DNA of 27,590 bases from NCBI GenBank assembly GCA_017501055.1, contig JAFVXP010000069.1, positions 1 to 27,590 on the forward strand, written 5' to 3'. This document shows, one piece after another, positions 1 through 27,590 of this stretch. The stretch is from Clostridia bacterium (GTDB lineage: Bacteria > Bacillota > Clostridia > Oscillospirales > CAG-382). The stretch's first letter is position 1. Every line of letters begins with the position of its first letter. Below the pieces are notes generated by a model. It did no database searches. It saw only the letters and a list, made by a program, of their open reading frames with translations, and was not told where the DNA came from. The position numbers were made by a program, and so were the translations under genes.

Positions 1-161
1 ATCTCGTGTGCAAGATAAACGTCGATAACGAGCCCGAATTGGCTTCTCTTTTCGAGGTCTCAAGCATACCCACGCTCGTTGTTCTCAAAGACGGAAATAT
101 CGTTTCCCGTTCGTCGGGCGCAAGACCCAAGCCCCAAATTCTCCAAATGCTGGAAGATTAG
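1..161 (+). CDS. trxA: Thioredoxin, C-terminal part (5' end outside window)
   Basis: Frame from nt 3 reads LVCKINVDNEPELASLFEVSSIPTLVVLKDGNIVSRSSGARPKPQILQMLED* (TAG 159-161), a thioredoxin C-terminal pattern (KINVD, SIPTL). Lies 3 nt upstream of trxB. The WCxxC motif is outside the window. Confidence 0.88.
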   Translation, partial: LVCKINVDNEPELASLFEVSSIPTLVVLKDGNIVSRSSGARPKPQILQMLED

Positions 162-164
162 GAT

Positions 165-1088
165 ATGGAAAAGATTTATGATATAATAATAATCGGCGGC
201 GGCCCTGCAGGCTATACGAGCGCATTATATGCCTCCCGAGCAGGGTTTGATACGCTGGTTATCGAAAGAATGTCTGTCGGCGGACAAATGGCGCTGACGG
301 ATATCATCGATAACTATCCCGGCTTTGAAGAGGGTGTTGACGGCTTCACGCTCGGCATGAAGATGCAACAGGGTGCAGAACGCTTTGGCGCAGCCACCGA
401 ATATGCCGACGTTAATTCTATTGACGTTTCGGATAAAATAAAAAAGGTTGAGACCTCAAACGGTGTTTTCCTTGCAAAGGTAATTATCATCGCAACGGGT
501 GCAAACCCAAGAGAATTGGGCTTGGAAAACGAAAAATCGCTTGTCGGCAGGGGAGTTCATTACTGCGCCCATTGCGACGGCAGATTTTATAAGGATAAGA
601 CCGTCGTTGTTGTCGGTGGGGGCAATTCCGCCGCATCGGACGCACTCTATCTTTCCAATATCGCAAAAAAGGTCTATCTTGTGCATAGACGCAATACCTT
701 ACGTGCAACAAAGATATATCACGAGCCCTTGATGAAATGCGAGAATATCGAATTTCTCTGGGACAGCGCAATAGCTTCCATAATTGCCGAAAACCGTGTT
801 TCGGGCGTTGAAATAAAGAATCTAAAAACCCAAAAGACGGAAAATATTGATTGTGACGGTCTTTTTGTAAGCATCGGCAGACAGCCTGCAACCGAATTTT
901 TAAAGGGTGTTATCGACCTTGACGAATACGGATATATTATTGCAGATGAATCCACAAAAACGAATATTTCGGGAGTGTTTGCCGTCGGCGACGTTAGGCA
1001 AAAGGCGCTTCGCCAGGTCGTAACCGCCGTTTCGGACGGTGCGGTGGCGGTTCATTTTGCAGAAGAATATTTGCAAAATTTTAGTTGA
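165..1088 (+). CDS. trxB: Thioredoxin-disulfide reductase
   Basis: FAD motif IIGGGPAG, redox motif CAHCD, NADPH motif VVGGGNSA, C-terminal GVFAVGD; 307 aa. Confidence 0.96.
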   Translation: MEKIYDIIIIGGGPAGYTSALYASRAGFDTLVIERMSVGGQMALTDIIDNYPGFEEGVDGFTLGMKMQQGAERFGAATEYADVNSIDVSDKIKKVETSNGVFLAKVIIIATGANPRELGLENEKSLVGRGVHYCAHCDGRFYKDKTVVVVGGGNSAASDALYLSNIAKKVYLVHRRNTLRATKIYHEPLMKCENIEFLWDSAIASIIAENRVSGVEIKNLKTQKTENIDCDGLFVSIGRQPATEFLKGVIDLDEYGYIIADESTKTNISGVFAVGDVRQKALRQVVTAVSDGAVAVHFAEEYLQNFS

Positions 1089-1114
1089 TTTTATATATGC
1101 TTATATGGTAGAAT
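1085..1114 (+). promoter_or_regulatory. Possible sigma-A promoter for the desulfoferrodoxin gene
   Basis: TTGATT-N18-TAGAAT with TG extension; SD AGGAGG precedes ATG 1142. Confidence 0.4.
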
Positions 1115-1141
1115 AGAAAAAACCAATAGGAGGTATTTATT

Positions 1142-1768
1142 ATGTGTGAACCTAAATTCTATATTTGCGAGCGTTGCGGAAATCTTGTCGGAATGATACA
1201 TGCATCCGGCGTACCGATGATGTGCTGCGGTCAGAAAATGACAAAGCTCGAAGCAGGTACCGTTGATGCAAGCCGTGAAAAACACGTTCCCGTTGTTACC
1301 GTTGAAGGAAACACGGTTAGAGTTGATATCGGCTCTGTTGCTCACCCCATGACAGAGGAGCACAGCATTCTTTGGGTCTATCTCCAAACCGATAAGGGCG
1401 GTCAGCGTAAATGCTTGTCCGTTGGAAGCGAACCCGTTGTAACCTTTAACGTCGGCGACGAAAAGCCTCTTGCGGCTTATGCATATTGCAACCTTCACGG
1501 ACTTTGGATGGAAGAAATTAAGGAAGCTCCCGTTTGCAACTTAAAGCCCGTTGATACAAAGACGAAGGAAAACTATACCGTTTGCAACTGCAATAACGTA
1601 AGCTATTTTGATATTCTTGATGAAATACATAAGCATAAAGACATTAATAACCTTTTGGAGGTTTTTGAAGAAGTCAAGAATACCACCCATTGCTCAACCG
1701 GTTGCGGAGGTTGCTATGATAAAGTAATTCATATCATCTCCGAAACAATGATAAACGGCGACAGATAG
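1142..1768 (+). CDS. dfx: Desulfoferrodoxin (2Fe superoxide reductase) with C-terminal BFD-like [2Fe-2S] domain
   Basis: Centre I ligands C9, C12, C28, C29; centre II ligands E46, H48, H68, H74, C116, H119 (EKHVP, HPM..H, CNLHGLW). Extra C-terminal domain with C148xC150 and C184/C188xxC191. Confidence 0.9.
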   Translation: MCEPKFYICERCGNLVGMIHASGVPMMCCGQKMTKLEAGTVDASREKHVPVVTVEGNTVRVDIGSVAHPMTEEHSILWVYLQTDKGGQRKCLSVGSEPVVTFNVGDEKPLAAYAYCNLHGLWMEEIKEAPVCNLKPVDTKTKENYTVCNCNNVSYFDILDEIHKHKDINNLLEVFEEVKNTTHCSTGCGGCYDKVIHIISETMINGDR

Positions 1769-1770
1769 AC

Positions 1771-1897
1771 TACCCCACAAAACACACGGTTTTGCGGGGA
1801 CCCCGACAATCACCCCACAAAACACACGGTTTTGCGGGGACCCCGACAATCACCCCACAAAACACACGGTTTTGCGGGGACCCCGACAATCACCCCA
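1771..1897 (+). repeat. Three tandem copies of a 40-bp REP-like palindromic unit
   Basis: Unit CACCCCACAAAACACACGGTTTTGCGGGGACCCCGACAAT at 1771 (first base T), 1811 and 1851, plus partial copy 1891-1897; no spacers. Confidence 0.95.
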
Positions 1898-1932
1898 ATA
1901 AGTCTAACGACTTATCGGAAATACAGAAAACA

Positions 1933-1958
1933 AAAAGCGGAGTGAAAACTCCGCTTTT
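1933..1958. terminator. Intrinsic terminator-like hairpin
   Basis: AAAAGCGGAGT-GAAA-ACTCCGCTTTT, perfect 11-bp stem, downstream of dfx. Confidence 0.8.
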
Positions 1959-1977
1959 ATAAATTGTTTATAAAAAC

Positions 1978-2006
1978 TTGACAAAACACAAACAAAGTGT
2001 TAAAAT
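1978..2006 (+). promoter_or_regulatory. sigma-A promoter
   Basis: TTGACA(1978-83)-N17-TAAAAT(2001-06) with TG extension; SD AAGGAG precedes ATG 2071. Confidence 0.75.
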
Positions 2007-2070
2007 AAAAACAACAAATGCGTTACTATGATAAAATGGTGTGTAATAATATAAAGAAAGGAGATGCATT

Positions 2071-2580
2071 ATGAACGAACAGAACACGACCCCCGAATTG
2101 AACGCTACTGAAAATGAAGCTCTCGATAAGATGAGCCACGGCCTTAAGGAGATCTGGAAAATCATTATTTTCTGTTGCGTAGGCTGGCTTCTCATTACTG
2201 TCGGTTTGAAAATCACCCCTCTTCTCGCTATCGTTGGCGCACTCGTCATTTCCGTTCCGTCTGTAATTGCTGTAAGGAAATACGGCTTTAAGAACATTTT
2301 TAACTATGATTATCAAATAGTAACTACATACGCAGACGGTCATAAAACCTACGATGTCGATTTGGGCGGCAAATTGGGCATGATGGTAATTCAGCTCATC
2401 TTGACTATCCTCGTCGGCGTAGTTGTTACCCCCATAAGATATGTTGCATACTGCATTAAATTCAATGCAAACTGCAAAAAGCTGAACTGGAAGCCCGAAT
2501 TCAAAGAAGGCATCTTGCTTCCCACCGCTATCGGCGTTGGCGTATTTGTATTGGGCCTCATCTTGGCATCTGTACTCTAA
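2071..2580 (+). CDS. Hypothetical membrane protein (about 4 hydrophobic segments)
   Basis: 169 aa, own promoter, SD and terminator; hydrophobic stretches. Family not recognised. Confidence 0.8.
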   Translation: MNEQNTTPELNATENEALDKMSHGLKEIWKIIIFCCVGWLLITVGLKITPLLAIVGALVISVPSVIAVRKYGFKNIFNYDYQIVTTYADGHKTYDVDLGGKLGMMVIQLILTILVGVVVTPIRYVAYCIKFNANCKKLNWKPEFKEGILLPTAIGVGVFVLGLILASVL

Positions 2581-2594
2581 TCGTTTAAATTAAT

Positions 2595-2626
2595 AAAAAA
2601 ACGGAGCTTTTAGCTCCGCTTTTTTT
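2595..2626. terminator. Bidirectional terminator between convergent genes
   Basis: A-run, CGGAGCT-TTT-AGCTCCG, T-run. Confidence 0.85.
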
Positions 2627-4004
2627 ATTTCAAAAATATTCGTAATAACTTCTCAAAAAACTTGTTGTACGGCTGATAACGCATCGGCAGGTCGATAAAC
2701 GTCTTTTTGTCAACAATGGATTTGTAATGCGAAAATGCGTCGAACCCGTCCTTGCCGTGATAGGAGCCCATACCGCTTTCACCAACACCGCCAAACCCCA
2801 TTTCGCTTGTGGCAAGGTGGATTATAACGTCGTTGATACAACCGCCCCCGTAGGAAAGCTCTCTTGTAACACGATTGATATGCTTTTTGTTATGCGAGAA
2901 AAGATAAAGTGCAAGAGGTTTGTCCTTGTCTTTCAGATGATCGACTATTTTATCAAAATCGTCAAAGGTCAATATCGGCATTATCGGACCGAATATCTCT
3001 TCCTGCATAACTGCGTCGGATTCGGTCACGTTGTCCATAACCGTCGGCTCGATTTGGTTGGTTTCTGCGTCGGATTTTCCGCCGTAAACCACCTTTTCTT
3101 TGTCAATAAGACCGCAAATACGCATAAAATGCTTTTCGTTTATAATTTTGCCGTAATCGGTATTGTTTAAGGGGTCTTTTCCGTATTGCAGTTCGATCTG
3201 CTTGACGACCTCGGCAATAAATTTGTCCTTGACCGATTTTTCACAGAGAATATAGTCGGGCGCAACGCAGGTCTGACCGCAGTTTAGGTATTTACCAAAG
3301 ACGATACGCCTTGCGGCAAGCTCGATATTTGCACTGCCGTCAACAATGCAAGGGCTTTTACCGCCAAGCTCAAGCACAGCAGGTGTGAGATGCTCTGCCG
3401 TATGGTGCAGGACTTCCTTGCCGACAGCTTGACTGCCCGTGAAGAAAACAAAATCAAACTTCTGCTCAAGCAGAGCCTTGTTTTCATTTCTTCCGCCCGT
3501 CACGACGGAAATATATTCGGGAGAAAAACATTCAAGAATGATTTTTTCGATAATTACACTTGTGTTCTTCGAATATGCGCTCGGCTTTAGAATTGCCGTA
3601 TTTCCTGCGGCAATAGCGTTTGCAAGAGGACCTATCGTGAGAAGGAAGGGATAGTTCCAAGGGCTCATAATAAGTGTATTTCCGTAGGGAATAGGTTGAC
3701 GATAGCTTTTAGACGCAAATTGAGCCAACGGAGTTTTTACGGCTTTTCTTTTTGCAAATCTCTTTGTATGACGTATCATATACGAAATTTCGGACAAAGC
3801 CATACCTATCTCGCACATAAAGCCTTCAAAGTTGCTTTTTCCGAGGTCTGCTTTAAGGGCAAGACTGATTTCGTTTTCATACTTTTCGATACATGAATAT
3901 AGCTTTTTTAATTGCCCGATACGAAATTTAATATCAAGCGTAGCACCGCTTTTGTAAAAATCTCTCTGCTTTTCAAGCAAAGCCTTGATTTCTGCTTCTG
4001 TCAT
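2625..4004 (-). CDS. NAD(P)-dependent aldehyde dehydrogenase (ALDH3-like)
   Basis: SPWNYP, FTGSQAVG, catalytic LELGGKSP (Glu) and NCGQTCVAPD (Cys), EEIFGP; 459 aa. Confidence 0.93.
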   Translation of the reverse strand: MTEAEIKALLEKQRDFYKSGATLDIKFRIGQLKKLYSCIEKYENEISLALKADLGKSNFEGFMCEIGMALSEISYMIRHTKRFAKRKAVKTPLAQFASKSYRQPIPYGNTLIMSPWNYPFLLTIGPLANAIAAGNTAILKPSAYSKNTSVIIEKIILECFSPEYISVVTGGRNENKALLEQKFDFVFFTGSQAVGKEVLHHTAEHLTPAVLELGGKSPCIVDGSANIELAARRIVFGKYLNCGQTCVAPDYILCEKSVKDKFIAEVVKQIELQYGKDPLNNTDYGKIINEKHFMRICGLIDKEKVVYGGKSDAETNQIEPTVMDNVTESDAVMQEEIFGPIMPILTFDDFDKIVDHLKDKDKPLALYLFSHNKKHINRVTRELSYGGGCINDVIIHLATSEMGFGGVGESGMGSYHGKDGFDAFSHYKSIVDKKTFIDLPMRYQPYNKFFEKLLRIFLK

Positions 4005-4066
4005 TATTTTTCTCCGCTATAAATGGAAAATCAGAATCCTGTACCCTAAAATATAATAAAATTCTT

Positions 4067-4245
4067 GTTTTTTTCAAGGACAGGCGCCTTGAAAAAAACT
4101 CCTTAGAGATTCGCAAATCGGGACATTTATGCACCGATTTGGCGTGAGCGAACGAATCTCACAAAAGACGAATAAAATCGCAAGATTTTATTCGAGAGCG
4201 AAGCGACCGTCGGGGTCCCCGAAAATGAGGAACGAATTTTTGGGG
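4067..4245. repeat. Cluster of four palindromes (REP-like composite)
   Basis: 13-bp IR 4067-4099; nested GAGATTCG/CGAATCTC and CAAATCGG/CCGATTTG IRs 4106-4160; 11-bp IR 4169-4194; GGGGACCCC-core unit 4209-4245 on the minus strand. Confidence 0.75.
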
Positions 4246-5283
4246 CTATGAAATGAACATTGCATCTCCGAAGGAGAAGAATCTGTACTTTTTCTCAACA
4301 GCTTCCCTATACGCATTCATCGTATTCTCATATCCCGCAAAGGCGCAAACAAGCATAATAAGCGTGCTTTCGGGAAGGTGAAAGTTTGTGATCATCGCAT
4401 CAACACATTTAAACCTAACACCGGGGTGAATGAATATAGAGGTGTCACCCTCGTAGGGACGGACGATTCCGTCGTCGCCCGTCGCCGTTTCAAGCGTGCG
4501 GACGCTTGTTGTACCAACGGCAATAACTCTGCCTCCACGCTCGTGAACGGCATTGATTCTTTCTGCCGCCTCGGGCGTGACCTTTATATATTCGGAATGC
4601 ATTGTGTGGTTTTTAAGGTCGTCTTCCTTAACGGGACGGAAGGTGCCAAGTCCAACGTGAAGAAGCACACGGACGATCTCAACACCCTTTTCCTCTGCTT
4701 TTTTCAAAAGCTCGGGTGTGAAATGCAATCCTGCCGTAGGTGCGGCGGCAGAGCCGTCTGTCTTTGCATAGACGGTCTGGTAACGTGATTTATCCTCAAG
4801 CTTCTTTGTGATATACGGGGGAAGGGGCATAAGTCCCACACGGTCGAGAATCTCGTTGAAAACGCCGTTATATTCAAAATCAATAACACGAATTCCGCCT
4901 TCCAAAACGTCGATAACCGTGCCCGAAAGTTCTTCGGAATATACGATCTTCTGTCCGACCTTGGTTTTCTTGCCGGGACGGGTCAGGCATTTCCAAACCT
5001 CGCCTTCACCCTCGTGACGGGAAAGAAGGACGGTTTCAATCTCGCCTGCTCTGCCCTCTGCACGGCCGAAAAGACGTGCGGGAATAACCTTGGTATCGTT
5101 GATAACAAGGCAGTCGCCTGCATTAAGGCTGTCAATTATATCGTGAAAGACCTTGTGCTCTGTATTTCCGCTTTCCTTGTCGAGACACAAAAGACGTGAT
5201 TCGTCACGAACGACCGCCGGTGTCTGTGCGATAAGCTCTTCGGGGAGATTATAATAATAGGAAGAACGCTTTAAAAGATCCAT
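4246..5283 (-). CDS. queA: S-adenosylmethionine:tRNA ribosyltransferase-isomerase
   Basis: YNLPEELIAQTP, VINDTKVIPARL, MPLPPYI, AAPTAGLHF, LHVGLGTF, VGTTSVRTLE, TNFHLPEST, FFSFGDAM. Confidence 0.97.
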   Translation of the reverse strand: MDLLKRSSYYYNLPEELIAQTPAVVRDESRLLCLDKESGNTEHKVFHDIIDSLNAGDCLVINDTKVIPARLFGRAEGRAGEIETVLLSRHEGEGEVWKCLTRPGKKTKVGQKIVYSEELSGTVIDVLEGGIRVIDFEYNGVFNEILDRVGLMPLPPYITKKLEDKSRYQTVYAKTDGSAAAPTAGLHFTPELLKKAEEKGVEIVRVLLHVGLGTFRPVKEDDLKNHTMHSEYIKVTPEAAERINAVHERGGRVIAVGTTSVRTLETATGDDGIVRPYEGDTSIFIHPGVRFKCVDAMITNFHLPESTLIMLVCAFAGYENTMNAYREAVEKKYRFFSFGDAMFIS

Positions 5284-5431
5284 ATATAAAATCCTTTTCT
5301 TCGTTGTCGAACGATAGATTTAGAGAATAAACTTATTGTGAGGAGATATTTAACAAAAAAGATTATACTATAACAACAACAAGAATTCAATACTCCGCTT
5401 TACAAAAAAGGAGTGAAAGGAAAAACCTCGT

Positions 5432-6313
5432 ATGAAAAAAGAATTAATTTTCAGAGGTGTTGCAACAGCGCTCGCAACGCCGTTTGATGCACACGGGATA
5501 GACTACAGGGCTTTTGCAAAAATGATAGATTTCCAATTAACCAACGGTGTCGATGCGCTGGTCGTGTGCGGAACGACGGGCGAGGCGTCAACGCTTACCG
5601 ATTCCGAAAAACGTGAGCTTATTGATTTTGCCGTAAAGCAAACGAGAAAACGTGTGCCCGTTATAGCAGGCACGGGCGGTAACGATACGAAAAAGGCGTG
5701 CGCCCTTTCGGAATATGCCGCTTCCGTTAATGCAGATGCGATACTTGCCGTCACACCCTATTATAATAAATGCACTCAAAAAGGACTTTTAAGCTATTAT
5801 AACGATATTGCGTCGGCTTCGGGTCTGCCTTTTATAGCTTACAGCGTCCCTGCAAGAACGGGAATGAGGATAGAGCCCGAAACGGCAAAAAGAATATCCG
5901 AAAATCCGCTTGCCTTGGGTTTTAAAGACGCAGGCGACAGTATATCCGATACCGCAAAGGTAATCTCGCTCTGCAGAGAAGACCTGCCGATATATTCGGG
6001 CAACGACGACCGTATTATCCCCGTCCTTTCGCTTGGCGGAAACGGAGTTATATCGGTTATGTCAAACCTTATCCCAAAGGAAGTTAAAAAGCTTTGCTCG
6101 CTGTTCTTCGACGGAGAGATTAGACGTGCCGCAAAATTGCAGACCGAATTAATACCGCTTTGCGATATTTTAAGAAGTGAGGTCAACCCGATTCCCTTAA
6201 AAGCGGCACTTGCCGAAAAAGGGCTTTGCCAAAACATTCTCCGTGCGCCGTTAACAAACCTTTCGGAAGAATATACAGAGCAATTAAAAAAGGTCATGTC
6301 GGAATTGGAATGA
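5432..6313 (+). CDS. dapA: 4-hydroxy-tetrahydrodipicolinate synthase
   Basis: CGTTGE, IAGTG, VTPYYNK, Y-S-V-P-A-R-T-G, Schiff-base Lys in GFKDAG, YSGND, NPIPLK. Confidence 0.85.
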   Translation: MKKELIFRGVATALATPFDAHGIDYRAFAKMIDFQLTNGVDALVVCGTTGEASTLTDSEKRELIDFAVKQTRKRVPVIAGTGGNDTKKACALSEYAASVNADAILAVTPYYNKCTQKGLLSYYNDIASASGLPFIAYSVPARTGMRIEPETAKRISENPLALGFKDAGDSISDTAKVISLCREDLPIYSGNDDRIIPVLSLGGNGVISVMSNLIPKEVKKLCSLFFDGEIRRAAKLQTELIPLCDILRSEVNPIPLKAALAEKGLCQNILRAPLTNLSEEYTEQLKKVMSELE

Positions 6314-6320
6314 TGACACG

Positions 6321-6355
6321 AAAAAAGCAGGGTTCAAATAAAACCCTGCTTTTTT
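6321..6355. terminator. Bidirectional terminator (dapA / rnhA)
   Basis: AAAAAAGCAGGGTT-caaata-AAACCCTGCTTTTTT. Confidence 0.9.
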
Positions 6356-6358
6356 ATA

Positions 6359-6796
6359 TTACATAAAACTTTCTGCTTTGTTGCTTGCCAACGTGTCGCA
6401 ACGTTCGTTATAAATATGACCGTCGTGACCCTTGACCCATATAAATTTAACGGTGTGCTTTTGGAGAAGAACGTCAAGCTCTTTCCAAAGGTCGTCGTTC
6501 AATACCTTTGATCTATCGGCTTTTTTCCAACCCTTGCTTTTCCAATTTTCAAGCCAACCCTTGTTTATGGCGTTTATAAGATATTGCGAATCGCTGTATA
6601 GATTGACGTTACATTCGGTCTTTAGTGCCTTAAGACCTTCGATTGCGGCAATAAGCTCCATGCGGTTGTTTGTCGTGGGATTTTCACCGCCGCAAAGCTC
6701 TTTTTCTCTGCCGTCATATTCAAGTATAGCCGCCCAGCCGCCCGAACCGGGGTTGCCCTTACAAGCGCCGTCGGTATAAATATTTACGGTTTTCAA
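6359..6796 (-). CDS. rnhA: Ribonuclease HI
   Basis: [39 protein letters not shown]. Confidence 0.96.
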
Positions 6797-6799
6797 TTA

Positions 6800-7729
6800 T
6801 CAGACACCCTTTATCTTTTGCATTCTAATATCTTTTCCCACAAACTGAAGAACACGAAATTCCCCAAGAAGACGGGAAAGCAATCTCTCGCCGTAGGTCT
6901 TGCGTATCATCGCAGGGGAAAGGTTTGTGCTTATAACAGTCTTTCTGCCGTTGACGATACGAAGGTCGATAAGACTTGTAATAGCCGAAACGCTGTATTG
7001 AGTAATACATTCTGCGCCGAGGTCGTCAATTATAAGCAGACCGCAGTTTTCATATTTCTTGCGTTCCGAAATATCAAGACGGTTAAAGCGTACCGCATCG
7101 ACGGTATCAAAGATCTGCTGTGCGGATTCATAAATGACCGAAATACCCTTTGATGCAACCTTGTTGCCGATAGCGGCGGAAAGATGGGTCTTGCCCAATC
7201 CCGTACCGCCAAAGAAGATTAGTCCTGCAGAATCGTCGTTCGGGAAATTCTCTGCATATTTGATACAGCCGTTGAGAATATCCTGCATCTTCTTTCTCTC
7301 ACCGTTTTCCTCGGAAAAATAGGAAAGAGAAAAGTTTTCAAAGCTCTTGCCCGAAAGACCGCCCGCAAGGTGCGATTCCTGATAGCTTTCGCTTGCCGCC
7401 AAAGACTTTACACATTCGCAGATCTTAAGCCCGTCGGCATATCCGCTGTCGTTGCAGAGGGTACATTCAAACTTCGGCTCGTCATAATCTGCAGTATAGC
7501 CGTAAGCCGAAAGCAAACGTGCTCTTTCTTCGTTAAGACTTACCGATTCCGCCTTCAATACCTCTGCGCTTTCACCGGAAAGCAAGCGGAAGGCAAATGC
7601 TTCGATCTGCTTGTCGATCTGTTTAATACGGGGAATTCTTGAATGAAGCTCGTCACGTTTTTTCGATGCTTCGTCAAGGAGCGCTATTCTTTTTTCGTTC
7701 TTTATGCTCAAAGCCTGATTAATATTCAT
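6800..7729 (-). CDS. DnaC/IstB-like helicase-loader ATPase
   Basis: Zn-binding CTLC..G......C.C, Walker A GGTGLGKT, Walker B LLIIDDLG, ISTNL; follows a DnaD-domain gene as in Clostridia. Confidence 0.88.
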   Translation of the reverse strand: MNINQALSIKNEKRIALLDEASKKRDELHSRIPRIKQIDKQIEAFAFRLLSGESAEVLKAESVSLNEERARLLSAYGYTADYDEPKFECTLCNDSGYADGLKICECVKSLAASESYQESHLAGGLSGKSFENFSLSYFSEENGERKKMQDILNGCIKYAENFPNDDSAGLIFFGGTGLGKTHLSAAIGNKVASKGISVIYESAQQIFDTVDAVRFNRLDISERKKYENCGLLIIDDLGAECITQYSVSAITSLIDLRIVNGRKTVISTNLSPAMIRKTYGERLLSRLLGEFRVLQFVGKDIRMQKIKGV

Positions 7730-7740
7730 AGCTTTTCCTT

Positions 7741-8631
7741 TCAGTCATCAAAGCCTCGGCTTAATGCCGCTTCGATAAATTCATCGCCTGCAAAGCTTGT
7801 TTCCTGTCCTGCAGACCTGCCTGCGTCGTTTGCTTCAACGTCGGCAAGGGAGGTGAGTCCGCTGTCGTGCCAACGGCGCAGGATTCCGTTCATATATGTC
7901 GTGGAGAGCTTGCCTGTCGAATCAACAGTCTTTTCGTATGCCGAAGAAACCATTTCAAACGGAAAATTCCATTCACCGAACCAGCAATCAAACATCTTCT
8001 TTTCCTTAGACGTGAGTGCTCTGTCGCCCATACCGAGAAGCTTGCGAAGACGGCCGATATTGCTGTTGATAGCTTCTTTGCGTGCAAGATACGCTTCAAA
8101 CTTTTCGTAGGTATCAATACCGTCGTCATAAAGCGCAATAGCCTGCTTGTATATGTATTGAAGCGAACGCTTTTCGTTTGCACAGCAATCCTCGATTATA
8201 CCGCAGATGACCGAAGGGGGCATCCTGACGAAATCGTAAAGATAGAAAAGCGAGCTGTAATCGTTTTTATTAAGCTGTTTTTCAAGCTTTTCGCCTGCAA
8301 TACGGCAGACCATTGAAAAATCGGTATCCTTTTCAATAGCGTCGGAAAGTGTTGCCGAATCATAATTTCTGTATGCGCTCGTATCGTTTGCAACAGCTTT
8401 CTTTTTCTCCGTTCCTTCTTCAAAAATACCTGCACCTCTCCAGAAGGCAAAGGCAGATTCGACAGCAGCAACAGTCAAGCCCGTTTCCTTTGCCGCATCG
8501 GCAACGGAAGAATCGGGATTTGCAAAGAAATATATAAGAATTTTAAGCTCTTCCGCCGTGGCATTCTTCAACCGTGCCAAAACTTCTTTCGGTAACGGGA
8601 TAATGCTGTCAAAAGGTGTTTTTATCGGCAT
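7741..8631 (-). CDS. DnaD/DnaB-domain replication protein
   Basis: Two DnaD-like repeats (SLQYIYK..; LSTTYMNGILRRWHDSGLTS) and an N-terminal HTH-like segment. Confidence 0.82.
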   Translation of the reverse strand: MPIKTPFDSIIPLPKEVLARLKNATAEELKILIYFFANPDSSVADAAKETGLTVAAVESAFAFWRGAGIFEEGTEKKKAVANDTSAYRNYDSATLSDAIEKDTDFSMVCRIAGEKLEKQLNKNDYSSLFYLYDFVRMPPSVICGIIEDCCANEKRSLQYIYKQAIALYDDGIDTYEKFEAYLARKEAINSNIGRLRKLLGMGDRALTSKEKKMFDCWFGEWNFPFEMVSSAYEKTVDSTGKLSTTYMNGILRRWHDSGLTSLADVEANDAGRSAGQETSFAGDEFIEAALSRGFDD

Positions 8632-8643
8632 TTTTTGCTCCTT

Positions 8644-9099
8644 TTAGGATTTTATAATACTAACGTCGGGCGATATGGAGAAGGTGATGTTGTTGTTTTC
8701 CGCAAGGTTGCCCGCAACGGTCACGGAATAGTCAATAAATAGCTTGCCCCCGTCGAACGAGAGGGAATTTTCAAGCTGTTTTGTGCGAACGAGCATTTGT
8801 ATTGGGAAAAGGTCGGTATTGCAAATACAGGAAAGCGATTTTCCGTTTGTGAATACCATGTGTGAATTGATGGGACCCAAACGGTTTATCGAAACGGTCT
8901 CGTTGTCAAAGGTATCTATGATCGTTTTGACAATGCCGTTTTCCTCGGAATATTCAATTCTAAAGCCGTTTTTTGTCGATTTAAGAATACCGCTTACGGA
9001 AAAATCGTCGGAATCCTTATGCTCGTTTCCCGCACCTCGCTTTGATAGGTCAAAGAAGGTACGTTCGCTTTTAACACGTATATCTATGGGGATCTTCAT
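8644..9099 (-). CDS. DUF1934-like protein
   Basis: Beta-rich 151 aa: SINRLGPINSHMVF..G, LFIDYSV..G. Confidence 0.65.
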   Translation of the reverse strand: MKIPIDIRVKSERTFFDLSKRGAGNEHKDSDDFSVSGILKSTKNGFRIEYSEENGIVKTIIDTFDNETVSINRLGPINSHMVFTNGKSLSCICNTDLFPIQMLVRTKQLENSLSFDGGKLFIDYSVTVAGNLAENNNITFSISPDVSIIKS

Positions 9100-9117
9100 T
9101 AATGTTTAAACCTGCTT

Positions 9118-9942
9118 TTAATATTTTTCAATGTCGATATGACTTATATTTCCGTCAAGACCGCCCTTTAAGAACTTTTTTGCGTTCGAAGCAAAAAGGG
9201 AAGCATCGTCGCTTGTGAAATATTCGACCCTTCCGCCCGAATTATTGTCAAGACCAAGAACTACAAGTTCTTCCTTCAATGCGTTTGCGGCAGATTCGCC
9301 CGAGCTTATAAGCTTTGTGTTCGGGAGATGCTTTTGGATAACGTCAAAGAGGAGGGGGTAGTGCGTACAGCCGAGTATTGCCGAATCGGGTTTTAGACGT
9401 GCAACCTCGGATAAATATTCGGAAACGACAGCGTTCGTTGCTTCATCGTCAATGCTCGGATTCCAATATTCAACCAAGGGAACGAACATCGGGCAGGCGA
9501 CGGGGATTATATCGTCAATGCCTTCATTCTTAAGCGCATTTTCAAAAGCCTTGCTTTTTATCGTTGCGCTCGTACCGAGAACGGTAACACGCTTGTTGCC
9601 TTTTTTTGCAACCTCGGAAGCGTCCTTTGCCGCCGAATCGATAACGCCGACAACGGGCAGACCTGTTTCTCTCCTAACGTCTTCAATACAGTTAGAGCTG
9701 ACGGTACCGCAGGCAACCAGAATCGCCTTGACGTTCTTCGAAAGAAGAAATCTTGCGTCCTGAAGTGCAAATTTGCGTATTACCGACGGGGATTTTGTTC
9801 CGTAGGGGATTCTTGCGCTGTCGCCGAAATAGATAATATCCTCGTTCGGCATAAGGTTATGCAGCTCGCTTAACGCAGTAAGACCGCCCAAGCCCGAATC
9901 GAAAACGCCGATAGGGAGCTTTCTTTTATCGGAAGCGTTCAT
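9118..9942 (-). CDS. murI: Glutamate racemase
   Basis: IGVFDSGLGGLT, YFGDSARIPYG, ACGTVS, LGCTHYP. Confidence 0.97.
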   Translation of the reverse strand: MNASDKRKLPIGVFDSGLGGLTALSELHNLMPNEDIIYFGDSARIPYGTKSPSVIRKFALQDARFLLSKNVKAILVACGTVSSNCIEDVRRETGLPVVGVIDSAAKDASEVAKKGNKRVTVLGTSATIKSKAFENALKNEGIDDIIPVACPMFVPLVEYWNPSIDDEATNAVVSEYLSEVARLKPDSAILGCTHYPLLFDVIQKHLPNTKLISSGESAANALKEELVVLGLDNNSGGRVEYFTSDDASLFASNAKKFLKGGLDGNISHIDIEKY

Positions 9943-11000
9943 TATTCAATACCCTCCGCAAGACAGAGGAGCTTTGTGATAAGCTCGGAATATCCGATTC
10001 CGATGCAATCCATAAGCTTGGGATACATGCTTATGGGCGTAAATCCGGGAATGGTGTTAATTTCGTTAAGCATCGGTCCGTTTTCGGTGAGGAAGAAATC
10101 AACTCTCGAAAGACCGCTGCAGCCAAGAGCAGTATATACCTTAACCGCAAGATTACGGATAAGCTCTGCCGTTTTTTCGTCCAAAGGCGCAGGCGCAAGG
10201 CAATCTGCGGCATCGGAAATATATTTTGTTTCAAAATCGTAAAAATCGCTGTTGGGGACAATTTCACCGCAGACCGAAGCAAAGGGCTTTTGGTTACCGC
10301 AAACCGCAACCTCAATTTCACGTCCTATTGTGTTAGGCTCTATAAGGAGCTTTGCATCGTTTGCAAAGGCAAGCTCGATACCCGAACGCAATTCCTCTTG
10401 GTTTTTAGCCTTGGTAATACCAACCGAGCTGCCTGCGTTTGCAGGCTTTACAAAAACGGGATAGCCGTATTTTGCTTCCGATTCCGCAATAAGAGCATCT
10501 TTGTCACAGCCTATCGTTGCGGTTATAAAGGGAACAACGGGAATGTTTGCGGAAGCGCAAACGGTTTTTGTTATAGCTTTATCCATAGAAACCGCAGAAG
10601 AGCAGGTGTTACAGCCAACGTAGGGAACACCCGAAAGCTCCAAAAGACCCTGCATTGTGCCGTCTTCGCCGTTTTTGCCGTGAAGCACGGGGAAGATAAC
10701 GTCAACGGGGATTATCTTAAAGGTTCCGTCTTCGCCGTTGAATTCGATCAAGCCGTGATGTGCCTTGCAGGGGGAAAGCACGGCAGGAGAAAGAAGCTCA
10801 CGGTGCTGATTCCAAACGTGGTTTCTCATTTCATCGGTCGTGCCGTGGAATATCCACCATTTACCGTCCTTCGTAATGCCCACAAGTATGGCATCATAAA
10901 GGTTTTTATCAAGATTTTCGGCAACGTTCGCCGCCGAAACACAGCTAACCTCGTATTCCGACGATTCACCGCCAAAGATTATAGCAACGGTTTTTTTCAT
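9942..11000 (-). CDS. ddl: D-alanine--D-alanine ligase
   Basis: FGGESSEYEVS, FPVLHGKNGEDG, FVKPANAGSSVG, FYDFETKY, NEINTIPGFT; 1-nt overlap with murI start. Confidence 0.96.
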   Translation of the reverse strand: MKKTVAIIFGGESSEYEVSCVSAANVAENLDKNLYDAILVGITKDGKWWIFHGTTDEMRNHVWNQHRELLSPAVLSPCKAHHGLIEFNGEDGTFKIIPVDVIFPVLHGKNGEDGTMQGLLELSGVPYVGCNTCSSAVSMDKAITKTVCASANIPVVPFITATIGCDKDALIAESEAKYGYPVFVKPANAGSSVGITKAKNQEELRSGIELAFANDAKLLIEPNTIGREIEVAVCGNQKPFASVCGEIVPNSDFYDFETKYISDAADCLAPAPLDEKTAELIRNLAVKVYTALGCSGLSRVDFFLTENGPMLNEINTIPGFTPISMYPKLMDCIGIGYSELITKLLCLAEGIE

Positions 11001-11018
11001 AAATAAAGCCTCCGTTTT

Positions 11019-11957
11019 TTAGGATAAGAATAGCAAATTATACAGTGTCCACATAAGAGGTATCGTTACGATACATAAAAGACTTGTTGAAAGAACGATG
11101 TTTGCCGCCGCTTCGGAATCCCCGTTGTGCGTTTCGGAAAGACTTTGTATCATCGCCGCCGCAGGGCAGGAGCAAAGTATGAACGCCGCCGAACGGACCG
11201 TTTGCGAAACGGGAACTATGAAGAAAAGCGCAAGACCGATGAATGGGAAAATTATAAGCTTTGAAACTGCGGCATAGTAAACTCTGGTATCGGAAAAAAT
11301 GCGTTTAAGACTTTTTGCGCCCAAGCGCATACCTATAACCGTCATACAGACAACGGTCGACATTCTTCCAAGCATTTCGATATATTCCGCAAAAAGGTTC
11401 GGGAGTTTGATTCCCAAGACAAAAAGCGGAATTGCAATAACGTATGCAATAGTTGCAGGGTTGGCGACGAGCGATCTTATACTTACGTATTTTTTGTCGC
11501 CCGTGATCATAACCAAGCCGAGAGTCCAAGCGATTATGTTCATCGACATCGAAAACGATGCCGAATATACGAGGACATCGGGGTTGTTGGGGATCAAGTA
11601 TTCCAAAAGGGGAATACCGAGAAATCCCACGTTACCGCAAGCACCTGCAACGGCGCAAATCTTATGTGCCTTGTCTTTTTTTATTTTGTTTTTGAATATG
11701 AACGAATAGAGAATTATTATCGCAACCTGCGCAAAAAGAGTTAATCCGAAAAATATTCCCATATCCGCCAAAAGCCTTGGCGTGCAGTCTGCACCGTTGA
11801 ACGAATATATCGCAAGCGCAGGCTGACACACGTAGAGAAGCATCTTTGCAAAAGCCTTGATGTGCTGTTCGCCCAAAGCCTTGGTCTTAACCAATATAAA
11901 ACCCGGAACGCCGTAGGCGATCATCAAAAGGACTTTTAATGCGGTTATCGTAAACAT
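11019..11957 (-). CDS. AEC (auxin efflux carrier) family transporter
   Basis: 312 aa, many TM segments, GNVGFLGIPL, CPAA, AANIVLSTSLLCIVTIPL. Confidence 0.88.
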   Translation of the reverse strand: MFTITALKVLLMIAYGVPGFILVKTKALGEQHIKAFAKMLLYVCQPALAIYSFNGADCTPRLLADMGIFFGLTLFAQVAIIILYSFIFKNKIKKDKAHKICAVAGACGNVGFLGIPLLEYLIPNNPDVLVYSASFSMSMNIIAWTLGLVMITGDKKYVSIRSLVANPATIAYVIAIPLFVLGIKLPNLFAEYIEMLGRMSTVVCMTVIGMRLGAKSLKRIFSDTRVYYAAVSKLIIFPFIGLALFFIVPVSQTVRSAAFILCSCPAAAMIQSLSETHNGDSEAAANIVLSTSLLCIVTIPLMWTLYNLLFLS

Positions 11958-11958
11958 T

Positions 11959-12543
11959 CTATTTCTTGCTCTTTATAATTTCGTCGATAACGCCGTATTC
12001 AAGCGCATCCTCTGCGAACATCCAGTTATCACGCTCGGTGTCACGTTGGATCTCTTCGATAGGCTTTCCGATATTTTCGGAGAGTATCTTGTTTATCCTA
12101 TCCTTGGTTCTGCGTGCAAAGTTGGTTGCGATTATCATATCGCTTGCCTGACCGCCTGCCGTACCGATAACCTGATGAAGCATAACTTCACAGTTTTCAA
12201 GACCGTAACGCTTGCCCTTTGTACCTGCGGCAAGAAGGAATGCACCCATACTGCAAGCCGAACCGACGCAGACCGTTGAAACGTCACACTTTATACTGCG
12301 GATGGTGTCGTATATCGCAAAGCCTGCAGAAACACTTCCGCCGGGGGAGTTTATATAGATGGTAATATCCTTGTCGGGGTCCTGTGCCTCCAAATAGAGA
12401 AGCTGACCGACGATACTGCAAGCGAGGTCGTCCGTGATCTCGTTAAAAAGAAGAATTATTCTGTCCTTAAGAAGCCGGGAGAAAAGGTCGTATCCGTGCT
12501 GTCTTCCGCCTTCGTTTTCGATAAATGTGGGGTTGGCTATCAT
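11959..12543 (-). CDS. clpP: ATP-dependent Clp protease proteolytic subunit (divergent)
   Basis: SRLLKDRII, YINSPGGSV, triad Ser (CSMG), His (MLHQ), Asp (ERDNW); SD GGAGG. Confidence 0.92.
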   Translation of the reverse strand: MIANPTFIENEGGRQHGYDLFSRLLKDRIILLFNEITDDLACSIVGQLLYLEAQDPDKDITIYINSPGGSVSAGFAIYDTIRSIKCDVSTVCVGSACSMGAFLLAAGTKGKRYGLENCEVMLHQVIGTAGGQASDMIIATNFARRTKDRINKILSENIGKPIEEIQRDTERDNWMFAEDALEYGVIDEIIKSKK

Positions 12544-12573
12544 GTTATGCCTCCGAAATGCTTATTCCTACAT

Positions 12574-12602
12574 AGTTTATCACATTTACAGCCTCTTTTC
12601 AA
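12574..12602 (-). promoter_or_regulatory. sigma-A promoter for clpP run
   Basis: Minus strand TTGAAA-N17-TAAACT with TG extension. Confidence 0.6.
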
Positions 12603-12658
12603 TAGCAATTTACGTCGTGTTATGTTAAATAAATACTAATATTTGCGAAAAATCGGGT

Positions 12659-12687
12659 TTGACATATCGGATAGAATTGGTTATAAT
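12659..12687 (+). promoter_or_regulatory. Consensus sigma-A promoter
   Basis: TTGACA(12659-64)-N17-TATAAT(12682-87); SD GGAGG before ATG 12719. Confidence 0.88.
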
Positions 12688-12718
12688 CTTTTTATCAAAA
12701 ACAGGGAGGTGAACGGAA

Positions 12719-14476
12719 ATGCCCTTGCTTCTTTCTCCGGCAGGAACCTTTCCTGCGCTTAAAGCCGCAATCGATGCAGGCGCAGACGAGGTATATCTCG
12801 GCGGAAGTATGTTCAATGCACGTATGAACGCAGATAATTTTGATAAAGAAGGCTTGAAAAAAGCATCAAGACTGTGCAAGAATTCAAACGTCAATATGCA
12901 TATAACGCTTAACACTTTAATATATGACCGAGAATTCAAATCCGTCCTTGAATACGTGGATTTTCTTGCCAACGATATAGATCCCGATGCGCTTATAATT
13001 CAGGACTTCGGTCTTTTGAAGGTCGTGAGAGAAAACTATCCCGATATTCCCGTTCACGCAAGTACGCAGATGCGTATACATTCTCCCGAGGACGCAAAAT
13101 ATCTTAAATCACTCGGCGTTTCCCGTGCCGTGCTTGCAAGAGAATTGCCGATAGAGGATATTTCCGAATTTGTGAAAACGGGATTGGAGACCGAAATTTT
13201 CGTTCACGGTGCAATATGCGTTTCGGAAAGCGGAGGTTGTCTTATGAGCTCTGTCATAGGAAACCGAAGCGGTAACCGCGGCGAATGTGCCCAGCCCTGC
13301 CGTCTGCCGTACAGAACGAAAAACCGTTTTCCGCTGTCGCTTAAGGATATGTGCCTTGCAAACCATATCCCCGAAATCACAAAAAGCGGTGTGACAAGCC
13401 TTAAAATAGAGGGCAGAATGAAAAGTCCCGAATACGTGGGCACGGTAACTTCGGTCTACCGCCGTCTTATCGACGAAAACAGAATTGCAACGGGAAAAGA
13501 GCTTGAATTGCTTGCAAATATTTTCTCACGCTCGGGCTTTACCGACGGCTATTTTGTTTCAAAAATAACTCCCGATATGTTCGGTGTCAGAAGCGAAACG
13601 GACAAACAAAAAAGCAATAAAACAACTTTTAATATCCCAAAAGCCGAAAAAAGAAAAGAAAAAGAAGCAAAACCCGATTCTCTCCCCTTCGTTTTGCCCG
13701 AAAGGGACGAAAGCAAGGTATTGCACCCTGCAAAGCAAAAGGGAGTCGTACTCCGCTTTGAAGGCAGATTGCCAAGCGAAGCTCTCCTTGCAAAATATGC
13801 GGAAAACGTCGCAAGGATCGATATTCCGCTTGATAACTGCACGGACAAACGTTTTTTGCCTTATAAAGAAAAAATATCGGCAGTCTTGCCGAGAACGGTC
13901 TTTCTTAAAGAACGTGAAAAGGTTGCAAAACAGCTTCGAACCGCAAAAGAATTCGGCATAAAGCACGCAACGGTGTCGTCATTGAACCAAATCGACCTCT
14001 GCGAGGGCTTCTGGCTTCACGGTGATTATGCGTTCAATATCGTAAACCGTGAAACGATTGCCTTCTTGGAACGTTATCCCTTCTCGTCGCTTATGATATC
14101 TCCCGAAACCGACGGAAGATTTCCGAAAGGCAGTAAATGCGCTCTTGAATATATAGGCTACGGCAGAACACCGCTTATGTATACAAGAACCTGCATTATA
14201 AAAAATATTGCAGAGTGCAAGCATAAGGAAAAATGCTTTGCCGTTCTCACCGACCGTACGGGTGCAACCTTCCCGATAATAAGCGCACCTAACCATACGA
14301 ATATAATCTATAATTCGCTTGCAGGCTATCGGCTTGACAGAAAAAGCGAATTGAAAAAATCGGGGATCGGATTGATGACCCTTCTTTTCACCGACGAAAG
14401 CGAAAAGAGAATTGATGAGATCATAACCCTTGCCCAAAACGGCGGAAAACCGAATTTTGAATACACAAGAAGATAA
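12719..14476 (+). CDS. U32 'peptidase' family protein, RlhA-like rRNA hydroxylase candidate
   Basis: LLSPAG, GADEVYLG, EIFVHGAICVSESGGCLMS..RSGNRGECAQPCRLPY (Glu plus Cys cluster), KIEGRMKSPEYV; C-terminal extension. Confidence 0.88.
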   Translation: MPLLLSPAGTFPALKAAIDAGADEVYLGGSMFNARMNADNFDKEGLKKASRLCKNSNVNMHITLNTLIYDREFKSVLEYVDFLANDIDPDALIIQDFGLLKVVRENYPDIPVHASTQMRIHSPEDAKYLKSLGVSRAVLARELPIEDISEFVKTGLETEIFVHGAICVSESGGCLMSSVIGNRSGNRGECAQPCRLPYRTKNRFPLSLKDMCLANHIPEITKSGVTSLKIEGRMKSPEYVGTVTSVYRRLIDENRIATGKELELLANIFSRSGFTDGYFVSKITPDMFGVRSETDKQKSNKTTFNIPKAEKRKEKEAKPDSLPFVLPERDESKVLHPAKQKGVVLRFEGRLPSEALLAKYAENVARIDIPLDNCTDKRFLPYKEKISAVLPRTVFLKEREKVAKQLRTAKEFGIKHATVSSLNQIDLCEGFWLHGDYAFNIVNRETIAFLERYPFSSLMISPETDGRFPKGSKCALEYIGYGRTPLMYTRTCIIKNIAECKHKEKCFAVLTDRTGATFPIISAPNHTNIIYNSLAGYRLDRKSELKKSGIGLMTLLFTDESEKRIDEIITLAQNGGKPNFEYTRR

Positions 14477-14517
14477 ATCACCCCGCAAAACACACGGTTT
14501 TGCGGGGACCCCGACAA
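14477..14517 (+). repeat. REP-like palindromic unit
   Basis: ATCACCCCGCAAAACACACGGTTTTGCGGGGACCCCGACAA, a single-mismatch copy of the 1771 unit with a perfect 11-bp stem; abuts stop codon TAA 14474-76. Confidence 0.92.
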
Positions 14518-14547
14518 AGAAGCCAACCGTGAGTTGGCTTCTTTTTT
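14516..14547 (+). terminator. Intrinsic terminator
   Basis: AAAGAAGCCAAC-cgtga-GTTGGCTTCTTT followed by T-run. Confidence 0.85.
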
Positions 14548-14583
14548 AAGTAAGAGGTAATGGGGAAGAAGTAAGAAGTAAGG

Positions 14584-14613
14584 AAAAAAACGGCATCTTT
14601 GCGATGCCGTTTT
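14584..14613 (-). terminator. Intrinsic terminator for cohesin-like gene
   Basis: AAAACGGCATC-tttgc-GATGCCGTTTT with A7 on the left (U-tract on the minus strand). Confidence 0.8.
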
Positions 14614-14670
14614 ATACTTTTTGTTATTTTCTTTCAAGCACGTAAAGAACGAGTTTATCTTCGCTCTGAA

Positions 14671-15690
14671 TTATTCAAACCAGCCTGTGCCGGGATATAC
14701 AACGTTGTCACCGGGTCTGCTTCCGACAGAGGGGAAGAGAATGTCGTGAACGTAGTTGTAGCTTCTAACGTAGGTGTTATCAGCAAGAATGGTTTCGCTT
14801 GCGGTGGAAAGGTATGCACGGTAGCTTACTTCCTTGTCCATTTCATCAGCGGGAATGTTTGTAAAGGTTACGTAGAATACAAAGCTGGAATAATCGGCAT
14901 AAGTATAATCTTCAACTGCGGAATCGATAGTTGCGGTAACCTTCTTTGCACCGGATGTGGTTGCGGTAAGCTCGTTGTTGCCGAGAGCTTCGGTATCGCA
15001 GTAGATGATACCAACGTCGGTGATTTCGTCTTTGGAAATGTCTGCGAGATATGCAGCATCATATCTTGCGCCGATTCTAAGCGCAGGAGTGTTGGTGTTG
15101 ATCTTCGCACCGATGTTGGAAACAGGGTTTGCGGGAGCTTTAACGGTAACGCTGTAGTTTGTAGCGGTGCCGGTCAAAGCGGTAGCCATATCGGTTGCAT
15201 CGTATGCAACGAGGTTTGCAACGGAAACGGTGAGGTTTCTTCCCGATGCTGCAGCAGAAACGGTGAAGGGGAGAGAGAAGGAAAGGGTATCGCCGTTGCT
15301 GATAGCAGAATTGGAAACAGCCGAACCGGTGTAACCGGTGTCCTTAGGCATAACAAAGCAGTAGATGCTGCCGTCGCTGAAGGAGAAGAGGTGTTCCCAG
15401 CTCATATCGGAAGGGGTGGTGATGAAACGGGAAGAGTCGGTGGATTCGCCCTGATCGTAGATGGGTTCAAGATAGTCGCTGTTGTAGGTAAGGTCAAATT
15501 CGACGGCAGCAAGGTTTTTACCTGCGGTAACACCGTTAACGGTAACGATGATGTCGATTCTGTCGCCTGCGGTTACGGAAGCAAGGTCGCTTCCAACGCT
15601 GATAGAGAAGCTTGAAGCCGCAGAAACGGGAACTATTGCCATAACAGCAAGAAGCGCCGCAACGAGCAACACGGAAAGAAGTTTCTTCAT
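14671..15690 (-). CDS. Secreted protein with N-terminal cohesin-like domain and uncharacterised C-terminal domain
   Basis: Start revised to ATG 15690 (SD GGAGG at 15699-703, promoter upstream). Signal peptide MKKLLSVLLVAALLAVMAIVPVSA; cohesin-like VTAGDRIDIIVTV..LAAVEFDLTYNSDYLEP; 339 aa. Confidence 0.75.
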   Translation of the reverse strand: MKKLLSVLLVAALLAVMAIVPVSAASSFSISVGSDLASVTAGDRIDIIVTVNGVTAGKNLAAVEFDLTYNSDYLEPIYDQGESTDSSRFITTPSDMSWEHLFSFSDGSIYCFVMPKDTGYTGSAVSNSAISNGDTLSFSLPFTVSAAASGRNLTVSVANLVAYDATDMATALTGTATNYSVTVKAPANPVSNIGAKINTNTPALRIGARYDAAYLADISKDEITDVGIIYCDTEALGNNELTATTSGAKKVTATIDSAVEDYTYADYSSFVFYVTFTNIPADEMDKEVSYRAYLSTASETILADNTYVRSYNYVHDILFPSVGSRPGDNVVYPGTGWFE

Positions 15691-15733
15691 AATAATATCC
15701 TCCAAATTAATTTTCAAAAACATATGCACAATA

Positions 15734-15762
15734 ATCATACCATGATATCCCCTCGGTGTCAA
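15734..15762 (-). promoter_or_regulatory. sigma-A promoter
   Basis: Minus strand TTGACA-N17-TATGAT with TG extension. Confidence 0.8.
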
Positions 15763-15863
15763 CAGTTTTTTGGGTAAATATTGTGGAAAATGATATATTT
15801 TTAGTCTTATTATGAAATATATTTAGTTGAATTGTGCATTTTGACGAAGAGTAAACAAAAAAA

Positions 15864-15895
15864 CAAAAGCGAAGCAGAACAATGCTCCGCTTTTG
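15864..15895 (-). terminator. Intrinsic terminator for tmcAL
   Basis: Minus strand CAAAAGCGGAGCA-ttgttc-TGCTTCGCTTTTG followed by a U-rich tract. Confidence 0.75.
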
Positions 15896-15909
15896 CGGAA
15901 AAACGTTGA

Positions 15910-17067
15910 TTATTTAGTAATTGCAGGGGTTTTGCCCTCGTCGGAAGGTGTTGGAACGGGGGAGGAAAGCGAAACGACGTCCTCGATTTTTTTCGAAAAC
16001 AGGAAAGCTTCTTTCGTCATATTGCCAAGCGACAGCGCATGAACGGGTTTTGTTATAATATCAATGCTTTTTTCGTTTTTTACGGCTTTTAAGATCTCTC
16101 TGCCCTTGCCGTTTGCGGCAAGGACCTGGGTATAGCACGGGTCTTGCTTCATTCTGTCGGTGGTTATTCCGAAAACCAAAGCAATAACGGCACGGCGGAC
16201 TCTTGCCGAGGTATAGATCTTGTCGGTACAAGCGGCGACCAACGCATCGAACGAAGAGACCTTGACACAAGCCGAAAGGATCTTTTGTATTAACCCTTCG
16301 GGAGAGGAATAGATATTTTGCGGAACCTTACCCTCGTGTGCGATATTCCTTAAAGTTCCGATAAAGAAGGAATCGAGCTTCGACATATCTCTCGGAAAAT
16401 CGGACAGATACACGCTTTCAAAGACCTCTCTGCTCTTTTCGGGAATAAGGGAAAGCATCTTTTCTCCGTCATTGGTTGCTCGAATTGCGGAGGAAGAGCT
16501 AAAGCCTTGCTCTCTTCGAACGGCAAAAGGCTTTGTTTTTCTGCCCGAAAGCGAGGAAATGTATTCGTTTGCAAGGATATTGTTCGGTTTTTTTACCGCT
16601 TTTGCGTATTCTTCACCGAGAAACTCGGATATTGCCGATGAAAAAGCGTTCGGATAGGAAATGTTTTTGTTTTCTGCGATAATACGGGAAACAGCTTCGG
16701 AAAACTCTTTTTTCGACGCAATTTCACGGATCTTCATCAAGGTTTCGATATCGTCTTCTGCGCCGAAGGCAAGATAATCACTGCCGATAGCTTCTGCTAT
16801 AAACACGCCTGCTCTTGCAAAATCCGATGCCGATGCACAGCAATAGGGAAGAGGAAGCTCGAGAACAAGGTCTGCACCGCAATTAAGTGCTGCTGTTGCA
16901 CGGATATACTTGTCGGAAACGGCAAAAGTACCCCTTTGCACGACGTTTCCGCTCATAATGCATACAACTTTGTCAAACTCTTTTTTAAGCTGTTGTATCT
17001 GGTATTCGTGGCCGTAATGAAACGGGTTGTATTCACATATAACCGAAACGAAAGGTTGTGTGTCCAT
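15910..17067 (-). CDS. tmcAL: tRNA(Met) cytidine acetate ligase (HIGH nucleotidyltransferase)
   Basis: VICEYNPFHYGH, IMSGNVVQRG, GADLVLELP, PNNILANEY, SSSAIR, YTSARVRR; divergent from ackA. Confidence 0.88.
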   Translation of the reverse strand: MDTQPFVSVICEYNPFHYGHEYQIQQLKKEFDKVVCIMSGNVVQRGTFAVSDKYIRATAALNCGADLVLELPLPYCCASASDFARAGVFIAEAIGSDYLAFGAEDDIETLMKIREIASKKEFSEAVSRIIAENKNISYPNAFSSAISEFLGEEYAKAVKKPNNILANEYISSLSGRKTKPFAVRREQGFSSSSAIRATNDGEKMLSLIPEKSREVFESVYLSDFPRDMSKLDSFFIGTLRNIAHEGKVPQNIYSSPEGLIQKILSACVKVSSFDALVAACTDKIYTSARVRRAVIALVFGITTDRMKQDPCYTQVLAANGKGREILKAVKNEKSIDIITKPVHALSLGNMTKEAFLFSKKIEDVVSLSSPVPTPSDEGKTPAITK

Positions 17068-17081
17068 TTCCGAAAAATCCC

Positions 17082-17110
17082 TTGCAATTATAGAATAAAG
17101 GTAGTATAAT
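17082..17110 (+). promoter_or_regulatory. sigma-A promoter for ackA
   Basis: TTGCAA(17082-87)-N17-TATAAT(17105-10). Confidence 0.75.
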
Positions 17111-17131
17111 GTAAAAAAAAATAAAAGTCAA
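17103..17131 (-). promoter_or_regulatory. sigma-A promoter for tmcAL
   Basis: Minus strand TTGACT(17131-26)-N17-TATACT(17108-03). Confidence 0.72.
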
Positions 17132-17142
17132 GTGAGGTAACT

Positions 17143-18330
17143 ATGTATATTCTCGTTGTAAACGCAGGCAGCTCTTCCTTGAAGTATCAGCTTTTCGATA
17201 TGGATACTCAGGAGGTTGCCGCAAAAGGTAATTGCGACCGTATCGGTATTGACGGTAAATTGACCCACACCGCCGCAGGCAAGGATAAGATCCAAAAGGA
17301 TATTTCCATGCCTACCCATTCCCAGGCTGTTTCTGTTTTGATCGATACTCTTACCGATAAGGAATACGGCTGTATTTCTTCTATGTCCGAAATTTCCGCT
17401 GTCGGCCACCGTATCGTCCACGGCGGTCCTTGGCTTATAAAGAGCGTTCGTGTTGATGACGAGGTTCTTGCAGACCTTGAAAAATGCCGTGACCTCGCTC
17501 CTCTCCATACCGTACCCCACCTTCTCGGTATCAAAGGCTGTATGGAGGTTATGCCCGAAACACCTCAGGTTCTCGTTATGGACACCGCTTTCCACCAGAC
17601 CATGCCCCCCGAAGCATACACCTATCCCATTCCTCATGAACTTGCAGAAAAATATAAGATCCGCCGTTACGGCTTCCACGGTACTTCCCACCGTTACGTT
17701 TCCGGCAAGGCTATCGAATATCTCGGCAACCCCAATGCAAAGATCGTAACCTGCCACCTCGGCAACGGCAGCTCGATAAGCGCTGTTGACGGCGGTAAAT
17801 GTGTCGATACCTCTATGGGCTTCACCCCTCTCGAAGGTGTTATCATGGGCTCCCGTTGCGGCGCTGTTGACCCTGCTATCATTCCCTTCCTTATGGAAAA
17901 GGAAAACATTCCCGTTAGCGAAATGGGTAATTGGATGAACAAGAAATGCGGTTTCTTGGGCGTTTCGGGAGTTTCGAGCGACCTTCGTGAGATCGAAGCC
18001 GCAATCAATGAAGGCAACGAACGTGCAACGCTTGCATTCAATGTTCTTGCATATCAGATAAAGAAATATATCGGATCCTATACCGCAGCGATGAACGGTC
18101 TTGACTGTATCGTATTCACGGCAGGTATCGGCGAAAACAACAGCGATATCCGCCGTCTCGCTCTTGAAAATATGTCCTTCTACGGTATCGAGCTTGATGA
18201 AGAAAAGAATCGTCAGAGAGATGTTGTTGAGATCAGCACCGAAAATTCCCGTGTTAAGGTTCTTGTAATTCCCACCAACGAAGAGCTCGTTATTGCGTCC
18301 GATACGATGAAGATCGTTTCCGAATCGTAA
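17143..18330 (+). CDS. ackA: Acetate kinase
   Basis: LVVNAGSSSLKY, VGHRIVHGG, APLH, DTAFHQT, RRYGFHGTSH, CHLGNGSS, DTSMGFTPLEG, FTAGIGEN, PTNEEL. Confidence 0.98.
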   Translation: MYILVVNAGSSSLKYQLFDMDTQEVAAKGNCDRIGIDGKLTHTAAGKDKIQKDISMPTHSQAVSVLIDTLTDKEYGCISSMSEISAVGHRIVHGGPWLIKSVRVDDEVLADLEKCRDLAPLHTVPHLLGIKGCMEVMPETPQVLVMDTAFHQTMPPEAYTYPIPHELAEKYKIRRYGFHGTSHRYVSGKAIEYLGNPNAKIVTCHLGNGSSISAVDGGKCVDTSMGFTPLEGVIMGSRCGAVDPAIIPFLMEKENIPVSEMGNWMNKKCGFLGVSGVSSDLREIEAAINEGNERATLAFNVLAYQIKKYIGSYTAAMNGLDCIVFTAGIGENNSDIRRLALENMSFYGIELDEEKNRQRDVVEISTENSRVKVLVIPTNEELVIASDTMKIVSES

Positions 18331-18333
18331 AAA

Positions 18334-19023
18334 ATGTCTTCTTCCGATAAGAAATTCAAAGAAAATAAATATCCGCATCAAGGTCATCGTCAAAGAATGA
18401 GAATGCGTTTTGAAAACGAACATGAAACGATGACCGACGTGGATATTGTCGAAATGCTTTTGTATTATGCCGTTCCCCGTGCCGATACGAGAAAACAGGC
18501 GCAGGCGCTTGTTGACGTATTCGGCTCGCTTGAAGGCATAATCGCCGCCGATTTCGGCGAAATTTCAAAAATATCGGGCTTGAAGGACAGTGCCGAAACA
18601 CTTTTTTCACTGCTTCGTGAAGCTATAAAGCGAAGCGGTGTTAAATCTGCATCGCATAGCGTTCTCGAGCCCGAAAAGCTCAAAAAATATCTTGTCGGTC
18701 TTTATAAAGGTGCGTCTGCCGAAACGGTCTACGCACTTTATTTCTCTGCCGACGGTGAATTGGTTGGAAAACAGCTTGTCTTCAGAGGCGACGTAAGCTC
18801 TGCAAGGTTTTCGTTAAGAACGATAACCGAGGGTGTTATCCGTGCAGGCGGAAATTCCGTTGTGCTTGCACATAACCACCCAAGCGGTTCGCTCGTTCCC
18901 TCGGGTGACGACCTTATAACCACAAAACGTATTGCGGCACACCTTGCCGCAAACGATATAACCCTTATCGAGCATTATATCGTCGGCAACGACGATTGTG
19001 CCGGTATTTTAAAAGTCAACTGA
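18334..19023 (+). CDS. radC: RadC-family JAB-domain protein
   Basis: HQGHRQRMR, EMLLYYAVPRADT, FGSLEGII, JAB motif HNHPSGSLVPSGDD. Confidence 0.9.
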   Translation: MSSSDKKFKENKYPHQGHRQRMRMRFENEHETMTDVDIVEMLLYYAVPRADTRKQAQALVDVFGSLEGIIAADFGEISKISGLKDSAETLFSLLREAIKRSGVKSASHSVLEPEKLKKYLVGLYKGASAETVYALYFSADGELVGKQLVFRGDVSSARFSLRTITEGVIRAGGNSVVLAHNHPSGSLVPSGDDLITTKRIAAHLAANDITLIEHYIVGNDDCAGILKVN

Positions 19024-19035
19024 GAGGAGTAAATT

Positions 19036-21201
19036 ATGAAATTCAAACGGCTCTTATCACTGTTCCTTGCGCTTGTAACCGTTCTTGCGGTTATGTCTTC
19101 CGCTGTACTGAGCGTAAGTGCAAAAGGATTAACTTTGAGTGAATTGCGCGAGAAATTCCCTCACGGTAAATATTGGAACGGCGGCGACCCCGATTCATAT
19201 ACTTCAACCCCCTGCTATAACCACGATAAATGTAACTGGTTTATGAACTATTCGTTGCAATGTGCAGGCTACGGCGATAAATTGGGCTATGACGCAACAG
19301 GCTATAACCCCAGAGAAAATCGCAACGGTTGGATGAAATATACGACTCTTACCGCAGTTGATAACCTCAAACCCGGTGACATTGTTCGCTATCTTAACGA
19401 TCAGCATACGTTCTACGTTACCGGTGTAAACGGAGAAACTATCACGTATACCGATTGCAATGCGGGAAACACCTGTATTATCCGCTGGGACTCGACTATC
19501 ACAAAGACCGAACTGAAAAAGACCTTCACGTCTGTTCAAGCTGCACCCTTTTCGATCTTGAAGGGAGAAGTGGCGTGTGATTGTTCTTACTCATACGTCG
19601 GCGAATATAATTGTACTGTTCCCGAAGGATACTATCTTAAAATATTCAATTCTCCCAGTACCGACAGCAATGAGATCGGACAGATCTTCCCCGGTGATAC
19701 CGTTGCCGTAACAAAGGGCGACGGCACTTGGGCACACATTGAATACAGAGGAATCTCCGGTTATGCAACCTTGTCTTATTTGGAACCTACCGTCAAACGT
19801 GACACGAAAATAAAATTGTGGTTCTCGAATTCCCAAATGGGCGAAACCGCAGAATATATCTCTCCCGGCGAAACGATGTATCTTTGCTATAAGATATACG
19901 ATGATCTCACCGGCGAAAGATACGACAACTATACAACTATTGATTACAACGTAAAAGTAACGTTCTATACTCCTTATAATACCGACGGATACGTCTACGA
20001 TTTCGATTACGACAACAACTGGATATCCTTACAAAGCTACCGTACAGGCATTTACGAAGGAAAATTGGAATTCACGTCGGATCAAGCCGATACGATAACG
20101 CTTGAAGTGGCGATAAACCTAATCGACGGCGTAACCATAATCAAGCAACCGCAAAACGTTGCCGTTCAAAGCGGAAAGACCGCAAAGGTAACCGTTGATG
20201 CGATAGGCGAGGGACTTAGGTATAAATGGTACGTCAAGAATAAAGGCGCAAGCAAGTTTAGCCTTTCCTCTGCATATACGGGCAATTCCTATTCCGCACC
20301 GATGGATGCCGACAGAGTCGGAAGACAGGTCTATTGCATTATCACCGATAAATACGGTAAATCCGTAAAGACGAATACCGTAACTCTCGGTATGGCTGCA
20401 AAGATAACCAAACAGCCCCAAAGCGTTTCCGTACAAAGCGGAAAAACGGCAAAAGTCACCGTAACGGCTTCCGGCGAAGGAAAAACCTATAAATGGTACT
20501 TCAAGGATAAGGGAGCAAGTAAATTCACCTTGACCGATTCCTACAAGAGCAATACCTATGACGTAACGATGAATTCAACCCGTGCAGGACGTCAGGTTTA
20601 TTGCGTTGTTACCGATAAATACGGCAATTCCGTAAAGAGCAATACCGTAACTCTCGGAATGGCGGCGAAGATAACCAAACAACCGACAACAGTTTCCGTA
20701 CAAAGCGGAAAAACGGCAAAAGTCACCGTTTCGGCATCGGGCGAAGGCTTGAAATATCAATGGTACTTCAAGAATAAAGGTGACAGTAAGTTCACGCTTA
20801 CCAACAGCTATAAGTCGAATACCTATTCTGTCGAGATGAACGGCGATAGAGCAGGCAGACAGGTTTATTGCGTAATTACCGATAAATACGGCAACAGCGT
20901 TAAGACAAACACCGTAACGCTCGGTATGGCAGTTAAGATCACCAAACAGCCTACAAGCGTCACTGTTGCAAACGGATCAACGGCAAAGGTAACCGTTTCG
21001 GCATCGGGCGAGGGCAGAACCTATAAATGGTACGTAAAGAATAAGGGCGAAACAAAATTCACCCTTACAACTTCCTTCACGGGCAGTTCATACTATATAA
21101 CCATGAATAACGCACGTGCAGGCAGACAGGTATACTGCATCATCACCGATAAATACGGCAATAAGGTCAAGACCAATACCGTTACGTTGAACAAGAGATA
21201 A
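19036..21201 (+). CDS. Secreted putative peptidoglycan hydrolase: CHAP-like + SH3-like + Ig-like + four 89-aa Ig-like repeats
   Basis: Signal peptide; C76 (LQCAGY), LKPGDI, H124 (QHTFYV), D140/N142 (TDCN); SH3b-like YLKIFNSPST..IGQI..G..V.V....GTWAHIEY.GISGY; repeats begin 20134, 20401, 20668, 20935 (267 nt). Confidence 0.75.
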   Translation: MKFKRLLSLFLALVTVLAVMSSAVLSVSAKGLTLSELREKFPHGKYWNGGDPDSYTSTPCYNHDKCNWFMNYSLQCAGYGDKLGYDATGYNPRENRNGWMKYTTLTAVDNLKPGDIVRYLNDQHTFYVTGVNGETITYTDCNAGNTCIIRWDSTITKTELKKTFTSVQAAPFSILKGEVACDCSYSYVGEYNCTVPEGYYLKIFNSPSTDSNEIGQIFPGDTVAVTKGDGTWAHIEYRGISGYATLSYLEPTVKRDTKIKLWFSNSQMGETAEYISPGETMYLCYKIYDDLTGERYDNYTTIDYNVKVTFYTPYNTDGYVYDFDYDNNWISLQSYRTGIYEGKLEFTSDQADTITLEVAINLIDGVTIIKQPQNVAVQSGKTAKVTVDAIGEGLRYKWYVKNKGASKFSLSSAYTGNSYSAPMDADRVGRQVYCIITDKYGKSVKTNTVTLGMAAKITKQPQSVSVQSGKTAKVTVTASGEGKTYKWYFKDKGASKFTLTDSYKSNTYDVTMNSTRAGRQVYCVVTDKYGNSVKSNTVTLGMAAKITKQPTTVSVQSGKTAKVTVSASGEGLKYQWYFKNKGDSKFTLTNSYKSNTYSVEMNGDRAGRQVYCVITDKYGNSVKTNTVTLGMAVKITKQPTSVTVANGSTAKVTVSASGEGRTYKWYVKNKGETKFTLTTSFTGSSYYITMNNARAGRQVYCIITDKYGNKVKTNTVTLNKR
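20134..21198 (+). repeat. Four tandem 267-bp coding repeats (Ig-like)
   Basis: Consensus KITKQP.SV.V.SGKTAKVTV.ASGEG..YKWY.K.KG.SKF.L..S...N.Y...M...RAGRQVYC.ITDKYG..VK.NTVTL. Confidence 0.92.
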
Positions 21202-21206
21202 AAACG

Positions 21207-21236
21207 AAAGAGAGGCTTTTACCGCCTCTCTTTTTT
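21207..21236 (+). terminator. Intrinsic terminator
   Basis: AAAGAGAGGC-ttttacc-GCCTCTCTTT followed by T-run. Confidence 0.85.
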
Positions 21237-21238
21237 CA

Positions 21239-21267
21239 TTGACAATATATTGAACGCAGAGTATAAT
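21239..21267 (+). promoter_or_regulatory. Consensus sigma-A promoter
   Basis: TTGACA(21239-44)-N17-TATAAT(21262-67); SD AGGAGG before ATG 21291. Confidence 0.88.
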
Positions 21268-21290
21268 TTTAATATAAGGAGGGATTGATT

Positions 21291-22565
21291 ATGAAACGTG
21301 CTGTTTCCTTAATGCTTGCATTCATTATGCTTTTTGCAGTAATACCCATAACGGTCTTTGCGATAGATACAAACGGCTTGGTTTATGAAATAAGCCCCGA
21401 CGGAACCTATTATACCGTTACCGACTATAACGGAACAGAAACCGAGGTCATGATCCCTTCGACGTATAAAGATTTACCTGTCAAAGAGATCGGCAAAAAC
21501 GCTTTTAGGGACAGTCATAATATAACAAGCGTTGAAATTCCCGACAGTATAACAGCAATAGGCTCTTTTGCGTTTCAGGATTGTTGGAGCTTAAGTTCAA
21601 TTAATATTCCCAAAAGCGTTACAAGCATGGGTGCGGCGGTGTTCGCCTTTTGCTATGATCTGACGAGAATAAACTGCGAGGCGGAAGAAAAACCGTCGGG
21701 ATGGGACGATGAATGGAATGCGGATTACTATATGACGGTCAATTGGGGTTATAATTCCTTGAAAATCGTTGAACAGTCGGGCCCGATCACCGTAAATGCA
21801 GGAAAGACCGCAACAGCAAAGATAACTGCTGTCGGCGTGGGATTAACTTATAAATGGTACGTTAAAAATCGAAACAGCAGCGGATTTTTCCTTTCCGAAT
21901 CCTGCTTTGATAACGATTATTCAATCGTGATGAATTCCGACCGTGCAGGCAGACAGGTCTATTGTGTTGTAACCGATAAATACGGAAGATCAGTTCAGTC
22001 AAAGACATTCACGTTTTATATGTTCGAAACCGTAATAGACCAACCGTCCATCGTTACGGCGCACAGCGGAGAACAAGTGAGAGTTGCGGTCACGGTACAA
22101 CCCGATGCAAGAACCACTTATAAATGGTATTTCAAGGATAAGGGCGCAAAGGAATTCAGATATACACCGTCCTTTACGGGTAATTCCTATTACGTAACGA
22201 TGAACGCCGAAAGAGCTTCCCGTCAGGTCTATTGCATAACGACCGACGCATACGGCAATTCGGTCAAGTCAAAAACCGTAACGCTCGGTATGTCGGTCAA
22301 GATTAAAGAACAGCCGACAAGCGTGAAGGTTGCAAACGGAAAACAAGCAAAAGTCACCGTTTCCGCTTCCGGAGAGGGAAAGACTTATAAATGGTATTAT
22401 AAAAATAAAGGCGACAGTAAATTCACCTTGACGAATTCCTTTACGGGCAGTTCCTATTACGTAACAATGACCAACGCACGTGCGGGCAGACAGATCTATT
22501 GCGTAATAACCGACAAATACGGTAATTCTGTTAAAACAGACACGGTAACCTTGAATAAAAAATAA
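21291..22565 (+). CDS. Secreted BspA-type leucine-rich-repeat protein with three Ig-like repeats
   Basis: ATG 21291 preferred over TTG 21285 by SD spacing; signal peptide; TpLRR units (SVEIPDSITAIGSFAFQDCWSL); Ig-like repeats from about 21762 to 22562, same family as the upstream gene. Confidence 0.85.
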   Translation: MKRAVSLMLAFIMLFAVIPITVFAIDTNGLVYEISPDGTYYTVTDYNGTETEVMIPSTYKDLPVKEIGKNAFRDSHNITSVEIPDSITAIGSFAFQDCWSLSSINIPKSVTSMGAAVFAFCYDLTRINCEAEEKPSGWDDEWNADYYMTVNWGYNSLKIVEQSGPITVNAGKTATAKITAVGVGLTYKWYVKNRNSSGFFLSESCFDNDYSIVMNSDRAGRQVYCVVTDKYGRSVQSKTFTFYMFETVIDQPSIVTAHSGEQVRVAVTVQPDARTTYKWYFKDKGAKEFRYTPSFTGNSYYVTMNAERASRQVYCITTDAYGNSVKSKTVTLGMSVKIKEQPTSVKVANGKQAKVTVSASGEGKTYKWYYKNKGDSKFTLTNSFTGSSYYVTMTNARAGRQIYCVITDKYGNSVKTDTVTLNKK

Positions 22566-22573
22566 ACGAACGC

Positions 22574-22602
22574 AAAAAGGGCATCAAACGATGCCCTTTT
22601 TT
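22574..22602 (+). terminator. Intrinsic terminator
   Basis: AAAAAGGGCATC-aaac-GATGCCCTTTTTT. Confidence 0.88.
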
Positions 22603-22618
22603 GTATTGAAAACACAAC

Positions 22619-22900
22619 CGTCATTCTAAGCGAAAAACCAATCTCTAACCTGTCATTCTGAGCGGAAAAGGGGTCCCCTTAATAACCCTACAAAACTTCG
22701 TTTTGCAGGGAACCCCCGCTTGTTTTGTGGGGTGTAAAGTGAAGAATCTCAATTTGTTGTTTCTTCTGTCTTTGTTTTGTTAACTTTACGTTCTCCTACG
22801 TGAGATTCCTCGTTATATCACCCCAAAAACGCAAGCGTTTTCGGGGACCCCGATGTCACTCGGAATGACAGTTATACTGGATTGATTGCTCGGAATGACA
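22619..22900. repeat. Composite nested inverted-repeat element (REP/MITE-like)
   Basis: Left GTCATTCT(A/G)AGCG at 22620 and 22652; right CTCGGAATGACA at 22859 and 22889; inner GAAGAATCTCA(22741)/TGAGATTCCTC(22801); GGGGACCCC-core units inside both arms. Confidence 0.8.
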
Positions 22901-22931
22901 ATTTCACTAACTTGACCAACACTAACAATGA

Positions 22932-22959
22932 AAAAGAGAGGCATCAAAACCTCTCTTTT
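22932..22959 (-). terminator. Terminator for thrS
   Basis: AAAAGAGAGG-catcaaaa-CCTCTCTTTT, 12 nt from the thrS stop. Confidence 0.82.
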
Positions 22960-22971
22960 GTTTTTGCGTAT

Positions 22972-24903
22972 TTATCTCAACTTTTCATTAATCTCTGTCG
23001 TAAACTTAACTATCATATCCGAAACGGACATAACGCCAAGGTCTTCACCCTTACGGTTACGAACCGAAACAGCACCCTGCTCCTGTTCCTTTGCGCCGAC
23101 GATGAGCATATAGGGTATCTTGTTAAGCTGTGCTTCACGGATACGCTTGCCCATGGTTTCGTTACGGTCGTCAAGATCAACACGTATACCGCAAGCCTCC
23201 ATCTTCTTTGCAACCTCTGCCGCATAACCGTTCATATCTGCATTGACGGGAATAACGGTTGCCTGCGTGGGAGAGAGCCACATCGGGAGCGCACCTGCAT
23301 ATTTTTCAAGAAGGAGCGCAAGCGTGCGTTCATAGCAACCCATGGAGGTGCGGTGGATTATATAAGGATTAACAAGCTGGTTGTTAGAATCGACGTATTC
23401 CATACCGAACTTCTTTGCAAGAAGCATATCTATCTGGATAGTAACACTGGTGTCTTCCTTGCCGAAAACGTTCTTGCACTGAATATCAAGCTTCGGACCG
23501 TAGAATGCCGCTTCGTCGATACCGATTTCGTAATTTATGCCGTTTTCGTCAAGCAATCTGCCCATAATCTCCTGAGCTTCGTTCCACTGTTCGGGAGTAC
23601 CCTCGTATTTGTCGGTACGCTTGGGGTCCCATTGTGAGAAACGGAAGGTGCAGTCTTCCCAAAGACCGAGAGTTTCAAGACAATGCTGTGCAAGGTCGAT
23701 ACAGCCCTTAAATTCTTCTTCAAGCTGGTCGGGACGGAGAACAAGGTGTCCTTCGGAAATAGTGAACTGACGGACACGGATAAGACCGTGCATTTCACCG
23801 CTGTCCTCATTACGGAAAAGCGTTGAGGTCTCGCCCAAGCGCATGGGAAGATCACGGTAGGAACGGCGCTTGTTGAGGAATACTTGGTATTGGAACGGGC
23901 AGGTCATGGGACGGAGCGCAAAGCATTCCTTGGTTTCGTCGTCTGCATCGCCCATAATGAACATACCGTCACGGTAGTGGTCCCAGTGTCCCGAGATCTT
24001 ATAAAGCTCTCTCTTTGCCATAAGAGGAGTTTTTGTGAGAAGATAACCTCGTTTTTGTTCTTCGTCTTCGATCCATCTCTGCATAAGCTGGATAACTCTT
24101 GCGCCCTTGGGCATAAGAATGGGAAGACCCTGACCGATAACGTCAACGGTGGTGAAATATTCAAGCTCTCTGCCGATCTTGTTGTGGTCACGCTTTCTTG
24201 CTTCTTCAAGCTGTGCGATGTGTGCGTTAAGCTCGTCCTTGCTGGGGAATGCCGCACCGTAAACACGCTGAAGCTGTTTGTTGTTCTGGTCGCCCTTCCA
24301 GTATGCACCCGTGCACTGCATAAGCTTTATAGCTTTAACTGCGCCGGTAGAGAAGAGGTGAGGACCTGCGCAAAGGTCAACGAATTCACCCTGACGGTAG
24401 AAACTGATAACAGCGTCCTCGGGGAGCTCGTTTATAAGCTGAACCTTATAGGGTTCCTCCTTTTCTTCCATAAGTGCAATCGCTTCGTTTCTCGGAAGCT
24501 CAAAGCGTTCGATAAGAAGGTTTTCACGGACGATCTTCTTCATTTCGTCCTCGAGTTTTTTCAAAACCTCGGGAGTGAAGGGGATCTCGCTGTCAAAATC
24601 ATAATAAAAACCGCTTTCGATTGCAGGTCCGATAGTAAGCTTTGTTTCGGGATAAAGACGCTTAACTGCCTGCGCAAGAATATGTGCGGCGGTGTGACGG
24701 AAGACCTGCTTTCCTTCCGCCTCGGCAAAGGTGAGAAGCGCAATATCGTCGCCTTCCTTGACAGCGGTGTTAAGCGCACAAACGGCACCGTTCACCTTTG
24801 CGGCGATAACGGCACGAGAGATAAGCTCTGCTTCCTTTGCGGCTTCGTATACGGTATTTGCGTTTTCAACGCTCACTTGATTACCGTTAATGATAAGGTT
24901 CAT
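22972..24903 (-). CDS. thrS: Threonine--tRNA ligase
   Basis: TGS domain, FRHTAAHILAQAV, DLCAGPH, RDHNKIG, LRPMTCP, GLIRVRQF, AAFYGPKLD, IIHR, anticodon-binding domain; 643 aa. Confidence 0.98.
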   Translation of the reverse strand: MNLIINGNQVSVENANTVYEAAKEAELISRAVIAAKVNGAVCALNTAVKEGDDIALLTFAEAEGKQVFRHTAAHILAQAVKRLYPETKLTIGPAIESGFYYDFDSEIPFTPEVLKKLEDEMKKIVRENLLIERFELPRNEAIALMEEKEEPYKVQLINELPEDAVISFYRQGEFVDLCAGPHLFSTGAVKAIKLMQCTGAYWKGDQNNKQLQRVYGAAFPSKDELNAHIAQLEEARKRDHNKIGRELEYFTTVDVIGQGLPILMPKGARVIQLMQRWIEDEEQKRGYLLTKTPLMAKRELYKISGHWDHYRDGMFIMGDADDETKECFALRPMTCPFQYQVFLNKRRSYRDLPMRLGETSTLFRNEDSGEMHGLIRVRQFTISEGHLVLRPDQLEEEFKGCIDLAQHCLETLGLWEDCTFRFSQWDPKRTDKYEGTPEQWNEAQEIMGRLLDENGINYEIGIDEAAFYGPKLDIQCKNVFGKEDTSVTIQIDMLLAKKFGMEYVDSNNQLVNPYIIHRTSMGCYERTLALLLEKYAGALPMWLSPTQATVIPVNADMNGYAAEVAKKMEACGIRVDLDDRNETMGKRIREAQLNKIPYMLIVGAKEQEQGAVSVRNRKGEDLGVMSVSDMIVKFTTEINEKLR

Positions 24904-24921
24904 AATTTTCTCCTTTCAAAT

Positions 24922-25125
24922 AAAAAAGCCGACACATTACCGAAAGTTCGGCAAAATGTCGGGGTGCAGATAAGATCCACACGGTTCCACCCGTGATTTA
25001 ACTTAAAAATTAAATTGTCGGCGCAAAACAGGCGGTATCTGTTACAGCGTATCTTGTTGCAATTCCAGCCCAATTGTTGCAACTCTCTGGAAAGCCGTTT
25101 TGTAATAGACGTGTTCTGTTTCTTG
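24922..25125 (-). ncRNA. T-box riboswitch (Thr)
   Basis: Stem I with CAGAGAG and GGCTGGAA loops; candidate specifier ACC at 25036-25034; antiterminator CGGG-UGGAACC-GUG...CAC-CCCG (bulge 24989-24983); overlapping terminator CCGACA..UGUCGG-U6. 5' boundary approximate. Confidence 0.9.
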
Positions 25126-25141
25126 ATGCTCCTTAAGGTTG

Positions 25142-25169
25142 AGTATACCACTTTTTTTCGATTTGTCAA
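25142..25169 (-). promoter_or_regulatory. sigma-A promoter for T-box/thrS
   Basis: Minus strand TTGACA-N16-TATACT with TG extension. Confidence 0.78.
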
Positions 25170-25189
25170 CCGAAATTTATTGCTTTTAC

Positions 25190-25218
25190 TTTACAAATGA
25201 TGAAAAATATGCTATATT
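25190..25218 (+). promoter_or_regulatory. sigma-A promoter for nrdR
   Basis: TTTACA-N17-TATATT with TG extension; SD GGAGG before ATG 25255. Confidence 0.65.
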
Positions 25219-25254
25219 TAGTCGTAGAGCAACGAAATTATCGGAGGTAATGCT

Positions 25255-25710
25255 ATGAAATGTCCTTTGTGTAACCACGCAGAAAGCAAGGTTATAGACT
25301 CTCGTCCTTCCTCGGACGGAAGCTCGATACGCCGCCGCAGAGAGTGTCTTGAATGTCAAAAACGCTTCACGACCTATGAAAATATCGAAACGCTCCCTCT
25401 TATAGTAATCAAGAAGGATATGTCCCGTGAGACCTTCGACAGAAACAAGATATTAAACAGCATTATCCGTGCCTGCGATAAACGTCAGGTAACCCTTTCC
25501 CAAATGGACAACCTTGTTTCCGAAATAGAGCTTTCTCTCCAAAATTCGCTCCAAAACGAAATCACCTCCGACCGTATAGGTGAATTGGTTATGGAAAAAT
25601 TAAAAGAGCTTGACGAGGTTGCATATATCCGCTTTGCTTCGGTCTACCGTCAGTTTAAAGACATCGGAGCATTTATGGAAGAGCTTCAAAAGCTCCTTGC
25701 AGAAAAATAA
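25255..25710 (+). CDS. nrdR: Transcriptional repressor NrdR
   Basis: [35 protein letters not shown] cone, [15 protein letters not shown]. Confidence 0.98.
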
Positions 25711-25726
25711 AAATACGTTGGATTAT

Positions 25727-25761
25727 AGGAAGACGCTTAAAAAAGCAGTCTTCCTTTTTTT
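25727..25761 (+). terminator. Terminator after nrdR
   Basis: AGGAAGAC-GCT-taaaaa-AGC-a-GTCTTCCT followed by T-run. Confidence 0.85.
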
Positions 25762-25802
25762 GCGGGGTGGTTGTTAAATGTAAAAAATATTGTAAAAATC
25801 TA

Positions 25803-25831
25803 TTGACTTTATCGAATTAACGTGATATAAT
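25803..25831 (+). promoter_or_regulatory. sigma-A promoter for Tyr-rich leader
   Basis: TTGACT(25803-08)-N17-TATAAT(25826-31) with TG extension. Confidence 0.85.
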
Positions 25832-25865
25832 GCTTAAAAATTACTTAAGAAGGAGCAGCAAAATA

Positions 25866-25940
25866 ATGAAAAATAAGTTTTATTATTACTATTATTATTT
25901 TAAAAAGGGCTGCCCGTCTTATGTGATGACCAAGGCATAA
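25866..25940 (+). CDS. Putative Tyr-rich leader peptide MKNKFYYYYYYFKKGCPSYVMTKA
   Basis: SD AAGGAG 25850-55, ATG 25866, six consecutive Tyr codons 25881-98 (TAT TAT TAC TAT TAT TAT), TAA 25938-40; below the ORF-track size limit. Confidence 0.75.
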   Translation: MKNKFYYYYYYFKKGCPSYVMTKA

Positions 25941-25965
25941 ACGCTTTGGGTTGAATAAAACGGCA

Positions 25966-26011
25966 GTCCGTATTTGCTATGCTTTAAGGCAGAATGCAGT
26001 ACGGATTTTTT
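25966..26011 (+). terminator. Attenuator terminator
   Basis: GTCCGTA..TGC...GCA.TACGGAT followed by T6; left arm overlaps the predicted antiterminator strand 25960-69. Confidence 0.72.
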
Positions 26012-26061
26012 GTTTGCATAAAATAAAGAAAGGAAAATCGCTTTAATCCGTTAATTTACTA

Positions 26062-26089
26062 TTGAAATTTGTCGAAAAAGTAGTATAAT
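26062..26089 (+). promoter_or_regulatory. Possible second promoter for symporter gene
   Basis: TTGAAA-N16-TATAAT, downstream of the attenuator terminator. Confidence 0.45.
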
Positions 26090-26147
26090 GTACTTTGTAT
26101 AATTTTTTAGTATATATTATTTTAGGATAGAAAGCACAAAAACCATC

Positions 26148-27590
26148 ATGACGAGAGAACAAATAATCTGGCTTACGATAGGCGTTTATGCTGTGTTTAT
26201 ATTCGTGGTCGGATTCCTATCAAACAGCAAATCAAAAAATATGGGTGATTTCACCGTCGGCGGTCGAAACGCAGGCGCTTGGATGTCTGCCTTTTCGTAC
26301 GGAACGGCGTATTTCTCCGCAGTAATGTTTATCGGTTATGCAGGCGGTACGGGCTGGAAATACGGTATATGGGGTGTTCTGCCCGGTATCGGAAACGCAA
26401 TAATCGGCTCGCTTTTCGCTTGGATGGTGCTTGCAAAGCGCACACGCTCCGTTACGAGAGAAAAGGGAATAACCTCGATGCCTCAGTTCTTTGAAAAATG
26501 CTATGGCTCGAGAGCAATGAAGCTCTTTTCCGCAATCGTAATATTCGTTTTCCTCTTGCCCTATTCGGCATCGGTTTATAAAGGACTTACAAGCGTTTGC
26601 TCGGTTCTTTTGGGTATTGACGAATGGATCTGTATGCTTGTTATCGCTGTTGCGGGCGCACTTATCGTTGTCGCAGGCGGATATATGGCGGCACTCAAGG
26701 CGGATTTCATTCAGGGTGCGGTAATGCTCGTCGGCGTGATCGTGCTTATCTTCTCGGTAATGAACAGCGATAACGTCGGCGGTCTGACAGAAGGATTTAA
26801 GAATATCGCTTCCGAAACGAGCAAATTAAGTCTTAACGCATTCGACCATATCGGCCTTTGGGCAACCGTGCTTATGACCTCGTTCGGTACTTGGGGCTTG
26901 CCTCAGATGATACATAAATATTACGGTATCCGTGATGATAAAGAGGTTTCCAGAGGAACGGTAATCTCCACGGTATTCGCATTTGTCGTTGCAGGCGGCG
27001 GTTATCTTATCGGCTCGCTTTCGCATCTCTTCTTTAATGAACTTCCCGAGGGCGGAACCGACTATCTTGTTCCGAACCTTCTTATAAAATCGGGTGTTTC
27101 GGATATACTTGTCGGCGTTATCCTCGTATTGCTTATTGCGGCAAGCGTTTCCACGCTTTCCTCGGTAACCATAACGGCGGCTTCTACGTTGACGATGGAT
27201 ATCGTTCAGGACAGATTTATCAAAGACAAGGAAAAGGATATCTCTCTTCTTACAAAAATCGTTTGCGTTGCATTCGTTATGCTTTCCTTCCTTATCGCTT
27301 GGAAGGGAACGGGCACACCGATCCTTGATATGATGAGCTATTCATGGGGCATAATCTCGGGTAGCTTCCTCGCACCCTACGCCGTTGCGCTTTATTATAA
27401 GAAGACCACAAAGGTCGGCGCTTGGGCAGGAATAATTTGCGGTTTTGCTATCGCATTGCCTCCTCTTGTTGCAAAGCTTTCCGGCTCTGCGTTTGCTCTC
27501 GGCAAATTCGGACCCTTAAGCGGCATGGGACCGCATTTCGCTTGTCTTGCTATGGCTGTTTCGCTTTTGGTGGTTATAGCTGTCAGCACA
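26148..27590 (+). CDS. Sodium:solute symporter (SSS/PutP-PanF family), 3' truncated by window
   Basis: Open frame of 481 codons to the window end: MTREQIIWLTIGVYAVFIFVVG..DFTVGGRNAGAWMSAFSYGTAYFSAVMFIGYAG..SFGTWGLPQMIHKYY..LIAASVSTLSS. Missing from the ORF track because no stop lies in the window. SD weak. Confidence 0.93.
   Translation, partial: MTREQIIWLTIGVYAVFIFVVGFLSNSKSKNMGDFTVGGRNAGAWMSAFSYGTAYFSAVMFIGYAGGTGWKYGIWGVLPGIGNAIIGSLFAWMVLAKRTRSVTREKGITSMPQFFEKCYGSRAMKLFSAIVIFVFLLPYSASVYKGLTSVCSVLLGIDEWICMLVIAVAGALIVVAGGYMAALKADFIQGAVMLVGVIVLIFSVMNSDNVGGLTEGFKNIASETSKLSLNAFDHIGLWATVLMTSFGTWGLPQMIHKYYGIRDDKEVSRGTVISTVFAFVVAGGGYLIGSLSHLFFNELPEGGTDYLVPNLLIKSGVSDILVGVILVLLIAASVSTLSSVTITAASTLTMDIVQDRFIKDKEKDISLLTKIVCVAFVMLSFLIAWKGTGTPILDMMSYSWGIISGSFLAPYAVALYYKKTTKVGAWAGIICGFAIALPPLVAKLSGSAFALGKFGPLSGMGPHFACLAMAVSLLVVIAVST

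Follow-up and report, generated by a model that had tools for sequence, protein, structure and literature searches.

The leader that precedes a symporter gene in the 27,590-nt stretch of DNA analyzed here (the window) is very likely a ribosome-mediated transcription attenuator of the leader-peptide type that is tuned to tyrosine, for which we infer translation of the leader, ribosome stalling and the RNA 3' end. In this uncultured gut bacterium, it very probably raises the expression of an operon for uptake and conversion of an aromatic acid once tyrosine becomes short. Leader-peptide attenuation is a textbook mechanism, while it is exceptional among Firmicutes, where it exists beside T-boxes and is rare, yet not unknown. 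The RNA family to which this leader belongs is uncatalogued and is predicted, from its gene context, to govern the shikimate/Phe/Tyr pathway across the Oscillospirales, which are abundant bacteria of gut and rumen.

An nrdR-like ORF (25255-25710) lies upstream of the leader and is followed by an intrinsic terminator (25728-25761; GGAAGAC...GTCTTCC plus seven T), which, as read from the sequence, would insulate the leader from nrdR transcription; this terminator and all features described below are encoded on the forward strand. The strong promoter P1 (25803-25831) consists of TTGACT (25803-25808), a 17-nt spacer and TATAAT (25826-25831) with a TG extension (TGaTATAAT). It matches 11 of 12 consensus positions and places the predicted transcription start near 25838. 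In the closest relative, the paralogous leader before DAHP synthase retains a promoter of this shape. Region 1 (25842-25859), delimited from the minimum free energy (MFE) fold, is the 5'UTR including the SD sequence GGAG (25852-25855), which stands 10 nt ahead of the ATG at 25866, a longish spacing. The leader ORF (25866-25940) comprises 24 codons plus stop and reads MKNKFYYYYYYFKKGCPSYVMTKA, with six Tyr codons (25881-25898) between two Phe codons (25878-25880 and 25899-25901), thus F-YYYYYY-F. It is short, has its own ribosome-binding site and is located immediately upstream of the regulated genes. A 36-codon ORF starting from ATG 25830 was also considered as leader and rejected, because its start falls inside the -10 box.

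One codon past the aromatic run, and still inside the ORF, lies region 2 (25907-25917), the 5' arm of the antiterminator (GGGCUGCCCGU, in DNA GGGCTGCCCGT). Its partner is region 3 (25960-25969; ACGGCAGUCC, in DNA ACGGCAGTCC), and the two arms are complementary over 8 bp, one bulged C and 2 bp. They enclose an inner hairpin (25930-25949), formed by CCAAGGC (25930-25936) and GCTTTGG (GCUUUGG in RNA; 25943-25949), whose loop contains the leader stop codon (25938-25940). The last four bases of region 3 (GUCC, 25966-25969) double as the stem base of an intrinsic terminator (25966-26011; stem 25966-26006, T tract 26006-26011) that separates the leader ORF from the structural genes. The antiterminator helix sharing these bases is predicted by RNAalifold, with weak covariation. 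The folding energy of the whole leader lies 4.96 standard deviations below that of dinucleotide shuffles, and the features of the locus are far beyond chance. A first-pass annotation of this DNA had already described the promoter, the SD, the 24-codon ORF and the antiterminator around its inner hairpin overlapping a terminator, and all of them are present at the positions it gave; the terminator, however, ends in TACGGA followed by six T (26006-26011) and not, as annotated, in TACGGAT plus six T. As a side observation, the only sequencing run to contain the sequence (40% of the words sampled) proved to be a set of contigs of low depth that leaves a gap at the leader.

Other genomes show this architecture again in 81 distinct sequences, and the leader family as a whole exceeds 100 copies, spread over Acutalibacteraceae and further members of the Oscillospirales (MAGs from animal guts). 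The genus of the source genome accounts for 36 matches in 32 of 61 genomes; within the Acutalibacteraceae 6 of 15 genera contain matches, about 75 true leader matches derive from GTDB species representatives, and the leader is also found in five more families of the order and in two genomes outside of it. Five matches to the DNA pattern, which came from Syntrophales, Gemmatimonadaceae, Acidobacteriota and Chloroflexaceae, were set aside as chance hits, as none combines a short aromatic leader ORF with aro genes downstream. With a single exception, the copies whose downstream sequence is readable directly precede aromatic amino-acid genes or the symporter. In dozens of related genomes the first gene after the leader encodes a DAHP synthase, CM-PDT (pheA, chorismate mutase/prephenate dehydratase), a CM-AroB fusion, an aminotransferase or the symporter, and the operons continue with aroB, aroC, aroE/K, aroQ, aroA and tyrA. 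In two leaders the run is degraded, and the pheA gene that follows is truncated or fused. Rfam 15 does not contain the element: the leader region (24700-26400) gave no match at E<=1, and 20 homologous loci gave none at E<=0.1, T-box included. The leader works like the Rfam families Phe_leader, Trp_leader, His_leader and Leu/phe_leader, but it is a member of none of them.

Evidence for translation of the leader comes from its reading frame. SD and ATG are in frame with the Phe/Tyr run in 78 of the 81 distinct copies, compared to 0 and 1 in two control frames, and the start codon was not included in the model used to search for the homologues. A run out of frame, named in the first-pass annotation as an outcome that would speak against attenuation, was consequently not what we found. 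Across these copies the codons of the run vary synonymously (TAT 197/TAC 80 and TTT 253/TTC 50) as well as between Y and F, while the run stops one codon short of region 2 in 79/81. The codon cluster matches the regulated pathway, with Phe/Tyr runs throughout the family and F-YYYYYY-F in the present copy. Uninterrupted Tyr runs of 5-6 codons are present in 6/6 symporter-linked leaders and in 1/75 others; this sole exception controls an operon that contains tyrA. Specificity thus seems legible from the codon run, which is mixed F/Y before genes of the common pathway and Tyr before the symporter or the tyrA operon. Judged by these codons, the family as a whole would sense Phe and Tyr and the present copy would be a Tyr-biased derivative, which amends the tyrosine sensing originally proposed.

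Such conservation has to be weighed against the idea that the switch is real, but is set by a factor unrelated to translation, for instance a small ligand, a tRNA or a protein that binds the RNA, with the ORF being incidental. In its favor, regions 2 and 3 hardly vary, as one would expect of a binding site, and the same bacterial family employs T-boxes on related genes. However, the Rfam comparison above yielded neither a T-box nor any other family, the start codons keep the frame, the run varies solely among Phe/Tyr codons and synonymously, and Tyr content tracks the regulated genes. Since conservation of frame, run and Tyr content would be unexpected were the ORF incidental, we consider this explanation very unlikely.

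The codons of region 2 behave differently from those of the run. They are frozen synonymously (AAG 80/81, TGC 81/81), while non-synonymous changes that preserve the pairing are tolerated (GGC/GAC, giving G/D, and CCG/UCG, giving P/S), which argues for a constraint on the RNA and not on the peptide. This pattern bears on a second alternative, in which the tail F-K-K-G/D-C-P/S-S acts as a TnaC/SecM-like arrest peptide, with a free metabolite instead of tRNA charging as the trigger of the ribosome stall. The residues after the run are indeed highly conserved at the amino-acid level throughout the family. Nevertheless, the tail is conserved at the nucleotide level, with frozen synonymous sites and common G/D and P/S replacements that keep the pairs, and a ribosome stalled there would mask region 2 and thereby favor termination, the opposite of what one expects for biosynthetic genes. 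An arrest peptide is therefore extremely improbable here, and a peptide-level function of the conserved tail was rejected on the codon-position evidence.

Structural evidence points in the same direction as the coding evidence, namely to an attenuator. Each of the 39 distinct sequences that were folded retains both the terminator (mean z -4.3) and the antiterminator (mean z -4.6). The inner hairpin was judged by folding each sequence individually, the MAFFT alignment being unusable in this part, and was likewise found in 39/39, with stems as diverse as GAACG/CGUUC, CCGAGA/UCUCGG, GCAUUAAA/UUUAAUGC and others. For the terminator, 98.5% of the alignment cells are paired, two pairs show compensatory changes and the covariation score was reached by 0/500 shuffles. 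For the antiterminator, 99% of the cells are paired; its outer six pairs are without covariation, both arms being invariant, and are supported by conservation and energy, while one further inner pair covaries (C-G / U-G / U-A). Covarying stems, which the first-pass annotation had listed among its checks, were accordingly found for the terminator and, within the antiterminator, for this single pair.

A third helix became apparent in the MFE fold, where region 1 (5'UTR/SD) pairs with region 2 and the bases following it (~25909-25925). The mean energy of this 1:2 duplex is -18.7 kcal/mol with the cognate 5'UTR and -10.3 kcal/mol with shuffled 5'UTRs, and the pairing is clade-specific, with cross-clade pairs reaching -8.8 and -13.0. 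According to these models, region 1 can act as an anti-antiterminator and as a sequestor of the SD. With the 5' part withheld, the antiterminator replaces 1:2 and the terminator in the MFE structure. Folding with a ribosome-footprint constraint still drew 1:2, as the method cannot model steric exclusion across a ribosome. The stall geometry is compatible with a choice of helices that depends on ribosome position, the steric argument itself being not computable.

Attenuation logic of the trp/his/phe type, as first suggested for this locus, is thus backed by family context, frame conservation, Tyr bias and structure, and the following course of events can be envisioned. Transcription would start from P1 and the nascent RNA would have three competing helices: 1:2, between the 5'UTR/SD and GGGCUGCCCGU with its following bases; 2:3, the antiterminator around the inner hairpin; and 3:4, the terminator. 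On a leader without ribosome, 1:2 would form and leave region 3 free, the terminator would form and transcription would stop at ~26011. If Tyr-tRNA is scarce (or, to a lesser degree, Phe-tRNA), the ribosome would stall at F-YYYYYY-F, whose codons lie in the loop that joins regions 1 and 2, and hold these regions apart; the free region 2 would then pair with region 3, the terminator would lose its base and RNA polymerase would read through. If Tyr-tRNA is plentiful, the ribosome would cross region 2 as far as the stop codon in the inner hairpin loop and occupy the space between regions 2 and 3, so that the antiterminator is blocked and the terminator forms. The earlier proposal that a ribosome at the stop covers 25907-25917 does not hold, as its footprint would span ~25923-25953 and thus the inner hairpin. 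Blocking of 2:3 by this ribosome without covering region 2 rests on steric and kinetic arguments.

Such a mechanism needs a ribosome close behind the polymerase, and the classification of the Bacillota as a phylum with runaway transcription counts against it (PMC13323073). If our interpretation is true, more than 100 ribosome-dependent attenuators in Bacillota imply ribosomes near enough to RNA polymerase on leaders, and the present leader represents a natural test case for transcription-translation coupling in a phylum thought to be without it (PMC13323073).

Read-through from P1 would add to the basal transcription from a second promoter and thereby raise the expression of the symporter, the PaaK-like arylacetate-CoA ligase(s) and IorAB. 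This promoter, P2 (26062-26089; TTGAAA, 16 nt, TATAAT; 11/12), is situated past the terminator and ahead of the symporter. Of 27 loci with a symporter orthologue, nearly all have it in the equivalent position, and most of the 27 lack the leader; in the leaderless relatives the nrdR terminator is directly followed by P2 and the symporter. P2 is probably the ancestral promoter of the symporter operon, to whose basal expression attenuation would be added. Downstream control, as stated in the first-pass annotation, is consequently supported as an interpretation, whereas all-or-none control is not, since a promoter past the terminator makes it additive. Conservation of P2 in leaderless orthologues also means that the operon can be transcribed without the leader.

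P2 gives some weight to a further explanation, according to which P1, leader and terminator form a self-contained unit, either a relic or a small gene in its own right, that was copied from the DAHP-synthase locus and came to lie ahead of the symporter; the operon would be transcribed from P2 only and not be regulated by the leader. Besides the presence of P2 at mostly leaderless loci, this would fit the paralogy between this leader and the one before DAHP synthase (81% identity for that of the closest relative) and the gap between terminator and gene, which is 136 nt here and mostly 20-50 nt elsewhere. However, promoter, SD, ORF, both hairpins and orientation are retained in 6/6 symporter-linked copies, from species whose symporters are 77-100% identical. 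Their runs gained Tyr and show no decay, while leaders before a broken pheA did decay. Furthermore, there is no barrier to P1 read-through transcripts that would keep them from passing P2 into the operon, and we know of no function for a leader peptide and terminator alone. We therefore regard a relic as unlikely, and an attenuator that acts on the operon as the better reading. As to whether the symporter leaders were recruited once or twice, a ML tree gives two groups, while a single clade was not rejected (AU p 0.365).

The regulated gene belongs to the sodium:solute symporter family (26148-27590; Pfam PF00474, 1.8e-40), reached no NCBIfam equivalog and has its 3' end beyond the window. The operon order is symporter, PaaK-like ligase, IorA, IorB and a second PaaK-like ligase, as seen in the 27 orthologous loci and in C94, a contig of the same genome that overlaps with the end of the window. 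Both IorA and IorB matched above the NCBIfam cut-offs. Together, an AMP-forming ligase and IOR allow an anabolic reading (PMC13285125, PMC6737245). We infer that the operon takes up an aryl acid, which the Tyr logic would make 4-hydroxyphenylacetate, and carboxylates it reductively to 4-hydroxyphenylpyruvate for tyrosine synthesis. The predicted induction of the operon by tyrosine shortage argues for tyrosine being made from an imported aryl acid; if true, the operon runs from imported 4-hydroxyphenylacetate to tyrosine and does not serve fermentation. Among paralogous symporters (39-47% identity), T-boxes were found at 14 of the 21 loci scanned, 13 with a UAC (Tyr) and one with a UUC specifier. 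Tyrosine as the symporter substrate would be equally compatible with these Tyr T-boxes.

Taken together, it is quite possible, and we propose it tentatively, that this is the first Tyr-specific leader-peptide attenuator, derived from a Phe/Tyr attenuator of a DAHP-synthase operon that was copied to a new target and had its run retuned. On the same tentative footing, it would be the first regulatory evidence for anabolic symporter - PaaK-like ligase - IOR operons in gut Clostridia and would point to ribosomes tracking RNA polymerase closely on leaders. Our literature searches found no description of a leader built on Tyr codons, in line with the first-pass annotation, nor of a Tyr T-box symporter. 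The reading of the operon bears on the production or consumption of phenylacetate-type metabolites by gut anaerobes (PMC13285125), and the leader might offer synthetic biology a compact part that responds to Tyr in anaerobes.

Several known systems invite comparison. Tyr T-boxes (RF00230) respond to the same signal, uncharged tRNA-Tyr leading to read-through, and control paralogous symporters in the present bacterial family. However, a T-box binds the tRNA directly and without translation, while the present element lacks T-box features: a scan for RF00230 gave no match on the leader, although the same tool readily finds T-boxes on the paralogous symporters. His leader-peptide attenuators were predicted in Firmicutes, namely in the Bacillus cereus group, Peptostreptococcaceae and Erysipelotrichales (PMC9413887). 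They likewise are known from comparative genomics only, represent attenuation beside T-boxes and sometimes precede transporter genes, yet they concern another amino acid, other taxa and unrelated sequences, and no aromatic or Tyr leader is contained in PMC9413887.

The leaders pheL-pheA and pheM-pheST of Escherichia coli (Rfam Phe_leader; PMC3082878, PMC11802643) share with the present element a short ORF, a run of regulatory codons and mutually exclusive antiterminator and terminator. Moreover, pheL controls chorismate mutase/prephenate dehydratase, and relatives of the present element also precede pheA. In contrast, there is no sequence or Rfam relationship between these leaders from gamma-proteobacteria and those from Clostridia; the present family has mixed Phe/Tyr runs, with six Tyr in this copy, its region 1 is 5'UTR plus SD, the control codons are in the loop and region 2 lies inside the ORF, and the present copy controls an uptake and conversion operon with a second promoter. 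Closest in function to the DAHP-synthase-type members of the family, as far as described in PMC11802643, is aroR of Corynebacterium glutamicum, located upstream of aroF, whose Phe-Tyr-Phe leader peptide attenuates a DAHP-synthase operon (Neshat et al. 2014, as related in PMC11802643) and is reported there to be responsive to Phe but not Tyr. The aroR leader is actinobacterial, unrelated in sequence and equipped with three aromatic codons, whereas the present element carries six consecutive Tyr codons and acts on another target.

The leader upstream of the symporter gene (26148-27590) is a real element, and all components described in the first-pass annotation are present in the window, on the forward strand. 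Promoter P1 (25803-25831; TTGACT-17-TGaTATAAT, score 11/12) is followed by an SD sequence, GGAG (25852-55), upstream of an ATG at 25866, which opens a leader ORF (25866-25940; product MKNKFYYYYYYFKKGCPSYVMTKA) with its Tyr codons at 25881-25898. Region 2 (GGGCUGCCCGU, 25907-17) is complementary to region 3 (ACGGCAGUCC, 25960-69), and between both lies an inner hairpin, CCAAGGC/GCUUUGG, with the stop codon of the ORF in its loop. The terminator stem (25966-26006) ends in six T and has the GUCC at its base (25966-69) in common with region 3. The folding energy of the whole leader is 4.96 sd below that of dinucleotide shuffles.

The leader is not confined to this locus. A DNA search of relatives delivered it at ten loci of the same genus; the closest relative has a second copy, in another context. 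A covariance model of the stretch between the aromatic run and the T tract, with the start codon left outside, detected the leader 36 times within the genus, in 32 of 61 genomes, and in 6 of the family's 15 genera; a second model added another five families of the order and two genomes from outside the order. In addition, one genome per GTDB species was scanned with an exact pattern, and 80 of 85 matching stretches were analyzed. About 75 of the 80 matches listed are genuine leaders, from animal-gut MAGs labelled Acutalibacteraceae, Oscillospiraceae, Eubacteriales or Clostridia; the other five are chance matches, none of which combines a short aromatic leader ORF with downstream aro genes. In total, 81 distinct leader sequences were obtained. 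At locus L198 (~1440-1820; G350:C68:11028-11345) a tandem pair of complete Phe/Tyr leader attenuators, with the peptides MMNSKFYFYYFKKGCPSYVMSKV and MTSNKFFYYFYFTKGCPHSYAFK, lies upstream of one DAHP synthase gene; this genome falls outside the order and has 7% contamination.

In all but one of the copies whose downstream sequence is readable, the gene that first follows the terminator is from one of five classes: type-I DAHP synthase, chorismate mutase/prephenate dehydratase (pheA), a chorismate mutase-AroB fusion, a class I/II aminotransferase followed by pheA, or the symporter. Later operon genes are aroB, aroC, aroE/aroK and aroQ, or aroA and tyrA. This aro gene context is the strongest single argument for the Phe/Tyr codons as the putative sensor. 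The exception, L132 from an Oscillospiraceae MAG, has an intact leader followed after ~550 nt by desulfoferrodoxin, MarR-type regulator and DegV genes, without aro genes, and may reflect a rearrangement or misassembly. In the closest relative, tyrA and DAHP synthase share contig and strand with its DAHP-synthase leader, so these organisms are probably not Tyr auxotrophs. The DAHP-synthase contig of the genome studied here (C98, L202) begins inside the gene, so its own leader is absent from the assembly; the expected leader, a near-repeat of the window leader, may have broken the assembly. Near another DAHP-synthase leader (L058, 2701-3020, minus strand; G013 contig C15), two matches to Gut-1 RNA (RF01706) were detected at 42.9 and 41.4 bits, below the gathering score of 50.

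The aromatic run is conserved in frame: in 78 of the 81 distinct leaders, an SD sequence and an ATG stand in frame with the Tyr/Phe run, open up to region 2, while the two other frames, taken as controls, give 0 and 1. The peptides comprise 17 to 25 residues and differ by whole codons. Synonymous codons vary freely within the run (TAT 197/TAC 80, TTT 253/TTC 50), where Y and F also often replace each other. The five codons 3' of it show the opposite pattern: synonymous sites are frozen (AAG 80/81, TGC 81/81, NCG), while non-synonymous changes that preserve pairing are frequent (GGC/GAC, CCG/UCG). These opposite patterns argue that the constraint on the run is one of tRNA identity and that on the tail one of an RNA helix, and on these grounds both an arrest peptide and a small protein are ruled out as readings of the ORF.

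The RNA switch is likewise retained. In every one of 39 distinct leaders folded, both the 2:3 helix around the inner hairpin (mean z -4.6) and the terminator (mean z -4.3) were recovered. In the terminator, 98.5% of alignment cells form pairs, compensatory changes occur at two pairs, and none of 500 shuffles reaches the observed covariation score. The outer six pairs of the antiterminator are invariant (99% paired, zero covariation) and one further pair changes C-G/U-G/U-A; the predicted antiterminator is supported mostly by conservation and energy. The inner hairpin is kept with many different stems, with the stop codon in or beside it. A third helix, absent from the first-pass annotation, was computed between the 5'UTR with its SD sequence and region 2 plus the following bases. 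Cognate duplexes average -18.7 kcal/mol versus -10.3 for shuffled 5'UTRs, and the complementarity is clade-specific (cross-clade pairs, -8.8 and -13.0). At full length, the minimum free energy structure of the window leader combines 1:2 with the terminator (-52.7 kcal/mol); without the 5' part it is the antiterminator, and the terminator base is lost. In 79/81 leaders, the run stops one codon short of region 2; from the stop codon to CAGUCC, which lies downstream, the distance is 17-39 nt (median 24).

The proposal of a Tyr-sensing leader-peptide attenuator is supported by the downstream aro genes, the in-frame start and the helices kept in the folded leaders. Downstream context, codon constraint, codon-target match and RNA folding together point to a classical 1:2/2:3/3:4 mechanism, with region 2 inside the ORF and the control codons looped out between it and region 1. 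If a ribosome stalled on the Tyr/Phe codons, it would separate region 1 from region 2 and leave the latter free for region 3, allowing read-through. A ribosome at the stop codon would occupy the stretch between regions 2 and 3, and the terminator would form. If no ribosome were present, 1:2 would form and, again, the terminator.

The Tyr content of the run follows the target. The six leaders linked to the symporter (five distinct peptides) all have 5-6 uninterrupted Tyr codons, with a Y/(Y+F) of 0.70. Mean values are 0.47 for DAHP-synthase leaders (n=48) and 0.43 for pheA-type leaders (n=24), in which the longest Tyr run averages about 2; the sole non-symporter leader with five consecutive Tyr codons stands upstream of DAHP synthase-aroA-tyrA. 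Degraded runs (YFCDF, CFCNF) occur at L029 (G063) and L042 (G065), upstream of pheA genes truncated or fused to aroB, and in one of these leaders region 3 is mutated too; the sensor appears to decay in parallel with its target. In the leader DNA tree, pheA-type leaders form one clade (98/95), and symporter leaders are nested in two groups among DAHP-synthase leaders, while a single origin of symporter leaders is not rejected (AU p 0.365). The window leader is 81% identical, promoter included, to the DAHP-synthase leader of the closest relative. Tree nesting and run content argue that it is a copied DAHP-synthase attenuator, promoter included, retuned towards tyrosine.

A second promoter-like site, P2 (26062-26089, forward strand; TTGAAA-16-TATAAT, 11/12), lies 3' of the terminator. 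Of 27 loci examined, nearly all keep a promoter of this type in the same position upstream of the symporter orthologue, and most of the loci have no leader; at several, nrdR and its terminator are directly followed by P2. This argues that P2 is the ancestral promoter and the P1-leader-terminator cassette an upstream insertion. Through attenuation, expression should gain a starvation-induced component on top of its basal level, where we infer both P2 activity and the size of the attenuator effect. A conserved box, GCTTTAATYCGNT...CTATTG (~26034-26061), precedes P2 and recurs in front of most orthologous symporter operons in the genus, whether or not a leader is present; an UP element is one candidate function, the operator of an unknown regulator another.

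At nearly all orthologous loci, a few bases separate the symporter from a PaaK-like AMP-forming ligase (TIGR02155, 481 bits, below the equivalog cut-off), with IorA (692 bits) and IorB (266 bits), both above cut-off, next in line; at two loci IorA follows directly. In this genome, contig C94 overlaps the window end and carries ligase, IorA, IorB and a second PaaK-like ligase. Its symporter 3' part (L201, 1-649) shows a few differences from window 27319-27400 and an in-frame TGA, which is strain heterogeneity or assembly error. AMP-forming arylacetate-CoA ligase and IOR were proposed to act anabolically on aryl acids via reductive carboxylation in methanogens and Bacteroides (PMC6737245, PMC13285125), and a switch opening on tyrosine shortage fits this direction. 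We infer that the operon may serve uptake of 4-hydroxyphenylacetate and its conversion to tyrosine.

Paralogous symporters (39-47% identity; monocistronic where checked) carry T-boxes at 14 of 21 loci scanned (L171, L175, L178-L180, L182, L184-L191), with UAC (Tyr) as specifier in 13 and UUC (Phe) in one. This ties the transporter family to tyrosine supply independently of the leader, and these paralogues appear to form a Tyr-regulated branch, so far undescribed, of the sodium:solute symporter family. The predicted elements show T-box and leader attenuator side by side in one bacterial family. At L173 (2893-3142; G176), a UUC (Phe) T-box lies directly 3' of a paralogous symporter gene and 5' of the next same-strand gene. 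In the window, the threonyl-tRNA synthetase gene (22972-24903, minus strand) is preceded by a weak T-box match (24957-25126, minus strand; 26.5 bits, gathering score 93, E 0.0017), probably a divergent Thr T-box.

In the literature searched, neither a Tyr-run leader nor the present family was found described, and no leader scanned, from the window or 20 homologous loci, matches any Rfam 15 family. Histidine leader-peptide attenuators have been predicted in Firmicutes (PMC9413887). Since Bacillota are classed with runaway transcription (PMC13323073), a ribosome-dependent attenuator is somewhat unexpected there and worth testing for that reason. The leader would work in the same manner as pheL/pheA, trpL and hisL; it is a member of none of the Rfam leader families. 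In function it comes closest to aroR-aroF of Corynebacterium glutamicum, where aroR contains Phe-Tyr-Phe and is reported to respond to Phe, not Tyr (PMC11802643).

Follow-up and report, generated by a model that had tools for sequence, protein, structure and literature searches.

A Clostridial Sodium:Solute Symporter at the Head of a PaaK-Ior Operon Is a Probable Importer of 4-Hydroxyphenylacetate

Introduction

What is carried by a sodium:solute symporter (SSS) that is encoded behind a tyrosine-rich leader in an uncultured member of the gut Clostridia? The question is raised by a 27,590-nucleotide stretch of DNA (GenBank assembly GCA_017501055.1, contig JAFVXP010000069.1, forward strand; referred to here as the window) that ends within the symporter gene. 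An earlier note on the window had proposed that the symporter opens a Tyr-starvation-induced operon for the salvage of arylacetates. It has been known since the 1960s that anaerobes of the rumen and gut can use arylacetic acids to make phenylalanine, tyrosine, and tryptophan, and rumen bacteria assimilate phenylacetate by reductive carboxylation, the same chemistry that is considered here. In the literature that we searched, the bacterial genes of this route, and most of all those for uptake, have yet to be firmly assigned. Methanococcus maripaludis draws on aryl acids to make its aromatic amino acids by way of indolepyruvate:ferredoxin oxidoreductase (IOR; Porat et al., cited in PMC4162585).

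Results

The symporter belongs to a distinct SSS subfamily

The open reading frame begins with ATG and runs stop-free for 481 amino acids to the end of the window (Table 1). Its product matches the Pfam SSF profile (PF00474, TC 2.A.21) over positions 1-406 of 406, with an E-value of 1.8e-40 and 139.5 bits (cut-off 22.8). This full-length match and the leader ORF described below bear out the earlier description of an unannotated SSS-family ORF downstream of a Tyr leader. The two motifs quoted in that description, GTAYFSAV and SFGTWGLPQM, are present at residues 52-59 and 245-254, respectively, and both are invariant in an alignment of 12 homologues. When the symporter is aligned with PutP and PanF, which belong to the same Pfam family, residues A332, S335, and T336 in the eighth core helix correspond to A337, S340, and T341 of the PutP Na2 site; these three residues are likewise invariant inside the subfamily. 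The essential Asp55 of PutP is replaced by Tyr in the subfamily, as it is in the carboxylate carrier PanF, and the TM1 motif Y-x-S-A is PanF-like.

Despite these shared features, the symporter is only 22% identical to E. coli PutP and 24% identical to PanF. It scores 146 bits against the PutP equivalog model (TIGR02121; cut-off 515.5) and 119 bits against that of PanF (TIGR02119; cut-off 328). PaaL, a further transporter of interest, lies within the ActP-like branch of the SSS family, and the symporter reaches 26 bits against the ActP/PaaL-like model (TIGR02711; cut-off 1099). In a FastTree phylogeny with three reference transporters (PutP, PanF, and ActP), the 108 subfamily members group together, and a long branch with full support separates this clade from all three. 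The closest solved structures, SGLT1, vSGLT, and NIS, are distant (E-values of 1e-11 or weaker). As judged from sequence, the ORF encodes a predicted Na+-coupled secondary transporter of a large, uncharacterised SSS subfamily distinct from PutP, PanF, and ActP. It may function in the manner of the ActP/PaaL-like monocarboxylate symporters, yet it is no member of that group. We found at least 600 stretches bearing the subfamily motifs in species-representative genomes, and a search at the protein level gave over 7,000 hits. Members of the subfamily are currently annotated as "sodium:solute symporter" only.

Table 1. Features of the symporter locus and its upstream region
Feature	Position	Strand	Basis and remarks
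nrdR	25255..25710	+	Pfam Zn_ribbon_NrdR and ATP-cone; upstream neighbour, outside the operon
Promoter-like P1, TTGACT-17-TATAAT with TG	25803..25831	+	Scan score 11/12; predicted to drive the leader
Putative leader peptide ORF, MKNKFYYYYYYFKKGCPSYVMTKA	25866..25940	+	Preceded by Shine-Dalgarno sequence; sequence reading
Candidate antiterminator, GGGCUGCCCGU (25907-25917) pairing with ACGGCAGUCC (25960-25969)	25907..25969	+	Sequence reading
Predicted intrinsic terminator of the leader, stem AGUCCGUA...UACGGAUU, then U-run	25965..26011 (about)	+	Sequence and MFE fold
Promoter-like P2, TTGAAA-16-TATAAT	26062..26089	+	Scan score 11/12; between leader terminator and symporter ORF
Sodium:solute symporter gene	26148..27590	+	First 481 of 495 codons; Pfam SSF match
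Symporter 3' end	L003:611-652		Last 14 codons and stop; on contig C94

The symporter heads a six-gene operon

Another contig of this assembly, C94, shares the final 610 bases of the window and then carries five further genes. The join between contigs C30 and C94 is defined by this 610-base overlap (26981-27590) at 98% identity. Its 14 differences all fall in third codon positions and 13 are synonymous, which indicates that the symporter frame is under purifying selection. The reconstructed order is symporter, PaaK-like ligase 1, IorA, IorB, PaaK-like ligase 2, ACT-pair protein, and terminator; the closest relative (G013) has the identical order, all on one contig. The symporter stop codon abuts the ATG of ligase 1 (TAAATG), the later genes are 3-20 nt apart, and a hairpin and T-run lie downstream of the ACT gene. 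The symporter gene is the first of a tightly packed, predicted six-gene operon. The earlier note had expected the operon to continue beyond position 27590 with genes for phenylacetate-CoA ligase, IorAB, and ACT proteins, and all three are found there on C94 as well as in G013.

IorA and IorB score above the cut-offs of their models (TIGR03336, 692 bits versus 651; NF005325, 266 bits versus 230). Both ligases find their best match in PaaK at 481 and 566 bits, under the equivalog cut-off of 646; they are members of the PaaK fold family with predicted specificity for arylacetates.

The copy of the symporter gene on C94 has a TGA stop at codon 373, the position of the invariant Cys373. Selenocysteine was rejected as a reading of this codon: the assembly has no tRNA-Sec and selB never rose above cut-off (three near-complete genomes of the genus).

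Predicted tyrosine-dependent control elements precede the symporter

The upstream gene, nrdR, serves as a synteny anchor throughout the genus and also lies upstream at loci L085, L087-L089, L092, L111, and L112. Between nrdR and the symporter, the putative leader ORF contains six Tyr codons (25881-25898) flanked by Phe codons. The leader region folds with a z-score of -5.06, and the terminator hairpin is part of the minimum-free-energy fold. The candidate antiterminator comprises 10 pairs with one bulge; GGGCUGCCCGU lies inside the leader ORF just past the Tyr run, and ACGGCAGUCC overlaps the 5' arm of the terminator. Promoter, Tyr-codon mini-ORF, alternative hairpins, and intrinsic terminator are thus all present, and together they constitute a predicted leader-peptide transcription attenuator that would respond to the charging of Tyr-tRNA. 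Searches with Rfam revealed no T-box or other known RNA in the nrdR-symporter interval of the window, in same-genus orthologues, or upstream of seven operons composed of symporter, ANL ligase, and Ior genes.

A near-identical Tyr leader, different in one residue, occurs in the closest relative (L084, from G013). Aromatic-rich leader peptides were sought upstream of 107 homologues and were found in this relative alone, which indicates that the Tyr leader is not a family feature. The second promoter-like element, P2, is more widely shared. It is preceded by the motif GCTTTAATCCGTTAAT (about 26041-26056), and its CTATTGCAATTT...AGTAGTATAAT block precedes the symporter in L085-L091. In G017 and G019, both of which lack a symporter at the locus, this block immediately precedes PaaK1. 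P2 is therefore best read as a predicted operon promoter that is conserved in the genus. Because P2 lies downstream of the leader, the leader would add to expression of the operon rather than act as its sole control, and tyrosine control in the source strain could be partial. Of the proposal that the operon is Tyr-starvation-induced, the Tyr leader is real, but the statement needs qualifying in view of this conserved promoter downstream of the attenuator.

Relatives of the symporter display tyrosine control of a different type. Every T-box found before a subfamily member carries the Tyr specifier UAC (22 of 22), as does every T-box before ANL ligase 1 (6 of 6), so that symporter and ligase-1 homologues together give 28 of 28. 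In contrast, the T-boxes before PaaK2-ACT carry the Phe specifier UUC (5 of 5). At L050 and L051 the two signals adjoin one another: a separate Tyr T-box precedes the symporter, and a Phe T-box precedes the neighbouring PaaK2-ACT pair. At the window locus, a Tyr leader peptide takes the place of the T-box. Control of the gene set is of the starvation type in both settings, through the Tyr leader here and through Tyr or Phe T-boxes in relatives, and induction by starvation fits a biosynthetic rather than a catabolic role.

CoA ligases and IorA often accompany the symporter

We compared 96 related loci with at least 0.9 kb of downstream sequence. The gene after the symporter encodes a PaaK1-type ligase in 28 loci, an ANL-type AMP-forming ligase in 11, PaaK2 in 4, and IorA in 7; these counts, like the phyletic counts below, come from related genomes and are non-independent samples. 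The ANL-type ligase is of a lineage unrelated to the PaaK1 type. A ligase from one of two different families is thus the direct neighbour of the symporter in 43 of the 96 loci. Occupation of one slot by two ligase families implies that the transporter's partner is the ligase and hence that its cargo is a carboxylic acid. Roughly half of the homologues are stand-alone genes, and many copies behind a Tyr T-box are monocistronic. The genes beside stand-alone copies gave no clue to function (tRNA synthetases, glutamine synthetase, PAP2, a two-component system, and a LysR regulator).

Across 151 genomes of the order, the symporter and IorA occur together in 79, the symporter alone in 3, IorA alone in 10, and neither in 59. 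In two of the three symporter-only genomes the symporter lies at a contig end. Symporter and IorA counts co-vary inside many families, and a set of 41 relatives shows the same pattern of co-occurrence, with PaaK included. The suggestion in the earlier note that this subfamily neighbours paaK and ior genes holds for about half of the 96 loci and agrees with the phyletic pattern. That note had also named grouping with PutP or PanF and a lack of aromatic neighbours as evidence against its proposal; the homologues are separate from both transporters and have neighbours from the aromatic pathway.

A strict tie between symporter and ligase 1 was rejected, as ligase 1, IorAB, and PaaK2 occur in three of the 41 relatives (G006, G028, and G032) that have no symporter. 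These genomes and the 10 of 151 in the order with IorA only indicate that the transporter is dispensable for the pathway. In G017 and G019, nrdR, the promoter, and PaaK1 are kept at the locus, and a 45%-identical symporter paralogue resides elsewhere, behind a Tyr T-box.

Discussion

The findings are consistent with a model in which the symporter probably imports 4-hydroxyphenylacetate, and possibly other arylacetates, for activation with CoA and reductive carboxylation to tyrosine. In this model, 4-hydroxyphenylacetate would be taken up from the gut lumen and converted by ligase 1 to its CoA thioester at the expense of ATP, which yields AMP. IOR, operating in the reductive direction, would carboxylate the thioester to 4-hydroxyphenylpyruvate, from which a transaminase would form tyrosine. 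Ligase 2 and the ACT protein may serve a parallel branch from phenylacetate to phenylalanine. Expression would start at the conserved promoter immediately upstream of the symporter; in the source species and its closest relative, an extra upstream promoter would yield transcripts that clear the six-Tyr leader attenuator only when Tyr-tRNA is scarce. The chances are about even for a more specific arrangement, in which the symporter and first ligase form a Tyr-specific module for uptake and activation of 4-hydroxyphenylacetate on a shared IorAB core, beside a Phe-specific PaaK2-ACT module.

The symporter might instead import tyrosine itself and adjoin the arylacetate genes through a common tyrosine-supply regulon. 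T-box control is typical for amino-acid importers, the known Tyr T-box transporters being NhaC and NSS proteins (PMC2494555), and the Tyr specificity of all 22 subfamily T-boxes would suit such a carrier. So would the monocistronic layout of many copies, usual for amino-acid importers, the presence of the amino-acid carrier PutP in the SSS family, and the separation at L050 and L051 of the symporter's Tyr T-box from the Phe T-box of PaaK2-ACT. However, tyrosine import should be useful in any genome, yet the subfamily is nearly confined to genomes with IorA (79 of 82, versus 10 of 69 genomes without the symporter). The ligases directly next to it in 43 of 96 loci, its translational coupling to a CoA ligase at this locus, and, as weak evidence, the PanF-like replacement of Asp55 likewise argue against tyrosine as the cargo. 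We consider this explanation unlikely.

Distinctly unlikely, in our judgment, is a carboxylate importer that serves the pathway with a cargo other than 4-hydroxyphenylacetate specifically, whether a broad range of arylacetates (phenylacetate, indole-3-acetate) or 4-hydroxyphenyl-lactate or 4-hydroxyphenylpyruvate. IOR and PaaK-type ligases take several aryl substrates, and a C. difficile ligase adjoining a PFOR homologue used PA, HPA, and IA (PMC13285125). The operon has two ligases and would serve more than one amino acid, and nothing in the sequence fixes a requirement for the para-hydroxyl group. Regulation of the symporter is nonetheless Tyr-only, in the T-boxes and in the window leader, and the Phe signal is found on PaaK2-ACT instead. 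A 2-oxo or 2-hydroxy acid would make a CoA ligase needless, but no neighbour is as constant as the ligase.

A catabolic operon that turns aromatic amino acids into arylacetates, with the symporter importing the fuel amino acid or handling the acid product, is very improbable. The catabolic role of IOR was the first to be described, and oxidoreductases related to it form phenylacetate in gut bacteria (PMC10809373). Against this, the leader and T-boxes would switch genes on at uncharged Tyr-tRNA, the wrong signal for degrading tyrosine; Na+ symporters are importers rather than exporters; and the ligases form AMP, in contrast to the described Tyr-to-HPA catabolic routes, which save ATP through Pta and a kinase or through ADP-forming ligases (PMC13285125). 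An ordinary proline or pantothenate symporter that merely sits beside the operon is scarcely credible: although PutP and PanF are the best NCBIfam matches by E-value, scores are far under the equivalog cut-offs, identities are low, the clade is separate, and neighbourhood, phyletic pattern, and Tyr regulation are unconnected to either compound.

Import of 4-hydroxyphenylacetate has partial parallels in known systems. In the E. coli acs-yjcH-actP operon, annotation likewise indicates an SSS Na+/cation symporter for a carboxylate that is co-transcribed with an AMP-forming CoA ligase activating the imported acid, a similar scavenging logic. That operon lacks a ferredoxin oxidoreductase and an amino-acid-sensing leader, and ActP is a distant transporter that carries acetate or glycolate. 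In Pseudomonas, the PaaL permease is required for growth on phenylacetate (PMC3224230). As proposed for the operon described here, PaaL of the P. putida paa catabolon is a dedicated arylacetate permease paired with a phenylacetate-CoA ligase (PMC3224230); unlike it, the catabolon is substrate-induced and serves aerobic degradation, whereas we propose anaerobic assimilation induced by amino-acid starvation.

The M. maripaludis route has the same proposed chemistry, from arylacetate through aryl-acetyl-CoA and, by IorAB, arylpyruvate to the amino acid (cited in PMC4162585). No transporter has been assigned to the IOR route elsewhere in the literature that we searched, whereas the present operon would combine a dedicated symporter with control by tRNA charging. 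Tyr T-box transporters of the NhaC and NSS families in Firmicutes are also switched on at uncharged tRNA-Tyr; they belong to other families and are presumed tyrosine carriers, and a 2008 T-box survey listed no SSS-family member among them (PMC2494555).

If the modular arrangement of symporter and first ligase is correct, strict anaerobes would have their first identified arylacetate transporter in this subfamily, and a widespread gene set of gut Clostridia would consume the precursors of p-cresol and phenylacetylglutamine whenever aromatic amino acids run short. Once tested, the assignment would put a name to a transporter of Faecalibacterium, Acutalibacteraceae, Oscillospiraceae, Lachnospiraceae, and even Treponema, and would give direction to IorAB and PaaK genes that look catabolic. 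It would also reveal which bacteria clear 4-hydroxyphenylacetate and phenylacetate, those same precursors, from the gut. For the genus of the source strain, salvage of arylacetates appears to be optional, because chorismate synthase is present in 30 of 31 genomes and prephenate dehydrogenase in 19 of 31.

Sequence analysis of the symporter

An unannotated SSS-family ORF downstream of a tyrosine leader, as described in the earlier note, is confirmed by our analysis. The ORF opens with ATG, extends without a stop for 481 codons until the window ends, and matches Pfam PF00474 (sodium:solute symporter) from end to end (E 1.8e-40). It contains both GTAYFSAV and SFGTWGLPQM, which are invariant across 12 aligned homologues (66–92% identity). 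The leader region is predicted to fold far more stably than shuffled sequence (z −5.06).

The nearest NCBIfam models are those of the proline carrier PutP (146 bits; equivalog cut-off 515.5) and the pantothenate carrier PanF (119 bits; cut-off 328), to which the symporter is 22% and 24% identical, respectively; the model of the acetate/glycolate carrier ActP is more remote (26 bits). The closest solved structures, SGLT1, vSGLT, and NIS, are remote as well. In a tree of 108 subfamily members with E. coli PutP, PanF, and ActP, all subfamily members group in a single clade, set apart by a long branch (length 1.04, SH-like support 100), and each reference occupies a separate long branch. Alignment places A337, S340, and T341 of the PutP Na2 site at A332, S335, and T336 of the symporter; the position of PutP Asp55 is Tyr, as it is in PanF. 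Judged from these sequence comparisons, the protein is an SSS transporter that probably has a Na+ site and is not an orthologue of PutP, PanF, or ActP. Homologues retrieved from the protein collection number more than 7,000; they stem from assemblies of Clostridia, Ruminococcaceae, and Eubacteriales and are named, if at all, only "sodium:solute symporter family protein". A two-motif scan of species-representative genomes gave at least 600 matches. As far as the literature could be searched, we found no paper giving the subfamily a function.

The operon beyond the window

The assembly that contains the window (contig C30) comprises 1.02 Mb and is 64% complete. A second contig of this assembly, C94 (locus L003), overlaps window positions 26981–27590 at 98% identity and continues for 16.8 kb. 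All 14 differences in the overlap fall at third codon positions and 13 are synonymous, so C94 carries this locus in a strain-variant form; the join itself is inferred. The symporter ends on C94 14 codons past the window, with its TAA abutting the next ATG. The earlier note had proposed that phenylacetate-CoA ligase, iorAB, or ACT genes would follow, and all three are present, both on C94 and in G013, the nearest relative among the collected genomes (symporter 95% identical), where one contig carries the same genes in identical order.

Features of the symporter locus in the window (contig C30) and on contig C94 (locus L003)
Feature	Contig	Positions	Remarks
nrdR	C30	25255–25710	upstream of leader region
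First promoter-like site	C30	25803–25831	strong
Leader ORF	C30	25866–25940	24 codons, six consecutive tyrosine codons
Hairpin with T-run	C30	~25965–26011	
Second promoter-like site	C30	26062–26089	strong
Symporter	C30	26148–27590	plus strand
PaaK-like ligase 1 (PaaK1)	C94	653–1975	481 bits to TIGR02155
IorA	C94	1992–3752	692 bits, exceeding the cut-off of 651
IorB	C94	3764–4336	exceeds its cut-off
PaaK-like ligase 2 (PaaK2)	C94	4340–5647	566 bits to TIGR02155
ACT-pair protein	C94	5668–6099	PF19571
Terminator	C94	after 6099	hairpin, then seven T

The remaining difference in the overlap replaces the invariant Cys373 codon of the C94 symporter copy with TGA (L003 284–286; window 27264–27266), which reflects either a base-calling error or a real nonsense allele of one strain. 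This TGA is unlikely to encode selenocysteine: the assembly has no tRNA-Sec, and three near-complete genomes of the genus have no selB above cut-off. Two genes are convergent with the operon (L003 6202–8500, minus strand): one is phosphoglycerate dehydrogenase-like, and the other encodes a D-2-hydroxyacid dehydrogenase resembling VanH and D-lactate dehydrogenase, with scores below cut-offs. With an operon that forms arylpyruvates next to it, a 2-hydroxyacid dehydrogenase might have aryl-lactates as substrates.

Association of the symporter with CoA ligases and IorA

We searched 107 loci carrying a subfamily member for relatives of the operon's own ligases, IorA, IorB, and ACT protein. Full six-gene clusters recur in Acutalibacteraceae, Oscillospiraceae, "Ruminococcaceae", Candidatus Fimenecus, and an assembly labelled Faecalibacterium prausnitzii; reduced forms of the cluster are seen in Lachnospiraceae, Hungateiclostridiaceae, Mageeibacillus, and Treponema. 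The statement in the earlier note that this subfamily adjoins paaK/ior genes holds for about half of the 96 loci in which 0.9 kb or more follows the symporter: the next gene encodes a PaaK1-type ligase in 28, an ANL-type ligase in 11, a PaaK2-type ligase in 4, IorA in 7, and something else in 46.

In several clusters, the gap between symporter and IorA is filled by this non-PaaK, 550-residue ANL-type AMP-forming acyl-CoA ligase (PF00501 + PF13193). The enzyme was found in 56 of 121 Clostridia genomes searched (61–77% identity); among its 30 best loci, the symporter lies directly upstream in 12 and IorA directly downstream in 17. That two ligase families fill the same slot argues for "a CoA ligase" as the transporter's constant partner and so points to a carboxylic-acid cargo. 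The E. coli acs-yjcH-actP operon likewise combines an AMP-forming ligase with an SSS carboxylate symporter. The ANL-type ligase (L019 11581–13245; orthologues in L136–L165), whose usual place is between symporter and IorA, lacks a specific NCBIfam name and is a candidate 4-hydroxyphenylacetate-CoA ligase.

Presence of the symporter was compared with that of IorA in 151 genomes of the order, all at least 90% complete except the window's own (subfamily E ≤ 1e-80; IorA E ≤ 1e-150). Both were present in 79 genomes and neither in 59; IorA occurred alone in 10 and the symporter alone in 3. In two of these three (G151 and G157), the symporter lies where a contig ends, and congeners of G151 carry IorA ~3 kb from the symporter, on the side that runs off the G151 contig. 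The two counts agree family by family (6/9 and 6/9, 4/9 and 4/9, 7/8 and 7/8, 2/8 and 2/8, etc.), which implies many joint gains or losses, although related genomes do not count as independent samples. Among 41 sampled genomes, IorA and a PaaK-type ligase accompany the symporter in each of the 27 relatives that carry it, 10 genomes lack all three, and 3 have the enzymes only; in each IorA-positive genome, PaaK2 is joined by a second ligase, which is either PaaK1 or the ANL type.

T-box specifiers in related loci

T-boxes were located with Rfam and with a profile made from the Rfam hits. In the first loci, 14 T-boxes directly precede subfamily members, all with the specifier UAC (tyrosine). Extending the 12 symporter–ANL ligase loci upstream revealed 8 more before the symporter, 8/8 Tyr, for a total of 22/22; the T-boxes directly before the ANL ligase in 6 of its 30 best loci are 6/6 Tyr. 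T-boxes before PaaK2-ACT pairs carry UUC (phenylalanine) in 5/5 complete cases, and a sixth is cut by a contig end. This split supports a division of labor in which the symporter, ligase 1, and IorAB respond to tyrosine and PaaK2 and the ACT protein to phenylalanine. PaaK2-ACT pairs with their own UUC T-box lie beside a symporter with a Tyr T-box (L050 11650–11896, L051 11621–11868, L042 11629–11875, L131, and L132). The Phe specifier suggests that PaaK2 activates phenylacetate for the phenylalanine branch, of which the ACT protein would also be a part.

Because these genes are turned on by uncharged tRNA, their regulation indicates that the pathway runs toward supply rather than degradation. 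Where tyrosine is catabolized to 4-hydroxyphenylacetate, the published route relies on a phosphotransacylase and a kinase, and related clusters use ADP-forming ligases, by which ATP is conserved (PMC13285125). Within the genus, chorismate synthase is found in 30/31 genomes and prephenate dehydrogenase in 19/31, including G013; thus, the arylacetate route is a salvage option alongside de novo synthesis and does not replace it.

Proposed function

We consider it probable that the symporter mediates Na+-coupled uptake of 4-hydroxyphenylacetate, and perhaps other arylacetates, for tyrosine synthesis. The imported acid would feed ligase 1 and IorAB to yield tyrosine. Methanococcus maripaludis converts aryl acids to aromatic amino acids via IOR (as cited in PMC4162585), and Pseudomonas has a dedicated phenylacetate permease, PaaL, that is required for phenylacetate use (PMC3224230). 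The main rival, a tyrosine importer that merely shares the regulon, is compatible with the observed regulation but seems unlikely: it fits poorly with the coupling to a ligase and with the dependence on IorA, which would not be expected of a general tyrosine importer. A 2008 survey of T-box-regulated transporters listed NhaC and NSS members for tyrosine and none of the SSS family (PMC2494555). A broader or different aromatic-acid cargo is likewise unlikely. New here are the phyletic dependence of the symporter on IorA and the Tyr/Phe split among T-boxes, both drawn from counts in related genomes, together with the sharing of one slot by two ligase families and the replacement of a T-box by a leader peptide upstream of a conserved promoter in this strain.

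Regulation in this strain

Among the homologous loci examined, the Tyr leader is present only in the window strain and G013. In other orthologues of the genus (75–83% identity), no leader intervenes between the nrdR terminator and the symporter, which are separated by the conserved block CTTTAAT..N..CTATTGCAATTT..N..AGTAGTATAAT; this block is the second promoter-like site of the window. Two genomes (G017 and G019) lack the symporter at this locus yet keep the block directly before PaaK1. Both carry a 45%-identical symporter paralogue elsewhere behind a Tyr T-box, which suggests that the two symporter clades do the same job. Given this distribution, the ~260-bp promoter-leader-terminator unit is a recent addition upstream of the ancestral promoter.

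In the predicted mechanism, ribosome stalling on the Tyr run (25881–25898) would leave GGGCUGCCCGU (25907–25917) unpaired and free to pair with ACGGCAGUCC (25960–25969), so that the terminator stem loses its foot; a ribosome arriving at the leader stop codon would mask GGGCUGCCCGU and allow the terminator to form. Since the conserved promoter lies downstream of this unit, tyrosine starvation probably adds read-through transcripts to its output. The leader peptide stands in for the T-box in this strain. A LysR-type regulator, divergent from a T-box-less symporter homologue at three loci (minus strand; L040 8964–9854, L044 8948–9838, and L064 8945–9838), looks like a third way of regulating this transporter.

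Throughout the genus, the conserved operon promoter has a conserved, partly palindromic GCTTTAATYCGKTAAT-like motif ~5–20 nt upstream of its −35 element (window 26041–26056 and equivalents in L085–L091, L111, and L112); it could be the operator of some regulator or an UP element. The threonyl-tRNA synthetase gene of the window (22972–24903, minus strand) has a weak T-box-like match in its leader (24957–25126, minus strand; 26.5 bits, gathering score 93, E 0.0016), probably a divergent Thr T-box.
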